Assembly (NCBI GenBank): GCA_016699365.1
Contig: CP064973.1
Span: 575,161-639,160, forward strand
Length of the DNA stretch: 64,000 nt
Direction of reading: 5' to 3'
DNA from: Candidatus Nomurabacteria bacterium
GTDB lineage: Bacteria; Patescibacteriota; Minisyncoccia; Phycocordibacterales; UBA9973
Made by a program: the position numbers and the translations under genes
In this document: positions 1-64,000 of the stretch, piece after piece
How the letters are laid out: each line of letters starts with the position of its first letter
How positions within the stretch are numbered: the stretch's first letter is position 1
The notes under the pieces: model-generated
Told to the model about the DNA's origin: nothing
Database searches by the model: none
The model's input: the letters and a program-made list of their open reading frames with translations, nothing else

Positions 1-191
1 CAAATATAATATGGGATGTAAATACAGAGGAAATCATATCTTCTTTGGTTGGCAAGCGTAAAAAAGATTTTCAATCCATCATGTCTATAAATCCAAACAT
101 TCAAAGTGCTGAAGTGGTTATAAAACCATTTTGGGAGAGAAAATTTCCAACCAAGCCAGAGTCAATTGAGGTTTTGGTAAAGGAAAGTTAA
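1..191 (+). CDS. 3' end of an upstream CDS, product not recognised (...SAEVVIKPFWERKFPTKPESIEVLVKES*)
   Basis: Open frame runs from the window edge to TAA at 189-191; sits directly upstream of infA in the ribosomal cluster. Confidence 0.45.
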   Translation, partial: NIIWDVNTEEIISSLVGKRKKDFQSIMSINPNIQSAEVVIKPFWERKFPTKPESIEVLVKES

Positions 192-251
192 TTTATACTC
201 TTATAAATTTGACTAATACGTTTTCATTTGCTATTGTTATTTAGCTAACGC

Positions 252-464
252 ATGAGTGATAAAAAAGAAATTTCACGAATTGCTTCCGTCCAGGAAGCAT
301 TACCAAGTACTCTTTTTAGAGTTGCCTTTGAAGACGGTGAAGTTATTCTAGCTTACTTGTCAGGTAAAATGCGCATGCACCGTATAAAGGTTATGATCGG
401 CGACAGAGTAGAGGTTGTGATAGACCCATACGGTGGAAAAGGACGTATTGTCAAAAGACTTTAA
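252..464 (+). CDS. infA: translation initiation factor IF-1
   Basis: 70 aa; S1-like IF-1 signature ...LSGKMRMHRIKVMIGDRVEVVIDPYGGKGRIV; cluster context. Confidence 0.95.
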   Translation: MSDKKEISRIASVQEALPSTLFRVAFEDGEVILAYLSGKMRMHRIKVMIGDRVEVVIDPYGGKGRIVKRL

Positions 465-551
465 ATAGAGTATTATATACAAGCATTTTATCAAATAACC
501 CAAAAATGCTTGTAAACAAAGGGTTTTATACCCTTCATTTTCCATTATTTC

Positions 552-662
552 ATGAAAATCAGAGCAAGAGTAAAAAAGATGTGCGATAAATGCAAACTTG
601 TTAAGCGCAAGGGTCATCTTCGCGTTATCTGTGATAATCCAAAGCATAAACAAAAACAATAA
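552..662 (+). CDS. rpmJ: 50S ribosomal protein L36
   Basis: 36 aa, [36 protein letters not shown] (zinc ribbon C-x2-C...C-x4-H); below the 60-aa ORF cutoff; between infA and rpsM as expected. Confidence 0.9.
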
Positions 663-668
663 AATCAA

Positions 669-1049
669 ATGAGAATACTAGGTATAACAATTCCAAACGA
701 AAAGCGCATTGAGATAGGTCTTACATCCCTTTATGGTATTGGACTAACTAGATCAAGAAAGGTTCTTGATGAAGTTAAGGTCCCTTACAACAAAAAGGCA
801 AGTGAACTTACTCCTGAAGAAGAAAATCAAATCCGTAAGCTTATCGAAGACTACAAGATCGAAGGAAATCTAAAGCGTGAAATTGCATCAAACATCAAAC
901 GCTTAAAAGATATCAAGGCTTACCGAGGAGTTCGCCACATGCGCAAACTTCCAGTACGGGGACAGAGAACAAAAACAAACTCTAGAACTGTTCGAGGAAA
1001 CGTTCGAAAGACAATGGCAAGTGGACGCCGAAAACTTGAAAAGACTTAA
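669..1049 (+). CDS. rpsM: 30S ribosomal protein S13
   Basis: MRILGITIPNEKRIEIGLTSLYGIG... S13 N-terminus and a basic C-terminus. Confidence 0.95.
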   Translation: MRILGITIPNEKRIEIGLTSLYGIGLTRSRKVLDEVKVPYNKKASELTPEEENQIRKLIEDYKIEGNLKREIASNIKRLKDIKAYRGVRHMRKLPVRGQRTKTNSRTVRGNVRKTMASGRRKLEKT

Positions 1050-1087
1050 GATTTAGATTTTATTTAACTTCCTAATTTATAAAAACC

Positions 1088-1528
1088 GTGGGTAAAAAGA
1101 AAATTACAACAAAAGAGGGTACAGAAGTAGAAGCTGAAGTAAAGGCTCCTGTTTCTGCTTCACCAAAAACTCCAAAGAAGAAGATCACTGCTGCGACAAT
1201 GCACGTAGACGCTACTTTCAACAATACAAAGATAGTAATATCTGACAAAGCTGGTAATACACTTTTCTGGTCTTCAGCAGGAGCTATGGGATTCAAAGGT
1301 GCAAAGAAGGGAACTCCTTTCGCTGCTTCAAAAGTAGGTGAAATATTGGCTGACAAAGCTGGTGCACTAGGTATAAAAGAATTTGATGTAATTATCAGAG
1401 GTGTTGGTTCAGGTCGTGAGAGTGCTATTCGTACATTCATGGCAAGAGGATTTGATCTTACAGGTATTCGCGATATGACTCCTGTCCCACACAATGGTCC
1501 AAAACCAAAAAAACCACGAAGAGTTTAA
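1088..1528 (+). CDS. rpsK: 30S ribosomal protein S11
   Basis: GTG start; S11 core ...FKGAKKGTPFAA...GIKEFDVIIRGVGSGRESAIR... Confidence 0.93.
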   Translation: MGKKKITTKEGTEVEAEVKAPVSASPKTPKKKITAATMHVDATFNNTKIVISDKAGNTLFWSSAGAMGFKGAKKGTPFAASKVGEILADKAGALGIKEFDVIIRGVGSGRESAIRTFMARGFDLTGIRDMTPVPHNGPKPKKPRRV

Positions 1529-1557
1529 TTTTTAATAGTATTTAAAACGATTGAGTT

Positions 1558-2160
1558 ATGATTACAGGTCCAAAATATAAAATGTGTCGAAGATTGGGTT
1601 CAGGTGTTTTTGAAAAATGCCAAACTCAAAAATACACTCTCTCTGAGGGTCGTAAATCTACATCTGGAAAAAGACCAAAACAACTTTCTGGATATGGAGA
1701 ACAACTTCTAGAAAAGCAACGCATTCGCTTCAGTTATGGAGTTAGTGAAAAGCAATTTAAAAACTACGTTAAATACGCTAGTTCTATTAAGGGTGCAAAC
1801 GCATCAGAAAAGCTATACGAATCTCTAGAAGCTCGTCTCGACAACATAACTTACAGACTTGGACTTGCTCATACACGAAATCTTTCACGACAGATGGTTT
1901 CCCATGGCCACATACTGGTAAACGGCAAACGCACAACAGTGCCTTCATTTAAAGTTAAGATTGGTGATGTTATTACAATACGCGAAGGGTCGAAAAAAAG
2001 CGTTTTGTTCGCAGAATTAGAGAAGAAGCAAAAAACTTATTCTATGCCAAACTGGTTGTCTTTTGACACAGCTCGCATGGAAGGCAAGGTTATCGGTGTT
2101 CCAAAAAATGCAGATGCGTTCCTCAATTTTAATGCAGTGCTTGAGTTTTATAGTCGTTAA
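1558..2160 (+). CDS. rpsD: 30S ribosomal protein S4
   Basis: S4 N-terminus KYKMCRRLG..., S4 RNA-binding domain. Confidence 0.95.
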   Translation: MITGPKYKMCRRLGSGVFEKCQTQKYTLSEGRKSTSGKRPKQLSGYGEQLLEKQRIRFSYGVSEKQFKNYVKYASSIKGANASEKLYESLEARLDNITYRLGLAHTRNLSRQMVSHGHILVNGKRTTVPSFKVKIGDVITIREGSKKSVLFAELEKKQKTYSMPNWLSFDTARMEGKVIGVPKNADAFLNFNAVLEFYSR

Positions 2161-2193
2161 TCGTTATTAGTTAAACTAATCGAGATAATATAT

Positions 2194-3177
2194 ATGTTAG
2201 ATCATTCAATTATGTTACCTTCAAAGCCTCGTGTTGTTTCAGAAGATGCAACTAAAGGTGTTTATGAAATCGACAATCTATATCCAGGCTACGGACACAC
2301 ACTCGGCAACTCTCTACGCCGCATAATCCTTTCTTCTCTACCAGGTGCAGCACTTACATCAATATCTATTGATGGTATTTCACATGAGTTTTCTACAATC
2401 GAAGGAGTAAAAGAGGATGTTATTATGATAATCCTTGCTCTTAAAAAAGTTCGTTTTAAAGTTAGTAGTGATGAACCTCAACAAGTAACACTAAAGGTTA
2501 AAGGACCAAAGGTTGTTACTGCTGGAGACATAGTATGTCCTGGACAAGTTGAAGTTATAAATACTGATGAATACATAACAGAAATCACAGGCAAAGGTAA
2601 AGAACTTTCAATAACTATGAACATCGAAACTGGTCTTGGTTTCGTGCAAAAAGATATGCACCAAAAGTCAAAGACAGATATCGGTACAATCGCTCTAGAT
2701 GCACTATTTTCACCAATCCGCCGCGTAGCTTATGAAGTTGAAAACATGCGCGTGGGTGACAAAACAAACCACAATCGTCTACGTATGATCATAGAGACTG
2801 ATGGTAGTGTTGATCCTCGTGAAGCTCTAAAGAGATCTATCGAAATCATGATCACTCAGCTCAAAGCTATTTTTGATTTCAAATTCGACGATGAAGCAAA
2901 GCCTGCTATCAAAGAGGAGTCTGCTGATGCATCTGTAGAAGAATCTGAAGGAGAAAAAGATTCAGGAGAAGATATGTCAGACATCCTAAAAACTCGTATT
3001 GATACTCTAGAGCTTTCTACTCGAACACTAAACGCTCTAAATTCTGCAAACATCCGAACAGTTGGAGGTATTGCTCGCAAGAAAAAAGAGGATTTACTCG
3101 AGCTTGAAGGTATCGGAGAGAAGGGTATTCAGGAAATCCGTCGTATGTTATCAAATTTTGGCATTACCCTAAAATAA
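2194..3177 (+). CDS. rpoA: DNA-directed RNA polymerase alpha subunit
   Basis: 327 aa; alpha NTD (GNSLRRIILSSLPGAA) and a C-terminal HhH domain; standard position after rpsD. Confidence 0.95.
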   Translation: MLDHSIMLPSKPRVVSEDATKGVYEIDNLYPGYGHTLGNSLRRIILSSLPGAALTSISIDGISHEFSTIEGVKEDVIMIILALKKVRFKVSSDEPQQVTLKVKGPKVVTAGDIVCPGQVEVINTDEYITEITGKGKELSITMNIETGLGFVQKDMHQKSKTDIGTIALDALFSPIRRVAYEVENMRVGDKTNHNRLRMIIETDGSVDPREALKRSIEIMITQLKAIFDFKFDDEAKPAIKEESADASVEESEGEKDSGEDMSDILKTRIDTLELSTRTLNALNSANIRTVGGIARKKKEDLLELEGIGEKGIQEIRRMLSNFGITLK

Positions 3178-3211
3178 TCCCATTCGCTAATTACTAATCA
3201 CTTTTACTACT

Positions 3212-3565
3212 ATGAGACACGCAAACAACGTAAGAAAATTTGGCAGAACAGCAAACGCAAGAAGAGCACTTCTAAAGAGTCTTGCTCTTTCGCTTATCAA
3301 ACACGAGCAAATCACAACAACTGAGGCAAAGGCAAAAGAATTGCGTCCTTATATCGAAAAGCTAATTACTCGTGCACAAAAAGGTGATCTAGCTACACGC
3401 CGTGCAATCGTTGCTCGTCTTATGAATAGAAAAACTGAGACAAAAAAGCTTTTTGATGAGATCGCTCCAAAGTATGCAAAGAGAAAAGGTGGATACACAC
3501 GTGTGTTGAAACTTCCTCAGAGAAAAGGCGATGCAAGTAAAATGGCTATTATTGAATTTGTATAA
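3212..3565 (+). CDS. rplQ: 50S ribosomal protein L17
   Basis: MRHANNVRKFGRTANARRALLKSL... L17 signature. Confidence 0.95.
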   Translation: MRHANNVRKFGRTANARRALLKSLALSLIKHEQITTTEAKAKELRPYIEKLITRAQKGDLATRRAIVARLMNRKTETKKLFDEIAPKYAKRKGGYTRVLKLPQRKGDASKMAIIEFV

Positions 3566-3600
3566 TATATAAAAATACGGTAGTATATCGAAACACAACT

Positions 3601-3945
3601 ATGGAATACACACTTGATGCAAAAGGAATAACAGTAGGAAGAACTGCAACAAAAGCAGCGACTATTTTGATGGGCAAAAACAAGCCAGGAAGCAAGAAAA
3701 ACGTTATAGCAGAAAACAAGGTTACAATCATAAATGCTTCACAGGCAAAGATAAGTGCAAAGAAAGCTCGCGAAACAGTACTTGAGCGTTACACTGGATA
3801 TCCTAGTGGTCTTATACTACAAAATATTGATGAGGTTGTTTCAAAGAAGGGGCATTCAGAACTTTTCAAACTTGCAGTTTACGGAATGCTTCCAGGTAAC
3901 AAACTTCGCGATAAGATTATGAAAAATCTAGTAATCACAGAATAA
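3601..3945 (+). CDS. rplM: 50S ribosomal protein L13
   Basis: 114 aa short L13 (…KISAKKARETVLERYTGYPSG…LAVYGMLPGNKLR); immediately followed by rpsI. Confidence 0.85.
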   Translation: MEYTLDAKGITVGRTATKAATILMGKNKPGSKKNVIAENKVTIINASQAKISAKKARETVLERYTGYPSGLILQNIDEVVSKKGHSELFKLAVYGMLPGNKLRDKIMKNLVITE

Positions 3946-3946
3946 T

Positions 3947-4357
3947 ATGTCAGAAAAAACTACAACAAAAAGATATATTGAAACAATCGGACGTCGAAAG
4001 ACAGCAAGTGCTCGCGTAAGACTTACTCCAAGTTCAAAGCTTTCAATAGAAGTAAATGGAAAAGAGCATTCAGCATATTTCCCTACAGACTCACACAGAG
4101 CAATAGTTATCGATCCTTTTGTAAAAGGCAAGATTGATTCAAAGTTTACAATCACAGCTCTCGTAACTGGAGGAGGAATCCACGCTCAAGCTGAAGCAAT
4201 CCGTCACGGTATCGCTCGTGCGATCGTAGAGCTCGATGAAAATGAACACACAAATATCAAAAAACTTGGTTTCCTAAAACGTGATCCTAGAGCAAAAGAG
4301 CGCCGCAAGTTCGGTCTCAAGAAAGCTCGTAAGGCTCCACAATGGAGTAAACGTTAA
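3947..4357 (+). CDS. rpsI: 30S ribosomal protein S9
   Basis: S9 C-terminus ...GGGIHAQAEAIRHGIARAI...RDPRAKERRKFGLKKARKAPQWSKR. Confidence 0.95.
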   Translation: MSEKTTTKRYIETIGRRKTASARVRLTPSSKLSIEVNGKEHSAYFPTDSHRAIVIDPFVKGKIDSKFTITALVTGGGIHAQAEAIRHGIARAIVELDENEHTNIKKLGFLKRDPRAKERRKFGLKKARKAPQWSKR

Positions 4358-4364
4358 AACAAAG

Positions 4365-4390
4365 AAGTCCCGAAAGGGATTTTTTTGTTT
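4365..4390 (+). terminator. rho-independent terminator after rpsI
   Basis: Hairpin AAGTCCC-GAAA-GGGATTT followed by TTTTTTGTTT. Confidence 0.6.
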
Positions 4391-4435
4391 GACAAAATCC
4401 TATTTTACGGTATTATTTAAAAAAATGTACACACA

Positions 4436-4888
4436 ATGAATAAAAAATTGAAAAACCAATTACGCCACAAAGCCGGGATATATTCTCTTTTTTCCAGAGG
4501 TAATATTTTCACAGCTATACTATTGGCGCTATGTATGAGTTTTGTATATGGGATTTTTACCTATGGTACGGTGGAAGATTATCCACTAAATCTTCTGGTG
4601 CCACTAATAGTCGCCCTTTTTATATCTATTGTTTTTGTATACCTACTTGGTAGGGTTACATATTCAGATATAGAATCGGCGTCTGATTCTATGCAGGTTA
4701 AAATAGGTGAAAAACTCCTCCTCATAGAGGTAGAGATCAAAGAGCTTAGCGATAAGATCGCAAAGAACCCAGCTCCAGCACGTTTTCTTGATGAACGTGA
4801 GGCAGACCTCTACGACCTACAAAAGGAGAAGGAAAAGCTCCTTGCGACGCTTGGGGAGCTTCAGAAAGTTCCATTCGAATTCAATTAA
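4436..4888 (+). CDS. hypothetical membrane protein with a C-terminal coiled coil
   Basis: 150 aa; two hydrophobic helices then a charged heptad-like region; no recognised family. Confidence 0.5.
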   Translation: MNKKLKNQLRHKAGIYSLFSRGNIFTAILLALCMSFVYGIFTYGTVEDYPLNLLVPLIVALFISIVFVYLLGRVTYSDIESASDSMQVKIGEKLLLIEVEIKELSDKIAKNPAPARFLDEREADLYDLQKEKEKLLATLGELQKVPFEFN

Positions 4889-4894
4889 AAAATA

Positions 4895-4924
4895 AACCCT
4901 CAGTACGAGGGTTTTAATTTTGCC
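4895..4924 (+). terminator. rho-independent terminator
   Basis: AACCCTC-AGTAC-GAGGGTT then TTAATTTT. Confidence 0.6.
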
Positions 4925-4948
4925 AATTTTTCAAATCCAAGTATAATC

Positions 4949-5557
4949 GTGTATATGAAAGACGAAGAAGACAAAAAAATAGATGAGACTGTGGTGGAGG
5001 ATGCTGACACAGAAACTGACGAGGATGTAGTGGAATTTGTTTTCAATGATGATGGAGAAGAAGATATAAAAGCCACTTTAAAAAAGCTTAGAAAAGACTT
5101 AAAAGAAGCTCAAAAAGAAAAGACAGAGTATCTTACAAACTGGCAGAGAGAGCGCGCAGATTTTACAAACTACAAAAAAGATGAACAAGAAAGACGTGAG
5201 AGTACACTCGCTTATGCTCGGGAGAATTTTGCCGAAGAACTTCTACCAGTACTAGACGCATACGATATGGCTTTTTCAAACCGTGAGGCATGGGAGAAGG
5301 TAGATAAAAACTGGCGTATAGGTGTGGAATATATCCACGCACAGCTTTTGAAAGTTCTTGCTGACAACGGTGTGAATCCTATAAAGGTTTCTGTGGGGGA
5401 CAAAGTTGACCCAAAACTTCATGAGGCAGTTGAAAATATTTCTACCGATGATGAAGCACAAGACCACTCTATAGCCGAAGTTACTCAGTCCGGATACATA
5501 ATAGGCGAGCGAGTACTCAGAGCAGCGAGAGTAAAAGTGTTTGAATTCAAAAAATAA
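4949..5557 (+). CDS. grpE: nucleotide exchange factor GrpE
   Basis: Acidic N-terminus, then NWQRERADFTNYKK...LLPVLDAYDMA... GrpE core. Confidence 0.9.
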   Translation: MYMKDEEDKKIDETVVEDADTETDEDVVEFVFNDDGEEDIKATLKKLRKDLKEAQKEKTEYLTNWQRERADFTNYKKDEQERRESTLAYARENFAEELLPVLDAYDMAFSNREAWEKVDKNWRIGVEYIHAQLLKVLADNGVNPIKVSVGDKVDPKLHEAVENISTDDEAQDHSIAEVTQSGYIIGERVLRAARVKVFEFKK

Positions 5558-5592
5558 ATAAAAAAAACGAGCATTGCTCGTTTTTTTTATTT
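5556..5592. terminator. bidirectional terminator between grpE (+) and the regulator gene (-)
   Basis: A-run, hairpin ACGAGCA-TTG-CTCGT, T-run (AAAAAAAACGAGCATTGCTCGTTTTTTTT). Confidence 0.6.
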
Positions 5593-6124
5593 ATTTCCCA
5601 AATATTCCAAACAAAACTTTTCCAGTCTCTGAATCTATTGTATCAGTCGTAAAAATCATGATCTCTGTCGTAAGGCCGAGATCTTTTTTTATATTTTCAA
5701 ACAAATGCTCAAGGGGGTAGGGAGATATCCAAGCACTATTTTTTAGACATACAAAACCTGCTTTCTTTAGCAGATAGCGCAAACTATCGCGTTCATTTTT
5801 TCTAGACTCAGGTAGATCCAGAAGTATAATTCTCCACTTACCATCCCATTTTGGGTCTAGGATTGCGCTGTCACTTTCTAGCTTTAGACTATTGGCCTTC
5901 TTTTTTCCTTCATTTGTTAGACGTGTGTATTTAGTTCTGTCTGAAGACAGATTCTCCACCAGACCTGCCTCTTTTAGGCCCTTCAGAGAGCGATTTATAG
6001 CGTATACAGGCACTTTTGTGGCAGGGCGAGGGGAAACACGCTCACTGAGCTCAGATAGCGAAATAACTGGCTTTTCAGACAGTATTTTGAGTATTTTCCT
6101 TGAGAAATCTGGCTTTTTTTGCAT
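5591..6124 (-). CDS. PaaX-like winged-helix transcriptional regulator
   Basis: 177 aa; N-terminal wHTH, and a C-terminal ...WDGKWRIILLDLPESRKNERDSLRYLLKKAGFVCLKNSAWISP motif typical of the PaaX C-terminal domain; divergent from dnaK. Confidence 0.55.
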   Translation of the reverse strand: MQKKPDFSRKILKILSEKPVISLSELSERVSPRPATKVPVYAINRSLKGLKEAGLVENLSSDRTKYTRLTNEGKKKANSLKLESDSAILDPKWDGKWRIILLDLPESRKNERDSLRYLLKKAGFVCLKNSAWISPYPLEHLFENIKKDLGLTTEIMIFTTDTIDSETGKVLFGIFGK

Positions 6125-6162
6125 ATCTAGATATTAACATACTTTTCACGAACGCAAAATAC

Positions 6163-6190
6163 TTGTCAAAAAGTTATCCACATGTATAAT
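6163..6190 (+). promoter_or_regulatory. sigma70-type promoter for dnaK
   Basis: TTGTCA (6163-6168), 16-nt spacer, TATAAT (6185-6190), about 40 nt upstream of the dnaK start codon. Confidence 0.5.
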
Positions 6191-6232
6191 AGGTCTATAG
6201 TTATTAAATTATCAGTAATGCTAATAAAAAAT

Positions 6233-8128
6233 ATGTCAAAAATCATTGGAATAGACTTGGGAACTACAAACAGTGCTGTATCTATCATCGAAGGTGGACA
6301 GCCAAAAATAATCGAAAACATTGAAGGTAATCGTACGACACCTTCTATTGTTGCTATGGCAAAGAACGGCGATCGTCTCGTCGGACTTTTAGCAAAGCGT
6401 CAGTCTGTTACAAATCCAGAAAATACAATTTACGGCATCAAGCGCTTCATGGGTCACAGATTTGATGATGCAGAAATTCAGAAAGACAGAGGTGTTGCTC
6501 CATACAAAATTGAAAAAGGCGAGAACGATGGAGTTGTTGTAAAAATGTCTGACAAGACTTATCGTCCAGAAGAAATTTCTTCTATGATACTTGCAAAGAT
6601 CAAAGCTGATGTAGAAGCAAAGCTCGGAGAAAAAGTTACAGAAGCGGTTATCACAGTACCAGCGTATTTCAACGACTCACAACGCAAAGCAACAGTAGAC
6701 GCCGGAGCTATCGCAGGCTTGGATGTAAAGCGTATTATCAACGAACCGACAGCAGCAGCTCTTGCATACGGATTCAATACTAAAAAAGATGAAAAGATTG
6801 TTGTGTACGACTTCGGAGGAGGAACTTTCGATGTGTCTGTACTAGAAGTTGGAAACGATGTTATCGAAGTAAAGTCTACTGACGGAGACTCTCACATGGG
6901 TGGAGAAGATATTGATCAGAAAATCATCAAATGGATCGCCGAAGAATTCAAAAAAGAATCCGGTGTAGATATAACAAAAGATGTTCTTGCTCTTCAGCGT
7001 TTGAAGGAAGCTGCTGAGAAGGCAAAGCATGAACTTTCTACTACAACAGAAACTGAAATCAATATTCCATTTATTACTTCTACGGCTTCAGGACCTCAAC
7101 ACTTACTGATCAAGATGAGTCGCGCGCAACTAGAAAGTTTGGCCGATGAATTCGTGTCTCGTTCTATCGAGATCACAAAACGTGCAATCGAAGCTTCACC
7201 ATTTAAAATTGGTGATATAAACGAAATCATAATGGTTGGAGGTCAGACTCGTATGCCAAAGATTATTGAAGAGGTAAAGAAACTTTTTGGTAAAGAGCCA
7301 AATCGTTCTATCAACCCAGACGAAGTTGTAGCTCTCGGAGCTGCAGTGCAAGGTGGAGTTTTGAAAGGTGATGTACGAGATGTGCTACTTCTAGATGTTA
7401 TCCCACTATCACTTGGAATTGAGACTTTGGGAGGTATCGCAACAAAGCTTGTTGAACGAAATACAACTATTCCGACATCTAAGTCACAGATATTCTCGAC
7501 CGCAGCCGACAATCAAACATCTGTAGAAATTCATATTTCTCAGGGTGAACGTCAAATGGCTTCCGACAACAAATCTCTAGGAAGATTTATCTTGGACGGA
7601 ATCCCGCCTGCACCTCGAGGTATGCCTCAGGTTGAAGTTACTTTTGATGTTGATGCAAACGGAATCCTTTCTGTAACTGCAAAAGACAAGACTTCTGGCA
7701 AGACTCAGTCTATCCGCATCGAAGCATCAAGTGGTCTTACAGACGAAGAGGTCAAGAAAATGCAAAAAGACGCAGAACTTCATGCAGAAGAAGATAAAAA
7801 GAAAAAAGACGCAGTTGATATAAAAAATACTACAGAGATGATTCTCTACACTGCTGAAAAAGCTCTCAAAGATAGCGAAGGTAAAGTATCTGATGAAATA
7901 AAGAACGGAGTTCAATCAAAGATCGATGCACTCAAGGCTGTAAAGGATGGAGACGACATGGAACAAATCAAAAAAGCTACAGAAGAACTTTCAAGCGAAA
8001 TGAGTAAAATCGGTGAGGCTATGCAAAAGGCAAATGCTGAAGCTACTCCAAACACGGAGGCAGAATCTGAGCCAAAAACAGAGGAACCGATTCGTGATGC
8101 AGAGACAGGTGAGAGTGAAGTAAAATAA
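6233..8128 (+). CDS. dnaK: molecular chaperone DnaK (Hsp70)
   Basis: Start taken at [16 protein letters not shown], not the upstream in-frame ATG at 6182; Hsp70 motifs [16 protein letters not shown], acidic C-terminal tail. Confidence 0.97.
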
Positions 8129-8145
8129 TTATCAATCAAATATTA

Positions 8146-8174
8146 AAAATCCGCACAATCTGCGGATTTTTAAT
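8146..8174 (+). terminator. rho-independent terminator after dnaK
   Basis: ATCCGCA-CAATC-TGCGGAT followed by TTTTAAT. Confidence 0.6.
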
Positions 8175-8190
8175 ATGCTAAAATAAAAAT

Positions 8191-8745
8191 ATGTCTAAAA
8201 AAGAAGCAATATACGCAGGAGGATGTTTTTGGTGTACAGAGCAAGATTTGCGCAAAGTGAACGGTGTTATAGATATCATGCCTGGCTATACAGGTGGTAG
8301 TGAAAACGATGCAAACTACGATGATGTAGCCACACACAAAACTTCTCATCGTGAAGCGGTAAAAGTAGAGTACGATGATACGAAAACATCTTTCAAAAAG
8401 ATCACACAGTTTTTTCTAGACCATATCGATCCGACAGATGCTGGTGGGCAGTTTTTTGACCGAGGAGAAAATTATAAAACTGCTATTTATTTTTCAAACG
8501 GAGATGAAGAGGGTATTGCTAAGTCACTTTTGGTAGAGCTTGGAGAAAGTGGAATCTATGACAAGCCGATTGCAGTTGGAATATTACCAACCCTGCCTTT
8601 TTATGTAGCCGAATCTGAACATCAAAATTATGCGGAAAAGAATCCGGTACGTTATAGTATATACAAGCAAGGTTCAGGCCGAGAAGATTTTGTAAACAAT
8701 GTTTGTGCGATTAGAGATGAGAAAAAGATAAATTGGAAAGATTAA
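8191..8745 (+). CDS. msrA: peptide methionine sulfoxide reductase MsrA
   Basis: GCFWC active-site motif near the N-terminus (AGGCFWCTE); 184 aa. Confidence 0.88.
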   Translation: MSKKEAIYAGGCFWCTEQDLRKVNGVIDIMPGYTGGSENDANYDDVATHKTSHREAVKVEYDDTKTSFKKITQFFLDHIDPTDAGGQFFDRGENYKTAIYFSNGDEEGIAKSLLVELGESGIYDKPIAVGILPTLPFYVAESEHQNYAEKNPVRYSIYKQGSGREDFVNNVCAIRDEKKINWKD

Positions 8746-8748
8746 AAA

Positions 8749-9258
8749 ATGAAACCAAAAAAAGTATTAGTAAATGACAAAATGCAAAAAGGGTATAGTT
8801 ATATCCTAACTGAACCTATGGGCAAAAATTTTGCAAAAGATTTCAAGCCACAGCTTTCGCCCAAGCAGATGCTCGCGCTAGGAGTTTTTGGAGGTGTGTA
8901 TATGCGTGATTGCACAAGAGAGTTTCCAAGTGATTGGTTTACGCGCGCCAAATTTGCAAAGGGTAAGCGTGATGCAAAAATAAATTATTTTAAAGTGAAT
9001 GCCTCTCAGCCTCTGTCTGTTTGGAGAAAGAAAGGTTGGATATACAAAGAGGATCCACGCGGATGGTTCCAGTGGTATTGCAGATATTATATGGGACGAA
9101 GAATTCCGTCCGAAGATGCTATTCAGATAAAACGTTACCGTGCTATTCGTCGGCACGTCGGTCAGATTGTTGCCAATTGTAGGCCAGGGGATATAAACTG
9201 CCGACCTCGTCAGCGCCAAGCCCTGCTCCACTGGGCGTATGATTCTAGGAAAATCTAA
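8749..9258 (+). CDS. conserved hypothetical protein
   Basis: 169 aa; Trp/Tyr/Arg-rich motif GWFQWYCRYYMGRR; family not recognised. Confidence 0.5.
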   Translation: MKPKKVLVNDKMQKGYSYILTEPMGKNFAKDFKPQLSPKQMLALGVFGGVYMRDCTREFPSDWFTRAKFAKGKRDAKINYFKVNASQPLSVWRKKGWIYKEDPRGWFQWYCRYYMGRRIPSEDAIQIKRYRAIRRHVGQIVANCRPGDINCRPRQRQALLHWAYDSRKI

Positions 9259-9308
9259 CTTTTACAAATTCTAAAAAATATGGTATAAAGTGCTAAATTT
9301 GTAAGAAT

Positions 9309-9965
9309 ATGGCATTTTATAAAAGAAAATATTTACCATCTCAGGCAGATATTGATCAGCTTGAAAGGGATCTAGAAGGACCCGATTTTAATTGTGTAAA
9401 GCTCTCTAATACTGATATTCGCAATTCACTAGCGAAGTACGAGAAAAAAGCACCTCGAAAAACCGAAGGTATTGAACGCGGGTTTGTGTTTATTCCAAAA
9501 GATCCGGACAATGATTATCGTGTAATCATCTGGGGTACTGCCAAGGAAGATGGCGGAGTGAAGCAATCCGATTATGGTTGGGTGCTAGTTTTAAAAGGAG
9601 ACAAGCCAGTTTACTTTGCCAAACGCATGGAGCGGACAAAAAATTATATTATCAATATCAAGCGCAGAGCTTGGGTCACAATATACAAAGTTCGCAATCG
9701 TCCGCACTGCCCACATCCGGGCTGTGAGCGTTTTATGGAGATTTCGAAAACTTCTGTAATTGGTGCTGTGGTATGGAAATGTGAAAACAAAGCAGTTCAC
9801 ACTCGTCCATATTTTCGCAATTGGGATTATGGTTTGCCGAAAAAAGCCAAATCTTTTGTCGATGAAAATCGTAAATCTCGCAGGAGATACTATAAGAAAT
9901 TGAAGAAGGAAAACAAGGTTGTAGAACCCGCCCAATTCAAAAGAAAAAAGCGAAAGCTAAAATAA
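9309..9965 (+). CDS. hypothetical protein with a Cys/His cluster and a lysine-rich C-terminal tail
   Basis: 218 aa; HCPHPGCERF...WKCENKAVH putative zinc site; KKLKKENK...KRKKRKLK tail. Confidence 0.5.
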   Translation: MAFYKRKYLPSQADIDQLERDLEGPDFNCVKLSNTDIRNSLAKYEKKAPRKTEGIERGFVFIPKDPDNDYRVIIWGTAKEDGGVKQSDYGWVLVLKGDKPVYFAKRMERTKNYIINIKRRAWVTIYKVRNRPHCPHPGCERFMEISKTSVIGAVVWKCENKAVHTRPYFRNWDYGLPKKAKSFVDENRKSRRRYYKKLKKENKVVEPAQFKRKKRKLK

Positions 9966-9977
9966 CAAAATCCACTT

Positions 9978-10013
9978 AATCCCCAAAAATTAGTTTGGGG
10001 ATTTTATTATTTT
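9978..10013 (+). terminator. rho-independent terminator
   Basis: AATCCCC-AAAAATTAGTTT-GGGGATT followed by TTATTATTTT. Confidence 0.6.
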
Positions 10014-10036
10014 CAAGTGTTATACTATCTCCACAA

Positions 10037-11697
10037 ATGACTCAACGCGAAGCCCTAAACATACTAAAAACTGGTGCGAGTGTATTTCTAACTGGCGAAC
10101 CCGGCGCTGGTAAGTCTTATGTTATTCGTGAATACGTAGATTATCTCCATGAGCACGGTATTGAGCCAGCTATTACAGCTTCGACCGGTATTGCTGCGAC
10201 ACATATACACGGGCAGACTATTCACTCATGGAGTGGTATTGGAATAAAAGATTTTTTGTCTCCATATGACTTGGAGGCATTGTCAGAAAAAGAATATCTA
10301 GTAAAACGCTTGAAGAACACAACTACACTTATAATCGATGAGATTTCTATGCTTTCTAGTTCTACTCTAGATTGTGTAGACAAAGTTTGTCGTAAACTTC
10401 GAGATACAGACGAACCTTTTGGTGGAGTTCAGGTTGTACTCGTAGGAGATTTTTTCCAACTTCCACCGATTTCAAACGCAAATAGTTTAAAAGATTTTGC
10501 TTATAATTCTAAGGCATGGACTGCTCTTGCTCCTGTAGTTTGTTATTTATCCGAACAACATCGCCAAGAAGATCCAGAGTTGCTGTCATTACTATCAGCA
10601 ATCCGCAGAAACGAAGTCGAAGAAATGCATTTTGAATATATACAGTCTCGTATAAACACAGGTGAACAAATTTCAGAATCTATAACTCGTCTTTTACAAA
10701 AAATGTTTCTGTTGATGCATTGAATTCACAATCTCTAGGCAAGCTTACTGGTATGGATCACAAGTACAACATGGATTCAAAAGGCAAAGCTTCTATGGTC
10801 GAAGCTCTAAAAAAAGGATGTTTATCTCCGGAGGTTTTAGTACTAAAAAAAGATAGTGTGGTTATGTTCACAAAGAACAATCCACAAGCTGGTTTTGCAA
10901 ACGGAACACTAGGCAAGGTTGTAGATTTCGATAGCTTGTCTCACTACCCAATAGTTCTAACTCGCAGTGGTAGACGGATCACTGTCGAACCTGCTGAATG
11001 GTTAATCGAAGAAGACGGTAAAGTGCGCGCGCGTATATCTCAGCTTCCACTCAGACTCGCTTGGGCGATCACTGTTCACAAGTCACAAGGTATGTCACTC
11101 GACGCAGCAGTGATGGACTTGCGTGATGTATTTGAATACGGCCAAGGCTACGTTGCGCTTTCTCGTGTGCGAACACTCGCTGGGATATATTTACACGGTA
11201 TAAACCAGAAATCTCTCCAGGTTCATCCAGGGGTTCTAGAGACAGATGAATCTTTTCGCAACAAGTCCACAGACGCTGCATATTATTTTGAGTCACTTGA
11301 TAGCTCTGCTATAAAAATCATGCATGATAACTTTATCAAAGCTTGTGGTGGTAGTGTTGAAAAGTTAGCAGCCGACAAGATGTCTAAAAAAACCAAAGAT
11401 AAAACTGAAGAGAAAACTCTAGCGTTACTAGAAGAGGGTTGCTCTATTGAAGATATAAAAGAGCGAAGAGGTTTTACTGAAGGTACAATCATCGACCATA
11501 TCGCCAACCTTGTAAAAAATGGAAAATTTGAAAAAGATCGAGTCCGAGAACTTTGTTCAAAAGATTTGCTTGATTGCCTACCTTCTATATTCAAGGCTTT
11601 CAAGACAGAAGGTTTTGAAAAGCTCGCACCCGTGCATGCATATCTAAAAGGTACATATACATACGACGAACTCAAGCTTGCGAGGATTCTATACTAG
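10037..11697 (+). CDS. PIF1/RecD-family 5'-3' DNA helicase with a C-terminal HTH domain, interrupted by an apparent -1 frameshift
   Basis: N-terminal part (GEPGAGKSY, IIDEISM, VGDFFQLPP, EQHRQ) ends at a TGA at 10721-10723. The C-terminal part (AITVHKSQGMSLD, YVALSRVR) continues in the -1 frame. One extra T in the T4 run at 10692-10695 restores ...SITRLFTKNVSVDALNSQ... Start taken at ATG 10037 (the track used a TTG at 9995 inside the upstream terminator). Confidence 0.7.
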
Positions 11698-12395
11698 TGA
11701 AATCCTTCTACAAACAAATCATAATCGATTGGATTTAAACTTTTTATTTTAGCTACAAGTTCGTTGCAAGCCGATTCTTGGCCGCATATGTATATATCTG
11801 AATTATTGAAATCATATTTGCCTATATGATCTTGAATATAGCCTTTTGTGCAATTTGAATTTTCTTCAGGTCTTGAAACTGTAAAGTTGAATTCTATTTT
11901 GTTATTTTGGTGAGTTAGATTTTCGAAATAGTCTTTATACAAGACTTCGTTTTCAAATTTACTTCCAGTAAATATAGTGAGTTTTTCCAGATCGAGCATA
12001 TCTTTGAAATATTCTACAAGTCCCTTTGTCACACCAGCACCAATACCAAATCCAAATAAATATACTTTTTTCCGATTCATTTTATCTACAGTGTTTAGTC
12101 CTAGTGGTCCCATTATTTCGAGTTCTTCTCCAGTCATATCCTTGGTCCAAAAGAGGGTAGACATCTTACCATTTGGAGTAAGTCGCATGGCTATTTTTAT
12201 TATGTCTTTTTCTTCTGGACTAGAAGCTATCGAGTACGCTCTGCGAATTTTCTGGCCATCGATATTTATAAACAGATTTACAAAAGCTCCAGCCGAGAAA
12301 TCTAGGGGTTCACTGAGCTTTATCTCAACTTCTTTTGCAGTCTTCGATAAGTCGACAATTTTATTTATTTTTCCTTTTATTATTTTTATTTTCAT
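11694..12395 (-). CDS. FAD/NAD(P)-binding oxidoreductase (ferredoxin-NADP reductase-like module)
   Basis: 233 aa; RAYSIAS (RxYS FAD-binding motif), GPLG, Gly-rich LFGFGIGAGV NAD(P) site; its ATG overlaps the stop of the upstream membrane gene (ATGA at 12392-12395). Confidence 0.75.
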   Translation of the reverse strand: MKIKIIKGKINKIVDLSKTAKEVEIKLSEPLDFSAGAFVNLFINIDGQKIRRAYSIASSPEEKDIIKIAMRLTPNGKMSTLFWTKDMTGEELEIMGPLGLNTVDKMNRKKVYLFGFGIGAGVTKGLVEYFKDMLDLEKLTIFTGSKFENEVLYKDYFENLTHQNNKIEFNFTVSRPEENSNCTKGYIQDHIGKYDFNNSDIYICGQESACNELVAKIKSLNPIDYDLFVEGFH

Positions 12396-13012
12396 ATAGT
12401 TTTTACTATTAGCGCTTTTCGCTCTCGATTTTTAAAGTAGGCCAGTGCAGTAAATATCGTTACGAGGATCATCGATACTGCTAGGTCTATGTGTCCATAA
12501 GTTAGAAATACATATAGCGAACTCGAGTAGAAGTATACATAAGAGAGCTTCTGAATTCTTTTCCAATTATCACCGAGTAACCTTTTAGAAAGACTATTTG
12601 ATGTTATGAGCAAGATTATAGCGGTTATATCTCCCATATGAGCAAGTACAGCATAATTCACCATTGACCAATATTCTAGCGTAAAAAAGCTGTTTAGGTA
12701 TCCGCCTGGGTCCATGATTATTTTAGCAAATATAAACGATACGATTATAGATGCAGACAGAACACCCGCCCCTTTTCGCAGTATCACAAGTGGTCTGATC
12801 CATTTATTTTCCATAAATATATCTGCCATTGGTCTCACAATCATCACGAAAAATAGAGCTACGTGTGAGATGTTGTATATATTTGTGATGTCGGTTGCGT
12901 TGAATGTATTTGGCGAAAACACCAAGACAAGTGGCAAGATCATCATCGCCAGTATAGATATCCCGAGTAATATTTCCTGTGTGTATTTTATTGTAGTTAA
13001 GTATTTTTTCAT
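12392..13012 (-). CDS. ferric-reductase-like transmembrane protein (MsrQ/YedZ-type heme-binding domain)
   Basis: 206 aa, about six TM helices with conserved His in the TM segments; 4-nt overlaps with both neighbours suggest translational coupling. Confidence 0.6.
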   Translation of the reverse strand: MKKYLTTIKYTQEILLGISILAMMILPLVLVFSPNTFNATDITNIYNISHVALFFVMIVRPMADIFMENKWIRPLVILRKGAGVLSASIIVSFIFAKIIMDPGGYLNSFFTLEYWSMVNYAVLAHMGDITAIILLITSNSLSKRLLGDNWKRIQKLSYVYFYSSSLYVFLTYGHIDLAVSMILVTIFTALAYFKNRERKALIVKTI

Positions 13013-13917
13013 ATATTTTTATTTACAACCCCAGATTCTGTTATGGTTATATATTTTATTTTTGATTCTGCAAATAGTACGTTCACATCTTTTATAGGTA
13101 AGCTCAAGAACACTTTTGCGAACGCTTCTGCGCTAGATCCACTTTCGTGTATTATGCTTGCTGAGATTGTTCCACTGTCAGTATTGCCGGTTCCAGACTT
13201 GTTTAGTATGTGATTTATTTTATTGCCAGATCTATCCCAAACCCTTTTGTATGTTCCACTTGTGGCTAGGCTTTGGTTGAATATTTCTACGGGTTCATTT
13301 TTATCTGGATTGACTGGATTGTAGATACTGAAGATAAATTTTCTATTGTGTTCGTCTAGACCTCGTGTGCATATATCTCCGCCTAGATTTACAATCACTC
13401 CACTTACACTTTCATTTTCAATTATATTTTGGGCTATTTTTTCGGCGAGATATCCCTTCAAGACTCCTCCGAAATCCAATTTTTGGCAATCAGCTAGAGT
13501 GATTTTATTATTCTCTATATCGATTTTTACACTATCAAAATCAATGTCATAACATAGATCTATCGGGGTGTCTTGTGGTGTAAGCTCTGTATATGTTTTG
13601 TCATACCCGAAACGCTCAATCTGTACGAGCGGATTAAATATTCCTTTCGTTTTTTTATAAAGCATAAATGCTTCACTTATAACTTCCATAAACTCTCTAG
13701 AAACATTCATCTCTTTTTTTTCATTCAGCTTTGATAGTTCACTGTCAGGTAGGAATCTAGAGAATTTTTTTTCATATTCTTTTATTGTGTTTAGCGCCTG
13801 CACTCCAAGTACACCTGCTTTTACCTCATCATTAGATATGATTGATATAAAGCACTCTGTGCCCATCGCTTTCATCTTAAATTCATATTCTTTATTCATA
13901 ATGCAACTATAAAACAA
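13009..13917 (-). CDS. apbE: FAD:protein FMN transferase ApbE
   Basis: KAMGTE, DFGGVLKGY, LVNLGGD and TSGTYKR motifs; the true start may be an internal Met (MKAMGT...). Confidence 0.85.
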   Translation of the reverse strand: MFYSCIMNKEYEFKMKAMGTECFISIISNDEVKAGVLGVQALNTIKEYEKKFSRFLPDSELSKLNEKKEMNVSREFMEVISEAFMLYKKTKGIFNPLVQIERFGYDKTYTELTPQDTPIDLCYDIDFDSVKIDIENNKITLADCQKLDFGGVLKGYLAEKIAQNIIENESVSGVIVNLGGDICTRGLDEHNRKFIFSIYNPVNPDKNEPVEIFNQSLATSGTYKRVWDRSGNKINHILNKSGTGNTDSGTISASIIHESGSSAEAFAKVFLSLPIKDVNVLFAESKIKYITITESGVVNKNI

Positions 13918-13956
13918 AGAGATGAATAATAAATGAACGGGGTGTAGAATATAGAT

Positions 13957-14625
13957 ATGAGAATACTTTTAGTCGAAGACAACGAAAAATTGGCCAAATA
14001 TACCAAGCAAATGCTCTACGAGGAGGGGTATTCTGTAGATGTGATTTCTGATGGTATTGCCGGTGAACGTATGGCAAGATCCGGTTCGCATGATCTCTTA
14101 ATCCTCGATATTATGCTTCCGTCCAAGGATGGCATAGCAGTTTGCAAAAGTCTCCGCGAGAGTGATGTAAATTTGCCCATAATCATGATCACAGCAAGGG
14201 GAGAGGTAGATGACAGGGTCTTAGGTCTCGATAGTGGTGCCGATGACTATCTAGTGAAGCCGTTTGAGATGAAAGAGCTTTTAGCCAGAATTCGCGCACT
14301 ACTCCGTAGGCCAGAATCAAAGATTAGTGAGACTCTCTCTATTCAAGATATAACCCTGGATAGTACAAAGCATCAGGTTTTCAAAAAAGGTGTTCTGATC
14401 CCTCTAACACTAAAAGAATATTCGATTCTCGAATATCTTATGCGCAATGTCGATACAGTAGTTTCGCGTGAGCAACTTCTCGAACATTGTTGGGATTTTG
14501 CATATAGTGCATTTAGTAACATAACAGATGTTTATATAAAAAGATTGCGTGAAAAATTTAAAGATACAGATGAAAAATATATTAAAACAATTCGAGGTGT
14601 CGGGTATGTCTTCAACTCCAAGTAA
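13957..14625 (+). CDS. OmpR-family two-component response regulator
   Basis: Receiver domain (LLILDIMLPSKDG, phospho-acceptor Asp) plus a winged-helix output domain. Confidence 0.9.
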   Translation: MRILLVEDNEKLAKYTKQMLYEEGYSVDVISDGIAGERMARSGSHDLLILDIMLPSKDGIAVCKSLRESDVNLPIIMITARGEVDDRVLGLDSGADDYLVKPFEMKELLARIRALLRRPESKISETLSIQDITLDSTKHQVFKKGVLIPLTLKEYSILEYLMRNVDTVVSREQLLEHCWDFAYSAFSNITDVYIKRLREKFKDTDEKYIKTIRGVGYVFNSK

Positions 14626-15610
14626 TTTTAAAAAAGCCGTATTGAAACTGACTGTGTATTACACGTTGGGTGTTTTTGCTGTGATCCTAGTCTTTAACTT
14701 GATAGTTTATAGTCTTTTTTCTAATACTTTATATAAACAGTACGAAGAAGAGCGCGAGAATTCTTCTTATGAACACGAAGATGATTTTGAAGAGGGGGTT
14801 GAATCCAGAGTGGAAACAACCCAAGGCAACCTACTGGGTATATTTGTAGTTTCAGATGCAATCATACTTCTTTTGACAGTGTTGATTTCATATTTATTAT
14901 CCAAACGCACACTTGCACCTCTGGAGATTGCATATAAAAAACAAGCACGCTTTGTTGCAGATGCAGCGCACGAACTTCGCACACCGCTTGCTGTTATGCG
15001 TGCCGGTGGAGAGGTTATATTGCGGAGCGACAGAAAAGTCTCTGAATATCAAAAATATATACAGGAGAATCTTGGCGAAGTAGAGAGACTGACAAATATT
15101 TCAAATGACCTTTTGATTTTGGCTCGTAGTGACAATCAAAACAAGAAACTTCTTGCAAAGATTAGCCTTTCAGATAATTTGAATGCCGTTATAAATATCA
15201 TGGAGGTATATGCAAAAAGTAAAAACATAACGCTAAATTCAAAGATTGATGGAGATATCTTTATAAATGGCAAAAAAGACGACATCACAAGACTGGTTAT
15301 GAACTTGGTCAAAAATGCTATTGATTACAATAAGATTGGTGGCTCTGTAGATATAGGGCTCAATAAAAGTCACAATACTGCACACATAATCGTCAAAGAT
15401 AATGGAATAGGAATCAAAAAAGAAGCACTACCTTATATATTTGATCGTTTTTACAAGGCTGATAGCGCAAGATCAGAAGATTCTAATTCTGGGTCTGGGC
15501 TAGGGCTCGCTATAGCAAGAGATATAGTACTCTCTCACGGTGGTGAGATAAGAGTAGAAAGTATTTTCGGAGAAGGGACTACATTCTCCATAGATTTGCC
15601 TTGTGTATAA
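14606..15610 (+). CDS. sensor histidine kinase
   Basis: Start at MSSTPSNFKK, overlapping the regulator gene by 20 nt; two TM helices, H-box HELRTPL, N-box and G2-box GSGLGLAI. Confidence 0.85.
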   Translation: MSSTPSNFKKAVLKLTVYYTLGVFAVILVFNLIVYSLFSNTLYKQYEEERENSSYEHEDDFEEGVESRVETTQGNLLGIFVVSDAIILLLTVLISYLLSKRTLAPLEIAYKKQARFVADAAHELRTPLAVMRAGGEVILRSDRKVSEYQKYIQENLGEVERLTNISNDLLILARSDNQNKKLLAKISLSDNLNAVINIMEVYAKSKNITLNSKIDGDIFINGKKDDITRLVMNLVKNAIDYNKIGGSVDIGLNKSHNTAHIIVKDNGIGIKKEALPYIFDRFYKADSARSEDSNSGSGLGLAIARDIVLSHGGEIRVESIFGEGTTFSIDLPCV

Positions 15611-15686
15611 AAGGCATCCTCGTTCATTTTCTATTCATAATCTTTTTGTAGAGTATAAGCATTAGTAATAATTAACTAATAAATAT

Positions 15687-15857
15687 ATGGCACAATATGT
15701 ATGTTTAGATTGCGGATGGATTTACTCTGAGGTAGACGGTGATCCATCTCGCGGAATAGCTCCAGGTACAAAATGGGAAGAGCTCCCAGATGATTTCAAA
15801 TGCGCAGATTGCAGTGTACGAAAAAGCGATACACACATGTGGCAGAAAATTGATTAA
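15687..15857 (+). CDS. rubredoxin
   Basis: 56 aa, MAQYVCLDCGWIYSEVDGDPSRGIAPGTKWEELPDDFKCADCSVRK... with the two CxxC pairs and GTKWEELPDD core; below the ORF cutoff. Confidence 0.85.
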   Translation: MAQYVCLDCGWIYSEVDGDPSRGIAPGTKWEELPDDFKCADCSVRKSDTHMWQKID

Positions 15858-15864
15858 AAAATAT

Positions 15865-16242
15865 ATGAAAAAAGATTTTAGAAATGTATTTATAACAACT
15901 TGCATGATAACCTGGACTTTGTTTTGGGGAGGTCTGTCATATCACAGGTATGTACTGGTGCAAGCTGAAGCACAGCATATAGCACAAGTTGCCGAAGACA
16001 ATAGAATTGTCTTACTTGCAATACAACAAGAAAATATCCGTAAACAACAACTTGCCGCTGAGCAAAAAAGACTAGCGGCTGCGCAAGTTATCGCCAAGGC
16101 ACAGACGGTTTCTGCCATACCTACACAAGTTTATATTCCTCCACAACCTCAAGTTGCCCAGGTGTCACAGCCAGTGTACACACCACCAACTCCAGTCCAA
16201 GTCGTAGTAACCAAACCTTCACGTCAGTCACGTGCAAGTTAA
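15865..16242 (+). CDS. hypothetical membrane-anchored protein (coiled coil and Pro/Gln-rich tail)
   Basis: Start at MKKDFRNV, downstream of the rubredoxin stop; one TM helix, then QQENIRKQQLAAEQKRLAAAQ and PPQPQVAQVSQP. Confidence 0.45.
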   Translation: MKKDFRNVFITTCMITWTLFWGGLSYHRYVLVQAEAQHIAQVAEDNRIVLLAIQQENIRKQQLAAEQKRLAAAQVIAKAQTVSAIPTQVYIPPQPQVAQVSQPVYTPPTPVQVVVTKPSRQSRAS

Positions 16243-16263
16243 TTAATCTAATAAATAATAATT

Positions 16264-16620
16264 ATGAAAAAATACCTAATACCCACATTCGCATTTCTCT
16301 TGTTCTCAGGCTTTGTCGCATATGCGACAGTGAAAACACAATCAGTGCTTGATACAGTCGAGCCAGAGCAGGAGATTGCTCAAGTCGAGAAAGCTTTTGA
16401 TGTTTCAGACACACTAGCTATCTCCGATGTATTTGAAGATCCAAAGCCGATTGCAGAAAACATTCCAGTTGTATCTGTTGTCACGCAGGCTCCAGCACAA
16501 AGTACAGAAACTATCAGTGATCCTGTACCAACAGAGTATGTGTATAGCTATGAAGATGGACATGATCAAGATGAGGATTATGGCGGAGATGACGAAGAAG
16601 ACGAAGGCGATGATGATTAA
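16264..16620 (+). CDS. hypothetical secreted/anchored protein with a poly-acidic C-terminus
   Basis: Signal/anchor MKKYLIPTFAFLLFSGFVAYA; C-terminus EDGHDQDEDYGGDDEEDEGDDD. Confidence 0.5.
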   Translation: MKKYLIPTFAFLLFSGFVAYATVKTQSVLDTVEPEQEIAQVEKAFDVSDTLAISDVFEDPKPIAENIPVVSVVTQAPAQSTETISDPVPTEYVYSYEDGHDQDEDYGGDDEEDEGDDD

Positions 16621-16646
16621 AAATCTTCATTTGCTATAATATTCGC

Positions 16647-17309
16647 ATGAATAAACAAACACAAAACATTATTGCGATTTTAGGTATTATTGTTTTTGGA
16701 TTTTTAGCTTTTACATACACAGAAGACAGATCTGATGTTGGAGGTCGTGTTATGGCGCCAGTGGATTTGGTTTTGGGAGTTGGTGACAGTGGTGAGGCAC
16801 TAGGACTTAGTGTTACTTTCAATGCACTTGTAAATGATTATCGTTGCCCAGTAGATGTACAGTGTATCGAAGGCGGGGCAGTAAATACAAACATAACCCT
16901 AAAAGACAGCGAAGGAGAAGTTACTGCAAACTATTCATCTGACGGAGTTCCTTATTCTTTCAACGGTTATGAAATTTCAATAGTCGGAGTATCTCCTGAT
17001 ATTTATTCAGAAAAGTTTATCGATCCAACTAGTTATGTAGTTACATTCAATATAAAAAGTGCTGCAACTGGTGCTGTAGACAATCCAGATTACAGTGGAG
17101 CAGCTGGCGGGACTGTTCCTGCAGGCGAGAATCCTTGTAGTGCAGTAGGTGGAACATGGGACGAAATGAACAGTGAGTGTCTCGAAGTAGACGCAAACAT
17201 GTGTCAGGAAATTGGTGGAATGTTCAATGAGTGTGCAAGTGCTTGTCGAAACAACCCAGCGGCCGAAGTATGTACTATGCAGTGTGTACAGGTCTGCGAA
17301 TTCAAATAA
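16647..17309 (+). CDS. hypothetical secreted cysteine-rich protein
   Basis: N-terminal TM anchor; C-terminal region with 10 Cys (CSAVGG...CLEV...CQEIGG...CASACRNN...CTMQCVQVC). Confidence 0.5.
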   Translation: MNKQTQNIIAILGIIVFGFLAFTYTEDRSDVGGRVMAPVDLVLGVGDSGEALGLSVTFNALVNDYRCPVDVQCIEGGAVNTNITLKDSEGEVTANYSSDGVPYSFNGYEISIVGVSPDIYSEKFIDPTSYVVTFNIKSAATGAVDNPDYSGAAGGTVPAGENPCSAVGGTWDEMNSECLEVDANMCQEIGGMFNECASACRNNPAAEVCTMQCVQVCEFK

Positions 17310-17315
17310 TCTTTA

Positions 17316-17755
17316 TGGAATTCATATCTACATTTATAACCCTCGCGGGGTTTGTCATCGGACTTGGAGCTGTGACTGTTATTGACTTGCATGGATTTCT
17401 TGGACGTAAATCTCCGTACTGGACAGAAGCAACTATTCGTACCCACAAAGTTACCAAGCCACTTATTTGGATCGGTATACTTCTCGTAGCAATCGGAACT
17501 TTCATATCTGGTGTAAACGAACTTATTTCATCTCTAGATTTTGCTTTTAGACTTGGAATTATATTTCTCATGATTTTAAATGGAAGCTTCTTGTCTTTTG
17601 TAATTTCTCCGGAGCTTTTGAAGAGAGAAAAAGATGGGAGAGCTAGTGAGATACTACCAAGTACAATGCAGAACAAAATTGTTGTTAGTTTTTTTGTATC
17701 TTTTATTCTCTGGTGGGGACTGTTGGCGTATGTTGTAAATAGCCTAATAAAATAA
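17316..17755 (+). CDS. hypothetical integral membrane protein
   Basis: Start at MEFISTF; four predicted TM helices. Confidence 0.5.
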
Positions 17756-17756
17756 A

Positions 17757-18158
17757 ATGCCCCAGAAACCAGCTGTTAAAAAAACTAAAAAAGTTACTGC
17801 AAAGCGTCTCGATGAAACTCTGTGGGAATATTGCAAAGAAGAAGCGATCACAAAGATGGGGAAGTTTTCTGCTCGTGCGATGCAATATGCTGTCTCCTTG
17901 TATAAGAAAAGAGGTGGACGATATGAAGGTAAGAAGTCGAAGGATAATTCTCTGGTGAAATGGACAAAAGAAGATTGGGGGTATGTTGCAGAACCCAAAA
18001 GGTCTAGATATCTACCCAAAAAGGCACGAGAGCATATGACTGTCGGAGAGAAGATTGCGACCGATAGAGCCAAGAATGCAGGAACAAAGGCTGGTTCGCA
18101 GTGGGTGAAGCAACCAAAAAAGATTGCCAAGAAAACTGCGAAGTATAGAATAAAATAA
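17757..18158 (+). CDS. hypothetical basic protein
   Basis: 133 aa, Lys-rich; conserved-looking stretch RGGRYEGKKSKDNSLVKWTKEDWGY. Confidence 0.5.
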   Translation: MPQKPAVKKTKKVTAKRLDETLWEYCKEEAITKMGKFSARAMQYAVSLYKKRGGRYEGKKSKDNSLVKWTKEDWGYVAEPKRSRYLPKKAREHMTVGEKIATDRAKNAGTKAGSQWVKQPKKIAKKTAKYRIK

Positions 18159-18217
18159 TTCGTTTTAAAAAAGGTTTTGTTATAATAAAAGTATTAGAAA
18201 ATTAATAAAAATTTCAC

Positions 18218-18370
18218 ATGTCTAAATCAAAAAAACTTTTGGCATTTGCAGCGTTCATATCTTTTGCGTTTGCTATCTACTTGTGGTTCATGGCGGATAG
18301 AGAATCTGCATTGTTTGTCGGACTCTGGGTTCCATCTATCCTATCTTTGTCCAACTTTTTCCGAAACTAA
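18218..18370 (+). CDS. small hydrophobic peptide (50 aa), followed by a second 28-aa hydrophobic ORF at 18371-18457
   Basis: MSKSKKLLAFAAFISFAFAIYLWF... single TM helix; the second ORF MSELVIFVVGFIVSAVVLSALVYEYKKS starts at the next base; both sit before a strong terminator. Confidence 0.3.
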   Translation: MSKSKKLLAFAAFISFAFAIYLWFMADRESALFVGLWVPSILSLSNFFRN

Positions 18371-18471
18371 ATGTCTGAGCTTGTGATATTTGTAGTCGGA
18401 TTCATAGTGTCGGCAGTTGTCCTATCTGCCTTAGTTTACGAATACAAGAAATCCTAATTAATAAAATAAAA

Positions 18472-18500
18472 AGCCCTCCTATCCTGGAGGGCTTTTGTTT
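18472..18500. terminator. bidirectional rho-independent terminator
   Basis: AGCCCTCC-TATCCT-GGAGGGCT followed by TTTGTTT; the convergent minus-strand gene ends at 18499. Confidence 0.65.
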
Positions 18501-19017
18501 AATTTATATTTTCAATAATTATCTTGTGATTATCAAAGAAAATTGTATTTTTCTCGTACCACAACACACTTGGACAAGGTGATTTATTTACTTTTGATCT
18601 ATATCCTGCGATCAGGTCTCTGCTTGTAACAACCTGATATCCATTTTCTATTGCGCTTTTTGCGGTTTCGTAAACACAAAAGCCTGCATTTACTCCCATG
18701 ATTAGAATATTTTTAGTCTTGTGCGCTACGAGAATCTTATTCAATTCCGTCTTATAAAAAGCGTCATCGTATTTTTTATTTAGACAATACACACGAGCTT
18801 CTGGATTACCCTTCACAGCTTCCTGTATTTTTGGGGCTGTATTTCCATACCCTATGTATTCAAATATAACTATAGGAACTTTATTTGATATACAAAACTT
18901 TAAAACGGATACTTGAGGGGGGATTAGCTTGAGTTTGTTTGGTTTTTTGAATAGAAAATCTTTTTGCATATCTATCAACACAACACATATGTTGGCTAGA
19001 TTAATTTTTTTACCCAT
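18499..19017 (-). CDS. isochorismatase-family cysteine hydrolase (nicotinamidase-like)
   Basis: VLIDMQKDF N-terminal motif and GVNAGFCV catalytic Cys region. Confidence 0.8.
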   Translation of the reverse strand: MGKKINLANICVVLIDMQKDFLFKKPNKLKLIPPQVSVLKFCISNKVPIVIFEYIGYGNTAPKIQEAVKGNPEARVYCLNKKYDDAFYKTELNKILVAHKTKNILIMGVNAGFCVYETAKSAIENGYQVVTSRDLIAGYRSKVNKSPCPSVLWYEKNTIFFDNHKIIIENIN

Positions 19018-19090
19018 TGGTACTTATTTCTAGGAACTCTATTACAGCTTTTATACGTTGTCAAATATATATTTTTTGGTGATTATTTAG

Positions 19091-19119
19091 TTGACTTATA
19101 TGCTTTTATGTGATATAAT
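19091..19119 (+). promoter_or_regulatory. consensus sigma70 promoter
   Basis: TTGACT (19091-19096), 17-nt spacer, TATAAT (19114-19119), about 40 nt upstream of the 19158 ATG. Confidence 0.5.
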
Positions 19120-19157
19120 ACTAGGCATAAGTTCACTAAAACTAAATAAAAACGAAT

Positions 19158-19994
19158 ATGAATATAATTGTCGTGTTTGGCGGAGCTGACTTCGAAGAAG
19201 CAGCTGCAAGGTTGATTGCAAAAAAACATGGACTCGTACTTGCCACCGCGACGGTGGATGGAGTTCCTTGTCATGCAGGCAACGCATACAAAGCAAACGG
19301 CTTTGTAGTAGACGAAGGCAAGGAGAGCAACGAAGACATAGTTATAGTTTTCGAATGCTCAGAAAAGGTTGCAGGAAATCGCGAGATCATAATGGTCTGT
19401 GACCATCACAACCCTGGCGATCCCGGCTTCGGGTTTCCTCCGGAAAATTTCTGGAGAGGTAGTTCTATCGGCCAATTGTGCAAATATCTTAACGAAGAAC
19501 CTACAGAGGAACTTCTTATGGTAGCTGCCTCTGATCACTGTTTTCCTGCTGCATATGCAGGAAAATGTCCGGGGATTAATCCGGAGGAGTTTGCGAAATT
19601 TCGAATCTCGCAGAAAGTTGCATTTTATGCAACAGATGTTCGTAATGCGCATAAATCAACTCCGTCGGAGCTGGAAGAAATTATCCAGATGACAATGCAG
19701 AAAATTTCTAAGGCTCCTATTATCGAACCTGGACTGGTTGATATGCGAGGACAGGGCTTCGTTGAAGAACTGCCTGAGTCGGCAGTGAGATTGGGACTGG
19801 CCTACATCTCGGAGATACAAGACCGTGATAGGAATCAGGTTCCTACAGGTAACATGAAAATTGTTATCGGCGGATGTACTGATCCTGAGATGGTCGTTTC
19901 CTTCATGGAATGGGCAAATGCTCTTCCTAACAAGGTCGGTAACGCATACGGAGATCCTATCCGTGGCTTTGCCGGAATTGTTGTGAAGCCTTAA
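19158..19994 (+). CDS. hypothetical protein of unknown function, compositionally atypical (high GC)
   Basis: 278 aa; GC clearly above its neighbours by eye, about 47% against a high-30s background; motif MVCDHHNPGDPGFGFP; flanked by a perfect promoter and a strong terminator. Confidence 0.6.
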   Translation: MNIIVVFGGADFEEAAARLIAKKHGLVLATATVDGVPCHAGNAYKANGFVVDEGKESNEDIVIVFECSEKVAGNREIIMVCDHHNPGDPGFGFPPENFWRGSSIGQLCKYLNEEPTEELLMVAASDHCFPAAYAGKCPGINPEEFAKFRISQKVAFYATDVRNAHKSTPSELEEIIQMTMQKISKAPIIEPGLVDMRGQGFVEELPESAVRLGLAYISEIQDRDRNQVPTGNMKIVIGGCTDPEMVVSFMEWANALPNKVGNAYGDPIRGFAGIVVKP

Positions 19995-20002
19995 ATTTTT
20001 TC

Positions 20003-20031
20003 AAAACCCTCCGATTGCGGAGGGTTTTTAA
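20003..20031 (+). terminator. rho-independent terminator
   Basis: AAACCCTCCG-ATT-GCGGAGGGTTT followed by TTAAT. Confidence 0.6.
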
Positions 20032-20057
20032 TATGCTTGTGTAGACAAATTATCTCC

Positions 20058-20345
20058 CAAAGAAAAAAGGCTGTTCCGTAGAACAGCCTTCTAAAACTCC
20101 TATTTATAAGTCTCCGGATGGTGCCGGCAGATTTCTGCGAAATCTTCTCCAATTCCGCATACTTGGGACACCCGATACGTATCCCGCAACCTCAAGCAAG
20201 TGAGGACTTGCTTGATTTAGACTATTTCTCCGTTCGCTCGCCACTACTGGGAGATAAAGAGCTTTTTGTAAAGATAACACATAAATCTGGATAGTCAAAC
20301 AACCCTACCGCCTCGTATCCTCGAGGCGGTTTCTCCACCCAAAAT
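20058..20345 (-). ncRNA. 23S rRNA domain-I-like fragment with its own intrinsic terminator (rRNA-derived ncRNA or pseudogene)
   Basis: The minus strand reads ...UCUCCCAGUAGUGGCGAGCGAACGGAGA..., near-identical to the universal 23S segment CCCAGUAGCGGCGAGCGAACGGGGA. Flanking stretches resemble the adjacent 23S helices but other universal cores are diverged or missing. It ends in the hairpin AGGCUGUUC-UACG-GAACAGCCU plus UUUUUU, at 20058-20090 on the minus strand. Confidence 0.5.
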
Positions 20346-20389
20346 ACCATTGTTTTGAGAGGGGATTTGTGGGATGATAAATAAATATA

Positions 20390-23373
20390 ATGGATAAATA
20401 CATACAAAGCATATCTAAAAAATACTTAGATACTCAAACAAGTGAAATGGGATATCGTACGGATTTTGAAAATTTTCTCGAAACTATTTTTTCAAAAGAG
20501 CAAAAATACCATATTCATCATGATGCAAAAGCTGTGGGTGGAAATAAGCCTGATTTCGTTGTACTTAAAAACCAAATACCAGTTTTGTATATTGAAAATA
20601 AAGATATTGGTATTGATTTAGATAAAATAGAGAAGTCTAATCAGATGGATAGATATTTTGGATATGATAACCTTATTTTGACTGACCAAATAGAATTTAG
20701 ATTTTATCGAAACGGAGAAAAATATGATGAATCAATTAAAATCGCAACATACGATAAATCAAATAGAACGATTAATCCTATCCCAGAAAATTTTACACTT
20801 CTAGAAAAAACTATTATAGATTTCACTCTTTCTCACAAAGAACCAATTAAACGAGGGAAGCGTCTTGCTCAAATTATGGGTGGAAAAGCTCAACGCATTC
20901 GTGACAATGTTTGTGACATGCTTACTTCTAATAATGAAAAATATGCAGAACTTTTAAATATAAAAAAAGTAGTTACTGAAAATCTTGTTTCGAATTTAAA
21001 AGATGAAGACTTTGCTGATATGTACGCGCAAACCCTTGTATATGGACTTTTTGCGGCTCGGTATAATGATAAGACAAATGATACTTTTTCTCGTGCTGAA
21101 GCTCGAGATTTGGTTCCAAAAACAAACCCATTCCTACATTCTTTTTTTGATCACATCGCAGGAGCGTCTTTTCCTGATAGATTGCGGTTTATTGTAGACG
21201 AACTTTGCGAAGTTTTTTCTCATGCAGATATTCAAAAAATTCTTCATGATTTTTATGGAAAAGAAAAAGATAATAAAGATCCAATAATTCATTTTTATGA
21301 AGATTTCTTGAAAGAATATGATTCAAAAAAGAAGATGGAAATGGGAGTTTTTTATACTCCTCGTCAAGTTGTGAAGTTTATTGTGCGTTCTGTTGATGAA
21401 ATTTTGAAAAAAGAATTTGGTCTTGCTAAAGGTCTTGCTGACGCAGAGAAAATTAAAATAAATAAAAAAGAAATCTATCAAGCTCAAAAAAGAACAAAGG
21501 CTGAAGAAAAGAAAGATGGTTCAATAATAGAAGTTCAAAAAGAATATCACAAGGTACAGGTTTTGGATATAGCGACAGGAACAGGAACATTTTTAAACGA
21601 AGTTATTGAACATATTCACAAGAGCTTTATAGGTCAAGAAGGGCGTTGGGAGAGTTATGTTAAAGAAAACCTTTTACCTCGCCTTCACGGTTTTGAGCTT
21701 ATGATGGCTTCATACACAATTGCGCATTTAAAGCTTGGGATGACTTTATTTGATTCTGGGGTTACTAATTTAAACCAACGTTTGGGTGTTTATTTGACAA
21801 ATACACTCGATGAGCCAAAAGACTATTCAAATCAAGGTTCACTTTTTGGATTTATGGATGCTATTGCTGAAGAGTCAAAAAGTGCTTCAAGGGTAAAATC
21901 TGAATATCCAATAATGTGTGTAGTAGGAAATCCGCCGTATTCCATTAGTTCTAGCAACAAGGGTGAATATATTACTGACTTAATTAATGTATATAAAACA
22001 AAACTAAAAGAAAAAAATATACAACCAATTTCAGATGATTATATTAAATTTATTAGATTTGCTGAAAACCTAATAGAAAAAAATAACTCCGGAGTTGTTG
22101 CAATGATTACAAATAATTCTTTTATTGACGGGATTATTCATAGGCAAATGAGAAAACATTTACTCGAGACTTTTAATACCATTTACATACTTAATTTAAG
22201 TCCTAGGAATCATAAAGAAGATCAAAATGTTTTTGATATCAAACAAGGTGTTTCAATAAATATTTTTGTTAAAAACTCGAAAAAAGACAAAGTTTTAGGA
22301 GATGTTTTTTATGCAGAGATAGCTGCGAAAAGAGAAGAGAAGTTTCGGGTATTGGATGATAATAATATAAAGTATGAAAAGTTAGACTATTCAGATCCAT
22401 ATTATTTTTTTGTTCCAAAGGATTTCTCAAATATTAAGGAATACAGCAAAGGATTTATTTTATCGGACATTTTTATGCATCAAAATGCTGGATGTGCTAC
22501 TGGTAAAGATGATCTATTGGTAAATTTTAACAAAAAGATTTAACCGATAAATTAAACAATAAAAATATTATATTTGATGAATCTGATATCGTTGAATATA
22601 ATTATAGGATATTTGATAGAAGATACTTTGTGTATGATAATAAACTTATACAAAGGTTACGGGAAAAAATAATGAAGCATTTTAAAAATGATAATATTGG
22701 ATTAATTTCAACAAAAATATTATCAAGTGACTCATACAAACACTCTTTCTTAACTAACCTTGTGGGAGATAGATGTCTTATATCAAATAAGGGTAAAGAG
22801 GCAAATTATTATTTTCCTTTATATCTTTACACAGATCAAAATGAAAAAATACCAAACTTGAATAAAGAAATTTGGAATAAGATAAATGAATTAGTGGGGG
22901 AAACTAAACCAGAAAATATTTTGGATTATATTTATGCTGTCTTACATTCGTCTACATATCGTAACGAGTATAAAGAATTCTTAAAAATTGATTTTCCTAG
23001 AATTCCATATCCAGAAAACAAAGAAGAATTTTGGAAACTTGTTCCACTTGGCACAAAACTGCGTGATTTGCATCTTATGACTGCTCCAGAATGCAATAAA
23101 CTTATTACTACTTACGGTATTAAAGGCAGTGATACTGTTGAAAAAATTATATATAAAAATGAAAAGGTGTATATAAACGAAACTCAATACTTCGGGGGTG
23201 TCCCAGAAGTTGCATGGAATTTCTATATAGGAGGTTATCAACCCGCTCAAAAATGGTTAAAAGACCGAAAAGGACGAACTCTTACTAATTCTGATATTGA
23301 GCATTATCAGAAAATTATTGTAGTTTTGGTGGAGACAGATAAGATTATGAAGAAAATAGATCAGTTATTATAG
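20390..23373 (+). CDS. MmeI-like Type IIL restriction-modification enzyme (PD-ExK nuclease, gamma-class N6-adenine methyltransferase, target-recognition C-terminus), interrupted by an apparent -1 frameshift
   Basis: N-terminal nuclease motif KPDFVV...IENKD; methyltransferase motifs GVFYTPRQVV, LDIATGTGTF (motif I), VVGNPPYS (motif IV); C-terminal GGYQPAQKWLKDRKGR. The ORFs 20390-22543 and 22630-23373 fuse into about 965 aa if the A5 run at 22532-22536 is A6 (...NFNKKDLTDKLNNKNIIFDESD...). Confidence 0.75.
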
Positions 23374-23376
23374 AAT

Positions 23377-23955
23377 ATGTCTATGAATACTAAAGACAGT
23401 AAAATTGTATATGTGTTCATTGACGCATCCAATCTATGGCAGTCACAAAAAGTGAAAGGTAGGATGTTTGATTTTGAGAAATTAAAAATATTCTTAAAAG
23501 AAAAATTTAATGCTAAGGAGCTCCAGATATTTTACTATACCGCTTATCCGAAAGAAGGGACACGAGAACAAAGTCAAGATGGAAAACATAAATTTTACAC
23601 ATATCTTAAAAAGGGACTTGGTTTTATTGTGCGTAAAAAGGAATTAAAAAGAATTGTTCAGCATAGTGATTTGGGTGATTCAATACAGGAAAAAGGAAAT
23701 ATGGATGTTGAAATGACCATTGATGCGATTCATCATTGTAAAAAGTACGACTCCGCGGTTCTTTTTACGGGAGATTCTGATTTTCTCGCTTTAGTTAATT
23801 ACTTGAGAAACGGTGATAAAAAAGTATATATTTTTTCTTCAAAAAACAATGTGTCTCAAGAATTAAGAACAGGGAGTGACGGTTATTTTGATGTTTTAAA
23901 TATTAGTCAGGATATTTGGGGTAGAGATCTTAAATATAAGGAAAATAAGACCTAA
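23377..23955 (+). CDS. NYN-domain (PIN-like) nuclease
   Basis: IVYVFIDASNLW... and LFTGDSDF acidic-residue motifs characteristic of the NYN/LabA family; 192 aa. Confidence 0.7.
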   Translation: MSMNTKDSKIVYVFIDASNLWQSQKVKGRMFDFEKLKIFLKEKFNAKELQIFYYTAYPKEGTREQSQDGKHKFYTYLKKGLGFIVRKKELKRIVQHSDLGDSIQEKGNMDVEMTIDAIHHCKKYDSAVLFTGDSDFLALVNYLRNGDKKVYIFSSKNNVSQELRTGSDGYFDVLNISQDIWGRDLKYKENKT

Positions 23956-24075
23956 AAAACAAAGTAGCCCTCCTTTCGGAGGGCTACCCTTGGATGTAAT
24001 ACCCTTAAAGTTTATGGTAAACCTTAAGACAAACTGAGTATATCAAATCTATTCAAAAAGTCAAAGTTTTCCACA

Positions 24076-24150
24076 CCTTTACAAGAATGCCACTCGTGGC
24101 ATTCTTGTAAAGGGCTAGTGCAAAATGGGCTATGCCCATTTTGCACTAGC
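24076..24150. repeat. two abutting perfect palindromic hairpins (17-bp stems)
   Basis: CCTTTACAAGAATGCCA-CTCG-TGGCATTCTTGTAAAGG at 24076-24113, then GCTAGTGCAAAATGGGC-TAT-GCCCATTTTGCACTAGC at 24114-24150; GC-rich, with no T-run on either side. Confidence 0.6.
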
Positions 24151-24160
24151 GGAGTTGAGA

Positions 24161-24185
24161 TTGTCAATATTGACAAAATAGTCAA
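24161..24185. promoter_or_regulatory. overlapping inverted repeats, operator-like
   Basis: Perfect 16-nt palindrome TTGTCAATATTGACAA at 24161-24176, overlapping TTGAC-N6-GTCAA at 24170-24185; lies about 100 nt upstream of the DUF1801 gene pair. Confidence 0.4.
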
Positions 24186-24284
24186 ATATCCACAAAATAA
24201 TTTTGAAAAATTAAACTTGAACGATCTGTTAGAAGCTTTAGAGATTATCATTAGATATATTATATCACAGAATAAAAAATAAAT

Positions 24285-24701
24285 ATGCAAAAAGTAATTC
24301 AGAAAATAAATATTGATACTCGTAAATATAACAAAGCACTACCATTACGTGACAAAAGAATTTGTAATGTTTTAGCTTTAATCATAATGGCCAATTTACC
24401 TAAAGCCGAGAACAAGATATGGCATGGGGCGCCGGTATGGTTTCTCGATGGCAATCCTATTGTTGGATACGACAAGTTGAAAGATTGTGTGAGACTGCTT
24501 TTCTGGAGCGGACAGGGGTTTGGTGAGAAAGATTTGCAAAAAAGTGGAAGTTTCAAGGCTTCTGAAATCAGATATACAGATGTATCAGAGATCAATGAAA
24601 AAGATCTCAAGCGCTGGCTCAAAAAGGCCAAGGAGATACAGTGGGACTATAAAAACATTGTGAAAAGAAAAGGAGTTTTGAAGAAACTGAAATTTAAATA
24701 A
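24285..24701 (+). CDS. DUF1801 (YdhG/YdeI-like) domain protein
   Basis: 138 aa; ...HGAPVWFLDGNPIVGY...KDCVRLLFW... matches the DUF1801 pattern as I recall it. Confidence 0.55.
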   Translation: MQKVIQKINIDTRKYNKALPLRDKRICNVLALIIMANLPKAENKIWHGAPVWFLDGNPIVGYDKLKDCVRLLFWSGQGFGEKDLQKSGSFKASEIRYTDVSEINEKDLKRWLKKAKEIQWDYKNIVKRKGVLKKLKFK

Positions 24702-24707
24702 TAATTT

Positions 24708-25067
24708 ATGAAATCATACAAAAATATAACTGAATATATAAAAGATATTCCAAAAGAGCACCGAGGCTATGTTAAAACCTTGCGGAAACTTGCAAAGAAG
24801 CTTGTGCCAAAAGGCGAGGAAGCTATCCGTTATGGTATGCCGACTATGCAGATCGATGGCAAGAATTTGCTCCACTACGCAGCCATGAAAGCCCACTTTG
24901 GGTTCTATCCTGCACCATCAGGGATCATCGCATTCAAAAGCGAGCTCGATAAAGCAGGTATAGAGTATTCCAAGGGTTGCATCAGATTCCCGTACAACAA
25001 ACCACTGCCAGTCTCGCTCATAACCAAGATTATTAAGTTCCGCTTGAAAGAAGAGAAAAGTAGATAA
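24708..25067 (+). CDS. DUF1801 (YdhG-like) domain protein, paralogue of the preceding gene
   Basis: 119 aa; ...YGMPTMQIDGKNLLHYAAMKAHFGFYP... Confidence 0.55.
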   Translation: MKSYKNITEYIKDIPKEHRGYVKTLRKLAKKLVPKGEEAIRYGMPTMQIDGKNLLHYAAMKAHFGFYPAPSGIIAFKSELDKAGIEYSKGCIRFPYNKPLPVSLITKIIKFRLKEEKSR

Positions 25068-25069
25068 CA

Positions 25070-25101
25070 AAACCCCGGCGAGGATACGCCGGGTTTTTGT
25101 T
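25070..25101 (+). terminator. rho-independent terminator
   Basis: CCCGGC-GAGGATAC-GCCGGG followed by TTTTTGTTTG. Confidence 0.65.
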
Positions 25102-25152
25102 TGCTTGATATCATTTTTAGGTATGCTAATATCACAAAAAACAAAAGTTCTT

Positions 25153-25527
25153 ATGGGAATGAACATATTTTCATTTTTGAAAAATAAAACACAAAAAGCT
25201 CCAAAAGAAGTCGTTTGTGTAAGATGTAGTAAAAATATATCACCGTACAAAAACTGCTGTATCTTGGGATATGACAACAGGAGTAGTTCTGGTGTCTCGT
25301 CAAAAGATATTGAAGTCATATGCTATATGTGCACAAGTCACTTAGGCTTTGAGCCAAATGCCGTATCTGGGATAGGTGGCGTCGTTCCGACGATCTTCTG
25401 GACAACAGAAGAGGTCAATAAAATCAGAGAATTAGGAGCAAGGATTCATTTAGAAAATAAAACGAGAAAAGAGAGAAAAAGACAAAACAGAAGAAAAAAT
25501 AAAATAAAAAGAAAACGCCGTGTATAG
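25153..25527 (+). CDS. hypothetical protein with Cys residues and a poly-basic C-terminus
   Basis: Start at MGMNIFSF (the track ATG at 25105 abuts the terminator); C-terminus KTRKERKRQNRRKNKIKRKRRV. Confidence 0.4.
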   Translation: MGMNIFSFLKNKTQKAPKEVVCVRCSKNISPYKNCCILGYDNRSSSGVSSKDIEVICYMCTSHLGFEPNAVSGIGGVVPTIFWTTEEVNKIRELGARIHLENKTRKERKRQNRRKNKIKRKRRV

Positions 25528-25562
25528 CGGTGTTTTATTTTTGTAAATGTTAAAATAGACAC

Positions 25563-25823
25563 ATGAAATACATAATCGACGTTCGCACAAAAGAAGAATT
25601 TGAAGAAGGAGCTGTCGCTGGAGCGATGAACTTTGACCTTGCAGATATGATGGAGGGTAAGATACCAGAATTACCGAAAGATGCAGAGATCGGACTGTAT
25701 TGCCGTAGTGGTGGTAGATCAGGCAGAGCAAAGGACATACTCGAGCAAGAGGGCTTCACCAATGTTACAAATCTCGGCGGGCTAGAGGATGCAAAAGAAT
25801 ACTTGAGTCAAACTTTGGTATAA
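25563..25823 (+). CDS. single-domain rhodanese (sulfurtransferase)
   Basis: 86 aa; active-site loop CRSGGRS. Confidence 0.8.
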   Translation: MKYIIDVRTKEEFEEGAVAGAMNFDLADMMEGKIPELPKDAEIGLYCRSGGRSGRAKDILEQEGFTNVTNLGGLEDAKEYLSQTLV

Positions 25824-25830
25824 TGCATAT

Positions 25831-26226
25831 ATGAAAAACTTCACATCGTATTCTGAGCTGTTGAAACCCTCTTGGGCACCGCCATCTTGGATATTTGGCC
25901 CTGTATGGACTTTTCTGTATGTATTGATCGCAATATCTTTTGGAAATGTGTTTTACAAGCTAGTAACCAAACAAATTCCTTTTATTGTGGCATTGCCTTT
26001 TATTTTGAACTTGGTTTTCAATTTTTCATTTACATATTTCCAATTTGGGCTCAAGAACAATACCCTCGCGGCGATAGACATATTGCTCGTGCTCGGAACG
26101 CTCGTATGGGCGATGGTTGCTATATTTCCGCACGCTCGCTGGATCACTTACATCCAGATCCCATATCTACTATGGGTTACTTTTGCAACAGTACTCCAGC
26201 TCACTATTACTTTTATAAACAGATAA
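25831..26226 (+). CDS. tspO: TspO/MBR family tryptophan-rich sensory protein
   Basis: PPSWIFGPVWTFLYVLIA signature; five TM helices; 131 aa. Confidence 0.85.
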   Translation: MKNFTSYSELLKPSWAPPSWIFGPVWTFLYVLIAISFGNVFYKLVTKQIPFIVALPFILNLVFNFSFTYFQFGLKNNTLAAIDILLVLGTLVWAMVAIFPHARWITYIQIPYLLWVTFATVLQLTITFINR

Positions 26227-26277
26227 ATATTACTCGAGTATTTTGAATAAAATAAAATAACCCTTTCGGGTTATTGG

Positions 26278-26913
26278 TTATTGAAATAGTTCTCTGATCA
26301 AATTAAAGAAACCTTTTTTCTTTTGTTCTGATCCTGATTTCTTTTCCTTTGGTTTGAATTTACGCTCTTTAATAATCGAGTCGTGTACAAACTCTATTTC
26401 TTCGTCTGACAAGTATCCGTATCTCAGTGCGAGTCCTGGAAAAAGATTGCTATGATTTCTCCTTGCTCTTACAAAGTTGGCCGAGAAGCCAAGTGCCATA
26501 GCCGTGACATCCACAGCTTTCTCTATGTGTTTTATATCTTTGTAATTGTGATAGTACAAATATATATGAGAGAGCTCGTGGCTTATAGTAGTTACGAATA
26601 CATCAAAGTCTAAAGTTATGGTATTGGATATCTCTATGATAAACACGTGATCAAGGAGCTTATTTTTTCCTTCAATAAATATTAAAGGTACGAGTACATG
26701 CGCCGGCTTGTTCAGGTCTTTTTTAGAGACAACCTTTATCTTGTGGGGGATTTGCATAACATTTTTGATCTCCTGTATTGCCCACGCATACTCCCTCTGT
26801 TTAAAGAAAATTTCGGCAGTTTTGAGACTTACGGGTTTCTTGGTTACGTTTTGTAAAGTATAAAGGTACTTCATGATTTCGTTCATGGAAAGAATATTTT
26901 TACTATTGTACAA
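26278..26913 (-). CDS. putative zinc metallopeptidase (HExxH)
   Basis: 211 aa; ISHELSHIYLYYHN contains HExxH; lysine-rich C-terminus. Confidence 0.45.
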   Translation of the reverse strand: MYNSKNILSMNEIMKYLYTLQNVTKKPVSLKTAEIFFKQREYAWAIQEIKNVMQIPHKIKVVSKKDLNKPAHVLVPLIFIEGKNKLLDHVFIIEISNTITLDFDVFVTTISHELSHIYLYYHNYKDIKHIEKAVDVTAMALGFSANFVRARRNHSNLFPGLALRYGYLSDEEIEFVHDSIIKERKFKPKEKKSGSEQKKKGFFNLIRELFQ

Positions 26914-26975
26914 TAAATTATAAATATAGTCAATTATTAATAATAAACGGTAAGTTTCCTTGAGCCATATTATTT

Positions 26976-27425
26976 ATGGGTGTAAAATATAGTTATATGA
27001 AAAACATTTTTACAAAAGTATTCTCTATTACTACTCTTCGTTTGTTGATGGGTTTTATTTTTCTTTGGGCTTTTTTAGACAAGACTTTCGGCCTAGGTTT
27101 TGCTACGACCGCTGACAAAGCTTGGATTTTAGGAGGAAGTCCGACAAGCGGATTCCTAACACATGCAGTTGTTGGTCCTTTCGCTACATTTTTCAATAGC
27201 CTAGCGGGAATTGCGCTAGTAGACTGGTTGTTCATGTTGGGACTTCTTTTTGTTGGAGTAACCCTTATCTTAAATAGATATGTTAAATGGGGAGCGCTTG
27301 CTGGTATAATGATGCTAATACTTATGTACTTAGCACTACTTTTCCCCGAGAACAATCCTTTTGTCGATGATCACATCGTATATGCTGTACTACTCGGGTA
27401 TATTGCAATTCATTCAAGAAAATAG
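26976..27425 (+). CDS. DoxX-family membrane protein
   Basis: RLLMGFIFLWAFLDK N-terminal DoxX motif; four TM helices. Confidence 0.7.
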   Translation: MGVKYSYMKNIFTKVFSITTLRLLMGFIFLWAFLDKTFGLGFATTADKAWILGGSPTSGFLTHAVVGPFATFFNSLAGIALVDWLFMLGLLFVGVTLILNRYVKWGALAGIMMLILMYLALLFPENNPFVDDHIVYAVLLGYIAIHSRK

Positions 27426-27501
27426 AAGTTCAACAAAAAACACATAAATAAAATTATGCGTTTTTTGTTGATTAGTTTTAAAATAAGGATATAGTGTTTT
27501 T

Positions 27502-27780
27502 ATGAAAAAGAATTTTACAATCAAAACAAAAGTTTGGCGCTGGCCGGGTGACGGAGGGTGGCACTTTGTTACTTTGGATAAAAAACTATCTCAAGATATA
27601 CGTAAAGTTTTTACAAAAGGATTCGTTAAAATCCGCGCAGAGATTGGCGACAGTGCTTGGGATACTTCGCTTTTTCCTCACAAAGAATCTGGATATTTAC
27701 TTTGCATAAATAAGAAAATCCGCTCCAAGGAGGGGATTTTCGAAGGAGACGATGTGAATATAAAAGTAAAAATACTCTAA
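27502..27780 (+). CDS. DUF1905 domain protein
   Basis: 92 aa; VWRWPGDGGWHFVTL is the hallmark of DUF1905 as I recall it. Confidence 0.65.
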   Translation: MKKNFTIKTKVWRWPGDGGWHFVTLDKKLSQDIRKVFTKGFVKIRAEIGDSAWDTSLFPHKESGYLLCINKKIRSKEGIFEGDDVNIKVKIL

Positions 27781-28034
27781 GCTTTTTTTAGAAATTCTGT
27801 TTTTAGAACAATACCTTTCATGCCGTCTACACTACACTCTATTTCGTTTGGTTCATCAGTTAGGCGAATACTTTTAACTTTTGTGCCTTTCTTTATGACA
27901 ATCGAACTACCTTTTAATTTTAAGTCTTTGATCAAGATTACAGAATCTCCGTGTGCGAGAGTGTTTCCGTTGCTGTCTTTTGTCTCAACCAAATCTTCTA
28001 TTTCATCTTCTTCTGTGTTGTTTGTGTTGTTCAT
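27777..28034 (-). CDS. PhnA-like protein (C-terminal PhnA/YjdC domain only)
   Basis: Start at MNNTNNTEED (the track ORF extends upstream without support); ...DSNGNTLAHGDSVILIKDLKLKGSSIVIKKGTKVKSIRLTD...GIVLKTEFLKK matches the PhnA C-terminal domain. Confidence 0.7.
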   Translation of the reverse strand: MNNTNNTEEDEIEDLVETKDSNGNTLAHGDSVILIKDLKLKGSSIVIKKGTKVKSIRLTDEPNEIECSVDGMKGIVLKTEFLKKA

Positions 28035-28083
28035 AACAATGATTGTATACCGGATTTTGTAAAAATGGTAGAATGCGATATCT

Positions 28084-28314
28084 ATGCAAGAACACCCAAA
28101 CAATCCATTGCAAGGCAAGACGCTTGAGTTCATACTCACGTTTTTAGTTGAGCAATATGGCTGGGAAGAGCTCGGCAGCCAGATCAATATCAATTGTTTT
28201 ATAAATGACCCAAGTATCAAGTCTAGTCTTACTTTTTTACGCAGAACTCCTTGGGCCAGAAAAAAGGTTGAGGATTTGTATATTTACACCGCGAAGAAAA
28301 TGAACATAAAGTAA
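28084..28314 (+). CDS. VF530-family (DUF2132) small protein
   Basis: ...[60 protein letters not shown] matches this family consensus. Confidence 0.65.
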
Positions 28315-28322
28315 ATCTGATT

Positions 28323-28829
28323 ATGCCTACTATTTTGGACTCAAGAGAGAAAAAGTTTTTTGCTATTAGAAAAACACGCAATGGAAAAGGTGTTTTTACA
28401 CGTATTGGTTTCGGAGAAGGAAAAAGATTGTTCGAAGTAAAAGGTAGATTTGTGACCTGCGATGAAGATGATGATATGGATGAAACAGAAAGGTCAAATG
28501 CATACCGATTCGACAGAGACCTTTTTATTAGCCCAAAAGACAGATTGGCTGATATGGTCAATCACTCGTGTACGCCAAACGCCAAAGTTGTTAAAGATAA
28601 CGACAAGCTCTATGTATATTCAATCAGTGAGATATTAAAATGGAGTGAGGTTTTTATTGACTATTCGACGATCATAGCCAAGGATGATATTTGGACGATG
28701 AAATGTAACTGTGGAAGTGATAAATGCAGAAAGATTGTAAAGAATTTTGCAAAATTATCCAAAAAAACCCAAGATATATACAAGAAAAACAAAATTGTTC
28801 CGGATTTCATTTTAAAAATAAGAGGGTAG
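28323..28829 (+). CDS. SET-domain protein (putative protein-lysine methyltransferase)
   Basis: NHSCTPN (the NHSCxPN SET signature), ...FIDY..., and a post-SET Cys cluster CNCGSDKC. Confidence 0.8.
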   Translation: MPTILDSREKKFFAIRKTRNGKGVFTRIGFGEGKRLFEVKGRFVTCDEDDDMDETERSNAYRFDRDLFISPKDRLADMVNHSCTPNAKVVKDNDKLYVYSISEILKWSEVFIDYSTIIAKDDIWTMKCNCGSDKCRKIVKNFAKLSKKTQDIYKKNKIVPDFILKIRG

Positions 28830-28870
28830 TATGCTGTACTATTTATCAAAATTAGTTTAATATTGGGGAT

Positions 28871-29008
28871 ATGGCAAAAAGAACAAGTCAGGATATCAAG
28901 CCTCAAAATCATCACCCTCGCAAGACAAAGAAGCGTCTTGCTGCAAAGAAGGCGATGCTTGCGGCTCGAAAGCCTAAGTTAAATCGAAAAAGCAAGAGAA
29001 GAAAGTAA
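28871..29008 (+). CDS. small Lys/Arg-rich peptide (45 aa), histone-H1-tail-like
   Basis: MAKRTSQDIKPQNHHPRKTKKRLAAKKAMLAARKPKLNRKSKRRK; followed by the terminator AACCG-GAG-CGGTT plus TTTTTGTTT; below the ORF cutoff. Confidence 0.4.
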   Translation: MAKRTSQDIKPQNHHPRKTKKRLAAKKAMLAARKPKLNRKSKRRK

Positions 29009-29069
29009 ATTCTCGCAAAAACCCTCATAACCGGAGCGGTTTTTTGTTTGATGGATTAGTAAAGCAAGA

Positions 29070-29486
29070 TTGTTGTATAATAAGGATATGAAAGGATACA
29101 AAGACAATATAGAAAAATTAACACAAGAAAACGAAGCTTTTCGCAAGGTTTTATATACAGGCAAGCACTCACAGCTTGTATTGATGAGTCTTTTACCAGG
29201 TGAAGAGATTGGTCTTGAAGTGCACACTGAAAACGATCAATTTTTTAGATTTGAAAAGGGGAATGGTAAAGTGCTGATTGATGGCAATACTTATGATGTG
29301 ACTGACGGTGATGCTGTTGTTGTTCCAAGTGGCGCAGAACACAATGTTATAAATACTTCTGATACTGAAAGTTTAAAGCTGTACACAATATATTCTCCAG
29401 CTCATCACAAAGACGGAATCATACGTGAGACAAAAGCTATCGCCATGGCCGAAGAAGCAGAATTTGATGGAGTAACTACTGAATAA
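29070..29486 (+). CDS. cupin-domain protein
   Basis: GxxxxxHxH-like cupin motif 1 (GLEVHTEND) and motif 2 (VVVPSGAEHNVINT). Confidence 0.7.
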   Translation: MLYNKDMKGYKDNIEKLTQENEAFRKVLYTGKHSQLVLMSLLPGEEIGLEVHTENDQFFRFEKGNGKVLIDGNTYDVTDGDAVVVPSGAEHNVINTSDTESLKLYTIYSPAHHKDGIIRETKAIAMAEEAEFDGVTTE

Positions 29487-29497
29487 TCTAGATAGAG

Positions 29498-30748
29498 ATG
29501 AAAAGTAGTGAAATATACGATTGTATAGTAGTTGGAGGTGGTGCAAGTGGCATGATGGCTGCTGGAGTTGCTGCAGAGAACGGCAAGAGGGTGTTGATAC
29601 TTGAGAAGAATCAATCTCTCGGAGAAAAACTCAAGATTACTGGAGGCGGTAGATGTAACATAACAAATGCCGAAGAAGATCTGCGTACACTCCTAAAATC
29701 ATATGACTCATCGGCGGATTTTTTATTTTCGCCATTTTCACAATTTAGCAACAAGGATACTTTTACTTTTTTTGAAAAACTGGGCCTACCTATAGTAGTC
29801 CAAGCCCGCAAACGTGCATTCCCCGAAAGCGAGAAGGCTTATGATGTGTATCAAACACTCAAAAAATATATTGATAGAGGCAAGGTAGAAGTCAGACTCG
29901 GTGAAGCAGTGTTAAAGATTGTGCGCGATGGTAGTGGTAAAAATATTGCTAGTGTAAAGACAAAAGATGGAATATACAAATCCAAATCTTTTATATTTGC
30001 TACAGGAGGAGTTTCGCATCCAGAAACTGGTTCTACTGGCGATGGTTTCAAGTGGCTTCGTGATCTCGGTCATGAAGTTGTAAATCCTACACCTACAATC
30101 GTACCACTTAAGGTTCCAGAGAAATGGGTACACGAACTCGCGGGGGTTTCTATGTCTTTTATGAAAATAATATTTTATCTGGACGGCAAGAAGCAATTTT
30201 CAAAAACTGGCAAAGTACTCTTCACACACTTTGGTTTATCTGGACCACTGATTTTAAATAGTTCAAAAAAAGTTTCCGATTTACTACACAGCGGTATTGT
30301 AACTGCAAAGATAGATGCATACCCAGATACAGAACTTGGTGATTTGGAAAAGAAAATAATTAAAGTCTTTGACGCAAACAAAAACAAAGCTCTTAAAAAT
30401 GTTTTCAAGGATATAGTTCCACCAGGTATGACAAAGGGACTGGAAATGTTGTTCAAGGATATAGATTTTGATACAAAGGTTCACTCTATAACAAAAGAAG
30501 AACGTAAATACATAGTCCAGACTCTCAAAGCCCTACCTGTAACAATATCTGGCCTAATGGGCTATGACAGAGCTGTGGTGGCCGATGGAGGGGTTGTGTT
30601 GACCGAGATAGACACCAAGACTATGCGCTCCAAGCTTTACAACAATCTATATCTAACAGGAGACTTACTCCACATAAACAGGCCTTCGGGTGGCTTTTCA
30701 CTACAGCTTTGTTGGACGACTGGATATGTCGCAGGTAAAAATGTATAA
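29498..30748 (+). CDS. BaiN/HI0933-family NAD(P)/FAD-dependent flavoprotein
   Basis: DCIVVGGGASGMMAA dinucleotide-binding motif, ...KITGGGRCN...; 416 aa. Confidence 0.85.
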   Translation: MKSSEIYDCIVVGGGASGMMAAGVAAENGKRVLILEKNQSLGEKLKITGGGRCNITNAEEDLRTLLKSYDSSADFLFSPFSQFSNKDTFTFFEKLGLPIVVQARKRAFPESEKAYDVYQTLKKYIDRGKVEVRLGEAVLKIVRDGSGKNIASVKTKDGIYKSKSFIFATGGVSHPETGSTGDGFKWLRDLGHEVVNPTPTIVPLKVPEKWVHELAGVSMSFMKIIFYLDGKKQFSKTGKVLFTHFGLSGPLILNSSKKVSDLLHSGIVTAKIDAYPDTELGDLEKKIIKVFDANKNKALKNVFKDIVPPGMTKGLEMLFKDIDFDTKVHSITKEERKYIVQTLKALPVTISGLMGYDRAVVADGGVVLTEIDTKTMRSKLYNNLYLTGDLLHINRPSGGFSLQLCWTTGYVAGKNV

Positions 30749-30753
30749 AGAAA

Positions 30754-30786
30754 AAGCCCTCGCATGCGCAAGGGCTTTTGTTTTTA
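30754..30786. terminator. bidirectional terminator
   Basis: AGCCCT-CGCATGCGCA-AGGGCT followed by TTTGTTTTT; the convergent desaturase gene ends at 30784. Confidence 0.5.
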
Positions 30787-31845
30787 GGCGACGCCTAGTT
30801 TGTACAATGTTTTGAAGTGTGACCGTATGGCGCCAAAAAAGGATATTTTGTTGTAGGTTATATTGTGTTTCTTGCAAACACTTTCTACTATTCCTGACAT
30901 CTTTGGATAATGCACGTGAGATATGTTTGGAAATAGATGATGAACTGTTTGAAAATTCAAACCTCCTACTAACCAAGATATGACTTTGGAATTTACCGCA
31001 AAGTCTGAAGTTTCTCTAACTTGGCTCTCTGCCCAAGATACTTCAATCTTACCCGTTTCTTTATCTACCATAGGAAATGTGCTCGTCTCTACAACATGCG
31101 CTAGTTGAAATACTATTGATATTACAAATCCGCAAGTTACACCGCACACGCTAAAGCCGATTAACATAGGAACAAATCCAATCAATATCCAAGGTAAGAT
31201 TAGAAAAATAAAAGCATAACTTATCTTACTAACCCAAAATAACACGTGATCGAGTTTGCTCATTTTTATACTATGACCGTGAACTTTTCCCGAAAAGTAT
31301 TTTCTGAAATCCATGATTGCGACCCAGGATATATAGAGCAAGCAATACAAGAGTGGCGCATAAAATGCCTGGAAGCGATGAAAGAATAATTTTTTATGCT
31401 CATCTTTTAGTGTCCGAATCAGTGGATAGAAACTTATATCCTCATCGGCAACTGTATTTACATAAGAGTGATGCAGGACAACATGTTTCTTCTTCCATAG
31501 TGGACTTGAAGCACCTAGTAACTCAAGAGATCGGACCATGATTTCATTGACCCATCTCTTTTTTGAATATGCTCCATGTGATGCGTCGTGCATGATGTTG
31601 AATCCAACTCCTGCAAATACGAGTCCCAGTAGTGCACAAAGGAAAAGAGCAGCACCAGTACTATCAGGTGTATAGAAAACTATACATACATAGAGAACTG
31701 GTATTAGGATCAAGAAAAAAATAGTTTTAATACGCAGATTCCAATTCCCGTATTTTGAAATATTGTTTTTCTCAAAATAAGCATTGATTTCGCGAAGCAA
31801 ATCATTTTTGAATGAATTGTCGGTGTTGTTGTATTTTATATTCAT
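30784..31845 (-). CDS. membrane fatty-acid desaturase
   Basis: Three His boxes HDASH, HVVLHH, HHLFPNISHVH; four TM helices. Confidence 0.85.
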   Translation of the reverse strand: MNIKYNNTDNSFKNDLLREINAYFEKNNISKYGNWNLRIKTIFFLILIPVLYVCIVFYTPDSTGAALFLCALLGLVFAGVGFNIMHDASHGAYSKKRWVNEIMVRSLELLGASSPLWKKKHVVLHHSYVNTVADEDISFYPLIRTLKDEHKKLFFHRFQAFYAPLLYCLLYISWVAIMDFRKYFSGKVHGHSIKMSKLDHVLFWVSKISYAFIFLILPWILIGFVPMLIGFSVCGVTCGFVISIVFQLAHVVETSTFPMVDKETGKIEVSWAESQVRETSDFAVNSKVISWLVGGLNFQTVHHLFPNISHVHYPKMSGIVESVCKKHNITYNKISFFGAIRSHFKTLYKLGVA

Positions 31846-31931
31846 ATTCGGTTGTTTTAGAACGTTTAGAATTAAGTATACATTCTAAATTAATATCAAC
31901 AAATTATTTCAAAAATGTAATAATACTAAGT

Positions 31932-32336
31932 ATGAAAACTAGTGAAAAGATTAAATCTTTACGCCTACCAATTGGGGGGTATGTTGTAATAGGAAGTGCT
32001 TTAATGGAGGAGCTTGGGATTAGAAAGGCTGTTGATATTGATATTTCAGTGACAGAAGAACTATTTAATTCACTTAGGTCTAGTAACGCATGGAGGGAGG
32101 AAACCAGATATGGAAAGATTTTTTTGAAAAAAGATAACGTAGAAATAAATTCAGAACTTTCGTGGCAAGAATATAAAACTACTACACTAGATGCTATACA
32201 ATCAGCCACTTTTATTGACGGTGTCCCTTATATGAACATAGAGGAACTTAAAAAATTTAAAAAAGCACTTGGGCGTAAAAAAGATTTTAAAGACATAGAG
32301 TTGCTTATTAGTTATCAGGCAAAGGAGAATAATTGA
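31932..32336 (+). CDS. minimal nucleotidyltransferase-fold protein
   Basis: Start at MKTSEK; GGYVVIGSALMEELGIRKAVDIDISV matches the GS-X(n)-DxD nucleotidyltransferase motif. Confidence 0.5.
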   Translation: MKTSEKIKSLRLPIGGYVVIGSALMEELGIRKAVDIDISVTEELFNSLRSSNAWREETRYGKIFLKKDNVEINSELSWQEYKTTTLDAIQSATFIDGVPYMNIEELKKFKKALGRKKDFKDIELLISYQAKENN

Positions 32337-32376
32337 GCGCTCTTTTTATACTTGAGACTATATAAGTAAAAAAATA

Positions 32377-32408
32377 AATCCCCGTAAAATACGGGGATTG
32401 TTTTTATA
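32377..32408. terminator. bidirectional terminator
   Basis: AATCCCCGTA-AAA-TACGGGGATT (10-bp stem) followed by GTTTTTAT. Confidence 0.65.
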
Positions 32409-32919
32409 TTTGCTTTAGAGCAAGCAACAATGCGCTCACCAAGGTTTCTTTTCGAGTTATTTTACCTTTAGAGAGTATTGAGTGCGGGTCCTGATGGTCT
32501 CCGCCAAGCTTTTCTGCAATAACTCTGCCTACGGTATTTTTCTCAAACCCACGGCTTTTTGCTTCACGAACATATTGTTCGGGAAAAACTATACCCGGAG
32601 AAGAAACTACTATCTCGCGATCTTCTGGTGTTAAGACCACAATCATAGCAAATTCGAGTGTAAGTGAATTGTGAGCAAGGCGGATAATTCCATTTTCAAT
32701 ACCAATTGCGATAGTATCATCCGCTTTTTCTTTGGCTAGCTGTGCTCTGTTCAAAGCGCCAGCATATATTTCAGTAAAACCTGCTGGCTGTTCGTTCTGG
32801 CCAGAAGGAACCTTGACTGCACTTAAGATCAGATCAAGACCAAGTGTTTTGCAAGCTTCCTCTACAGCGCTTCTTTTTAGAGTGCTGGTGGTACCGAGTG
32901 TTATCTTTATTCCATTCAT
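32404..32919 (-). CDS. inosine/xanthosine triphosphatase (YjjX/DUF84 family)
   Basis: ...GFTEIYAGALNRA... and ...GKITRKETLVSALLLAL align with the YjjX motifs GSEETRAGARNR / AGKLTRASVYHQAVILAL. Confidence 0.7.
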   Translation of the reverse strand: MNGIKITLGTTSTLKRSAVEEACKTLGLDLILSAVKVPSGQNEQPAGFTEIYAGALNRAQLAKEKADDTIAIGIENGIIRLAHNSLTLEFAMIVVLTPEDREIVVSSPGIVFPEQYVREAKSRGFEKNTVGRVIAEKLGGDHQDPHSILSKGKITRKETLVSALLLALKQI

Positions 32920-33096
32920 ATGTTTACAATTTCGTCCATACAGTAAAGTATTATTTGAATTTTGTCAAATAAAGAGTTATCCAGTTACATATATACAAAC
33001 CCATACTAAATATTGTATAATTGTATTTGCTAGAGAACTTAATAATTAATTTAGTAAGCCAGCACATTAAAAGGTGTGTTTCGGCCAAAGTAAAAT

Positions 33097-33357
33097 ATGC
33101 CAGCAAAAAAAGCAAATTCTGCATTTATGAAACCTATGAATGTTAGTGAGGAACTAGCAGCTGTAGTAGGAAAGGGTCCAATGCCTCGTTCTGAGGTTGT
33201 AAAAGCTCTATGGGTATACATCAAGAAGAATGATCTTCAAGACCCAAAGAATAAGAGAAATATAATTGCAGATGCAAATCTAAAGGCTGTGTTTGGAGGG
33301 AAGGAAGTAGTGAACATGTTCGAAATGACAAAGCTCGTTTCAAAACACCTTTCATAA
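33097..33357 (+). CDS. SWIB/MDM2-domain protein
   Basis: 86 aa; ...LWVYIKKNDLQDPKNKRNIIADANLKAVFG...FEMTKLVSKHL is the canonical SWIB pattern. Confidence 0.8.
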   Translation: MPAKKANSAFMKPMNVSEELAAVVGKGPMPRSEVVKALWVYIKKNDLQDPKNKRNIIADANLKAVFGGKEVVNMFEMTKLVSKHLS

Positions 33358-33439
33358 TCACAATCTGTCTGTGCGAAATAAAAATAATCTCTTCTGGGGA
33401 TTATTTTTATTTTATCTACATAAAAGTTATATTTAACAT

Positions 33440-34006
33440 ATGAAAGAAATTTTAGCGATCTTAGGAGGAGTGATTGCAGTAGTGGGAAATATTCCATACC
33501 TAATTGATGTGTTGAAGCACAGAATTCAACCGCATCCATATACGTGGCTTGTTTGGACAATTGTATCGGGGGTAATATTTTTTGGCCAGATTGCGGGTGG
33601 TGCAGGCGTCGGAGCTATTCCAACCGGGGCTGCCGAAATTTTTACATTAATTATATTTTTATTCTCATTAAGATATGGATTTAAAAATATCAAGAAAACA
33701 GACACATATTTTTTAATCGCTGCACTTTTAGGTTTAATTCCGTGGGTTTTAAGTAAAGACCCAACCATATCTGTGATTATTGTGGTTTGTATAGACTTGA
33801 TTGCGTTTATTCCTACGCTTAGAAAAACATGGGAAAAGCCCAGCACAGAAACCCCAGTTTTATACAGCATGAATGTAGTAAGGCACATACTGACACTGTT
33901 TTCATTGCAGGCTTACAATATAGCAACAATGCTACATTCAATTTTTATGATAATTTTGAACACAATAATGGCAGGAATCATAATTGGAGGTAAATATAAG
34001 AAATAG
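33440..34006 (+). CDS. hypothetical integral membrane protein
   Basis: 188 aa, six predicted TM helices. Confidence 0.5.
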   Translation: MKEILAILGGVIAVVGNIPYLIDVLKHRIQPHPYTWLVWTIVSGVIFFGQIAGGAGVGAIPTGAAEIFTLIIFLFSLRYGFKNIKKTDTYFLIAALLGLIPWVLSKDPTISVIIVVCIDLIAFIPTLRKTWEKPSTETPVLYSMNVVRHILTLFSLQAYNIATMLHSIFMIILNTIMAGIIIGGKYKK

Positions 34007-34028
34007 TAAATATGCTATTATATATAGT

Positions 34029-34649
34029 ATGAAGATTGAAAAGCTTGAACAATCAGGGTTTATTTTTGAAACGGAAAATGGTTTTAGATTAGCCTTGGAT
34101 ATAGGCAGATTTACACCAATCGAAAAACTTGAAGGTGTAGAAGTAGACGCCTTCCTAGTTTCCCATATTCACGGAGATCATTTTTCGATTGATCACATAA
34201 GAGCACTTGGTCCAAAGAAGGTTTATGTGAACAATGAGTGTGAGGAAGCGCTCGGGGAAGATGTTTTACCTTTTGAGATTGTTACTATAAAAGATGGGGA
34301 CAATCTGAAGATAGGTGATATAGATCTAAAAGTTTTTAATGTGGATCATGGCCCAAATGTTTCTGCTCCACTAGAAGAGAACTTTGGATTTTTATTGGAA
34401 GTCGATTCAAAAAAAATATATTTTGCTGGAGATATGTTTTATGAATCAGGTATAGATGTTTCGAATTTAGAAGTTGACCTAGCACTTATTCCAGTTGGAG
34501 GATTTTATACTTTTGGACCAGAAGAGGCTTCTGTATTTATAAGAAAATTTAGCAAAATCAACGAAGTGGTATCTATGCATTATGACAAAACTCCTGAGAC
34601 AAAAATTAAATTCCTAGAACTTGCTGAATCTGATTTTAAAATATCTTAA
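34029..34649 (+). CDS. MBL-fold metallo-hydrolase
   Basis: Start at MKIEKL; HIHGDH (HxHxDH) zinc-binding motif. Confidence 0.75.
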   Translation: MKIEKLEQSGFIFETENGFRLALDIGRFTPIEKLEGVEVDAFLVSHIHGDHFSIDHIRALGPKKVYVNNECEEALGEDVLPFEIVTIKDGDNLKIGDIDLKVFNVDHGPNVSAPLEENFGFLLEVDSKKIYFAGDMFYESGIDVSNLEVDLALIPVGGFYTFGPEEASVFIRKFSKINEVVSMHYDKTPETKIKFLELAESDFKIS

Positions 34650-34654
34650 GTAAA

Positions 34655-34909
34655 ATGAAAATTGTCGTAAAAGCCAAGACAGGTTCGAAGGTAGAAAAAG
34701 TAGAGCGTATAACCGAAGAGCCGTTGGATCTTCCGGGGTTGGTGCGGGAGAGTCCAATCTACAAAGTGCTTGTAAAAGATGTCCCTGTTGATGGAAAAGC
34801 TAATCGCGCAATCATAAAAGCACTGTCTAAATATTTTGATGTCCCTCAAGGCAGAGTAAACCTCATCAAAGGAGAATCTTCAAAAACTAAAATCTTTGAA
34901 ATAAATTGA
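34655..34909 (+). CDS. DUF167 (YggU/UPF0235) family protein
   Basis: 84 aa; ...VLVKDVPVDGKANRAIIKALSKYFDVPQGRVNLIKGESSKTK... Confidence 0.7.
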   Translation: MKIVVKAKTGSKVEKVERITEEPLDLPGLVRESPIYKVLVKDVPVDGKANRAIIKALSKYFDVPQGRVNLIKGESSKTKIFEIN

Positions 34910-34939
34910 TTTAAAAATTAGAATTAACAAAAAATAATT

Positions 34940-35656
34940 ATGAATAAAAATAAAAAAATAATTTTAGCTGTTTGCGTGATTGTTGTTGCTGGGATACTAG
35001 GATATTTACTAATCAATAGACCTGCAAAAAACCAAGAGCCCGTGACAGACTCAAATGGTGGGATACAGCTTTGTTTTTACCGAGAAAATATAACATCAAG
35101 TAAGCTAATAGATAAGACTTGGCTAACAATGTATCTGAAGGGTACAGAAGTTACAGGTGAGCTTCACAATATCCCTGCCGAAAAAGATAGTAAAAGAGGG
35201 CCTTTTATTGGAAGTGTCGGGGATGTAGACAAGATGGCAATGGCACGCACAGCGGATGTATGGTGGGAAACAACAGGTGAGGGTATGACAAACAAGGAGC
35301 AACTATCTATAATATTTGGCGAAGGTGTTGCTAGTGTCGGTTTTGGGGAAATGGTAGATAGAGGTGATGGGATTTATGTATACAAAGATATAAATACAGT
35401 GGACTACAGCCTAGAACTAAATGATGTGTCTTGTGAAGACTTGTTTGAGAAGATTGTTGTAGAAGATTATATACGCAAGAACATATCTACAATATCTACA
35501 AAAGCACCAGTTTTAGGAGGATCCTGGTATGTTGTTAGTGTAGATATAAGTACATCCAAAGATACAGCAACAGTTGTGTACGAAGATGGACATGTTCAAG
35601 AATCAGAAAAATTCAAATATACACAGGAGGGCAATACTGTGAATATTGTTTATTAA
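34940..35656 (+). CDS. hypothetical secreted/anchored protein
   Basis: N-terminal signal anchor MNKNKKIILAVCVIVVAGILGYLLI; no recognised domain. Confidence 0.5.
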   Translation: MNKNKKIILAVCVIVVAGILGYLLINRPAKNQEPVTDSNGGIQLCFYRENITSSKLIDKTWLTMYLKGTEVTGELHNIPAEKDSKRGPFIGSVGDVDKMAMARTADVWWETTGEGMTNKEQLSIIFGEGVASVGFGEMVDRGDGIYVYKDINTVDYSLELNDVSCEDLFEKIVVEDYIRKNISTISTKAPVLGGSWYVVSVDISTSKDTATVVYEDGHVQESEKFKYTQEGNTVNIVY

Positions 35657-35823
35657 AATAAGTGTTAATATATATATTGTATTTATAAATTTAATTTTTA
35701 GAACATGGCAAAAGGAAACGAATCAAGAAGAAAAGAAAAAAAGAAGCCAAAGAAAGACAAGAAATAATTTGGTAAAAAGAAAAACCACTCGTGAGAGCGG
35801 TTTTTCTTTTCTAATCGGAGGTA

Positions 35824-36024
35824 TTATGCGCGTGCAACGTTTACAGCGCTTTTGCCTTTTGGTCCGTCTTCAACTTCGAATGACACAGTGTCACCTTGTC
35901 TTAGATCTGAGAAATCAACACCTGAAAGAGAGTTTGCGTGAAAGAAAAGATCTTTATCGAAACCTTCTGCAGTGATGAATCCAAAATTTTTACCATCTAC
36001 GAGTGTTTTTATAGTACCAGTCAT
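35824..36024 (-). CDS. cspA: cold-shock protein (CspA family)
   Basis: Start at MTGTIKT; cold-shock RNP motifs KNFGFI and DLFFHAN; 67 aa; a long structured 5' UTR lies upstream at 36025-36170. Confidence 0.9.
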   Translation of the reverse strand: MTGTIKTLVDGKNFGFITAEGFDKDLFFHANSLSGVDFSDLRQGDTVSFEVEDGPKGKSAVNVARA

Positions 36025-36220
36025 GAAAATTTTGCTAGCTAATAAAATTACAAATGAAAGGTATGTTTGAGAAATCGACTTATTTCGAACCACAACTTCT
36101 TTTGTATGTCAAGTATACAGGATAAAGCCTGTTCTGTCAAGGGGAAAACTACTTTTTATATCTAAAAGGGCATTATATGGTATAATTCTATGCACATTAC
36201 AAGTAACAAAATCACATTTT

Positions 36221-36595
36221 ATGGACACTATATTTCTAATCGGACGCATCATATTTGGAGGATATTTTATATATAACGGAGTAAATCACGTTTTTCACTA
36301 CAAAAACCTTACTGGATACGCAAAGATGAAAGGCGTACCAGCAGCTAGTTTTAGTGTTGTTTTATCAGGAATTATAATGTTACTTGGAGGATTGTCTGTA
36401 CTACTAAACATTAGAATGATACTTGGTTTTTGGTTGATAGTACTATTTTTGGTACCTACAACTTTTATTATGCATGCTTTTTGGAAAGAGAAAGATCCTA
36501 GTGCAAAAATGAATGAGACAATCGCTTTTACTAAAAATATGGCACTTATAGGAGCGAGCTTGATTATGATTGCTTCAGTTTTCGTTTCTTTCTAG
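36221..36595 (+). CDS. DoxX-family membrane protein
   Basis: RIIFGGYFIYNGVNHV N-terminal DoxX motif; four TM helices. Confidence 0.7.
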   Translation: MDTIFLIGRIIFGGYFIYNGVNHVFHYKNLTGYAKMKGVPAASFSVVLSGIIMLLGGLSVLLNIRMILGFWLIVLFLVPTTFIMHAFWKEKDPSAKMNETIAFTKNMALIGASLIMIASVFVSF

Positions 36596-36630
36596 GTTTT
36601 ATATATAAAATCTGATATAAAATAAAAACT

Positions 36631-37707
36631 ATGTCTAAAAAAGATTACTATGAGGTGCTTGGCGTATCAAAGACCGCCACAAAAGATGAGATCAAAAAAG
36701 CTTTTCACAAGCTAGCTCATAAATACCATCCTGATAAAAACAGTGGGGATGATTCGAAGTTCAAAGAAGCCAACGAAGCTTACCAGACACTTTCTGATGA
36801 AACAAAAAGAGCTCAGTACGACCAATTTGGTCAGAGTTTTCCAGGTGGCGGAGCAGGAGCTGGTGGATTTGGAGGTTTTGATTTCAATGGGGGTTTCCAA
36901 GGAGCCCAGGGTTTTGATATGGGAGATCTAAACGAAATATTCTCAGAATTCTTTGGAGGAGGAATGGGGCACGGTAGACAATCCAGAAGAGGTAGAGATA
37001 TCTCCACAGAACTAAGTATATCTTTTTATGAATCTGTTTTTGGAGTAAATCGTAAAATACTAATTACAAAAGTTTCTTCATGTAATACTTGTGAAGGTAG
37101 TGGTGCAAAAAAGGGTACTAGTACTGAAACTTGTAAGACTTGTAATGGAAATGGTCAGATCAGAGAAATGAAAAGATCTTTCTTGGGAACTATTAGTACA
37201 AATAGAGTATGTGATGATTGTGGAGGTAGTGGAAAAGTGCCAAAAGAAAAATGCGCAGATTGCCGTGGTGCTGGTGTGCGACGCCGTGAGGAAGAGGTTT
37301 CTATAAAGATTCCTAGTGGTATCCAGAACGGAGAGATGATACGCATGACAGGTATGGGAGAAGCTATATCTCATGGAGCAACAGGAGACTTATATATAAA
37401 AATAAACGTAACACCACATGCGACCTTTACTCGAGAAGGGTCAAATCTAAACATGAGTCTGAGTATAAAGCTTACTGACGCCTTACTCGGAGCTGATTAT
37501 AAAATTGAAACTTTAGACGGAGAGGTGACACTTAAAATACCCGAAGGGATTACTCATGGAGAGATTTTACGCATAAAAGAAAAAGGTGTACCAAAATCTC
37601 AAGGTAAAAGAGGGGATTTGCACATAAAAATTCTAATCAAATTCCCAAACAAATTAAATAAAAAAACACGTGAAAAAATAGAGGAATTAAGACAAGAGGG
37701 GTTATAA
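36631..37707 (+). CDS. dnaJ: molecular chaperone DnaJ
   Basis: J-domain with HPD (KYHPDKN), a Gly-rich linker, four CxxCxGxG zinc-finger repeats, C-terminal domain. Confidence 0.95.
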   Translation: MSKKDYYEVLGVSKTATKDEIKKAFHKLAHKYHPDKNSGDDSKFKEANEAYQTLSDETKRAQYDQFGQSFPGGGAGAGGFGGFDFNGGFQGAQGFDMGDLNEIFSEFFGGGMGHGRQSRRGRDISTELSISFYESVFGVNRKILITKVSSCNTCEGSGAKKGTSTETCKTCNGNGQIREMKRSFLGTISTNRVCDDCGGSGKVPKEKCADCRGAGVRRREEEVSIKIPSGIQNGEMIRMTGMGEAISHGATGDLYIKINVTPHATFTREGSNLNMSLSIKLTDALLGADYKIETLDGEVTLKIPEGITHGEILRIKEKGVPKSQGKRGDLHIKILIKFPNKLNKKTREKIEELRQEGL

Positions 37708-37732
37708 AATTAATTAATTAATAAATAAAAAT

Positions 37733-38668
37733 ATGCAAACTTGGTTTATATTAGCCGCAATCGTAGCACCGCTATGTTTTGCTCTTGTAAATATATCTGA
37801 TTCATATCTTGTAAAGCACGTTGCTCCTATAAAAGCACTCTTCCTATTTTCTGGATTGTTTACTTTTGTGGTTGCAATAGTCTTTCTTGTAATTAGTCTG
37901 TCTACTGGAATAGAGATAATACTACCAACATCTACGATCTTAATTCTTCTAGTATCTGGATTTCTGGAGTTTGTGTGGCTATGGTTTTATCTCAAAGCCC
38001 TAGACAATGAAGACGTTCCAGTATCATCAATCATTCCATTCTTTCAGCTAATAGGAGTTTTCATATACATACTAGGAATAATATTTCTGGACGAAAGACT
38101 TGCATTAGACAACCTGTTCTACGCTTTCTTGGTACTTCTAGGTGGAGCCTTGCTAACAATAGACTTCAAGGAGTTTAAATTTAGAGCTCGTGAGGCAGGG
38201 CTTATGAGTATAGCAGCTCTCATAATTGCACTCGGTTCTGTGTTCTTCAAGACTCAGGCGATGGATGACCTATCTCTTTTCCCGAGTGCAATGTTTTGGA
38301 TGAGCTTGGGTATGGCGATAACAGCTCTGGTTTGCTATATAGTTCTACCTAGTTTTAGAAAAGAACTCCATGATACTATGCGAGAAAATCGAAAGAGTAA
38401 AACTACAATCGCACTCAATATTTCAAATGAAGTATTTAATGCTATTGGTCTTGTGGCAGTAATGTACGCAAGCTTGAAAATTCAAATTGCACAAGTGTAT
38501 GCTGTAGGATCTTTACAATTTCTATACGTATTTTTAATTGGAGTGATTGGAACATTGTTGTTGCCAAAAATTTTCAATGAAAACTTATCGAAAGCAAGTC
38601 TTATACCAAAAATAATTGCAATTGTACTTATGATTGTCGGAGGCGCAATGCTTGAGATGCGAAACTAA
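37733..38668 (+). CDS. DMT-superfamily (EamA-like) transporter
   Basis: 311 aa, ten TM helices in two five-helix repeats. Confidence 0.55.
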   Translation: MQTWFILAAIVAPLCFALVNISDSYLVKHVAPIKALFLFSGLFTFVVAIVFLVISLSTGIEIILPTSTILILLVSGFLEFVWLWFYLKALDNEDVPVSSIIPFFQLIGVFIYILGIIFLDERLALDNLFYAFLVLLGGALLTIDFKEFKFRAREAGLMSIAALIIALGSVFFKTQAMDDLSLFPSAMFWMSLGMAITALVCYIVLPSFRKELHDTMRENRKSKTTIALNISNEVFNAIGLVAVMYASLKIQIAQVYAVGSLQFLYVFLIGVIGTLLLPKIFNENLSKASLIPKIIAIVLMIVGGAMLEMRN

Positions 38669-38675
38669 AACATAA

Positions 38676-38702
38676 AAAACCGCTCGTATGAGCGGTTTTT
38701 AC
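38676..38702. terminator. bidirectional terminator
   Basis: AACCGCTC-GTAT-GAGCGGTT followed by TTTACT; the convergent ATP-grasp gene ends at 38702. Confidence 0.65.
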
Positions 38703-40000
38703 TATAGATAACCCCAGTCACGAAGCCTCTTTTCATCTCGGTCCATAAAACGTCTACCAACGTCATTTCTATAAATCATCTTAGGAATGATAACTTTGTC
38801 TATGCGATTGTAGGTATCTTCTATGGCTAGAGGTAAGGTTTCTCCCATACCGGTGACGTAAAGCACATAACCACGATTGTCTGATATATAAAATTGATTC
38901 ACGTTGTCTACATCTCTAGAAATTTCTTCAAAATGAATATGCTCAGGATCTTCACCTGTTAGATTGTGGAAAAATACATTCATCCCATAAAACTCACTTG
39001 AAGGTTCTTTTTTTGTATAAGGAAAAGGTGGAACAGCAATTAGTACGACCAATCCATAGCCTTTCTTGTATTTTAAATCATATTTTTCACCTCGAGCCAC
39101 TGCGTATAAAAATTCTCCCCAAGGCGATACATGTATTTCATCGTGCAGGTGAATAATAGGTGATCCAAACCTAGGAGTAGCTTCAAGTGGCCACGCACCT
39201 TCTTCGTCTACAATACAGTTAATTTCAAAATCTCCTCTAAAATCAATCTCTCTCAGATAGGGAGCTAGGGGATTTAAAACTTCCTTGAATAGCTTGTTGT
39301 TTTCATCTTCGCTGTACCAAGCCAAGGTACCCATCTCACTGGTTGTTGGGCCAATATCTCCTGGGAAGAATTTTTTATGTTCTATATTGAATTCTATTGG
39401 TCCAACCCAATCAGTGCCATTGAAATATCTACCAACTCCAATCTCAATCCCGTTTATTTTTTCTTGTAGAGTTATCCTTTCTTTGTTTATTTTTGGATTG
39501 GTAAGATAATTTTTCAACACACTTAAAACATCTCTTCCGTCTTCAAAGAAACCCACGTAGTTTATACTTTTAGAAGCGTGGCCGTTTTGTTTAACAACCC
39601 AAGCTTTTGGATTTTTCTCGACATACTCAATAGCGTCATACATTGCTTCAAAATCTTTTGTCTCCTTTGTTTTAAGTCCGTATTTACTAAATATAATTTG
39701 AGCATATTCACGATCGGTCTCAAGCCTATCTCCTTCAACAGATCCACCAAAAACTGTATAGCCTTGTTTTCTAAGTTTTGATTGCTCTTTGCCCCAACCA
39801 ACATCATCAAATACAATAAGTCCATTTTTCCCAACCCAAGGAAGCTCTGCTTTCCAGTTTGTTGTTTTGGGAACTATAAAGTCTAAGTTTCCGCGACGAG
39901 CGCGCTCATGAACATACAACTTTACCTCATGACCTTCATCTACAAGTCGACGGGCCAAGTTTCCAGCTATAAGGTCATTTGATATAAATAAAATTCTCAT
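38702..40000 (-). CDS. ATP-grasp protein, phosphoribosylamine-glycine ligase (PurD)-like
   Basis: Start at MRILFISN; PurD-like N domain and an ATP-grasp core (...AWVVKQNGHASKSINYV...); no other purine-biosynthesis genes nearby. Confidence 0.55.
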   Translation of the reverse strand: MRILFISNDLIAGNLARRLVDEGHEVKLYVHERARRGNLDFIVPKTTNWKAELPWVGKNGLIVFDDVGWGKEQSKLRKQGYTVFGGSVEGDRLETDREYAQIIFSKYGLKTKETKDFEAMYDAIEYVEKNPKAWVVKQNGHASKSINYVGFFEDGRDVLSVLKNYLTNPKINKERITLQEKINGIEIGVGRYFNGTDWVGPIEFNIEHKKFFPGDIGPTTSEMGTLAWYSEDENNKLFKEVLNPLAPYLREIDFRGDFEINCIVDEEGAWPLEATPRFGSPIIHLHDEIHVSPWGEFLYAVARGEKYDLKYKKGYGLVVLIAVPPFPYTKKEPSSEFYGMNVFFHNLTGEDPEHIHFEEISRDVDNVNQFYISDNRGYVLYVTGMGETLPLAIEDTYNRIDKVIIPKMIYRNDVGRRFMDRDEKRLRDWGYL

Positions 40001-40150
40001 GATATAATATCGATTATACACTTGTATGGATAAAACGACAAAATATTTTATATTGCTCTTATTTATACTCATGGGTATATCAGTCGGATATACTTTTTAT
40101 AGTTCAGTAGTTAGAGAAAATTTTTCTATTATTGTAACGGAGGAATAAAT

Positions 40151-41818
40151 ATGAACGAAGTACTACTTTGCCCAGACGCAATACCAAACGTACTAGGAAT
40201 GTTTGATTTTTCAATAGCACCTAGACTACTGTTTTATTCTTATATCCCTATTGTTTTTATAAGTCTCATAATGGGATTTTTAATATTCTTTAAAGATAAA
40301 TTTTCCCTTAGAGGATCTTTGTTTTTAACTCTTACAATATCTTTCGCTTTTTGGGTGCTAAGCATCTTGTTCCAATGGACTGCAGCTGGAGCTGGATTGG
40401 TACACTTTTCATGGCAGATATTGGCATTGTTTGAGGTTCTAGTATATATATCTTCATTTTATTTCGTATATGTATATGTATACAAAAAAGATTTAGGTCC
40501 TTTCTTGAAAATATTTTTCTTTTTGTTCTTGATAGTAGTTTCCTTGCTTTTACCTTCCGAATATATGATGCGAGAATTTGATCTAATAAACTGCCAATCA
40601 GTACTTGGTCTGTTTTGGGGTGCGATTTATGTTTTTGAATTTGCACTTCTGCCAATAATTTTATTCTTGGGTATAAGTAAAAGTCACAAGATCCCAGACC
40701 CTATAGAACGTAAACAATCTATGATAATTACGATTGGAAACGTTCTGTTTCTAGCTATATTTGCACTATCAAACATAGTGGGGGAAATAACTCAACAATA
40801 TGAGTTCAATCTTTTTGGTCCTATTGGAATGGTTTTGTTTTTAGGATTAGTTACATATTCAATGGTTCGCTATAAAGCATTTAATATGCGATTGATTGGA
40901 GTGCAGGTACTAGTGTTAGCACTAGTCGCTCTAGTATTCTCTCTATTGTTTATAAATAGCCTAGATGTTATCCATGTAATCATAGTTATAACCCTAGGAT
41001 TGTTATCTATTGTGGGATATTTCTTGATTCGAGGTGTTATGCGTGAAATAAGACAAAAAGAAAGACTTACAGTGCTATCAAATAGTCTTTCTGAAGCAAA
41101 TGAGAAGTTAAAAGATTTGGATAAACTGAAAACTGAGTTTCTATCACTTGCATCGCATCAACTTAGAAGCCCACTAACAGCTATTACTGGGTACACTTCT
41201 ATGCTCCTAGATGGATCTTTCGGAGAAGTTCAACCTAAACAAAAAGAAGCTATTGATCGCGTCTTTGAATCAAGTAGGCACCTAACAAAGGTTGTTGAAG
41301 ATTTGTTAAACGTTTCAAAAATCGAACAAGGTGGAATGAAATATGAGATGAAGCCTTTTGATTTCACCGAAGCCGTTAGTACACTTTCTGCTGATTTATC
41401 TGTGACGGCCGAGAAAAAAGGATTGAAGCTTAAATTCAGTACTGATAGTAGTAATAATTACTTTGTAAACGGAGATATGGAGAAAATCTGCCAAGTTATA
41501 ATAAACCTAATAGACAATTCAATTAAATACACAGAAACTGGTGGTTCAATAGATGTATCCGTAACATATTCTCCTCTTGATCGAGTCCTGCTTTCTATAA
41601 AAGACACTGGTATGGGAATCGAACCGAGTATTGCAAAAACTTTGTTTCAGAAATTTAGTCGTGGAGAAGGCGGTAAGGTAAATACTGGTGGATCAGGGCT
41701 GGGACTTTACTTGGCAAAAGAAATTATTGATGCACACAAAGGCAAGATTTGGCTTGAATCAAAAGGAAAAGGAAAGGGAACAGAGTTTTATGTTGAGCTT
41801 TCCGCGCTAGATAGATAA
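40151..41818 (+). CDS. multi-pass membrane sensor histidine kinase (orphan)
   Basis: Seven or eight N-terminal TM helices; H-box LASHQLRSPLTAI; N-box NLIDNSIKYT; G2 GGSGLGLYLAKEII. Confidence 0.85.
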   Translation: MNEVLLCPDAIPNVLGMFDFSIAPRLLFYSYIPIVFISLIMGFLIFFKDKFSLRGSLFLTLTISFAFWVLSILFQWTAAGAGLVHFSWQILALFEVLVYISSFYFVYVYVYKKDLGPFLKIFFFLFLIVVSLLLPSEYMMREFDLINCQSVLGLFWGAIYVFEFALLPIILFLGISKSHKIPDPIERKQSMIITIGNVLFLAIFALSNIVGEITQQYEFNLFGPIGMVLFLGLVTYSMVRYKAFNMRLIGVQVLVLALVALVFSLLFINSLDVIHVIIVITLGLLSIVGYFLIRGVMREIRQKERLTVLSNSLSEANEKLKDLDKLKTEFLSLASHQLRSPLTAITGYTSMLLDGSFGEVQPKQKEAIDRVFESSRHLTKVVEDLLNVSKIEQGGMKYEMKPFDFTEAVSTLSADLSVTAEKKGLKLKFSTDSSNNYFVNGDMEKICQVIINLIDNSIKYTETGGSIDVSVTYSPLDRVLLSIKDTGMGIEPSIAKTLFQKFSRGEGGKVNTGGSGLGLYLAKEIIDAHKGKIWLESKGKGKGTEFYVELSALDR

Positions 41819-41827
41819 GTAATTAAA

Positions 41828-41862
41828 AAATCCAGAACATTCAATATGTTCTGGATTTTTTA
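41828..41862. terminator. bidirectional terminator
   Basis: ATCCAGAACA-TTCAATA-TGTTCTGGAT (10-bp stem) followed by TTTTTAATT; cysS (-) ends at 41860. Confidence 0.65.
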
Positions 41863-43266
41863 ATTGTTCTTTCGAATCATCTGATCACCGTTGGGTAGGT
41901 CTTTTACTTCATAACCCAATTTCTCTATATCCTGACGCAGAGAATCTGACAAGACCCAATCTTTATCCTCACGAGCAAGATGTCTTTTAGAAGCAAGGTC
42001 TTCAACTTCTTTTGGTAGTTGTTGATTTTTATTTTTGCGAGATGTTTCTATAAGATCAAGGCCAAGCACTTTGTCGAATTCGGCAACAGTAGCCAGCTTT
42101 ACAGAGTCTTCAATAGAATCATCTTTCAATAAATCCCAAAGTAGAGCAAGTGCTCTTGAAACTTCAAGATCGTTGTCTATGAAGTCATTGAAAGATTTTA
42201 AATAGTTTGAATCAGCACTCCCAGATTCTTCTCCTAGATTCTCTATGTGAACAAGAAGTCTATTGTATGCATTTTGTGATGCCTCTAGAGCTTCCCAAGT
42301 AAAATTTAGAGATGAACGATAGTGACTAGAGAAATAAAAATATCTTAGAGCCATAGGTGAGAATCTTTTTTCCACTATGTCATGTAGAGAATACGCATTG
42401 CCGAGACTTTTTCCCATCTTACCTCCATCAACTTGTAAAAATGCACCATGCATCCAGCATTTTACAAAAGGGGATTTGTCAGTTGCTCCTTCGGATTGAG
42501 CTATTTCATTTGGATGATGAGTACTCTTCAGGTCTTCTCCTCCTACGTGTATATCAAATTGCTCACCTAGGTATTTCATACTCATAGCAGAGCACTCTAT
42601 GTGCCAACCAGGGAAGCCAGTACCCCAAGGAGACTCCCATTCCATGTCACGTTTTTCATCCTTTGGACTAAATTTCCATAGAGCAAAATCGCGAGGATTC
42701 TTTTTCTGTTGATTGAATTCCACGCGAGCACCCGCTTTAATTTTATCTAAGTTTGAAAGCTCTCCATATTTATAACCCTTGGCTTCAAAAGCGATAGTGT
42801 CAAAATATACACCGTCGTCTATGTTGTAAGTTAGCCCTTTTTCTTCTAATTTTTTTATCAAGTCTATTTGTTCAGAAATATGTTCTGTTGCTCGCGCAAA
42901 AGTATTTGGTGGAAGTAAATTTAAATCTTTATAAGAAGATAGAAAATCATCTATGTAAAATTGAGCTATCTCAAAAGCTCCTTTTCCTTCACGTTTTTTA
43001 GCCTTCTCCATTCTGTCTTCGCCCGTGTCCGCGTCTCCCAGGTTATCTCCAGTTAAGTGACCTACGTCTGTTAGATTCATAACGTAATTGACCTCTAAGC
43101 CATTGTATTTCAGGGCGCGATAGACAATATCACCCAAAATATAAGTCCTCCAGTTACCTATAGTTACATAGTCATATACTGTAGGACCGCATGTATAAAG
43201 CCCCACGATTTGGCTAGCGGGCTTGAATTCATCGATCTCTTTAGTAAGTGAATTATATAGTCTCAT
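41860..43266 (-). CDS. cysS: cysteine--tRNA ligase
   Basis: Start at [16 protein letters not shown]; class I synthetase motifs (...[13 protein letters not shown]..., KMGKS). Confidence 0.93.
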
Positions 43267-43348
43267 TGAGTCGATTATAGCCTGATTATGTAATCTGACC
43301 AAATACTATTGACTTTTTTGGCTCTTTAGCATAATATGGTCTTGTTAT

Positions 43349-43708
43349 ATGGCAACGAAAAAAGCAACAAAAAAATCAGTGTCAAAGAGCGAAGAATTCG
43401 CTGTTATTTCTACTGGTGGAAAACAATACAAAGTAAGTGCTGGGGATGTCCTAGTAATCGAAAAACTACCTGGTACATACAGTGCAGGGGATGAAATAGT
43501 ATTCGACAAGGTATTACTTGTAGATAACGGTAAAGATACAACTATCGGAACTCCTCACATATCTGGAGCGAAAGTCACAGCAAGTTTTATTGAAAACGGA
43601 CGACATCAGAAAGTCATAGTGATGAAATACAAACCAAAGAGTCGCTACAAGAAAACAAACGGCCACAGACAAGAATTCACAAAAGTTAAAATCACAGTTA
43701 TAAAATAA
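43349..43708 (+). CDS. rplU: 50S ribosomal protein L21
   Basis: ...FAVISTGGKQYKVSAGDVLVIEKL... L21 signature after a Lys-rich N-terminal extension. Confidence 0.9.
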   Translation: MATKKATKKSVSKSEEFAVISTGGKQYKVSAGDVLVIEKLPGTYSAGDEIVFDKVLLVDNGKDTTIGTPHISGAKVTASFIENGRHQKVIVMKYKPKSRYKKTNGHRQEFTKVKITVIK

Positions 43709-43744
43709 AAATATCCCGCAATTGCGGGATATTTTTATTTTATA
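43708..43744. terminator. bidirectional terminator
   Basis: ATATCCCGC-AATT-GCGGGATAT followed by TTTTATTTT. Confidence 0.65.
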
Positions 43745-43751
43745 ATCAATC

Positions 43752-44363
43752 CTAATGTCTGTTACCCAAAGCACTCTTCAGAGTCTCACTGTCCGCATAT
43801 TCTGGCTCACTTCCAGTAGACAGTCCACGACCAAGTGAAGTTATTTTAATATTATTTTCATCAGTAAGATCTTTTAAAGTATTTCGAATATAAGAATCTG
43901 TATGCTCACCATCTGGAGTAGCCGGAAATGCCAATATAATCTCTTTTAAACCTTCTGAAGTCCTATCCTTTATAATCTTTATCAATTCACGCTCTCTGAT
44001 ATGACTTTGTACATTTTTTTCAACCGGTGGAACAAGACTACCCAGAATAAAGTATTTACCTTTATGAGCATGTGTACGTTTGAAGCTTTCACAATCAGAA
44101 TCTTTTTCAACAACAAGCAGGGAAGTAGTATCCAAAGTTTTTTTTCTGCAAATATCACAAAAATCTTCTTCGTTTCTAGCGAAATGAATAAAACAAGATG
44201 GACAGGTGGATATATTGGAATTTAGATTTGAAAGTTCTTTTATAAGTTCTTTTTTGTATTCGTCTGGAGCATTCAGTAGAAAGTACACGAAACGCCTTGC
44301 TTGGCGAACACCAATACCAGGGAATCTTTTAAAAATATTTGCGAGATTGTCTATTGGATCCAT
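43752..44363 (-). CDS. recR: recombination protein RecR
   Basis: HhH N-terminus (FKRFPGIGVRQARR), C4 zinc finger (CPSC...CDIC), Toprim domain. Confidence 0.93.
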   Translation of the reverse strand: MDPIDNLANIFKRFPGIGVRQARRFVYFLLNAPDEYKKELIKELSNLNSNISTCPSCFIHFARNEEDFCDICRKKTLDTTSLLVVEKDSDCESFKRTHAHKGKYFILGSLVPPVEKNVQSHIRERELIKIIKDRTSEGLKEIILAFPATPDGEHTDSYIRNTLKDLTDENNIKITSLGRGLSTGSEPEYADSETLKSALGNRH

Positions 44364-44379
44364 GTTTGTTGATTATATC

Positions 44380-45798
44380 TTAAAACATATCAGCATCATC
44401 TGCTTGTCTTGGTTTTTGTGGTGGCTTGAATCCTCCAAGGTCTCCTTTTTCAATCGGTAAGTAAGAACCAGTCTTATCATCGAAATACAAATCTACTTTA
44501 CCAGTAGGACCATTTCTGTGTTTTTCTATCAATATTTCTGCTAAGTTTGTTCTCTCAGATTGATCTTTGTACTTATCTTCTCGGTGAATAAACATAACCA
44601 CGTCAGCATCTTGCTCGATAGAACCTGAGTCACGAAGGTCAGATAGTCTAGGCTTGCCTCCACGAGACTCAACCGCACGAGAAAGCTGTGATAGGGCAAG
44701 TACTGGCACATCCAAATCACGAGCCAAACCTTTTAGAGATCGTGATATTTCGGTAACTTGGTTAACCATAGAATCATAGTTTTTTGAAGTTGTCATAAGC
44801 TGTAGGTAGTCGATTATGATCAAACCTAAACCATGCTCACTCTTCAATCTTCTAGCTGTAGCACGCATTCTCATTATTGAGTTTCCAGCTTGATCATCGA
44901 TATATATAGGAGCCTTAGAAAGCTTGTCTAGAGCATCTCGCAAGTTTGAAAATTCTGAGTCCGCAGATAGTTTTCCAGTTCGAAGATTCCAAGCATCTAC
45001 TCTGGATTCAGAAGCGAGCATTCTGTCTACCAACTGTTGAGCACTCATCTCAAGAGAGAAGATTCCAACTGGTATGTTTTCTCTTGTTGCAGCCATACGA
45101 GCAATATCAAGCGCAAGCGCAGTTTTACCCATAGAAGGTCGAGCCGCCAAGATAATCAAGTCAGAATTTTGCAATCCGGAAAGCATAGTATCAAGATCTT
45201 TAAATCCTGTAGGAACTCCACGAAGACCACCTTTTGTTTCGTGTAATTTTTCAATACGTTCCCAAGCTGTAGAGAGCGTTTGTCTAATACTTACAAATTT
45301 TTGACCCTTTGGACTAGATGTAATACTGAAAATTCTTTTTTCAGCAGTGTCCATAATATCTTCAATCGTGTCATCTGATTCACTAAAACCTAAATCTGAA
45401 ACATAATCAGCTGCATCTATTAATTCACGTAGTATATATTTTTTTGAAACTATAGATGCATAGTGCATCGCATTTGTAGCAGAAGGAACAGAAGCCACCA
45501 GCTCAGACAGGTAACTTGCACCTCCGATATTGTCCAACTCTTTTCTCTCAGATAGTAAGTTTGTTACTGAGACAAGGTCTATAGGTTGGTTTTTTGAAGC
45601 AAGATCAAGCATAGCTTGAAATATAAGCTTATGTCTTGTGCTATAAAAGGCATCTGAAGCCAATGTCTCGGCAATATCAATAATCGCTCCAGGTCTAACC
45701 ATAAGAGACCCTAGAACAGCCTTTTCACTCTCCATACTTTGTGGAGGAACGCGGATTTTGTTGTCTTGCATCTTTGCCATTGGGCTTGATTGTACCAC
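44380..45798 (-). CDS. dnaB: replicative DNA helicase DnaB
   Basis: DnaB N domain, Walker A ARPSMGKTALAL, RecA-like C domain; 472 aa. Confidence 0.95.
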   Translation of the reverse strand: MVQSSPMAKMQDNKIRVPPQSMESEKAVLGSLMVRPGAIIDIAETLASDAFYSTRHKLIFQAMLDLASKNQPIDLVSVTNLLSERKELDNIGGASYLSELVASVPSATNAMHYASIVSKKYILRELIDAADYVSDLGFSESDDTIEDIMDTAEKRIFSITSSPKGQKFVSIRQTLSTAWERIEKLHETKGGLRGVPTGFKDLDTMLSGLQNSDLIILAARPSMGKTALALDIARMAATRENIPVGIFSLEMSAQQLVDRMLASESRVDAWNLRTGKLSADSEFSNLRDALDKLSKAPIYIDDQAGNSIMRMRATARRLKSEHGLGLIIIDYLQLMTTSKNYDSMVNQVTEISRSLKGLARDLDVPVLALSQLSRAVESRGGKPRLSDLRDSGSIEQDADVVMFIHREDKYKDQSERTNLAEILIEKHRNGPTGKVDLYFDDKTGSYLPIEKGDLGGFKPPQKPRQADDADMF

Positions 45799-45898
45799 AT
45801 GAATCTTTTTGCAAAATATAAAAAGTGCATTAAGTGGTTGGTATCATGTGGATTGAGCAATACTTCATTAAAAATGATATTTTTGCTAGAATTACCTT

Positions 45899-46906
45899 AT
45901 GCAAAAACCAGAATCAATTGTCTTAACAGGAGATAGACCAACAGGCAGACTTCACTTGGGTCACCTAGTTGGATCACTACAAAAAAGAATAGAATTAGCA
46001 GAGAACGCGAAGCATTCTTTTTACATGATTGCTGATATTCAAGCACTTACCGACAATGCCGACAACCCAGATAAAGTTCGAAACAATGTACTCGAAGTTG
46101 CTCTAGACAATCTTGCGTGTGGACTAAAACCAGAAAAAACAATCATGTATATTCAATCTGAAATTCCTGAGATTGCTGAGTTAACAGTTTTGTTTATGAA
46201 CCTAGTTACAGTAGCAAGACTAAAGCGAAATCCTACAGTAAAAGCAGAGATGCAGCAAAAAGGTTATGGTGAAGATGTACCCGCTGGTTTCTTGGCTTAT
46301 CCGATATCCCAGGCTGCAGATATTTTAGTCATGAAGTCAAACTTAATCCCAGTTGGAGAAGACCAATATCCGGTTATCGAACAAGCAAACGAAATAGTCG
46401 ATACATTCAATCGATTGTATGGAAAAGTTTTTGACCGGATAGAACATGTTAGTGGAGGCACTGCGCGACTAGTCGGCACAGATGGAAACGCAAAGATGTC
46501 TAAATCTCTTGGTAATTGTATTTTCTTAGCAGATAGTGATGAAGCTATAGAAGAAAAGGTTATGAGTATGTACACAGACCCGAGTCATATTCGCGTGGAA
46601 GATCCAGGAAAAGTAGAAGGCAATGTTGTTTTCACATATCTAGATATTTTTGATCCAAACAAAGACGAGGTAGCTGAACTAAAGAAACAATATGAAAAGG
46701 GAGGACTTGGAGACGTAGTACTTAAAAAAAGACTTGCAGAAGTATTGAAAGAAATAATTTCTCCAATTCGCGAAAGACGTGAACAGCTTGCAAAGAATCC
46801 AAAGATGATTATGGATTTACTCGAAGAGGGAACTAAAGAAGCTCGCAAGGTCGCAGCTGAAACTATGCGCGAAGTACGAAGTGCGCTTAAAATTGATTAT
46901 TTCTAA
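45899..46906 (+). CDS. trpS: tryptophan--tRNA ligase
   Basis: TGDRPTGRLHLGHLVG (HIGH-like) and KMSKSLGN motifs; 335 aa. Confidence 0.93.
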   Translation: MQKPESIVLTGDRPTGRLHLGHLVGSLQKRIELAENAKHSFYMIADIQALTDNADNPDKVRNNVLEVALDNLACGLKPEKTIMYIQSEIPEIAELTVLFMNLVTVARLKRNPTVKAEMQQKGYGEDVPAGFLAYPISQAADILVMKSNLIPVGEDQYPVIEQANEIVDTFNRLYGKVFDRIEHVSGGTARLVGTDGNAKMSKSLGNCIFLADSDEAIEEKVMSMYTDPSHIRVEDPGKVEGNVVFTYLDIFDPNKDEVAELKKQYEKGGLGDVVLKKRLAEVLKEIISPIRERREQLAKNPKMIMDLLEEGTKEARKVAAETMREVRSALKIDYF

Positions 46907-46964
46907 GGTTGACTTTACATAAAAAACCTGATATAATATAGACAAATAAAAGATATTTTACAAT

Positions 46965-48778
46965 ATGAATATAAAAGAAAATAAAGAAAAAAAGTTGGCA
47001 TTGAAAGATTATGCACACGGAATCAAACTCATCTGGCAGCAAATTACTGTGAACCACAAAAGGGAAGTGCGTACATTGGTAATTCTGTCTTTTTTTATTG
47101 CCATACTAGACGGTATTGTTCCACTTATCTCAGGACATTTTTTTGATGCGATAACAAATATATCTACTGATATTGGGAGTGTCTGGTTTGCGCTAATTCT
47201 ACTATTAGTCGTAACTGCATTCTCAGCTATAGGTCAAAAAATTAAAGTAACAAAGAGTGATTGGGTGAATTATAAAATAATCACGACTTATCATTCTGAT
47301 GTTGCCGCAAAGTTTGTAAAACTTCCTGTGTCATACCTAAAGAATCACCCAATGTCTGAAATGGTTCAAAAGACCATGACAGCGGGTAATAACCTGCAGT
47401 CAATGTTTAGTGATGTGATTATGGAACTTTTACCAGCATTCTTGGGGATCATCGTTGCGTTTGTTACAGTTTTACGATAAACACAAATATGTCTCTAGTG
47501 CTTTTGGCTGGAGTTTTAACATATGTGCTGATTGTTCTAAGAACAGTTGGAGACGGTGCAAAATTCCAAAGAGAAAATCAAAAGCAATGGGTGCATGCAT
47601 GGAGGGCAAGGTCCGATGGGTTGAACAATATTGCGACAGTAAAACAATTTGCCGCAGAAGAGTACGAAACTGAAAAGAATCGACAAAACTACACAGTTAA
47701 AGTACTAGGTGCCCAAAGAAGACTTTGGGAGTTGTGGAGTAAAATTAATATATCTCAAAAAATAATAGTCTTAGCAACTCAAGCAGTTATATTAATCTTG
47801 TCTATAAAAATGCTTCAAGTGAACTCACTAACACCAGGTCAGGTTATTGCATTCAATGCATACGTAGGCATGGTATTTAATCCATTCTTGCGACTTGGAA
47901 ATATGTGGCGCACTATTCAGAATTCAATTATAAATGTTTCTGATGCTCATGAAATACTTTCTATTGAACCAGAAAATTATAACGAACCCGGTGCAGTAAA
48001 AAAGCAGATTAACGGAGATGTAGAATTCAAGAGCGTTGCATTCTTTCATGATGAGCGCAAGCTTGTGCTCGATGACCTATCGTTCTCTGCACCATCGGGA
48101 TCTGTAATTGCGTTCGTAGGTAAAACTGGCTCTGGTAAGACATCGCTTACAGAATTGATATATCGATTCCATGACCCAAAGACTGGCGAGATACTCGTGG
48201 ATGGAATTCCAATAGACAAATATGATCTCACAAGCTTGCGGTCACAGATTGGAATTGTCCCACAGGAACCAGTACTTTTTGACACTACAATCCGCGAGAA
48301 CATAATGTATCCTCGCAAAGATGTAAATCAAAAAGTATTGAACGACGCAGCGAAAAAAGCTGACCTGCTTGAGTTTATAAAAGACCAACCTGATGGATGG
48401 GAGACAATCGTTGGAGACAGAGGGGTAAAGCTTTCTGGCGGACAGAAACAGAGAATCGCGATTGCACGAGCACTTGTGGCCAATCCAAAAATTCTAATCT
48501 TGGATGAATCAACTTCAGCGCTCGATGCAGAGACTCAGAGAACAATTGAAAATTCCCTCAAAGAACTAATGAAAGGTAAAACTACCTTCATAGTTGCTCA
48601 TAGACTTAGTGCTGTGCGCAATGCAGATAAAATCTGTGTATTGCACAAAGGTAAAATTGTCGAAGAGGGAACTCACGACGAACTGATACAGATTGCAAAT
48701 GGACGTTACAAAAAGCTCTATGACCTGCAGTTCAAGGAAGAGGAAATCCTCATTGCTGAGCATGAGCTTGAAGATTAA
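46965..48778 (+). CDS. MsbA-like ABC exporter (fused permease and ATPase), interrupted by an apparent -1 frameshift
   Basis: TM helices 1-3 lie in ORF 46965-47480; TM4-6 plus the NBD (Walker A GKTGSGKTS, LSGGQKQR, Walker B ILILDE) lie in ORF 47489-48778. One extra T in the T4 run at 47470-47473 restores ...FVTVFTINTNMSLVLL... Confidence 0.8.
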
Positions 48779-48861
48779 AGTCCTTTAGATTTCGTTTCGA
48801 AAAGGATGGCCAGAACTCGAATTCGTAAGTACGGCACGGGTATGCCCGTTATAGCTTAGTG

Positions 48862-48896
48862 AAACCGTAAGATCTAATCTTGCGGTTTTTTATATT
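48862..48896 (+). terminator. rho-independent terminator
   Basis: ACCGTAAGAT-CTAA-TCTTGCGGT followed by TTTTTTATATTT. Confidence 0.65.
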
Positions 48897-48928
48897 TGAT
48901 GTTATAAATATTTCAAATATTGTAACGT

Positions 48929-49426
48929 ATGAATAAGTCAAAAACTGAAATCGCTAAAAAAGTTGAACTAATTAAATCAATCGATTTCACTCAATTAAAA
49001 GAAAAACTTATGGACCCCAATGAAGGCAAAGGCTGGTCCAAAGACGAGTGTAATGACCTAGAATTGCTCTATAAAGATTTTCTCGTCCTCATGCTGAAGT
49101 ATCCAGAAAAATCTATTGTGCCCACTACGATGATAGATGAATTCTGGCATGCGCACATCCTTGATACCAGAAAGTACCATGAGGACTGTAAATTGATTTA
49201 TGGAGAATATCTGCATCATTTTCCGTACTTTGGACTAAGAGGTGAGAGTGACAAAAAGGATCTTGAGGATTCGTTTACAGCAACCAAAAAACTGTGGGTT
49301 AGCGAGTTTGGATATGAAGTGGACAATCCATTCATTAAAGTAAGCATCTATACTCACAAGAAGGTTACTAACGCGAATAGTTGTAGAAATTGCGTTAGTA
49401 CATGTGCCGGCTCATGCACACGATAA
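48929..49426 (+). CDS. conserved hypothetical protein with a Cys-rich C-terminus
   Basis: 165 aa; motif FWHAHILDTRKYHEDC; C-terminus NANSCRNCVSTCAGSCTR. Confidence 0.5.
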   Translation: MNKSKTEIAKKVELIKSIDFTQLKEKLMDPNEGKGWSKDECNDLELLYKDFLVLMLKYPEKSIVPTTMIDEFWHAHILDTRKYHEDCKLIYGEYLHHFPYFGLRGESDKKDLEDSFTATKKLWVSEFGYEVDNPFIKVSIYTHKKVTNANSCRNCVSTCAGSCTR

Positions 49427-49444
49427 ATGAATTATATTTTTTAA

Positions 49445-49472
49445 AATACCCGCTTGCGGGTATTTATTTTTG
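49445..49472 (+). terminator. rho-independent terminator
   Basis: AATACCCG-CTTG-CGGGTATT followed by TATTTTT. Confidence 0.55.
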
Positions 49473-49484
49473 GTAGTAGTATAA

Positions 49485-49645
49485 AGATATCCACTGATCC
49501 GCTGACAACGGGGAGGAAAACCAAGATTACAAGGTCATCTCGCTCGAAACGAGACTGACGAAGTAGGGTGGCACCGCGTTTCAAACATGAATCGCCCCTG
49601 CGAATTTACAAACTAATGTAAGTTCGAAGAGGCGATTTTTGTTTC
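49485..49645 (+). promoter_or_regulatory. T-box riboswitch leader for aspS
   Basis: T-box core AGGGUGGCACCGCG at 49565-49578. The antiterminator fits: AGGG/CCCU and GCG/CGC helices around a UGGCACC bulge, where UGGC would pair the tRNA GCCA end. A mutually exclusive terminator AAUCGCC...GGCGAUUUUU lies at 49592-49645. Candidate specifier GAC followed by A at 49504-49507. Confidence 0.75.
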
Positions 49646-49664
49646 CTCTAGAGCTCAAAAACAT

Positions 49665-50959
49665 ATGGTAAAAGCTATACATGTTTCTGAATTGAAAAAT
49701 CATAGTGGTGAAGACGCAACCGTACAAGGTTTCGTTCATACACTTCGCGTGCAAAGTAAGATTATTTTCTTGATACTTCGTGATGTAACTGGAATCGCAC
49801 AAACAGTTGTAGAGATCAAAGATCCTGAAGTATTTGAAATTGCAAAAAATCTCTCTCATGAATCTGTTGTTAGAATATCCGGCTTAGTAAAAGACGTACC
49901 TCAGGCTCCAGGTGGATTTGAAATTGGAGTCTCATCTATCGAAGTACTCTCAGTTGCAAACCCTGAACTACCGATTCCAATTATTGAAAGGGAAATGAGG
50001 AAACAGAAGCTCCAACACGTTTTGACTATCGATGGATAGACCTACGTAAGCCAGAAAAAACAAAAATATTTAAAGTTTGGACTGAGCTCGAAAAAGGTTT
50101 CAGAAAATATTGGGATGAAAATGGGTATACCCAGCTCTACTCACCATCTTTTATGTCTACACCGTCTGAAACTGGAGCAGAAGTTTTCGAGGTAAATTAT
50201 TTTGACCGCAAGGCATACCTCGCACAATCTCCACAATTCTACAAACAAATGGGAATTGCATCTGGTTTTGAGCGCGTATTTATCGCAGGTCCAGTATTTA
50301 GAGCAGAAGAATCTTTCACAACTCGTCATATGACAGAGTTCACTGGCTGGGACTTCGAGATTGGTTTTATAGATTCACACCATGATGTTATGGACCAAGA
50401 AGAAGGAATGATTGTTTCTGGATTTGAAAATCTAAAAGCTAAATTCCCAGAGCTTGATATTACTGTTCCGAGTATACCTTTTCCAAGAATAAAAATGACT
50501 GAAGCAAAAGAAATCCTTTCCAAAGAAGGAATTGCAAGTTCTGAAGACCATGACCTATCACCAGAAGAAGAACGCGCAATATGTGAATATGTAAAAAAAG
50601 AACACAATCACGAATTCGTTTTCATAACTGATTACCACAAATCAAAATCTGCTTTCTACCACATGAGATTGGAAGAGGGATCTGACAGATCTCGTCGCGC
50701 AGACTTACTTTTCCGAGGTATCGAAATAACGACACTTGCACAACGTGAGCATCGTATAGACATACTTGAAGCTCAGGCAAAGGAGAAGGGAATGTCACTT
50801 GAAGCACTGTCTGACTATCTAAATTTCTTCCGCTACGGCTGTCCTCCACATGGAGGTGCTGGAATTGGCCCAGGACGTCTTATAATGAAGATCTTAGACC
50901 TTCCAAACGTCCGTGAGGCGACATATCTACCGAGAGACGTGAAGAGACTTAATCCGTAA
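49665..50959 (+). CDS. aspS: aspartate--tRNA ligase, archaeal/eukaryal type, interrupted by an apparent -1 frameshift
   Basis: OB-fold anticodon-binding domain in 49665-50039; the catalytic core in the -1 frame reads from ...TRFDYRWIDLRKPE... (motif 2 FRAE, motif 3 GGAGIGPGRL, C-terminus LPRDVKRLNP as in archaeal-type AspRS). One extra T in the T4 run at 50020-50023 joins them. Confidence 0.85.
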
Positions 50960-50993
50960 AAGATAAAAGCACCCATTGCGGGTGCTTTTTTAT

Positions 50994-51644
50994 TTAATTA
51001 CCATTTATTGATAAATCATACTGATTTAGTATTAGTTCGCGCATATCATGACAGACACGATTAATACTTCCACTTGGGATTTTTCCAAGTATACAACAAG
51101 GATGCATTTCCAAGGTATCTAAAACTGATTCGTACCAGAAATTCTTCATTCGATCATCTCCAAACTGGTGATTGTCTGCAATAAGTCCTACAGGTATAGA
51201 ATGCATGATTGCCCATGCAACTATCCCTAATCCTTGCGGGAAATTATCTGGATATCTAGGATCAAAATAATCGTATCGTCGTACATATAGATCTGTAATA
51301 ATTCCATCAATATCCTCAAGTGGTTTTGTTTCAGGCTCTTCTACTACAGAATCCACGAGCTTGGTTTTTATCGCAAGTGCGCTTGAGCTTTCATCTTGAG
51401 TATACAATTCATTTATTTCAAGTCTTTTTACTATTTTTTCTTCAGGAATTAGTCTATTGCGAAATGAAAGATGATTTAGATTTGCGCCCACCATTTTTTC
51501 AAATTCTTCAATCGATTTTGCAATCAAATTACCCTCATCAAGAAGAAAGAATTTTCGCATGTATATATCATCTTCACTTAATTTCAAAGAAGAACTTAAA
51601 CGAATTATTTTGAAGTTCGTACTTGTATTTGCTGACACTTTCAT
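50994..51644 (-). CDS. hypothetical protein
   Basis: 216 aa; conserved-looking GLGIVAWAIMHSIPVGLIADNHQFGDD; no family recognised. Confidence 0.5.
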   Translation of the reverse strand: MKVSANTSTNFKIIRLSSSLKLSEDDIYMRKFFLLDEGNLIAKSIEEFEKMVGANLNHLSFRNRLIPEEKIVKRLEINELYTQDESSSALAIKTKLVDSVVEEPETKPLEDIDGIITDLYVRRYDYFDPRYPDNFPQGLGIVAWAIMHSIPVGLIADNHQFGDDRMKNFWYESVLDTLEMHPCCILGKIPSGSINRVCHDMRELILNQYDLSINGN

Positions 51645-51735
51645 AGAATATTTTTTAAAACAATAACAAACAATCTTACTAATGTCAAATATAAAAAGCT
51701 TTTAATATCCATTTTTTTAGCTTACAATAGTTTTT

Positions 51736-52479
51736 ATGGAAGAAATTACTAAAGCTGGATACACTATAAAAACCGAAGCTTTTTCAGGTCCATTTGATCT
51801 ACTTCTAGAACTAATAGAGAACAAAAAACTCTTTGTAAATGAAATCTCGCTTGCTGAAATAACAGCTGATTATATTGAGCATGTGCGCAAAATGGAGTCT
51901 TTAGATCTAGGTCAGGCTACGCATTTTGCTGTGGTTGCAGCGACCCTTATCCTAATAAAATCAAAATCTCTATTACCAAATCTACCACTCACAAAAGAAG
52001 AAGAAACTTCAATCGATGACCTGGAACTTCGACTTAAACTTTACCAAGCTATAAAAGATATTGCTCCGTATATAAAAGAAAAATATGGAAAAGTTGTCCT
52101 ACTGCCACTACCAGACAGACCTATCGGAACAGCACTTTTTAGCCCAGATAAAAATCTAAAAAAAGAAAGTATAGAATCTGCAATATTAAATGTTCTAGGA
52201 TCTCTACCGGTAAAAGTCGATCTACCTGAGGTAACAGTAAAAACAATAGTAAGTATCGAAGAGATGATATCTTCACTTGAAGAGCGCATAACTAGCACTA
52301 TGACACTCTCTTTTAAGGAGTTTAGTCGTTCAGACAGTTCCGAGGTAAAGGAAGTTAAAATTCATACAATAGTATCATTCTTGGCACTGCTCGAACTTGT
52401 GCGAACAGGGATTATTGATGTTATGCAAACAAACGCGTATGATGATATGACAATTAGTAAACGAATAGAAAATATATGA
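51736..52479 (+). CDS. scpA: segregation and condensation protein A
   Basis: FSGPFDLLLELIENKKL ScpA N-terminal signature. Confidence 0.85.
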   Translation: MEEITKAGYTIKTEAFSGPFDLLLELIENKKLFVNEISLAEITADYIEHVRKMESLDLGQATHFAVVAATLILIKSKSLLPNLPLTKEEETSIDDLELRLKLYQAIKDIAPYIKEKYGKVVLLPLPDRPIGTALFSPDKNLKKESIESAILNVLGSLPVKVDLPEVTVKTIVSIEEMISSLEERITSTMTLSFKEFSRSDSSEVKEVKIHTIVSFLALLELVRTGIIDVMQTNAYDDMTISKRIENI

Positions 52480-53030
52480 ACATAGAACTTGATGCAAAAA
52501 TTGAAGCCCTGCTTTTCTCAAAAGCAGAACCAGTAAGCATAAAAGAGCTTGCTCGTACTTTCAACGAAAGTGAAGTTAGTATCGGTGAAGCATTGGAAAA
52601 ATTAAAACAAAAACTTTCTGACAGAGGAGTTAGATTAATTTCGCACGAGAACTTAGTAACACTATCTACTGCTCCAGAATGCGCTGTATTCTTAGATGAA
52701 ATTAGGAGAGAAGAATTATCAAGAGAACTTTCCAAGGCAAGCTTAGAAACACTATCTATAATCCTCTATACAGACAAACCAACGCGCGGAGATATAGATT
52801 ACATAAGAGGAGTGAACTCCAGTTTTATATTAAGAAACTTACTCGTTCGCGGAATAATAGAAAAAGATATTCATCCTGAAGATAGTCGCAAATTCATATA
52901 TAAACCGACTCTAGACCTATTAAGATTCTTGGGAATAACCAACGTATCAGATCTAGAAAATTTTTCAGAGACAAAAGAAAAATTAAATGCATTTAGGTCT
53001 GCAAAGCCCGAAGAAAACACCAAAGAATAG
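52476..53030 (+). CDS. scpB: segregation and condensation protein B
   Basis: IEALLFSKAEPVSIKELA ScpB winged-helix N domain; 4-nt overlap with scpA. Confidence 0.85.
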   Translation: MNIELDAKIEALLFSKAEPVSIKELARTFNESEVSIGEALEKLKQKLSDRGVRLISHENLVTLSTAPECAVFLDEIRREELSRELSKASLETLSIILYTDKPTRGDIDYIRGVNSSFILRNLLVRGIIEKDIHPEDSRKFIYKPTLDLLRFLGITNVSDLENFSETKEKLNAFRSAKPEENTKE

Positions 53031-53037
53031 ACTAACA

Positions 53038-53976
53038 ATGTATCCGAGTCGGCCAACAATTTTTTCTACACTGTTTTTAACATTCTGCCTTTTGGTAGTT
53101 TTTATATATCAAACAAAAATAAATGAAGCTCGAGAAACTGAAAGACAAATTTTAGAATCTCAATTGGAAAATTCTAAAAAAGAAATTTTCGAAAATCTAG
53201 AGCTGCAGGCGCAGGCATTTGTTATAAAAGATATTGATTCAGGTGAAATAATCTACGAATATGGGATGTACAGAAAAATGCCACTCGCTTCTCTAACAAA
53301 ACTTATGACCGCATATGTATCACAAAAATATGCTCCTAGTAGTTTCAAAGTAGAAATAAATGAACAAGATCTAAAAGCAGTTGGAGATGCGAAGCTGTAT
53401 CCTGGAGATACATGGAACTTAAATGATATTGTATCTTTTGCTATGGTAAATTCATCAAACGACGCAATAGAATCAATAGACAGAAATCTGTCAGCATATT
53501 TTGGTGGAAATAATAAATTTGTAGAAAAGATGAACGAAGAAGCTCTGCTTTTAGGTTTGTATAGTATGGAATTTTTTAATGCTACAGGCCTCGATGTAAA
53601 CCAAAATACAAATGGGGGATATGGTTCTGTAAATGATGTAGCTAGTCTAACGATGCATGTTTTCAATGAATACCCGCATGTCTTGAAAGATACTATTTCC
53701 TCTAGAGCAAAATTTATATCTCTTTCAAACAAAGAGTATGAATCTATAAATACAAATACTTATATAGATTCATTATCGCCAATAATCGCATCAAAAACAG
53801 GCTATACGAACATAACTGGGGGCAATCTTGTCATTATAAAAGAAATACAGGGCAAAAAATTTGTATTTGTTGTAATGGGTTCAACTTATGAGGGCAGGTT
53901 TATAGATATGTCTATCTTAGCTAGAGCTGTAGAAGAATACCTACCCATAAAAACAGCCTACGATTTTAAAATTTAG
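53038..53976 (+). CDS. D-alanyl-D-alanine carboxypeptidase (S11 penicillin-binding protein)
   Basis: Start at MYPSRPTIF (signal anchor); SxxK (ASLTK), SxN (SSND), KTG (SKTGYT) motifs. Confidence 0.8.
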   Translation: MYPSRPTIFSTLFLTFCLLVVFIYQTKINEARETERQILESQLENSKKEIFENLELQAQAFVIKDIDSGEIIYEYGMYRKMPLASLTKLMTAYVSQKYAPSSFKVEINEQDLKAVGDAKLYPGDTWNLNDIVSFAMVNSSNDAIESIDRNLSAYFGGNNKFVEKMNEEALLLGLYSMEFFNATGLDVNQNTNGGYGSVNDVASLTMHVFNEYPHVLKDTISSRAKFISLSNKEYESINTNTYIDSLSPIIASKTGYTNITGGNLVIIKEIQGKKFVFVVMGSTYEGRFIDMSILARAVEEYLPIKTAYDFKI

Positions 53977-54009
53977 CAAATAACTTATACAATTGTTATA
54001 CTTCTAAAT

Positions 54010-55068
54010 ATGATAATAAATATAATCAAAATATTTATACCGACCACGATAGCATTCTTTTTAGGTATTGGTATGACCCCTTTTCTAATGCGACTGTTTA
54101 TAAAAAACCGTCTCTGGAAAAGACATGCTCGAATAGATGAAACTATAAATGCCGATAAAATTTCGCCAACATTTACAGCCATACACAACACAAAAGAAGA
54201 GCTAGCTACACCAAGAGTCGGCGGTTCAATCATTTGGTTAGCGACACTAGGTACAGCATTGATAATATTCCTGATTTCTGTATTTATACCAAACGAAATA
54301 ACTGAAAAACTAAACTTCATAAGTAGAAATCAAACACTACTTTTATTGTTCGCAATGCTTATAGCCAGCCTTGTTGGATTAACAGATGATCTGCTTACAA
54401 TTTTTGCAAAACCAGGAACTTTTGCAAATGGATTTCCTAGAGGATACATGATTTCAATCGTCCTATCTATAGGGCTTATTGGCGGCTTGTGGTTTTACTA
54501 CAAACTTGGAATATCTAGCATGGCAATACCTGTATTTGGAATACTTCCGCTTGGTATGCTGTTCATACCAGTTTTTATGGCAGTAATATTTGCAGTTTTT
54601 TCAAGTGGTGTAATAGACGGAATAGATGGACTAGCAGGAGGCGTGATGGCTATTATATTTGGAGCATATTCAACAATTGCTCTTTTGCAGAATCAAATTG
54701 ATATAGCAGTATTTTGCGCTGTTGTGACTGGAGCAATATTATCTTTCTTGTGGTTCAATATTCCACCAGCAAGATTTTATATGGGAGAAACCGGCATGCT
54801 CGGACTTACTGTCACATTAACTATAGTAGCTTTCCTTACAGATACAGTTCTACTTCTACCAGTAGTTGCTTTTCCTCTTTTTGCTACAGCCCTATCTTCT
54901 GCAATACAAATATTTTCAAAAAAGTATTTCAATAAAAAAGTATTTAAAGTTGCACCTCTGCACCATCACTTTGAAGCACTAGGTTGGTCAAGGGCGAAAA
55001 TTACAATGCGGTATTGGGTTATATCTATAATATTTGCGATTATTGGAATAGTTCTATCTCTATTATAA
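54010..55068 (+). CDS. mraY: phospho-N-acetylmuramoyl-pentapeptide transferase
   Basis: Ten TM helices; conserved DDLLTIF and GIDGLAGG motifs. Confidence 0.93.
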   Translation: MIINIIKIFIPTTIAFFLGIGMTPFLMRLFIKNRLWKRHARIDETINADKISPTFTAIHNTKEELATPRVGGSIIWLATLGTALIIFLISVFIPNEITEKLNFISRNQTLLLLFAMLIASLVGLTDDLLTIFAKPGTFANGFPRGYMISIVLSIGLIGGLWFYYKLGISSMAIPVFGILPLGMLFIPVFMAVIFAVFSSGVIDGIDGLAGGVMAIIFGAYSTIALLQNQIDIAVFCAVVTGAILSFLWFNIPPARFYMGETGMLGLTVTLTIVAFLTDTVLLLPVVAFPLFATALSSAIQIFSKKYFNKKVFKVAPLHHHFEALGWSRAKITMRYWVISIIFAIIGIVLSLL

Positions 55069-55070
55069 AA

Positions 55071-56183
55071 ATGTCCAAGACCAGCAAGAATTCAATAGAC
55101 AAAGTCTTCCTTGGTATTGTGGTGGCGCTAGTTATCTTTGGACTAATATCATTTGTATCTGCATCTCTAGGAATACTCGCAAAAAATGAAGAAAAATTTT
55201 ATGGCGTCTTATTCAACCAATTAGTACTGGGGTTACTAGGTGGTTCAATAGCTCTATTAATCTGCATGAAATACAAATATGATTTTTGGAGGAATAATTC
55301 TTTTATAATATTTTTAGGATCTATTGTATTAACTCTATTAGTATTCGTACCAGGACTTGGTCTTAGTCACGGCGGAGCAAGACGCTGGATATCTATTTTT
55401 GGATTCTCACTTCAGCCAGTAGAATTTTTAAAAATTGGTTTTGTTATATATTTTGCTGCTTATTTGTCATGGATAAAAAGCAAGGTCTCAGATTACAAAT
55501 TTAGTATCTTACCACTAATACTAATGATCGGGGTTATTGCGTCTGTACTACTTGCTCAACCAGATACAAAAAGTCTGATGCTGATTATCGCAGTTGGAGC
55601 TTCTATGCTCTTCGTCTCCGGTATACCTATAAAATACATAGTTTTCTTGATTTCTATCGCTGCTGCCGGCCTCATAGCACTAGCAATGTTTACTCCTTAT
55701 CTGACAGAGCGTATAGAAACTTTTCTAGACCCAAGTAGTGATCCTAGTAATTCATCTTACCAACTCCAGCAATCACTTATCGCCATAGGGTCAGGTGGGG
55801 TTTTTGGAAGAGGTCTTGGGCAAAGTATCCAGAAGTTTAGCTACCTACCAGAACCACAAGGAGATTCCATATTCGCCGTGATTGGTGAAGAGTTCGGTTT
55901 TGTTGGCTCTGTCTTATTGTTAGTTTTATATGTGGCTTTTGTGATGAGGGGTTTACATCTTGCATACAGAGCACCCGATTCGTTCAGTAGACTTTTTATA
56001 GTTGGAATTGTTATACTTTTTGGAGCGCAATCCTTACTAAACATAGCGTCTATAGTTGGACTCTTTCCGCTAACCGGAGTTCCGCTTGTTTTTATTAGTC
56101 ACGGAGGAACATCTTTACTTATTTCATTGGCTGCGATTGGTATAATACTTAATATGTCAAAATACCAACGCAAAATTAATTAA
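55071..56183 (+). CDS. ftsW: SEDS-family peptidoglycan glycosyltransferase FtsW
   Basis: Start at MSKTSKNS, right after the mraY stop; FtsW/RodA topology and motifs; dcw-cluster context between mraY and murG. Confidence 0.88.
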   Translation: MSKTSKNSIDKVFLGIVVALVIFGLISFVSASLGILAKNEEKFYGVLFNQLVLGLLGGSIALLICMKYKYDFWRNNSFIIFLGSIVLTLLVFVPGLGLSHGGARRWISIFGFSLQPVEFLKIGFVIYFAAYLSWIKSKVSDYKFSILPLILMIGVIASVLLAQPDTKSLMLIIAVGASMLFVSGIPIKYIVFLISIAAAGLIALAMFTPYLTERIETFLDPSSDPSNSSYQLQQSLIAIGSGGVFGRGLGQSIQKFSYLPEPQGDSIFAVIGEEFGFVGSVLLLVLYVAFVMRGLHLAYRAPDSFSRLFIVGIVILFGAQSLLNIASIVGLFPLTGVPLVFISHGGTSLLISLAAIGIILNMSKYQRKIN

Positions 56184-56185
56184 TT

Positions 56186-57313
56186 ATGAGAATACTTTTT
56201 ACAGGAGGAGGAACCGGCGGGCATTTTTACCCAATCATTGCTATTGCTGAAGCATTGAACAAGATAGTCGACGAGGAAAAGATTTTAAAATCGGAACTTT
56301 ACTATATGTCTACCGAGCCATATGACAAGCAGGCACTTTTTGAAAATAATATAAAGTTTGTACAAGTAAACGCAGGTAAGCTTCGGATATACCCATCTAT
56401 AAAAAACATAACTGATATGTTTAAAACAGCGACTGGATGCATGGAAGCAATATTTAAAATATTTGCTCTATATCCTGATGTTGTATTTGGTAAAGGTGGC
56501 TTTGCGAGCTTCCCAGCACTTTTTGCAGCAAAGATTCTACGTATACCTGTAGTTATCCATGAATCAGACTCTGCCCCGGGTAGAGTAAACAAATGGGCAA
56601 GTAAATTTGCAAAAAGAATAGCAATATCTTTCCCAGAAGCAATAGACTCTTTCCCAAAAAATAAAACAGCTTGGACAGGACAGCCTGTGCGTAGAGATAT
56701 TGCACGAGGAGTAAAAGAAGGAGCTCATGAATACTTTGGGTTTGATCAAAACATTCCAGTGATCCTAATTTTAGGTGGATCTCAAGGTGCTCAAAAAATA
56801 AACAACGCTCTTATAGACGCACTTCCTGCTCTTCTTCCAAATTTCCAAATAATTCATCAAGTTGGTCCTAAAAATCTTGAAGACATAACACAAACCGCAA
56901 ACGTAATAATTGCAAACAATGAATTCAAAAAAAGATACAAACCTATTGGTTTTTTAAATCCATTGGGAATAAAAATGGCAGCTGGTGCTGCAAATATAGT
57001 AGTATCTCGTGCTGGTTCAACCATATTTGAAATAGCAGGCTGGGGAGTTCCAGCTATAATAATTCCTTTTGATAAATCAAACGGAGATCATTCACGTAAA
57101 AATGCGTATACATACGCAAGAAGTGGCGCAGGAGAGGTGATAGAGGAAACAAATCTTTCCCCAAACCTTCTAGTTGCAGAAATCGAAAAATTGGTAGGGG
57201 ATAGTGTGAAAATAGAAGCAATGAAAAAAGCCGCGCTTTCTTTTGCGCGACCAGATGCTGCAAATACTATTGCAAGAGAAATTATAAATATCGCACTCAA
57301 GCACGAACAATAA
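56186..57313 (+). CDS. murG: UDP-N-acetylglucosamine--N-acetylmuramyl-(pentapeptide) pyrophosphoryl-undecaprenol GlcNAc transferase
   Basis: MRILFTGGGTGGHFYPIIAIAEAL N-terminal Gly-rich motif; GT-B fold. Confidence 0.93.
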   Translation: MRILFTGGGTGGHFYPIIAIAEALNKIVDEEKILKSELYYMSTEPYDKQALFENNIKFVQVNAGKLRIYPSIKNITDMFKTATGCMEAIFKIFALYPDVVFGKGGFASFPALFAAKILRIPVVIHESDSAPGRVNKWASKFAKRIAISFPEAIDSFPKNKTAWTGQPVRRDIARGVKEGAHEYFGFDQNIPVILILGGSQGAQKINNALIDALPALLPNFQIIHQVGPKNLEDITQTANVIIANNEFKKRYKPIGFLNPLGIKMAAGAANIVVSRAGSTIFEIAGWGVPAIIIPFDKSNGDHSRKNAYTYARSGAGEVIEETNLSPNLLVAEIEKLVGDSVKIEAMKKAALSFARPDAANTIAREIINIALKHEQ

Positions 57314-57316
57314 AAA

Positions 57317-57445
57317 AAGCGCCGATCTAAAAAGAGATCGACGCAAACGAGGTCTGATCACACCCCTGGATACCTCCACTGTCAGCTCATTAGGCCACAG
57401 CAACCGGGAGGGTCGTTGCTATGCCTGTACTCTCTAATCCGTAAT
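57317..57445 (-). ncRNA. candidate small structured RNA of unknown class, antisense-oriented between murG and gltX
   Basis: GC-rich island. The minus strand ends with the intrinsic terminator GCGUCGAUCU-CUUUUU-AGAUCGGCGC plus UUUUUU at 57317-57350. Internal hairpin AGCAAC-CGGGAGGGUC-GUUGCU. No good match to SRP, tmRNA, RNase P or tRNA. Confidence 0.4.
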
Positions 57446-57516
57446 TAGGATATTAACATATTAATATTCTAAAGTCAAGTATCCTCAAAAAAGCCTTTAT
57501 TTGCTATACTTTTTCT

Positions 57517-58968
57517 ATGCCTGAATCAAAAAAAGTTGTAACTCGTTTTGCACCAAGCCCAACAGGCTATATGCATATAGGTGGTGTGCGCACTGCGCTT
57601 TTTGCGTGGGCATTTGCACGTAAAAATAAAGGAACTTTTATACTTAGAATAGAAGATACTGACAAAGCCCGTGAAGTAGAAGGTTCTATTGAACATATAA
57701 TAAAATCTTTAAAGTGGCTCGGTATTGAGTGGGATGAAGGAGTCGATATAGGCGGACCAAATGCACCATATCTTCAATCAAAAAGATTGGACTCTTATAA
57801 AAAATACGCAAACATTTTAATCGAAAAAGGTCTTGCTTACGCAGACCCATATACAGAAGCAGAAGTTGAAGAATTTAGAAAAAAATCCGAAGCAGATAAA
57901 AAACCTTTTTTGTTCAGAGATTACAGACCAGAAAATCCTCCAGCTTGGGATGGAACAAAACCTCTTCGGTTAAAAGTATCTGAAATAAAATCTTATAAAT
58001 GGAACGATCTAGTTCGAGGAGAACTTTCTGCTGGACCGGAAGCTTTAGATGACATAATTCTAATTAAAAGCGATGGATATCCTACTTACAATTTTGCACA
58101 TATAATCGACGATCTAGAAATGGGAGTAACACATATCATGAGAGCCGATGAATTCATATCTTCAACTCCAAAGTTTTTGTCTATATACGAAGCACTTGGT
58201 ATTGAAAGACCTGAATTTGCGACCCTTCCGCCTATTATGGCTCCTGATGGAAAAAAGAAGCTCGGCAAGCGCGACGGTGCAAAAGATATATTGGAATACA
58301 AAGACGAAGGATATTTACCCGAAGCCATGATAAATTTTTTGGCTTTTATTGGATGGAACCCAGGAGACGAAAGAGAAATTCTTAGCCCTTCTGAGTTTAT
58401 AGAATCTTTTGATATTACAAAGGTCCAAAAATCTGGAGGTGGTTTTAATACAGAGAAACTAAATTGGATAAATCGTGAACATATGAAAAGTCTTACAGAG
58501 TCTGAATTTTTAATTAAATTAGATGAACACATACCGCAAGATTTTAAAAACAAGATAGGGGATAAAATAAATAAACTAGTACCACTAATCAAAGAAAGGA
58601 TAGAGAAATTTTCTGATATAAAAAATATGATAGAGATAGGGGACTTAGATTATTTTTCTGATAGACCAAAATACGATGCGACTAAATTGATATTTAAATA
58701 TTCCACAAAAGAAGCTATTGTTGAAAATCTAAAACATGGATATGAATTGATAGATGGAATAAAAGATACTGAATTTACACAAGATTCTATAAAAGAAACT
58801 CTTATGAATAATCTAGATAAAGATAAGCGTGGTCCGACACTTCATCCTATTCGTATAGCACTATCCGGACTAGATAAATCACCAGATCCTTTTGTTATTT
58901 CATCTATATTGGGCAAATCAGAGACATTGGAAAGAATCAAAATTGCTATGGAACTCCTCGCGGGTTAA
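57517..58968 (+). CDS. gltX: glutamate--tRNA ligase
   Basis: VVTRFAPSPTGYMHIGGVRTALF (HIGH region) and KLGKRDGA (KMSKS-like) motifs. Confidence 0.93.
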   Translation: MPESKKVVTRFAPSPTGYMHIGGVRTALFAWAFARKNKGTFILRIEDTDKAREVEGSIEHIIKSLKWLGIEWDEGVDIGGPNAPYLQSKRLDSYKKYANILIEKGLAYADPYTEAEVEEFRKKSEADKKPFLFRDYRPENPPAWDGTKPLRLKVSEIKSYKWNDLVRGELSAGPEALDDIILIKSDGYPTYNFAHIIDDLEMGVTHIMRADEFISSTPKFLSIYEALGIERPEFATLPPIMAPDGKKKLGKRDGAKDILEYKDEGYLPEAMINFLAFIGWNPGDEREILSPSEFIESFDITKVQKSGGGFNTEKLNWINREHMKSLTESEFLIKLDEHIPQDFKNKIGDKINKLVPLIKERIEKFSDIKNMIEIGDLDYFSDRPKYDATKLIFKYSTKEAIVENLKHGYELIDGIKDTEFTQDSIKETLMNNLDKDKRGPTLHPIRIALSGLDKSPDPFVISSILGKSETLERIKIAMELLAG

Positions 58969-58979
58969 GATATAGTAAT

Positions 58980-60293
58980 ATGAGCTCAAAAAAAGATATA
59001 AAATCAATCCTTTTTGCGACAATTGTCTTGTCATTACTCGTACTTCACGTTAATAAAAACGTAGAAGCTGATGTAGCTACAGACCTATCAAATAAAATAC
59101 AATCTCATACTAGCGAAATAGACAAATTGGAAGCTGAGATCGCTCAGTATCAAACTCAATTAAATAATACAAGTAAAGATGCACTATCTTTAAAAGGATC
59201 CATCAATGAACTTGATATATCAAAGAAAAAATTACAAGCTGAAATATCTGTAACTGAAAACAAGATAAGTTCTACGGAACTCCGGATTCAAAGTCTAAAT
59301 TTGGATATAGGAGATAAATCAAAAACTATAGATGTAAACCAGCTTGCTATAGCTAGAAACATAGCCAAGATAAATGAACTAGACGCAAATCCTCTAATTG
59401 TATCAATGCTCTCAAACGACAGGATTGCTGATGTATGGAATGAAATAGAGTCTCTAAAACGAATACAGTCTGATGTATACAATCACACAAAAGATGTGAT
59501 CGCGGTACGCCACGGATTAGAGGGCGACCGAAACGAAGAATTAGAAGCAAAAAAAGAATTACTCGCGCTAAAAGATGAGCTGAATGGTCAGAAAAAAGTA
59601 CTGGATATAAATATAAAAGATAAAAACAAGCTACTAAGCGAAACAAAAAACTTAGAATCAAATTATAAAAAAATTCTAGCTGACAAGCTCGCACTTAAAG
59701 CAGCTTTCGAAAAAGAACTTCAGAGTTACGAGTCTCAACTAAAATACGTTCTTGATCCAAGTAGTATACCAGCAAGAGGCTCTCATTCACTTGGATGGCC
59801 ACTCACAAATGTATTCATAACTCAGATGTTCGGTAAAACTGTAGATTCAGTTAGACTGTATACATCTGGAACTCATAGTGGAACTGACTTCCGAGCTAGT
59901 ATCGGAACACCAGTATTAGCTATGGCAAGTGGCGTGGTTGTTGCTAGTGGAGATACGGACGCAACTTGTCGCGGTGCATCTTTTGGAAAATGGGTATTTA
60001 TAAAATACGACAATGGACTGGCTAGTACTTATGGACACTTGTCACTCGTCAGCGCCGCAAAAGGAGCTAGGGTCAGTCCTGGACAAATTGTGGCCTATAG
60101 TGGTAACACTGGGCATTCTACAGCTCCACACTTACATGTCAGTCTATACCCAGCAGACGCTGTGGATGTATCAGGTAAAGAAAGTATCGCATGTAAAGGA
60201 AAGATACTAGTGCAACCCCGAGCAGCAACAAATGCATATCTAAACCCTCTAGATTATATGCCAAGCTACACAAGCTCTATGATCAAAAGCTAA
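58980..60293 (+). CDS. M23-family peptidase with an N-terminal coiled coil (EnvC/LytM-like)
   Basis: Signal anchor, about 230 aa of coiled coil, then the M23 catalytic core HSGTDFRAS...GNTGHSTAPHLHVSLY. Confidence 0.85.
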   Translation: MSSKKDIKSILFATIVLSLLVLHVNKNVEADVATDLSNKIQSHTSEIDKLEAEIAQYQTQLNNTSKDALSLKGSINELDISKKKLQAEISVTENKISSTELRIQSLNLDIGDKSKTIDVNQLAIARNIAKINELDANPLIVSMLSNDRIADVWNEIESLKRIQSDVYNHTKDVIAVRHGLEGDRNEELEAKKELLALKDELNGQKKVLDINIKDKNKLLSETKNLESNYKKILADKLALKAAFEKELQSYESQLKYVLDPSSIPARGSHSLGWPLTNVFITQMFGKTVDSVRLYTSGTHSGTDFRASIGTPVLAMASGVVVASGDTDATCRGASFGKWVFIKYDNGLASTYGHLSLVSAAKGARVSPGQIVAYSGNTGHSTAPHLHVSLYPADAVDVSGKESIACKGKILVQPRAATNAYLNPLDYMPSYTSSMIKS

Positions 60294-60592
60294 TAAAAAC
60301 ACCCTATCCCACGGGATGTTTTTATTTTATGTATTACAACACATTTATAACTAGAGTCAAGTATAAATAGGGTAGCCAGATGATAAAAAATCAATGAATT
60401 GATTAAAGGTAGTATGTTCTATATAAATCCTAACACTAGGGTAGAGGATGGGCTTAAAAACGATTATATGACGTAATAGATATGCACGAAAGCATCCAAG
60501 ACAACCAGACAATAAACCAAGTAAACAAAGGGCTTATTTTCAAATATAACGTCGCAAAAGATATATTGTGCGACGTTAGTATTCTAAATTCC

Positions 60593-61501
60593 CTATGAGG
60601 AAACACAGGCATTAAATAGCACCACGCCCTCGTTGTATAAGGCTATATCTTCTTTTATTGCGACCACCTTGGAATTAAATTCTGATATAAGCGCGTTGTA
60701 CTCCTCTACTAGGTCATTGTACCCACTAGACCATTTATTTGTACTATTTATCTCATCCAATTTTTTATATATATCATTTTCCAAACTATCTATTACTGTC
60801 TGTTCGTCTTCAATCTTTAATTCAAGAGAGCTATCTATTTTTGGACAAGTATCAATAGAAGCACCGAAATGCTGCACCAGTATCCAAACATCTGATCCAT
60901 CATATCTTCCATAAACTATACCAATGCCTATGTCTGTATATTTACTGTTCATAATATTTTCACGGTGCGCTGGAGAATTCATCCATGCTAAAACAACTTC
61001 ATCTGCTGTTTTGAAATCACCTCTGGCTAAATTTTCTCCAACAACAATATATTCATAGCCAGAATCTTCGGCCAAATCAGCCACTCCAATACCATCTGGA
61101 GAATCATGTTCAAAGTATTGCCTATCTAACATATCTTGTGCTTTTTTTTGAGCTGAGGATTCCAATCTAGTATTTTGATTTAAAATTGAAAATCCTTCAG
61201 ATTGTCTATTCAAGTTAGTATGGTAGACAATATTTACCTGATTGATTTGGCTGGTGCTGTTATTTGTTTGTTTACTATCTACACCAGACTCATCTCTATC
61301 AAATACAAGCGGAGATGGTAAGAAAACTCTCAAGTCAAAATCTTCATTTGGAATAGAAAAAACCTGATCCCCTATTTTTTCTATATCTTTAGTTATTTCT
61401 GATTTGGAAAATAAAAAATTATTTTCTTTATTAAGAATTCCATAAACCGAAAACGATGCCAGAATAATACCTATGATAGATGTAATCCAGATTACTCGCA
61501 T
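60593..61501 (-). CDS. secreted CAP/SCP (PR-1-like, YkwD-type) domain protein
   Basis: N-terminal signal anchor; CAP-domain motifs (...HDSPDG..., GENLA, VLAWMNSPAHRENIM, YTDIGIGI); hairpin terminator downstream on the minus strand at 60551-60582. Confidence 0.75.
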   Translation of the reverse strand: MRVIWITSIIGIILASFSVYGILNKENNFLFSKSEITKDIEKIGDQVFSIPNEDFDLRVFLPSPLVFDRDESGVDSKQTNNSTSQINQVNIVYHTNLNRQSEGFSILNQNTRLESSAQKKAQDMLDRQYFEHDSPDGIGVADLAEDSGYEYIVVGENLARGDFKTADEVVLAWMNSPAHRENIMNSKYTDIGIGIVYGRYDGSDVWILVQHFGASIDTCPKIDSSLELKIEDEQTVIDSLENDIYKKLDEINSTNKWSSGYNDLVEEYNALISEFNSKVVAIKEDIALYNEGVVLFNACVSS

Positions 61502-61503
61502 CT

Positions 61504-63390
61504 TTATTGAACAGTTACGGACTTAGCTAGATTTCTAGGCTTATCTATATTGTTACCTAATTGTTTTGCAAAATAATATGCAAAAAGTTGCAACGGTAAA
61601 ACTTCTATAAGAGGATACATCACTGGGTTGTTTAGTTTTGGTATAACAATAATTTCATCTGCAAGTCTCATCACAGGACTCTTCGCACCCTCTTCATCTG
61701 TAATAACAAGCAATCTTCCACTTTTTGATTTTATTTGTTCGATTGAAATTGAACCGATAGAAAATAAATCGTCTTTAGGTAATATAACAACCGAAAGAGA
61801 CATATCATCTATCACAGCCATAGGCCCATGCTTCAGTTCTCCCAGAGGATAGCTACCAGCTTCCATATAAGTCAGTTCTTTGAATTTTAAAGCACCTTCA
61901 TATGCAATCGGCATGTGAATTCCCCTACCTAGAAATTGGATTTTTTCTATATCTCTAAAAACTTCTGCAATTCTTTCAATCTCTTGGTGATTTTCTAAAA
62001 CTTTTTTCATTATGTCAGGTATAGATTCAAGCTCTTTTATAAAAGATATACCTGAGCTTTCGCTCATACCATGAACCCTAGCTAGAGATAGACTAAACAA
62101 ATAAAGTGTTATTGCTTGAGCTGTAAAAGCTTTTGTAGAAGCGACACCGATTTCTGTTCCTGCTCGGGTGTATATACCAGCATCACTTTCATGCGCAATT
62201 GCACTTCCTACGACGTTTACTATTCCTAGTGTAGTAAAACCTTTTCTCTTCATCTCTTTTAAAGACTCTAATGTATCAGCAGTTTCACCTGATTGACTGA
62301 TACTCAAAAATACTGAATTGTCTGGACTAAAATTTTGTTTTCTATATCTAAACTCAGAAGCAATTTGTGCAGAAACATTTATTGGAGTCAGATTTTCAAT
62401 CAATTCTTTTCCAAGCATTCCTGCATTGTAAGCTGTACCACAACCCACGATATATAGATTGTCTATATTCCTTAGTTTTTCTTTATAATCAATAAGCCCA
62501 CCCAATACAGCCAATCCCTCTTCTGTATTTGTTCTACCTAGTATTGTTGAACGAGTTGTAGCAGGCTGCTCAAATATCTCTTTTTGCATAAAGGTATCAA
62601 AATCCCCTTTTGATAAATCTTCTAGCAATATTCCTTCGATTACTTGCTCAGCCTTATACAATCTAGATCTTGCTGGCTGTTTATATTTAAATATATTGTG
62701 AGACATGTTTTCTGCATCAAGTTTAGCCATCTCACCGTCTTCTAAAACCAAATATCGATCAGTGTATCTAAGTATTGCATTTGTACTAGAAGCAACCACA
62801 AACATTTCATTTGATATACCAATACTTATAGGACTACCATTTTTTAGAACAAACAAAGTCTTTGGATAATCTTTGAGTATAATCGCCAATCCAAAACTAC
62901 CTTCCAATAAAGAGGCCGATTCAACGATAGCATCTTCTAGACTGAGACCTTTTTTCATATTCTCTTCTATCAAGTGCGGGACTACTTCTGTATCAGTATC
63001 TGATTTAAAGTTATGTCCCTGTTTCTTTAAGTTTTCTTTTAGGGATTCGTAGTTAAGTATTGTACCGTTATGCACTACCGCAATATCTCCACCACAATCA
63101 AGATGAGGGTGAGCATTTGATATTGAAGGCTTACCATGAGTTGCCCATCTATTGTGACCTATTCCAACAGTAGTCAAAATCTTTTCTTCTCCTATATTTT
63201 TCTTGAAACGATCCAGGTCCATATACTGACTAGGTGCACCTAAGCATTTTTCTATCTTGATACTTGAGTTGTGAACTATAGCAATACCAGCACTATCATA
63301 TCCGCGATATTCCAAATCAATCAAAGACTGAACTAAGTTGTCTGAGAGTTCACTATTTTCTTTTTTTAGTATACCAATTATTCCACACAT
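61504..63390 (-). CDS. glmS: glutamine--fructose-6-phosphate aminotransferase
   Basis: MCGIIGI N-terminal nucleophile Cys; two SIS domains; 628 aa. Confidence 0.95.
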   Translation of the reverse strand: MCGIIGILKKENSELSDNLVQSLIDLEYRGYDSAGIAIVHNSSIKIEKCLGAPSQYMDLDRFKKNIGEEKILTTVGIGHNRWATHGKPSISNAHPHLDCGGDIAVVHNGTILNYESLKENLKKQGHNFKSDTDTEVVPHLIEENMKKGLSLEDAIVESASLLEGSFGLAIILKDYPKTLFVLKNGSPISIGISNEMFVVASSTNAILRYTDRYLVLEDGEMAKLDAENMSHNIFKYKQPARSRLYKAEQVIEGILLEDLSKGDFDTFMQKEIFEQPATTRSTILGRTNTEEGLAVLGGLIDYKEKLRNIDNLYIVGCGTAYNAGMLGKELIENLTPINVSAQIASEFRYRKQNFSPDNSVFLSISQSGETADTLESLKEMKRKGFTTLGIVNVVGSAIAHESDAGIYTRAGTEIGVASTKAFTAQAITLYLFSLSLARVHGMSESSGISFIKELESIPDIMKKVLENHQEIERIAEVFRDIEKIQFLGRGIHMPIAYEGALKFKELTYMEAGSYPLGELKHGPMAVIDDMSLSVVILPKDDLFSIGSISIEQIKSKSGRLLVITDEEGAKSPVMRLADEIIVIPKLNNPVMYPLIEVLPLQLFAYYFAKQLGNNIDKPRNLAKSVTVQ

Positions 63391-63405
63391 ATATTTATTT
63401 TTTAT

Positions 63406-63801
63406 TTAATAATTACAAGTTGAGGATTTTGTAAAACCAGCATTTTCAGCTTCAGATTCCGAATTAAACCAAATTTTATTTTCCTCTTTTATTCTAGAAG
63501 CCCCACTACAGGTAGGAAGATAATATTTTGTACCACTTCTAGAAGCGACATAGGCACCCCCTGTGGAGTAAGAAGACCCATATCCCCCACCCTTTTCGGA
63601 GCCACCAATTTCTTCATAACTGGAAACATTTCCTATAATAGATACTGTATCACTTTCTAGTGTTTTTGGGACCGACAACCTACCCAGACCAAAAGAAGTT
63701 AAACATGTCAATACCAAAATGACCGAAAATACCTCTTCTAGGCCAATTTTGTAACCCCCTAGATAACCCTTGATTTTTTTTGTATAATCACGTATACTCA
63801 T
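63406..63801 (-). CDS. membrane-anchored protein with a C-terminal Ada-like zinc-binding domain
   Basis: TM anchor, Gly/Ser-rich linker, then ...YYLPTCSGASRIKEENKIWFNSESEAENAGFTKSSTC, which resembles the Ada N-terminal zinc-ribbon pattern. Confidence 0.45.
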   Translation of the reverse strand: MSIRDYTKKIKGYLGGYKIGLEEVFSVILVLTCLTSFGLGRLSVPKTLESDTVSIIGNVSSYEEIGGSEKGGGYGSSYSTGGAYVASRSGTKYYLPTCSGASRIKEENKIWFNSESEAENAGFTKSSTCNY

Positions 63802-63842
63802 TAATACTTATATTATAATAGTTTTAGTAATCAAGCGAACAT

Positions 63843-64000
63843 ATGGCACATCGAAAAGCGGGCGGATCAGCTAAAAACCTAAAAGACTCAAATCCTAAGT
63901 ACCTTGGCACGAAGAAATACGACGGCCAGGCTGTTGGTGCTGGAAATATAATAATCAGACAGCGAGGATCTAAGATACTATCTGGAGCAGGAACAAAAAT
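63843..64000 (+). CDS. rpmA: 50S ribosomal protein L27 (5' part; continues past the window end)
   Basis: [44 protein letters not shown]... matches the L27 N-terminus. Confidence 0.85.

What the first reader, a model, noticed from the sequence alone, without database searches (positions are those of the whole stretch)
20058..20345. Transcribed 23S rRNA-like fragment outside any rRNA operon
On the minus strand a GC-rich segment of about 290 nt contains a near-exact copy of the universal 23S domain-I sequence (CCCAGUAGUGGCGAGCGAACGGAGA versus CCCAGUAGCGGCGAGCGAACGGGGA). Flanking stretches are loosely similar to the neighbouring 23S helices. Other universal cores, such as CUGAAACAUCUAAGUA and AGGGUGAUAGCCCCGUA, are degenerate or absent. 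It ends in a textbook intrinsic terminator on the minus strand, and there is no 16S, 5S or remaining 23S nearby. It could be an rRNA-derived regulatory RNA, a relic of an rRNA gene or intron, or a chimeric assembly artefact.
Basis: seen in the sequence. Interest (0 to 1): 0.65.

Follow-up and report, generated by a model that had tools for sequence, protein, structure and literature searches.

The report
Stand-alone miniature 23S domain-I RNA
A tiny-genome (CPR) bacterium carries a separate ~200-nt RNA gene that is a shrunken copy of one folded piece of its large ribosomal RNA; related bacteria keep the same fold through compensating mutations, so it is probably a working 'ribosome look-alike' RNA of a kind not yet catalogued.

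Summary
On the minus strand, 20265-20093 encodes a 173-nt closed RNA domain followed by an intrinsic terminator (20092-20065) and preceded by a sigma70-like promoter. It is collinear with 23S rRNA domain I helices H13/H14, H15, the H16 base, H21 and H22. All junction sequences are retained, and H16-H20 is collapsed to a short hairpin. Rfam does not recognise it, and the 64-kb window holds no other rRNA.

Four other distinct versions exist in CPR (Paceibacteria-type) MAGs and metagenome contigs. Three of these lie directly upstream of uvrB. Each has its own terminator and a closing helix of different sequence. Covariation is strong: 19 of 29 pairs change on both sides, and 90% of cells pair against 24-50% in slid controls. 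This excludes an assembly chimera and makes a decaying relic unlikely.

Close relatives lack the element at the same locus, so it is patchy. One member carries a non-collinear graft of 23S domain II.

The best reading is a free-standing rRNA-mimic small RNA that binds a ribosomal protein or assembly factor. Its structure and family are shown. Transcription, ligand and function are inferred.

The parts
20271..20298 (-). Promoter-like site: TTGACT (20298-20293), 16-nt spacer with TG, TATCTT (20276-20271). It places the transcription start at about 20265-20263.
   Evidence: Consensus scan. The closing helix P1 begins at 20265. Consensus match only, not evidence of function.
20093..20265 (-). 173-nt core of the RNA: a closed multi-helix domain homologous to 23S rRNA domain I (H13/14, H15, H16 base, H21, H22).
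   Evidence: cmsearch R1 144 bits. An nhmmer profile built without the window hits only here, E 5e-20. Helix map.
20257..20265 (-). P1 closing helix, 5' strand AAAGCUCUU.
   Evidence: Pairs 9/9 with 20101-20093. Also found by the single-sequence MFE fold. The equivalent helix has a different sequence in all five members.
20227..20254 (-).
   Evidence: Rfam LSU consensus structure. The H13 stem covaries across members.
20220..20223 (-). Hx 5' strand AGUC (the 23S aGcC strand that encloses H15-H22).
   Evidence: Pairs with GACU at 20112-20109. L014 has AUUG/CAAU and L037 has AGCC/GGCU.
20192..20215 (-). H15 hairpin: 10-bp stem, CCUC loop.
   Evidence: Variable in length and sequence in the other members.
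20165..20185 (-). Base of H16 (GGG-A-UAC ... GUG-U-CCC) closed by a 7-nt loop. It replaces the ~100-nt H16-H20 arm of 23S.
   Evidence: In L038 and L041 Rfam aligns the same spot with deletions of 88 and 84 model positions.
20136..20159 (-). H21 hairpin: 9 bp, loop GGAGAA.
   Evidence: 8 of 9 pairs change on both sides across members.
20114..20127 (-). H22 hairpin CCGG-CACCAU-CCGG.
   Evidence: L041 has the compensatory CCAG/CUGG.
20109..20112 (-). Hx 3' strand GACU.
20093..20101 (-). P1 closing helix, 3' strand AGGAGUUUU, directly after the 23S-like AAAUA.
20059..20092 (-). Intrinsic terminator: 12-bp stem, UACG loop, then UUUUUUCUUU.
   Evidence: All five members end in a hairpin plus U-run.

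Best explanation
This is an independent small-RNA gene of about 205 nt on the minus strand. It arose by duplication of part of the 23S rRNA gene and was then miniaturised. The RNA keeps the junction sequences and helices of the domain-I core (H13/H14, H15, base of H16, H21, H22). It is closed by its own terminal helix P1 and ends at an intrinsic terminator. It belongs to a small, patchily distributed family in CPR (Paceibacteria-type) bacteria. Because the rRNA-like junctions and loops are what is conserved, it most likely folds like that part of the ribosome and acts by molecular mimicry in trans. On this reading it binds, and so titrates, stores or chaperones, a ribosomal protein or assembly factor that normally recognises this face of 23S. 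Candidates are proteins around the H22-H88/H29-H31 neighbourhood, such as uL15, bL35 or bL33. Shown here: the sequence homology, the conserved and covarying structure, the family, the terminator, and the absence of other rRNA nearby. Inferred: transcription, the trans mode of action, protein binding, and the identity of the ligand.
For: Homology to 23S: 25/28 to E. coli 235-262. Helix-by-helix match to the Rfam LSU consensus structure. 145-nt collinear alignment to a 23S gene. Two family members reach the Rfam LSU gathering score as orphan hits covering model 46-470 and 36-484 with internal deletions.

Family: five distinct sequences. The model scores members at 92-175 bits against at most 64 for true 23S. 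A profile built without the window finds only 20261-20113(-), E 5e-20.

Selection on structure: 89.7% of cells are paired against 24-50% when partners are slid. 19 of 29 pairs change on both sides. 0 of 500 shuffles reach the observed values. Manual helix tables show all pairs canonical in H13, Hx, H15, H16, H21, H22 and P1, with different sequences. G-U pairs fit the minus strand.

Stand-alone gene: promoter-like site and terminator. The downstream gene is convergent. No rRNA or tRNA in 64 kb.

Ligand hint: L041 carries a non-collinear graft of the 23S domain II H27-29 region inside the H16 hairpin. H22 forms a kissing loop with H88, next to H29/H31, and that region is stabilised by uL15, bL33 and bL35 (bioRxiv 10.1101/2022.03.10.483802).
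Against: There is no expression data and no binding data. Only five distinct members were found, so the covariation statistics rest on few sequences. The family is rare: 2 species among 185,579 matched a strict pattern. It is absent from the same locus in close relatives (L040 and L055, whose UvrB is 92-93% identical to L014's), so it is dispensable or mobile. Known rRNA mimics are cis-acting leaders of ribosomal-protein operons; this RNA is not next to ribosomal-protein genes. Three of five members lie directly upstream of uvrB (a fourth, L022, one gene further), which the mimic model does not explain. The ligand proposal rests on one member's graft and on a structural neighbourhood taken from the literature.
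Confidence: 0.5

Rival explanations
1. It is a cis-acting leader or attenuator of the downstream gene (uvrB in most members), with the rRNA-like fold sensing a protein and controlling read-through of the terminator.
For: In L014, L037 and L041 the element lies immediately upstream of uvrB on the same strand. In L022 it lies one gene away.
Against: In the window the next gene is convergent and there is no uvrB within 64 kb. The terminator stem abuts P1 without overlapping it, so no alternative pairing is apparent. Promoter-like sequences lie between the terminator and uvrB in L014 and L041. Close relatives have uvrB without the element.
Confidence: 0.08
2. It is a genuine piece of a fragmented 23S rRNA that is encoded separately and assembled into the 50S subunit in trans.
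For: It has rRNA sense, rRNA-like junctions and loops (including the H22 loop that kisses H88), and its own promoter and terminator. Split rRNA genes exist in organelles.
Against: It lacks H18-H20 (the uL4/uL24 region) and H23-H24, so it could not replace the native segment. The published survey of CPR 23S rRNAs reports loss of only four peripheral gap regions, three of them named in the passages read (H9, H63, H78), and none in the domain-I core (PMC9297842). A true CPR 23S in hand (L030) has its own H13-H22. The family has variable content (173-310 nt) and is absent from close relatives.
Confidence: 0.06
3. It is a decaying relic (pseudogene) of a former 23S gene copy, with no function.
For: It clearly descends from 23S. 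It has large internal deletions, a patchy distribution, and variable retained portions among members.
Against: Helices are maintained by compensatory substitutions across members whose UvrB proteins are only 68-79% identical. A new closing helix and a terminator are present in every member. Deletions remove whole arms cleanly and cap them with loops. L041 has gained a graft.
Confidence: 0.04
4. It is an RNA belonging to, or used by, a mobile or accessory element (for example an integration target, or cargo of a variable island), which would explain its patchiness and its position next to a restriction-modification/NYN cluster.
For: Presence or absence differs between close relatives. In the window it sits at the edge of a low-G+C restriction-modification/NYN block, and together with the 278-aa ORF it forms a higher-G+C island. 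The nearest homologue of the 278-aa gene has different neighbours.
Against: No integrase, transposase, reverse transcriptase or terminal repeats are associated with it in any of the five loci. The 10-nt inverted repeat in the window is not conserved in L014.
Confidence: 0.06
5. It is a chimeric assembly artefact: an rRNA read misjoined into the contig.
For: None beyond the a priori risk in MAGs.
Against: It is not a copy of any real 23S segment. It has arm deletions, its own closing helix, and a promoter and terminator. The same design recurs in independent assemblies from different projects.
Confidence: 0.01

Closest known systems
Bacterial 23S rRNA, domain I (Rfam RF02541 LSU_rRNA_bacteria)
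   Same: Same strand sense, and the same order of H13/H14, H15, H16 base, H21 and H22. Conserved junctions are retained: AGUAGYGGCGAGCGAA, AAUAGYC, GGUUG, RAGUA, GAAUCU, ACCAU, AAAUA. Larger family members are scored as LSU by Rfam.
   Different: It is 173-310 nt instead of ~2900. H16-H20 is collapsed, H5-H12 are partly or wholly missing, and nothing lies 3' of H22. It has its own closing helix, its own terminator, and a location outside any rRNA operon. The window copy is not detected by the Rfam model.
rRNA-mimicking leaders of ribosomal-protein operons (e.g. the L1, L10, L20, S8 and S15 leaders)
   Same: An RNA outside the ribosome that resembles a ribosomal-protein binding site on rRNA. 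This is the proposed working principle (mimicry and titration).
   Different: Those leaders are short cis-acting 5'-UTR elements of ribosomal-protein genes and mostly resemble rRNA by convergence. This is a free-standing gene that is homologous to rRNA by descent, spans a whole multi-helix subdomain, and is not next to ribosomal-protein genes.
Trans-acting molecular-mimic small RNAs (6S RNA mimicking open promoter DNA; CsrB/RsmZ protein sponges; tmRNA's tRNA-like domain)
   Same: A stand-alone, highly structured, terminator-ended small RNA that could act by imitating the natural ligand of a protein.
   Different: No sequence or structural relationship, and no Rfam match. The molecule being imitated here is rRNA.
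Fragmented or split rRNAs (IVS-processed 23S in Salmonella and Coxiella; rRNA in pieces in organelles)
   Same: A separately existing RNA that corresponds to part of 23S.
   Different: IVS fragments are cut from one transcript of the rRNA operon and together make a complete 23S. This RNA is a reduced extra copy with essential arms missing.

Membership tests
LSU_rRNA_bacteria (RF02541), i.e. a true 23S gene or gene fragment | Reaches the family's gathering score with the Rfam covariance model | tested here: not met
   No hit in the window at gathering, nor at E<=10 on 19900-20500. Relatives L022/L038 and L041 do reach it (152-162 and 125 bits), but only as orphan hits covering model 36/46-470/484.
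LSU_rRNA_bacteria (RF02541), i.e. a true 23S gene or gene fragment | Lies in the context of the rest of 23S or an rRNA operon | tested here: not met
   No rRNA, 5S or tRNA in 64 kb. A terminator follows directly after the domain.
LSU_rRNA_bacteria (RF02541), i.e. a true 23S gene or gene fragment | Contains the conserved H16-H20 arm between H15 and H21 | tested here: not met
   The arm is replaced by a 21-nt hairpin at 20185-20165 (compared with the consensus).
Ribosomal-protein leader (cis rRNA mimic) | Located in the 5' UTR of a ribosomal-protein gene or operon | tested here: not met
   The downstream gene is convergent and is a 278-aa hypothetical protein. The upstream neighbour is a DNA methyltransferase. 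In other members the downstream gene is uvrB.
Ribosomal-protein leader (cis rRNA mimic) | Resembles the rRNA binding site of the regulating protein | tested here: inconclusive
   The resemblance to 23S domain I is clear, but no protein has been assigned.
Ribosomal-protein leader (cis rRNA mimic) | Bound by a ribosomal protein | not testable with these tools
   Needs binding assays.
Proposed new family: mini 23S-domain-I small RNA of CPR bacteria | Closing helix P1 joining the 5' end to the sequence just after AAAU(A) | tested here: met
   Window 9/9 pairs. The other four members have 7-11 bp helices of different sequence.
Proposed new family: mini 23S-domain-I small RNA of CPR bacteria | H13/H14 hairpin with AGUAGUGGCGAGCGAA, truncated H16, H21 with an xxGAGAM loop, H22 with a CAYCAU loop | tested here: met
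   Profile hit without self-training, E 5e-20. R1 score 144 bits.
Proposed new family: mini 23S-domain-I small RNA of CPR bacteria | Intrinsic terminator directly after P1 | tested here: met
   for the window. Sequences for the others.
Fragmented 23S rRNA (piece supplied in trans) | The main 23S gene of the same genome lacks the corresponding segment | not testable with these tools
The literature reports no such gap in CPR 23S (PMC9297842).
Any other curated RNA family (Rfam 15: 6S, SRP, RNase P, tmRNA, known small RNAs) | Match at gathering score | tested here: not met
   The weak hits only match the terminators.

The most novel reading that the evidence does not exclude
CPR bacteria have turned a duplicated piece of their own 23S rRNA into a free-standing decoy RNA. 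It docks a ribosomal protein or assembly factor, or docks onto pre-50S particles through the H22-H88 kissing loop. In this way it tunes ribosome assembly or ribosomal-protein homeostasis in trans. That would be a new class of bacterial regulatory RNA derived from rRNA by descent.
Probability: 0.3. Interest if true: 0.8.

Novelty: new variant of a known kind. Interest (0 to 1): 0.66.

Why it matters
rRNA mimicry is known from short cis-acting leaders. A stand-alone gene that preserves a whole rRNA subdomain by compensatory evolution is not among the 4227 Rfam families, and I did not find it in the searched literature. If it binds a ribosomal protein or assembly factor, it would give a compact natural model (173 nt) of the autonomously folding 23S domain-I core. 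It would also give a handle on ribosome biogenesis in uncultured, reduced-genome CPR bacteria. There is a practical point too. The larger members are scored as 'partial 23S rRNA' by Rfam-based annotation. They could therefore distort rRNA gene counts, MAG quality checks and rRNA-intron surveys in CPR genomes.

Tried and rejected
1. Rfam at gathering score on the window, and an E-value scan of the locus, gave nothing relevant.
2. Looking for orthologous loci through the neighbouring 278-aa protein failed in three ways. There were no relatives in genome contigs. The exact protein is not on record for contig look-up. Its homologues' contigs (L049-L054) carry no element. The RNA is therefore not linked to that gene.
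3. Two viral-contig scans gave only chance hits in high-G+C coding DNA, or nothing.
4. Most hits of the genome scan were true 23S genes or coding coincidences.
5. The UvrB route gave one new member from seven UvrB look-ups (ten loci); the others have no element.
6. The 10-nt inverted repeat 20050-20059/20248-20257, which dominates the MFE fold of the longer stretch, is not conserved in L014. I set it aside in favour of P1.
7. The isolated H13/H14-like hairpin in L007 looked like a sixth, minimal member. It gives only a weak match to the DGR RNA family, whose consensus has a similar hairpin, so I treat it as unrelated.
8. Literature searches for a described CPR rRNA-like small RNA found none. 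A direct table of proteins contacting H13/14/21/22 was not found.

Full report
**Observation**

None is expected by chance. BLASTN against E. coli rrlH aligns 28 nt to 23S positions 235-262 with 25 identities. It also gives a weaker collinear match of the ACCAUCC region to 23S 401-418.

The region is intergenic. It lies between a 278-aa ORF (19158-19994, +) and a 717-aa N6-adenine DNA methyltransferase gene (20390-22543, +). Rfam finds no family at gathering score anywhere in the 64 kb, ARAGORN finds no tRNA, and a permissive scan of 19900-20500 gives no LSU match. A terminator-like hairpin with a U-run lies at 20092-20065(-). A sigma70-like site (TTGACT, 16 nt, TATCTT, with TG) lies at 20298-20271(-).

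**Anatomy**

I obtained the bacterial LSU consensus and its structure line by aligning E. coli domain I to the Rfam model. I then mapped the window sequence onto it helix by helix.

- Reading 5' to 3' on the minus strand, the RNA starts with a closing helix P1 (AAAGCUCUU, 20265-20257). P1 pairs with AGGAGUUUU (20101-20093).
- Next is the H13/H14 hairpin, UCUCC-C-AGUAGUGGCGAGCGAA-C-GGAGA. The E. coli CCCC/GGGG stem is replaced here by the compensatory CUCC/GGAG.
- The junction AAAUAGUC follows. Its AGUC pairs with GACU at 20112-20109. In 23S the equivalent pairing is aGcC/GgCu.
- Then come a 10-bp H15 hairpin and the junction GGUUG.
- The base of H16 follows (GGG-A-UAC ... GUG-U-CCC). It is capped by a 7-nt loop in place of the ~100-nt H16-H20 arm.
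- Then come AAGUA, a 9-bp H21 hairpin with loop GGAGAA, and GAAAUCU.
- H22 follows (CCGG-CACCAU-CCGG), then the 23S-like AAAUA.
- P1 closes the domain and the terminator follows immediately.

The single-sequence MFE fold independently recovers P1, H15, H16, H21 and the terminator. Fold energy is well below that of shuffles on both strands (z about -5), which by itself does not decide the strand.

**Related sequences**

A pattern scan of one genome per species returned mostly true 23S genes and coding coincidences. It also returned two orphan elements with the same design. One is L014, a Ca. Paceibacterota MAG. The other is L022, a MAG labelled Saccharibacteria.

A metagenome scan added copies of both and a third type, L037. 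In L014 and L037 the element lies directly upstream of uvrB. In L022 one gene intervenes.

I fetched further CPR uvrB loci and searched them with a covariance model built from the four sequences (R1). This found a fifth, more divergent member, L041, again upstream of uvrB (91.6 bits). True 23S genes score only 27-64 bits with this model.

Rfam's own LSU model aligns L038 (identical to L022) over model positions 46-470 and L041 over 36-484. Both are untruncated orphan hits with internal deletions of 61-133 positions. A profile built without the window sequence finds exactly one place in the window, 20261-20113(-), at E 5e-20.

The window organism is a Ca. Nomurabacteria. The 278-aa protein is identical to 'IPJ63_03415', whose longest contig is 705 kb.

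**Evidence for selection on structure**

On the model-guided alignment of the five members (A4):

- 89.7% of cells form standard pairs, against 24-50% when the 3' partners are slid by 1-3 columns.
- 19 of 29 pairs show changes on both sides.
- No shuffle out of 500 reaches any observed measure.

That alignment still mis-registers a few rows. A manual parse shows every pair canonical in H13, Hx, H15, both parts of H16, H21 and H22 in all five members, with different sequences. H21, for example, reads UGCGGAAUU/GAUUUCGCA, UGCCUCU/GGAGGUA, ACAAGGU/GCCUUGU, ACUCAGAA/UUCUGAGU and UGUAUG/CAUGCA. H22 reads CCGG/CCGG in four members and CCAG/CUGG in L041.

The closing helix P1 exists in all five. It has unrelated sequences and is fully paired at 7-11 bp. 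Recurrent G-U pairs fit only the minus (rRNA-sense) strand. Every member ends in a hairpin plus U-run.

The caveat is the small number of sequences. With five related sequences the shuffle control is not a probability. The slid controls and the number of independent compensatory pair types carry the argument.

**Variation within the family**

Core sizes from P1 to P1 are 173 nt (window), 180 (L014), 242 (L037), 267 (L041) and 310 (L022). The larger members retain H11/H12 (GAACUGAAAYAUCUAAGUA). L022 also retains H5-H7. The window copy is the most reduced.

L041 carries AGCGAAAGCGAGUCUGAAUAGGGCG inside its H16 hairpin. This matches true 23S genes about 350-770 nt downstream of H13, in domain II. 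It is therefore a non-collinear graft rather than a retained segment.

The element is absent from the tgt-uvrB gap in L040 and L055, whose UvrB proteins are 92-93% identical to that of L014. It is also absent from four other CPR uvrB loci. It is not linked to the 278-aa gene family. The distribution is therefore patchy.

The 'Saccharibacteria' label of L022 is doubtful. Its UvrB is as similar to the Paceibacterota proteins (69-75%) as those are to one another.

**Interpretation**

An assembly chimera is excluded by the recurrence of the design in independent assemblies, and because no real 23S has this sequence.

A neutral relic is contradicted by the compensatory changes, the clean capping of deleted arms, and the acquired closing helix and terminator.

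A separately encoded piece of a split 23S is unlikely for three reasons. H18-H20 and H23-H24 are missing. A true CPR 23S in hand has its own H13-H22. The published survey of CPR rRNAs reports only peripheral losses: four gap regions, of which H9, H63 and H78 are named in the passages read (PMC9297842).

A cis leader of uvrB cannot apply to the window, where the next gene is convergent. It also fits poorly elsewhere. The terminator does not overlap P1, and promoter-like sequences follow it.

What remains is a stand-alone structured small RNA whose conserved parts are exactly the rRNA junctions and loops. The most economical mechanism is molecular mimicry in trans of the 23S domain-I core, binding a protein that recognises it.

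A hint to the partner comes from structure. H22 forms a kissing loop with H88 next to H29/H31, a region stabilised by uL15, bL33 and bL35 (bioRxiv 10.1101/2022.03.10.483802). The L041 graft comes from the adjoining domain II H27-29 region. This is inference only. I put about 0.85 on 'functional structured small RNA derived from 23S' and about 0.4-0.5 on 'protein-binding mimic'.

**Comparison and novelty**

The RNA works like the rRNA-mimicking ribosomal-protein leaders and like trans-acting mimic RNAs such as 6S or CsrB. It is a member of none of them. It fails the Rfam LSU threshold, it is not in a ribosomal-protein 5' UTR, and it matches no curated family.

I found no description of it in the searched literature. 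That library is incomplete, so prior description cannot be excluded. I rate it a new variant of a known kind (rRNA mimicry), homologous to rRNA by descent and acting as a free-standing gene.

Noticed in passing
window 20307-20330 (either strand): A perfect 9-bp G+C-rich hairpin (ACCGCCUCG-AGGAUA-CGAGGCGGU) lies just upstream of the small-RNA promoter and inside the 5' leader of the methyltransferase gene. It was flagged as terminator-like on the minus strand, although no minus-strand gene lies upstream. It has no counterpart in other family members.
   Followed up: partly
window 20050-20059 and 20248-20257: A perfect 10-nt inverted repeat (UUAUCUCCCA / UGGGAGAUAA) joins the H13 5' strand to sequence just past the terminator. 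It would form only on read-through and would disrupt H13. It is not conserved in L014.
   Followed up: partly
window 19158-19994 (+): A 278-aa ORF with no Pfam or NCBIfam match belongs to a CPR-restricted hypothetical protein family (about 100 relatives, including Peribacteria and Andersenbacteria). It is 46% G+C against 36.6% for the window, and it ends in a bidirectional terminator at 20000-20031.
   Followed up: partly
window 20390-23955 (+): A restriction-modification-like block. It has a 717-aa N6_Mtase/Eco57I/MmeI-type methyltransferase, then a separate 247-aa ORF carrying only the Type ISP C-terminal specificity domain, then a NYN-domain nuclease. It looks like a split or degraded Type ISP/IIG system and is about 30% G+C.
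   Followed up: no
L041 2290-2335: The family member upstream of uvrB in MAG JAWVHA010000125.1 carries a non-collinear graft of the 23S domain II sequence AGCGAAAGCGAGUCUGAAUAGGGCG inside its H16 hairpin.
   Followed up: yes
L007 1617-1973 (+), Ca. Moraniibacteriota MAG: A promoter (TTGACA-17-TATATT) is followed by a ~300-nt strongly folding RNA-like region (z -4.9). It ends in a long terminator stem that encloses a perfect 23S H13/H14-type hairpin (AUGUC-C-AGUAGCGGCGAGCGAA-A-GACAU). The only Rfam signal is a weak match to Phage_DGR RNA (18 bits, E 0.65), whose consensus contains a similar hairpin. It may be a diversity-generating-retroelement RNA.
   Followed up: partly
L040 2375-2470 and L055 (same region): Where L014 has the rRNA-like RNA, its close relatives have a different ~95-nt element between tgt and uvrB. 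It is bounded by GCUAG...CUAGC, with an internal ACAAUAUCC-AAAA-GGAUAUUGU hairpin and a U-rich tail. It may be another small RNA or leader.
   Followed up: no
L028 4325-4493 (Prevotella histicola CP181052.1): A 23S rRNA gene copy in a complete genome appears to lack H15 and the 5' half of the H16-H18 arm (about 80 nt) relative to the consensus. This is why it matched the short-spacing pattern.
   Followed up: no
L014 6815-6845 and L037 ~2825-2860: A shared CAAAAUAGCGUAUU box lies between the small-RNA terminator and the uvrB start codon in two divergent members. It may be a uvrB promoter or operator.
   Followed up: no

Follow-up and report, generated by a model that had tools for sequence, protein, structure and literature searches.

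A SET-domain gene and an autonomous gene for a small, highly basic protein in a Nomurabacteria genome: probably two separate units side by side

In the window analysed here (a 64,000-nucleotide stretch of the Candidatus Nomurabacteria contig CP064973.1), a gene for a SET-domain protein is closely followed by an open reading frame for a small, Lys/Arg-rich peptide, and the locus raises the question of whether enzyme and peptide belong together. We know of no native substrates for most bacterial SET-domain proteins; most work on bacterial SET enzymes has dealt with effectors that pathogens direct at host histones. A preliminary description of this DNA had proposed the peptide as a plausible dedicated substrate or nucleoid-associated partner of the SET protein. 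We favour another explanation, to which we give a probability of roughly 0.6: the locus holds two separate units next to each other, a VF530-SET unit and an autonomous peptide gene, and the adjacency of SET and peptide is mainly inherited gene order. The two open reading frames, 28323-28829 (168 aa) and 28871-29008 (45 aa), are present exactly as first described, and the features needed for the argument are the following.

28084..28314, + strand: gene for a VF530-family small DNA-binding protein, 76 aa (Pfam PF09905, E 1.9e-33)
28323..28829, + strand: SET + post-SET lysine-methyltransferase-like gene, 168 aa (Pfam SET, alignment, AF2, Foldseek)
28560..28580, + strand: NHSCTPN SET signature motif, read in the sequence (N80, H81, C83 and N86 invariant)
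28704..28727, + strand: post-SET cysteine cluster CNCGSDKC, read in the sequence (C128, C130 and C135 invariant)
28858..28863, + strand: putative -10 promoter box TAATAT, read in the sequence, 7 nt before the peptide ATG
28871..29008, + strand: gene for the 45-aa highly basic protein (homologues, alignment, pN/pS, codon variation)
29029..29047, + strand: terminator-like hairpin AACCG-GAG-CGGTT followed by a T-run (dG -10.8 kcal/mol, z -2.2)
29070..29486, + strand: Cupin_2 gene (Pfam 9.2e-17)
33097..33357, + strand: gene for a SWIB-domain protein (Pfam 2.8e-32), 4.1 kb downstream of the peptide gene

The SET domain that had been recognised by eye is real. The protein matches the Pfam SET model (PF00856) over positions 1-105 of 105 with 44.5 bits against a cut-off of 22.4 (E 2.3e-11), and an alignment of 24 sequences shows G23, G41, N80, H81, C83, N86, E109, D113, Y114, C128, C130 and C135 to be invariant. 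The GxG, NHSCxPN and (E)xxxDY tyrosine motifs are all present (G21/G23, N80-H81-S82-C83-P85-N86 and E109/D113/Y114 are invariant or nearly so in the 24 sequences), and the post-SET zinc cluster CxCxxxxC is complete. The AF2 model (pLDDT 92.3, pTM 0.87) has a SET fold that ends in a helix pair (residues 147-165), and Foldseek aligns it with probability 1.00 to the SET domains of MLL1-4, NSD, ASH1L and SETD2, the best matches being MLL1-4 at a TM of about 0.66; the PDB sequence matches are KMT2A/B/D, with a best E of 2.5e-8. The window protein thus shares NHSCxPN, the catalytic Tyr and CxCxxxxC with the eukaryotic MLL/KMT2 SET and post-SET domains (PDB 4z4p, 2w5z), but at 22-25% identity, and it differs from them as a stand-alone protein with its own C-terminal helix pair and no WRAD partners. 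Its C-terminal extension is clade-specific (FxKLPK...IVPxYILKI), and only 23 homologues of the window type were found, whose source names, where given, are Pacebacteria. By motifs and model, it looks like a genuine, catalytically complete enzyme, with putative lysine methylation activity on a substrate that has to be inferred. The VF530 gene, overlooked in the preliminary description, precedes it on the same strand with a gap of 8 nt, and does so directly in L005, L006/7, L011 and L012 as well (split in L004); VF530 was absent at every other SET or peptide locus examined. VF530 and SET probably form one operon.

The peptide (MAKRTSQDIKPQNHHPRKTKKRLAAKKAMLAARKPKLNRKSKRRK) is very basic, as first described, with 12 K and 7 R in its 45 residues, i.e. 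42% rather than the 40% given, and a net charge of about +18. It had been called unannotated, which does not hold: the identical protein is deposited at NCBI as 'hypothetical protein KBD26_01505 [Candidatus Pacebacteria bacterium]'. Its homologues are proteins of 33-50 aa with the consensus MAKRxSQDIKNKxSxSRKTKKRLAxKxAML, and M1, K18, K21, R22 and K26 are invariant in the family alignment (78 distinct homologues). They occur at at least 148 loci (75 species-representative and at least 70 metagenome loci), corresponding to at least about 107 lineages after collapse at 80% nucleotide identity, and all of these read as Patescibacteria of the Paceibacteria type. Profiles of Pfam, NCBIfam and PDB gave no match to the family and, judged by alignment, the peptide is a member of a previously undescribed family; gene callers skipped its gene in L006 and L160-165. 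AF2 predicts a single helix (residues 16-33) between flexible tails, a layout with a Lys/Arg-rich N-terminal tail and a basic C-terminal one. Longer database matches are upstream extensions or GIY-YIG read-throughs that hold no SET fusions, and fusion proteins were rejected as a clue to function; PADLOC gave no match to a defence system.

The preliminary description had left the coding status of the small ORF to its coding signature, which is strong: across 76 distinct peptide genes, residues are conserved while synonymous codons and third positions vary freely, and pN/pS is 0-0.24. About 150 loci, whose GC content spans 33-55%, preserve the reading frame with its start and stop. These comparisons indicate that the 45-aa ORF is genuinely a gene and that purifying selection on it is strong. 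Within the window locus the peptide is more conserved than all the genes around it, being identical or near-identical in relatives whose SET shares only 85-70% identity, and the slowest-evolving gene of the locus is the peptide gene and the fastest is SET. A chance ORF or a non-coding RNA element, at which the low synonymous divergence in the window clade (pS 0.04-0.28 vs 0.41-0.78 for SET) could hint as nucleotide-level constraint, is ruled out by the family-wide codon pattern, by the retention of frame, start and stop, and by an Rfam search that returned no match, so that we regard this reading as next to impossible.

How is the peptide gene expressed? A TAnnnT box ends 5-9 nt (mode 7) before the ATG in 90 of 129 distinct family upstream regions (70%), an SD-like motif is present in only 3% of these regions, and the window gene has no Shine-Dalgarno site before it. 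Since the -10 box lies 7 nt before the ATG, the peptide mRNA is probably leaderless or near-leaderless, and the consistency of this spacing points to leaderless mRNAs as a common mode of expression in these genomes. The close spacing of the two genes was described correctly, save that 41 nt (28830-28870), not 42, separate the SET stop from the peptide ATG; this spacer is 100/80/88% identical to its counterparts in L004/L007/L011, where SET is 85/72/75% identical. The terminator attributed to the peptide gene was found as well, in the form of a modest hairpin and T-run, and such a structure lies within 100 nt downstream of 45% of the family members vs 7% of controls. Where SET and peptide genes abut, the -10 box of the peptide lies inside or over the SET stop codon; an obligate operon or translational coupling with SET is unlikely, the box preceding the ATG even in overlapping genes. 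From these predicted signals, the peptide gene is an autonomous unit with its own promoter and terminator-like hairpin and therefore does not appear to be built as a member of a SET operon.

The association of the two genes is lineage-restricted. The order VF530-SET-peptide is kept in relatives with SET proteins 85-70% identical to that of the window, and a second SET subfamily (the L060 type), 20% identical to the window SET, lies directly upstream of the peptide in another, distant clade, either with overlapping SET stop and peptide start (ATGA, L060/L159) or with the peptide starting 8 nt after the SET stop (L163-165). The peptides that adjoin L060-type SET genes belong to a different subclade (MSxGRIxPI...). 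SET is divergent and adjacent to the peptide gene in L115, and in L008, L137 and L160 the two genes are 1.7-5.2 kb apart, 1.7 kb being the distance to the window-type SET of L008. Both SET-anchored look-ups of the L060 type led to an uncalled peptide gene, 8 nt after the SET stop in one case and 5.2 kb away in the other. The flanks fetched around each peptide locus (about 3-4 kb on each side), on the other hand, contain SET in 4 of at least about 107 peptide lineages, about 96% having no SET nearby, and the peptide is absent within 5 kb of SET in three of the five window-type SET lineages examined (L009, L087 and L089). Co-occurrence in relatives was thus borne out for the window clade and the second SET subfamily but not for these three lineages and most of the peptide lineages; the sparse presence of SET and the peptide gene's own promoter and terminator speak against a "dedicated" substrate or partner.

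Could the recurrence be due to chance? When the window's own clade is left out, an L060-type SET lies within about 3 kb in 3 of 106 peptide-anchored lineages, 2 of them immediately adjacent, and by chance one would expect no more than 0.84 such cases within the flanks and no more than 0.28 adjacent ones (p about 0.01-0.05, Poisson, for 630 kb of flanks, an assumed genome of 0.75 Mb and at most one gene copy). Against random placement, the recurrence is borderline. L060-type proteins, bacterial 'SET domain-containing protein-lysine N-methyltransferases' of about 135-145 aa, carry the same catalytic motifs as the window SET but lack its C-terminal extension. They are very abundant, with 2210 clusters at E<=1e-10 of which many carry the names Paceibacterota, Minisyncoccia or Kaiserbacteria, so that some chance adjacency with the peptide is expected, and within each SET subfamily the adjacent cases may go back to a common ancestor. 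The L060 type also occurs outside the CPR, where the peptide family was not found.

We thus propose that VF530 and SET would constitute a two-gene unit, made of a small DNA-binding protein and a SET/post-SET lysine-methyltransferase-like enzyme, next to which the peptide gene would stand by itself. The peptide is most likely an abundant nucleic-acid-binding protein associated with the ribosome, with RNA or with the nucleoid, a role that we infer entirely; searches by homology and structure gave no match tying it to ribosomes or DNA. It would do its work throughout these bacteria, with or without a SET gene close by, and its adjacency to SET in the window would mainly be local gene order passed down in a clade of genus-to-family level. 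As SET genes from two subfamilies recur just upstream of the peptide gene, one invariant lysine (K18, K21 or K26) may be a target of SET methylation where the genes are adjacent, as an add-on and not as the peptide's raison d'être.

A stronger form of this link, in which the two genes make an enzyme-substrate pair, methylation of a peptide lysine tunes DNA or RNA binding and the adjacency has been selected for co-regulation, is possible, if doubtful. It draws on the fact that SET immediately precedes the peptide gene in the window clade and that a SET subfamily only 20% identical does so elsewhere, on the adjacent and nearby cases listed above and on the invariance of the three lysines, and precedents exist. 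In Chlamydophila pneumoniae, cpnSET methylates the histone-H1-like protein Hc1, as found in two-hybrid and methylation assays (Murata et al. 2007, reviewed in PMC3980110), and the archaeal Go1-SET methylates a single lysine of MC1-alpha, a native small DNA-binding protein (PMC3980110). The cpnSET-Hc1/Hc2 system likewise combines a bacterial SET enzyme with a small Lys-rich nucleic-acid-binding protein, and the window also encodes a SWIB protein; the peptide is, however, 3-4 times smaller than Hc1/Hc2 and has no detectable similarity to them beyond composition, and the chlamydial link was made by biochemistry whereas the link here is lineage-restricted adjacency only. Go1-SET, a minimal prokaryotic SET protein, provides a mechanistic template for an enzyme-substrate reading, but its target MC1, which is folded and has about 90 aa, is unrelated to the peptide, and the CPR enzyme is known from its sequence and a model. 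Weighing against such a pair are the many peptide lineages with no SET nearby, the window-type SET lineages with no peptide, the abundance of L060-type SET proteins, the possible common ancestry of the adjacent cases within each subfamily, the peptide's own -10 box in abutting genes and the presence of VF530, at least an equally good candidate partner. The likeness to H1-like nucleoid proteins implied by the preliminary description did not go beyond composition: no homology to a known nucleoid protein (Hc1/Hc2, MC1, HU or H1-like) emerged, the peptide falling in no Pfam or NCBIfam family, it shows no likeness to the H3 tail (p about 0.5-0.6 against shuffles), and mimicry of histone H3/H4/H2A/H2B tails or of Hc1-like proteins was rejected, the scores being equal to those of shuffled sequences.

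At the opposite end, SET may have nothing to do with the peptide and act on VF530, on another protein or on a small molecule, an alternative we entertain only tentatively. VF530 is co-directional with SET, 8 nt from it and conserved with it in the clade, SET evolves fastest at the locus where the peptide evolves slowest, and BurB (9l4t/9l4v) is among both the sequence and the fold matches of SET. BurB-like SET-fold enzymes methylate methionine derivatives. Such a separation has against it that VF530 is missing from all other SET loci examined, that SET has its best matches among MLL-type protein-lysine methyltransferases and retains an intact catalytic Tyr and post-SET, and that SET recurs beside the peptide.

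If SET is a rare neighbour, which genes are frequent ones? The immediate neighbours of the peptide genes are diverse (86 Pfam families upstream and 75 downstream), and those that recur encode an RGG/treble-clef Zn-finger protein (14 loci), ABC-F (13), a DEAD-box helicase (11) and Obg (9). SWIB is found within three genes of the peptide at 8 loci (9 peptide-anchored loci by HMM): it is no more than about 100 nt from the peptide gene in L035, L053/L118, L107, L124 and L151/L153, and 607 nt from it in L051/L119. SWIB proteins have been linked with chlamydiae. The SWIB gene pointed out earlier in the window is confirmed by its Pfam match, and its product resembles the SWIB modules fused to topoisomerases. 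Together, the Zn-finger, ABC-F, DEAD-box, Obg and SWIB neighbours point to nucleic-acid biology. The Cupin_2 gene, which follows the peptide gene in the window, is beside it in L008 too (cupin 6874-7164, peptide 7192-7314, minus strand).

These neighbours bear on a further alternative, that the peptide is a ribosomal protein, either lineage-specific (like bS22, bL37 or bTHX) or a very divergent bL34, with a SET adjacency that would be incidental or reflect ribosomal-protein methylation; we think it unlikely, though worth setting out. Size, charge and extreme conservation fit, the tiny basic ribosomal proteins (bL34, bL36, bS22, bL37, bTHX) being alike in their 25-50 aa, their more than 40% Lys/Arg, their extreme conservation and their often stand-alone genes. 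Throughout the peptide family the MAK- start and the A-richness of codons 2-6 are retained, and the recurrent neighbours include translation and RNA factors (ABC-F, Obg, DEAD-box, RGG Zn-finger, CSD). However, the peptide has no significant Pfam, NCBIfam or PDB-profile match to any ribosomal protein, and no enrichment beside ribosomal-protein operons appeared among its neighbour families. L34 is marked by a K-R-T-x-Q-P...H-G-F-R-x-R-M signature and by rpmH-rnpA linkage. The family consensus is collinear with the L34 of E. coli and B. subtilis above shuffles (z 4.5 and 4.0), and in about 1 Mb of loci scanned with an L34 HMM, family members are among the best weak matches and no canonical L34 was seen; yet the L34 of T. 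thermophilus and M. tuberculosis gave no score, hhalign of the family against L34 returned a probability of 0.1%, and 0 of 78 members matched Ribosomal_L34 (PF00468) at E<=10. The HGFR hallmark is absent, with (S)RKTKK in its place, and the rpmH-rnpA synteny is lacking, rnpA (Ribonuclease_P) being absent among the 25 downstream-neighbour families listed and the others reaching at most 1 of 76 loci each. PMC9297842 reports bS21 as often missing in Parcubacteria, and bL34 is not among the proteins given as missing by a CPR survey of 54 ribosomal proteins. Given a weak pairwise likeness only and negative HMM, Pfam, PDB-profile and hhalign results, bL34 stays a low-probability lead. Among other candidates, bL37 and bS22 failed the shuffle test, L33, L35, L36, THX, Sra and E. 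coli L32/S21 gave no score as HMM targets, and B. subtilis L32/L33/L35/S21 gave no matches as tblastn probes; of the tiny basic ribosomal proteins, bL34, bS22 and bL37 were shuffle-tested and bL36/bTHX covered by a weak HMM search only. Mimicry of the bL27 N-terminus was also rejected, the window containing a canonical L27 N-terminus at 63843-63989 and L21 at 43397-43702.

Side-by-side units remain our preferred explanation, and the locus provides a candidate enzyme-substrate pair that is concrete and cheap to test, with an enzyme of 168 aa and a peptide of 45 aa. The boldest outcome, in which the MAKR...KTKKRL protein of roughly 40 aa is an unrecognised core component of the ribosome or nucleoid of Paceibacteria and its invariant lysines are the native substrate of SET enzymes of two subfamilies, seems to us rather improbable. 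If true, it would amount to a minimal, free-standing 'histone-tail-like' writer-substrate module and would explain the role of the widespread small SET enzymes in non-pathogenic bacteria. The peptide family itself is undescribed and easily missed, and its genes are among the most conserved of their neighbourhood across a large part of the CPR, which makes the peptide a candidate for a missing component of the reduced CPR ribosomes or of the nucleoid.

The SET gene and the 45-aa basic peptide gene that follows it most likely belong to two neighbouring, separate units: a VF530-SET pair, and a stand-alone gene that would encode, on a leaderless mRNA, a tiny basic protein distributed class-wide. 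The preliminary description had read the peptide as a plausible dedicated substrate or nucleoid-associated partner of the SET protein; what it observed is confirmed, and its reading finds partial support. The window is of low GC (about 37%), belongs to the Patescibacteria and finds its best database matches under the label Candidatus Pacebacteria; its GC falls to 0.29 at 22001-24000, against about 0.37 elsewhere. The relevant features are:

Features of the window
552-659: canonical rpmJ (L36)
28084-28314: VF530-family DNA-binding protein gene, 8 nt upstream of SET (PF09905, 1.9e-33)
28323-28829, + strand: SET gene, 168 aa (Pfam SET over the full model, 44.5 bits, cut-off 22.4)
28858-28863: TAATAT box, read in the window, ending 7 nt before the peptide ATG
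28871-29008, + strand: 45-aa peptide gene
33097-33357: SWIB gene, 3.9-4.1 kb downstream of the peptide in the window clade
43397-43702: canonical rplU (L21)
63843-63989: start of canonical rpmA (L27), cut by the window end

The SET assignment holds: besides the full-length Pfam match, an alignment of the window protein with 22 database homologues and one distant SET shows invariant GxG, NHSCxPN and (E)xxxDY motifs and post-SET cysteines (C128, C130 and C135). The AlphaFold model is confident (pLDDT 92.3), and the nearest neighbours by structure and sequence are MLL/KMT2-type SET domains; BurB, a small-molecule SET enzyme, also matches. The upstream VF530 gene, not mentioned in the preliminary description, is apparently split in two fragments at one relative's locus (L004, 4225-4464) and intact at another (L005), the two SET proteins being identical.

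The small ORF proves to be a genuine gene, from a large, undescribed family. It is present exactly as first quoted, with Lys/Arg at 19/45 residues, though it is not unannotated everywhere: NCBI has an entry for it as a hypothetical protein. A word-indexed protein search returned four clusters only; scanning with the peptide alignment found 75 loci in GTDB species representatives, and at least 70 more came from JGI metagenomes. Among the matches listed, all locus titles read Patescibacteria, Paceibacterota, Kaiser-, Nomura-, Vogel-, Taylor-, Yanofsky- or Lipton-bacteria, or generic pipeline labels. Many of the GTDB-scan loci L012-L085 (e.g. L069, L076, L079), one of them a 678-kb contig, bear the title 'uncultured Candidatus Saccharibacteria' or 'uncultured Gammaproteobacteria'; these are probably pipeline labels on Patescibacteria MAGs. 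Family members have 33-50 aa, the consensus MAKRxSQDIKNKxSxSRKTKKRLAxKxAMLAA and invariant M1, K18, K21, R22 and K26. Across 76 distinct genes (33-55% GC), synonymous codons vary freely at conserved residues (e.g. TTG/CTT/CTC at L23, CGT/CGC/CGA at R22), a textbook coding signature, the lack of which the preliminary description had named as refuting. Within the window's own clade, pN/pS is 0-0.24. pS is 0.04-0.28 in the peptide gene vs 0.41-0.78 in the adjacent SET gene (window 28871-28942; loci L004, L007 and L011), and codons 2-6 (GCA AAA AGA GCA AGT) are kept at the nucleotide level family-wide, for which selection on the leaderless 5' end, codon preference and recombination are candidates. 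Neither Pfam nor NCBIfam has a model for the family, and the PDB has no relative of it, even by profile search at E<=10. Only 34 representatives among 1.8 billion proteins match it at E<=1e-3, which fits frequent skipping by gene callers; the gene is uncalled in L006 and L160-165. AlphaFold predicts a single helix (residues 16-33) between basic tails. Two database proteins (P0036, 130 aa; P0042, 118 aa) carry a GIY-YIG domain in frame with the MAKR... peptide and may be real fusions or read-through gene calls, and a small GIY-YIG protein is among the peptide's neighbours in 9 loci (L013, L014, L016, L033, L037, L080, L103, L144, L156).

The peptide gene stands as an autonomous unit and is probably leaderless. 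A TAnnnT box, often TG-extended, ends 5-9 nt (mode 7) before the ATG in 90 of 129 distinct upstream regions and an SD-like motif occurs in only 3% of them; the GGGGA beside the window's ATG is not kept in locus L007. With the -10 box at a fixed 6-8 nt from the ATG and no SD site, in the window (28830-28870) as in the 60 nt before the gene in L001-L159, the mRNAs are probably leaderless. Neighbouring genes, at their crude starts, also show a -10 box gap peak at 6 nt (90/632), so leaderless expression may be common in these genomes. A hairpin and T-run follow the stop in 45% of family members vs 7% of controls; the window's own terminator, the one first described, is modest. Nothing else in the locus is as well conserved within the window clade as the spacer plus peptide gene (0.91-0.99 nucleotide identity vs 0.72-0.85 for SET). 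Over about 75 loci, the immediate neighbours span 86 Pfam families upstream and 75 downstream.

Co-occurrence of the two genes in relatives, the check first suggested, gives a divided answer: two clades show a real linkage, which recurs with two SET subfamilies, and the great majority of peptide lineages, like most window-type SET lineages, lack it. The 148 peptide loci among the matches listed reduce to 107 lineages, whose flanking DNA adds up to 630 kb, and SET lies in the flanks of 4 of these 107 (window clade, L060/L159, L115 and L137). The last three have SET proteins of another subfamily, 20% identical to the window's and without its C-terminal extension; in L060/L159 SET stop and peptide start share an ATGA, and a TATACT box lies 7 nt upstream, in the last SET codons. 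At E<=1e-10 this L060-type SET has 2210 clusters, many of them in Paceibacteria and some in other phyla; it is so common that some chance proximity is expected. With genomes taken as about 0.75 Mb carrying one copy at most, no more than 0.84 lineages would be expected to have a flanking SET and no more than 0.28 an immediately adjacent one; 3 and 2 were observed (Poisson p about 0.01-0.05).

Seen from the SET genes, the VF530-SET-peptide-cupin order is kept in the window clade (SET 85-70% identical). In L008 (57%) the peptide is 1.7 kb off, on the other strand, beside a cupin gene, and in L009/L010, L087/L088 and L089 (52-40%) there is no peptide within 5 kb; L086 was left out of this count, its locus being too short. 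Two further SET-anchored look-ups of the L060 type each found a peptide gene that had not been called: one in L163-165, starting 8 nt past the SET stop with a TGTATAAT box that uses the SET stop codon, and one in L160-162, 5.2 kb downstream. The peptides of L160-165 and L060 share an MSxGRIxPI subclade, so these cases are not independent; other members of this subclade (L055, L067, L072) have no SET nearby. In both lineages reached from the SET side (L160-162 and L163-165) a 194-aa protein precedes SET and a cold-shock gene lies near it; the 194-aa protein matches TMEM175 in L163-165, and its same-length counterpart in L160-162 has no Pfam match and no tblastn match to it. SET-dependent methylation of the peptide draws support from recurrence beside a second SET subfamily, and is weakened by a peptide distribution much wider than the linkage, by the promoter that the peptide gene itself carries and by how frequent the second SET type is in the background; we regard it as a reasonable hypothesis, though less likely than not.

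As to the peptide itself, its recurrent neighbours are of mixed themes. The top one, about 175 aa long, combines an RGG-rich N-terminus with a treble-clef zinc finger (PF23477) and is found, usually adjacent, in 14 loci and about 8 lineages (L013, L014, L036, L042, L052, L057, L059, L062, L068, L073, L078, L091, L123, L150). L052 and L150 have the peptide gene directly flanked by it on one side and, on the other, by a DEAD-box helicase whose N-terminus is RGG-rich too; in L042 the zinc-finger gene is three genes upstream of the peptide gene and the helicase directly downstream. ABC-F ATPases (13), DEAD-box helicases (11), Obg (9) and cold-shock proteins extend this RNA/translation theme; SWIB, SET and VF530 form a DNA/chromatin-like one. 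The SWIB gene first noted at 33097-33357 is indeed there, and elsewhere SWIB and the peptide gene are no more than about 100 nt apart, in at least five arrangements and several orientations (L035 4147-4449; L053 4192-4449; L107 2644-2901; L124 3172-3522; L151 1001-1276). These SWIB proteins resemble topoisomerase-fused SWIB modules and are very conserved, by eye about 80% identical between distant lineages.

The family consensus is collinear with E. coli and B. subtilis L34 above shuffles (z 4.5 and 4.0); T. thermophilus and M. tuberculosis L34 gave no score, HMM and hhalign comparisons with L34 were negative, the HGFR motif is missing from the family and rnpA is not a neighbour. A published CPR survey covering 54 ribosomal proteins does not name bL34 among the missing ones; bS21 is often absent from Parcubacteria (PMC9297842). 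The likeness to histone tails or Hc1-like sequences is compositional only, and L27 is ruled out by the canonical gene at the window end. Given the mixed neighbours and these identity tests, we commit only to an abundant nucleic-acid-binding protein, ribosome/RNA and nucleoid association being about equally likely. Chlamydophila and Methanosarcina provide precedents for small basic nucleoid proteins as SET substrates (PMC3980110); the new element is the peptide family, not the kind of system.

What the first reader, a model, noticed from the sequence alone, without database searches (positions are those of the whole stretch)
49485..50959. T-box riboswitch controlling an archaeal-type aspS
The aspS leader carries the T-box core AGGGUGGCACCGCG. 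Its antiterminator geometry fits: AGGG/CCCU and GCG/CGC helices bracket a UGGCACC bulge whose UGGC pairs a tRNA 3' GCCA (discriminator G, as in tRNA-Asp). A competing terminator and a GAC-A candidate specifier are present. The leader is short, about 160 nt, and may lack Stem II. T-boxes are characteristic of Firmicutes, and the AspRS here is the archaeal/eukaryal type, so the pairing is unusual.
Basis: partly seen in the sequence, partly recalled or inferred. Interest (0 to 1): 0.6.

Follow-up and report, generated by a model that had tools for sequence, protein, structure and literature searches.

The report
Minimal T-box leader before aspS
The aspartyl-tRNA synthetase gene of this uncultivated ultra-small (CPR/Patescibacteria) bacterium is preceded by a real but drastically shrunken T-box, a tRNA-sensing RNA switch that lacks two parts textbooks call necessary and is missed by the standard database model.

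Summary
Window 49490-49646 holds a T-box-type leader: a K-turn, a 3-bp helix whose 7-nt terminal loop carries U-GAC-A, a 16-nt linker, Stem III, the core AGGGUGGCACCGCG in an antiterminator, and a competing terminator followed by a U-run. The aspS ATG is at 49665. Rfam RF00230 scores it 25 bits against a gathering score of 93, and only the antiterminator aligns.

Seventeen homologous leaders precede orthologous aspS genes in other Patescibacteria. None reaches the Rfam threshold. Stem I, the antiterminator and the terminator all show compensatory changes. The loop codon is GAC (Asp) in most and AAC (Asn) in three. This fits the enzyme, which scores as the non-discriminating aspartate--tRNA(Asn) ligase. 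tRNA-Asp and tRNA-Asn genes on related contigs have discriminator G, matching UGGC.

Most relatives keep Stem II and the IIA/B pseudoknot. The window lineage has lost both. Its structured leader is still essentially invariant, while 35-40% of aspS third codon positions differ.

Terminal-loop ("ultrashort") Stem I was described only for translational ileS T-boxes that depend on Stem II. I read this as a new variant: a transcriptional Asp/Asn T-box whose sensing region is about 112 nt. Function is inferred, not shown.

The parts
49444..49473 (+). Intrinsic terminator of the upstream 165-aa gene. It bounds the leader on the 5' side, so no long Stem I can lie upstream.
   Evidence: Terminator scan. 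Homology to L001 and L002 resumes only at 49453 and 49476.
49477..49485 (+). Promoter -10-like element (TAGTAT/TATAAA). The transcription start is inferred at about 49488-49490.
   Evidence: By eye, TAnnAT-like boxes sit 6-12 nt before Stem I in the homologous leaders. This is an inference. The sigma-70 scan found no full promoter here.
49490..49517 (+). Ultrashort Stem I. Its parts are: K-turn UCC-ACU-GA (49490-49497) pairing with GA-GGA (49513-49517); helix CCG/CGG (49499-49501 with 49509-49511); and the 7-nt terminal loop CUGACAA (49502-49508).
   Evidence: Covariation: 92% of cells paired and 6 of 8 pairs with compensatory changes, reached by 0 of 500 shuffles on cells paired and covariation score (2 of 500 on the pair count). 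A leave-one-out covariance model scores it 31.3 bits, E 1.4e-7, the only significant hit in the window. In relative L036, RF00230 aligns the K-turn.
49504..49507 (+). Specifier GAC (Asp) followed by the conserved purine A.
   Evidence: The same register holds in 13 aligned leaders: GAC in 10 and AAC in 3. It is complementary to anticodon GUC of the tRNA-Asp on L024.
49518..49533 (+). 16-nt single-stranded linker. It occupies the place where relatives carry Stem II and the IIA/B pseudoknot.
   Evidence: There is no F-box (CCGUUA) and no S-turn helix here, whereas both are present in L005, L033, L036, L037, L043, L052 and L079. It is the only leader segment between Stem I and the terminator that differs from L001; L002 also has one substitution in the terminator loop.
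49534..49559 (+). Stem III: 9 bp with one bulged C and the loop CUCGAAA. It is followed by the conserved GAAGU.
   Evidence: strand folding. RF00230 aligns it with high posterior probability.
49563..49601 (+). Antiterminator with the T-box core. Helix A1 pairs 49563-49568 with 49596-49601. The bulge UGGCACC is at 49569-49575. Helix A2 spans 49576-49595.
   Evidence: RF00230 model positions 183-216 match. Covariation: 92% paired and 6 of 11 pairs compensatory, 0 of 500 shuffles. The fold energy is -12.9 kcal/mol.
49589..49646 (+). Intrinsic terminator. The hairpin at 49589-49638 shares 49589-49601 with the antiterminator. The U-run is UUUUUGUUU (49636-49644).
   Evidence: Energy is -24 kcal/mol. 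Covariation: 92% paired and 10 of 16 pairs compensatory, 0 of 500 shuffles. A comparable hairpin followed by a clear U-run is present in 12 of the 17 leaders tested, and two more (L012, L051) have one by eye.
49641..49657 (+). Segment after the U-run (UGUUUCCUCUAGAGCUC). It is complementary to the 3' arm of the terminator. Its role is unknown.
   Evidence: Duplex energies are -11 to -16 kcal/mol in 8 related leaders. At most 9% of shuffles do as well, and the complementarity covaries.
49665..50959 (+). aspS, an archaeal-type non-discriminating AspRS of 431 aa when repaired. In this sequence the frame is broken by one missing A at 49986-49990.
   Evidence: NCBIfam NF003483 at 466 bits and TIGR00458 at 391 bits. 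ORF list. Comparison with L001 and L002 and with L105.
50965..50989 (+). Terminator of aspS.
   Evidence: Terminator scan.

Best explanation
This is a T-box riboswitch reduced to its essentials. It controls transcription of a non-discriminating AspRS gene in a CPR/Patescibacteria bacterium.

Proposed mechanism, inferred from anatomy and comparison:
1. Transcription starts a few bases before 49490.
2. A K-turn and a 3-bp helix present GAC in a 7-nt terminal loop, CUGACAA. This loop has the Y-U-NNN-R-N pattern of an anticodon loop.
3. GAC pairs with the GUC anticodon of tRNA-Asp.
4. A 16-nt linker leads to Stem III and the antiterminator.
5. If the bound tRNA is uncharged, its 3' GCCA pairs with UGGC in the bulge. 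This stabilises the weak antiterminator (about -13 kcal/mol) long enough for RNA polymerase to pass.
6. Otherwise the stronger terminator (-24 kcal/mol, then a U-run) forms and transcription stops before aspS.

The leader has no Stem I distal platform to hold the tRNA elbow. In this lineage it also has no Stem II or IIA/B domain, so tRNA would be held at only two points.

Orthologous leaders carry either a GAC or an AAC specifier. The enzyme they control charges both tRNA-Asp and tRNA-Asn.
For: **Shown by tools**
- The core, the antiterminator/terminator alternative and GAC-A are present.
- RF00230 aligns the antiterminator with high posterior probability.
- Seventeen homologous leaders precede orthologous aspS genes, whose proteins are 55-97% identical.
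- In relatives, RF00230 aligns the K-turn, Stem II, the F-box and the antiterminator at 24-51 bits.
- All three helices show compensatory changes and collapse in slid controls. The shared strand covaries with both of its partners, for example in L024.
- The specifier stays in register as GAC or AAC. The enzyme scores as aspartate--tRNA(Asn) ligase.
- The tRNA-Asp(GUC) on L024 and the tRNA-Asn on L044 both have G73.
- Outside the linker, about 145 nt of leader show 0 and 1 substitutions against L001 and L002. Their aspS coding sequences are only 84-86% identical, with 35-40% of third positions changed.
- The leader is identical in an independent 99.2% strain that has an intact aspS.
- A leave-one-out Stem I model gives E 1.4e-7. 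In 542 kb of loci it hits only aspS leaders.
- The organism uses ordinary hairpin-plus-U terminators.
Against: - No experiment exists. tRNA binding and antitermination are inferred.
- RF00230 is far below its gathering score.
- Reviews state that transcriptional T-boxes need the long Stem I with its elbow-binding platform. They also state that truncated Stem I's bind tRNA barely detectably without Stem II (PMC7583486, sections 4, 6.2 and 8). The GAC-GUC duplex has only two G-C pairs, unlike the GGC of glyQS.
- No tRNA gene lies in the 64-kb window, so the cognate tRNA of this genome was not seen.
- The promoter and transcription start are inferred.
- aspS is frameshifted in this sequence.
- L036, L043 and L079 have a weak U-run or none, so those leaders may act differently.
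Confidence: 0.75

Rival explanations
1. It is a decaying relic. The leader descends from a T-box, but after losing Stem II and IIA/B it no longer binds tRNA. It now acts only as a constitutive, leaky attenuator.
For: The literature says a truncated Stem I without Stem II barely binds tRNA (PMC7583486). In the window itself aspS is frameshifted.
Against: The structured parts, including the specifier loop and the T-box bulge, are invariant against L001 and L002 while synonymous sites have diverged 35-40%. A relic would drift at a similar rate. Only the linker has changed. A 99.2% identical strain has an intact aspS behind the same leader.
Confidence: 0.12
2. It is a T-box that needs a helper or reads only the tRNA 3' end. 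In this view the short hairpin is not a working specifier. Specificity or affinity would come from a protein, from another RNA contact such as the long Stem III or the A-rich linker, or from the discriminator base alone.
For: The window lineage has the longest Stem III of the family and no Stem II. Lengthening Stem III raised tRNA affinity about 6-fold in an ileS T-box (10.1101/2023.02.28.530422).
Against: U-GAC-A or AAC-A is conserved in register in all 13 aligned leaders. It switches between exactly the two amino acids whose tRNAs the enzyme charges. That is hard to explain unless the loop is read.
Confidence: 0.1
3. It is a translational T-box like the actinobacterial ileS class. In this view the 3' hairpin hides the ribosome-binding site instead of terminating transcription.
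For: Ultrashort Stem I has so far been described only in translational T-boxes. L036, L043 and L079 lack a good U-run. A further helix can form just upstream of the start codon.
Against: In the window the hairpin ends 27 nt before the ATG. It is followed directly by UUUUUGUUU and contains no start-proximal Shine-Dalgarno sequence. Most of the 17 leaders show the same hairpin-plus-U-run layout: 12 in the automatic scan and two more by eye.
Confidence: 0.03

Closest known systems
Ultrashort (US) Stem I T-boxes of actinobacterial ileS (Nocardia farcinica type; Sherwood et al. 2015, as described in 10.1101/2023.02.28.530422 and PMC7583486)
   Same: Stem I is replaced by a short helix with the specifier in the terminal loop. 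There is no distal platform for the tRNA elbow. The T-box bulge and antiterminator-type core are the same. Most CPR relatives also keep Stem II with its S-turn and the IIA/B F-box.
   Different: The known class is translational, acting through a sequestrator, and is said to regulate only ileS with tRNA-Ile. It depends on Stem II. Here the switch is a hairpin-plus-U-run terminator, the specifiers are Asp and Asn, and the gene is aspS in Patescibacteria. The window lineage has no Stem II or IIA/B at all.
glyQS/glyQ T-boxes of Bacillus and relatives
   Same: They are transcriptional. They naturally lack the Stem II domain, so the layout is Stem I, linker, Stem III, antiterminator and terminator (PMC7583486).
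   Different: glyQS has a long Stem I with the elbow-binding platform and an all-G/C specifier, GGC. The review uses that specifier to explain why Stem II is dispensable. Here Stem I is a hairpin of about 28 nt and the specifier is GAC.
Rfam RF00230 T-box leader (canonical Firmicutes type)
   Same: It shares the K-turn at the base of Stem I, a specifier followed by a purine, Stem III, the 14-nt T-box sequence and the antiterminator/terminator competition.
   Different: About 70 model positions of Stem I are absent, and in the window Stem II and IIA are absent too. Scores are 25 bits for the window and 24-51 bits for relatives, against a gathering score of 93.
Asn-specific T-box control of tRNA-dependent asparagine formation in Clostridium acetobutylicum (Saad et al. 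2012, cited in PMC4206432)
   Same: A T-box links expression of a non-discriminating AspRS pathway to tRNA-Asn charging. Three CPR leaders (L012, L036, L079) carry AAC.
   Different: That system is a canonical long T-box in a Firmicute. I did not read the paper itself. It is known to me only through the citing paper and from memory.

Membership tests
T-box leader (RF00230, mechanism class) | Conserved T-box sequence with a 7-nt bulge that starts UGGN, flanked by helices A1 and A2 | tested here: met
   AGGGUGGCACCGCG lies at 49565-49578. RF00230 positions 183-216 align. A1 and A2 covary.
T-box leader (RF00230, mechanism class) | Mutually exclusive terminator that uses the 3' strand of the antiterminator, followed by a U-run | tested here: met
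   Covariation is shown.
T-box leader (RF00230, mechanism class) | Specifier codon that matches the amino acid of the regulated gene, followed by a purine, with UGGN matching the tRNA discriminator | tested here: met
   GAC-A sits before aspS. Orthologues carry AAC-A. The tRNA-Asp and tRNA-Asn of relatives have G73. The enzyme is the Asp/Asn non-discriminating type.
T-box leader (RF00230, mechanism class) | K-turn (GA motif) at the base of Stem I | tested here: met
   The motif is UCC-ACU-GA with GA-GGA. The C-stem covaries among CG, GC and UA pairs. RF00230 aligns it in L036.
T-box leader (RF00230, mechanism class) | Long Stem I with AG bulge and distal loop, forming the platform for the tRNA elbow | tested here: not met
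   Stem I ends in the specifier loop. In L036, 72 model positions are replaced by 2 nt. The upstream terminator and promoter leave no room for a longer Stem I.
T-box leader (RF00230, mechanism class) | Stem II with S-turn and the IIA/B pseudoknot (F-box CCGUUA); absent in glycine T-boxes | tested here: not met
   The window has only a 16-nt linker at 49518-49533. The feature is met in relatives L005, L033, L036, L037, L043, L052 and L079.
T-box leader (RF00230, mechanism class) | Score at or above the Rfam gathering threshold | tested here: not met
   The window scores 25.4 bits against 93. None of 16 relatives reaches the threshold.
T-box leader (RF00230, mechanism class) | Binding of uncharged cognate tRNA and tRNA-dependent antitermination | not testable with these tools
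   This needs in vitro transcription or binding assays.
Ultrashort-Stem-I T-box class (actinobacterial ileS) | Specifier in the terminal loop of a short helix | tested here: met
Ultrashort-Stem-I T-box class (actinobacterial ileS) | Translational control: a sequestrator that hides the ribosome-binding site | tested here: not met
   The hairpin is followed by a U-run and ends 27 nt before the ATG. No Shine-Dalgarno sequence lies in the helix.
Ultrashort-Stem-I T-box class (actinobacterial ileS) | Regulates ileS and responds to tRNA-Ile; contains the Stem II domain | tested here: not met
   The gene is aspS, the specifiers are GAC or AAC, and the window lineage has no Stem II.
CPR aspS leader family (defined here) | K-turn plus terminal-loop specifier within 70-195 nt upstream of a T-box core, in front of an archaeal-type aspS | tested here: met
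   The two modules co-occur in all members and nowhere else in 620 kb.

The most novel reading that the evidence does not exclude
The window-type leader may be the smallest natural T-box yet seen. Its sensing region is about 112 nt (49490-49601). It would recognise tRNA at only two points: an anticodon-loop-like hairpin kissing the anticodon, and the UGGC bulge pairing with the 3' end. It would still make a co-transcriptional termination decision, without an elbow platform, Stem II or pseudoknot.

This would overturn two stated rules. One is that transcriptional T-boxes need the long Stem I. The other is that truncated Stem I's need Stem II. It would also extend T-boxes to the CPR, with an Asp/Asn specifier switch tuned to a non-discriminating AspRS.
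Probability: 0.5. Interest if true: 0.8.

Novelty: new variant of a known kind. Interest (0 to 1): 0.65.

Why it matters
T-boxes are the model system for RNA that recognises another folded RNA. Current reviews state that a switch acting on transcription needs the long Stem I to capture tRNA quickly. They also state that short Stem I's work only at the level of translation and only with Stem II.

A family that pairs a terminal-loop specifier with a terminator would show which contacts are truly required. One lineage has also dropped Stem II while staying under strong selection.

Such a leader would offer a very small natural tRNA sensor for engineering. It would also show that amino-acid sensing through tRNA exists in the streamlined CPR bacteria, where almost no regulation is known.

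The family is invisible to the Rfam threshold, so T-boxes may be under-counted outside Firmicutes and Actinobacteria.

Tried and rejected
- **Automatic MAFFT alignment of Stem I.** It put the 3' strands out of register. I replaced it with hand alignments padded with N, which MAFFT left unchanged.
- **A long Stem I hidden upstream.** Rejected. The terminator of the preceding gene ends at 49473, and homology to L001 and L002 begins only at 49453 and 49476.
- **RF00230's Stem I and Stem II alignment.** It is spurious, because it runs into the upstream gene, terminator and promoter. Restricting the search to the transcript leaves only the antiterminator.
- **Programmed frameshift in aspS.** Rejected. 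There is no slippery heptamer and only a 3-4 nt A run. A 99.2% identical strain has GAAAAGGG and an intact gene.
- **General sequencing noise in the window.** Five other pairs of overlapping ORFs are separate genes, not splits. Only aspS and the ABC transporter are broken.
- **Second T-box-like site at 32887.** It lies inside a minus-strand coding region and has no flanking helices, so I treat it as chance.
- **Stem I model hit in L007.** It falls on the start of a coding sequence, so I treat it as chance.
- **Look-up of the truncated 124-aa AspRS fragment.** Nothing is on record.
- **Papers not held.** Sherwood 2015 (PMC4313828) and Vitreschak 2008 (PMC2271356) are not in the library. Their content is taken from papers that cite them.
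- **Literature searches linking T-box with CPR, Patescibacteria or Parcubacteria.** None found anything.

Full report
**1. What is in the sequence**

The window has 36.6% G+C. It holds no tRNA gene and no Rfam match at gathering score.

Between the terminator of a 165-aa gene (49444-49473) and the aspS start codon (49665) I read the following elements.
- A -10-like box at 49477-49485.
- A K-turn: UCC-ACU-GA at 49490-49497, pairing with GA-GGA at 49513-49517.
- A 3-bp helix, CCG/CGG.
- The 7-nt loop CUGACAA at 49502-49508, with GAC at 49504-49506.
- A 16-nt linker.
- Stem III at 49534-49559.
- GUAGGG-UGGCACC-GCG...CGC-CCCUGC at 49563-49601.
- A hairpin at 49589-49638 followed by UUUUUGUUU.

Folding supports the switch.
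- Cut at 49602, the RNA folds into the antiterminator.
- With the 3' arm included, it folds into the terminator.
- The full leader has a z-score of -3.8 against shuffles.
- The antiterminator is worth about -13 kcal/mol and the terminator -24 kcal/mol.

**2.

RF00230 does not reach its gathering score of 93.
- The window scores 25.4 bits (E about 1e-3) in a 501-nt search. Only Stem III and the antiterminator align credibly there.
- Restricted to the transcript, the score is 19.7 bits on model positions 183-216.

The comparative data below show that the criterion was too strict.

**3. Host and gene**

The repaired AspRS finds orthologues only in CPR/Patescibacteria assemblies labelled Paceibacterota, Nomurabacteria, Zambryskibacteria, Taylorbacteria and similar. 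There are 50 genome loci and 54 metagenome loci.

The protein scores above the curated cut-offs for aspartate--tRNA(Asn) ligase, NF003483 at 466 bits and TIGR00458 at 391 bits. This is the archaeal-type non-discriminating enzyme.

**4. A family of leaders**

- The T-box core lies upstream of aspS in L001, L002, L003, L005, L008, L012, L013, L024, L033, L036, L037 (identical to L082), L042, L043, L051 (cut at its 5' end), L052 and L079. It is also in L105, a 99.2% identical strain.
- The AspRS proteins of these loci are 55-97% identical to the window's.
- Most other aspS loci have no such leader, so the distribution is patchy.
- None of the relatives reaches the Rfam threshold. In E-value mode they score 24-51 bits.
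- For L036 the model aligns the K-turn, Stem II, the IIA hairpin with the F-box CCGUUA, and the antiterminator. It deletes 72 positions of Stem I.

**5. Covariation**

I used hand alignments padded with N.

| Element | Cells paired | Pairs with compensatory change |
|---|---|---|
| Stem I | 92% (68% when shuffled) | 6 of 8 |
| Antiterminator | 92% | 6 of 11 |
| Terminator | 92% | 10 of 16 |

- No shuffle of 500 reached the observed values, except the Stem I pair count, which 2 of 500 reached.
- Slid controls fell to 31-56% of cells paired.
- The shared strand changes together with both partners. In L024, for example, ACGG/CCGU in helix A1 goes with ACGGACG in the terminator.
- The alignments were made by hand with these structures in mind, which favours them. 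The slid controls and the number of distinct pair types argue against an artefact.
- A Stem I model built without the window-type sequences finds 49487-49519 at 31.3 bits (E 1.4e-7). The next hit scores 12 bits. In 542 kb of loci it hits only aspS leaders.

**6. Specificity**

- The loop reads (N)U-GAC-A in ten of the 13 aligned leaders and AAC-A in L012, L036 and L079, always in the same register.
- The bulge is UGGC in all but three of the 14 aligned leaders. L037, L043 and L079 have UGGU.
- On L024 a tRNA-Asp gene lies downstream of aspS. Its anticodon loop is CUGUCAC and its discriminator is G.
- A tRNA-Asn on L044 also has discriminator G, and it has a U1-A72 pair. That pair is the mark of tRNA-dependent Asn synthesis noted in PMC4206432.
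- A sensor that reads either Asp or Asn tRNA in front of an enzyme that charges both is coherent biology. It argues that the loop is really read.

**7. Reduction of the middle domain**

- L052 has a full Stem II with internal-loop purines plus IIA/B.
- L005 and L033 have a mini Stem II plus IIA/B.
- L003 and L024 lack the F-box.
- The window, L001, L002 and L105 have only the linker.
- The window also has the shortest Stem I to T-box spacing, 71 nt against 77-193 nt in the others.
- It has a comparatively long Stem III.

**8. Is the reduced form alive?**

- L001 and L002 aspS coding sequences are 84% and 86% identical to the window's. Of 432 third codon positions, 171 and 152 differ.
- Over the same comparison, the leader from Stem I to the terminator differs only in the linker, plus one base in the terminator loop of L002.
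- Identity drops again at the start codon, so this is not a recently transferred block.
- That pattern indicates purifying selection on the RNA.

**9. Transcription or translation?**

- The hairpin is followed at once by a U-run and ends 27 nt before the ATG.
- No Shine-Dalgarno-like sequence precedes aspS in any member.
- Other genes in the window end in ordinary hairpin-plus-U terminators.
- Twelve of the 17 leaders tested have a strong hairpin followed directly by a clear U-run. L012 and L051 have the same layout by eye, although the automatic scan over-extended their hairpins.
- L036, L043 and L079 do not, and may work differently.

**10. Comparison with the literature**

- The 2020 review says transcriptional T-boxes generally require the long Stem I with its elbow-binding motif. 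[quoted passage not shown] It explains why glyQ T-boxes can lack Stem II by their GGC-GCC pairing (PMC7583486).
- A 2023 preprint says all ultrashort T-boxes regulate ileS and act on translation.
- The TBDB database looked for this class only in Actinobacteria (PMC7778990).
- Full-text searches found no paper that mentions T-boxes together with CPR taxa.
- The family therefore combines known parts in a way not described before. The window lineage goes one step further.

**11. Verdict**

- Homology to T-boxes is secure.
- The mechanism, tRNA-Asp-dependent antitermination, is the best-supported reading, and I put it at about 0.75. It rests on conservation and covariation, not on experiment.
- How a two-contact T-box could bind tRNA fast enough is open. 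My hypothesis is that CUGACAA folds like an anticodon loop and forms a stable loop-loop complex. UGACA is complementary to U33-A37 of the tRNA-Asp loop. This is inference only.

**12. Side observations**

- The aspS and ABC-transporter frameshifts are the only two indels against L105 in 7.7 kb. Both genes are intact in L105. I cannot tell assembly error from real mutation.
- A conserved complementarity links the terminator's 3' arm to the segment after the U-run. It is unexplained.

Noticed in passing
window 49986-49990 (aspS) and about 47465-47475 (ABC transporter, ORFs 46965-47480 and 47489-48778): Two single-base deletions break two conserved genes within 3 kb. They are the only indels in 7.7 kb against the 99.2% identical contig L105, where both genes are intact at 431 aa and 604 aa. 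Five other pairs of overlapping ORFs in the window are separate genes, not splits.
   Followed up: yes
window 49621-49657; also L003, L005, L012, L013, L033, L051, L052: The 3' arm of the T-box terminator is complementary to the stretch just after the U-run. The duplex reaches 11 bp and -11 to -16 kcal/mol, and it covaries as AAGAGG/CCUCUU versus UCGGAG/CUCCGA. This would be a third alternative helix, with the U-run in its loop. Its role is unknown.
   Followed up: partly
L012 about 327-350, L036 about 1913-1936, L079 about 1777-1800: Three orthologous aspS leaders carry AAC (Asn) instead of GAC (Asp) at the specifier position. This fits a non-discriminating AspRS.
   Followed up: partly
L042 about 2780-2960: This is a divergent aspS T-box. 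It has an 8-nt bulge, UUGGCACC. GAC sits in an internal loop below a short distal hairpin, which resembles an intermediate-length Stem I rather than an ultrashort one.
   Followed up: no
window 57312-57450, minus strand: A G+C-rich intergenic element of about 130 nt lies upstream of a class Ic aaRS gene (57517-58968). On the minus strand it ends in the hairpin GCGUCGAUCU...AGAUCGGCGC followed by seven U. It is a candidate small RNA and has no Rfam match.
   Followed up: partly
window 45899-46906 (+), 41860-43302 (-), 57517-58968 (+): Three other aminoacyl-tRNA synthetase genes lie in the window: a Trp/Tyr type, CysRS and a class Ic Glu/Gln type. None has a T-box core or a Stem I module upstream.
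   Followed up: yes
window 48780-49452 and 50966-51694: There are strain-level gene-content differences on both sides of aspS. The 165-aa gene (48929-49426) is absent in L001. The 0.7-kb stretch after aspS, with a 216-aa minus-strand ORF, is replaced in L105 by 2.2 kb carrying two other genes.
   Followed up: partly
window 49645-49664 and the same place in relatives: No Shine-Dalgarno-like sequence precedes the aspS start codon in any leader of the family. The region is A/U-rich.
   Followed up: no
L024 2493-2776 and 4977-5051: Two tRNA-Met genes sit directly upstream of the aspS leader. A tRNA-Asp gene, whose CCA is not encoded, sits about 700 nt downstream of aspS.
   Followed up: partly
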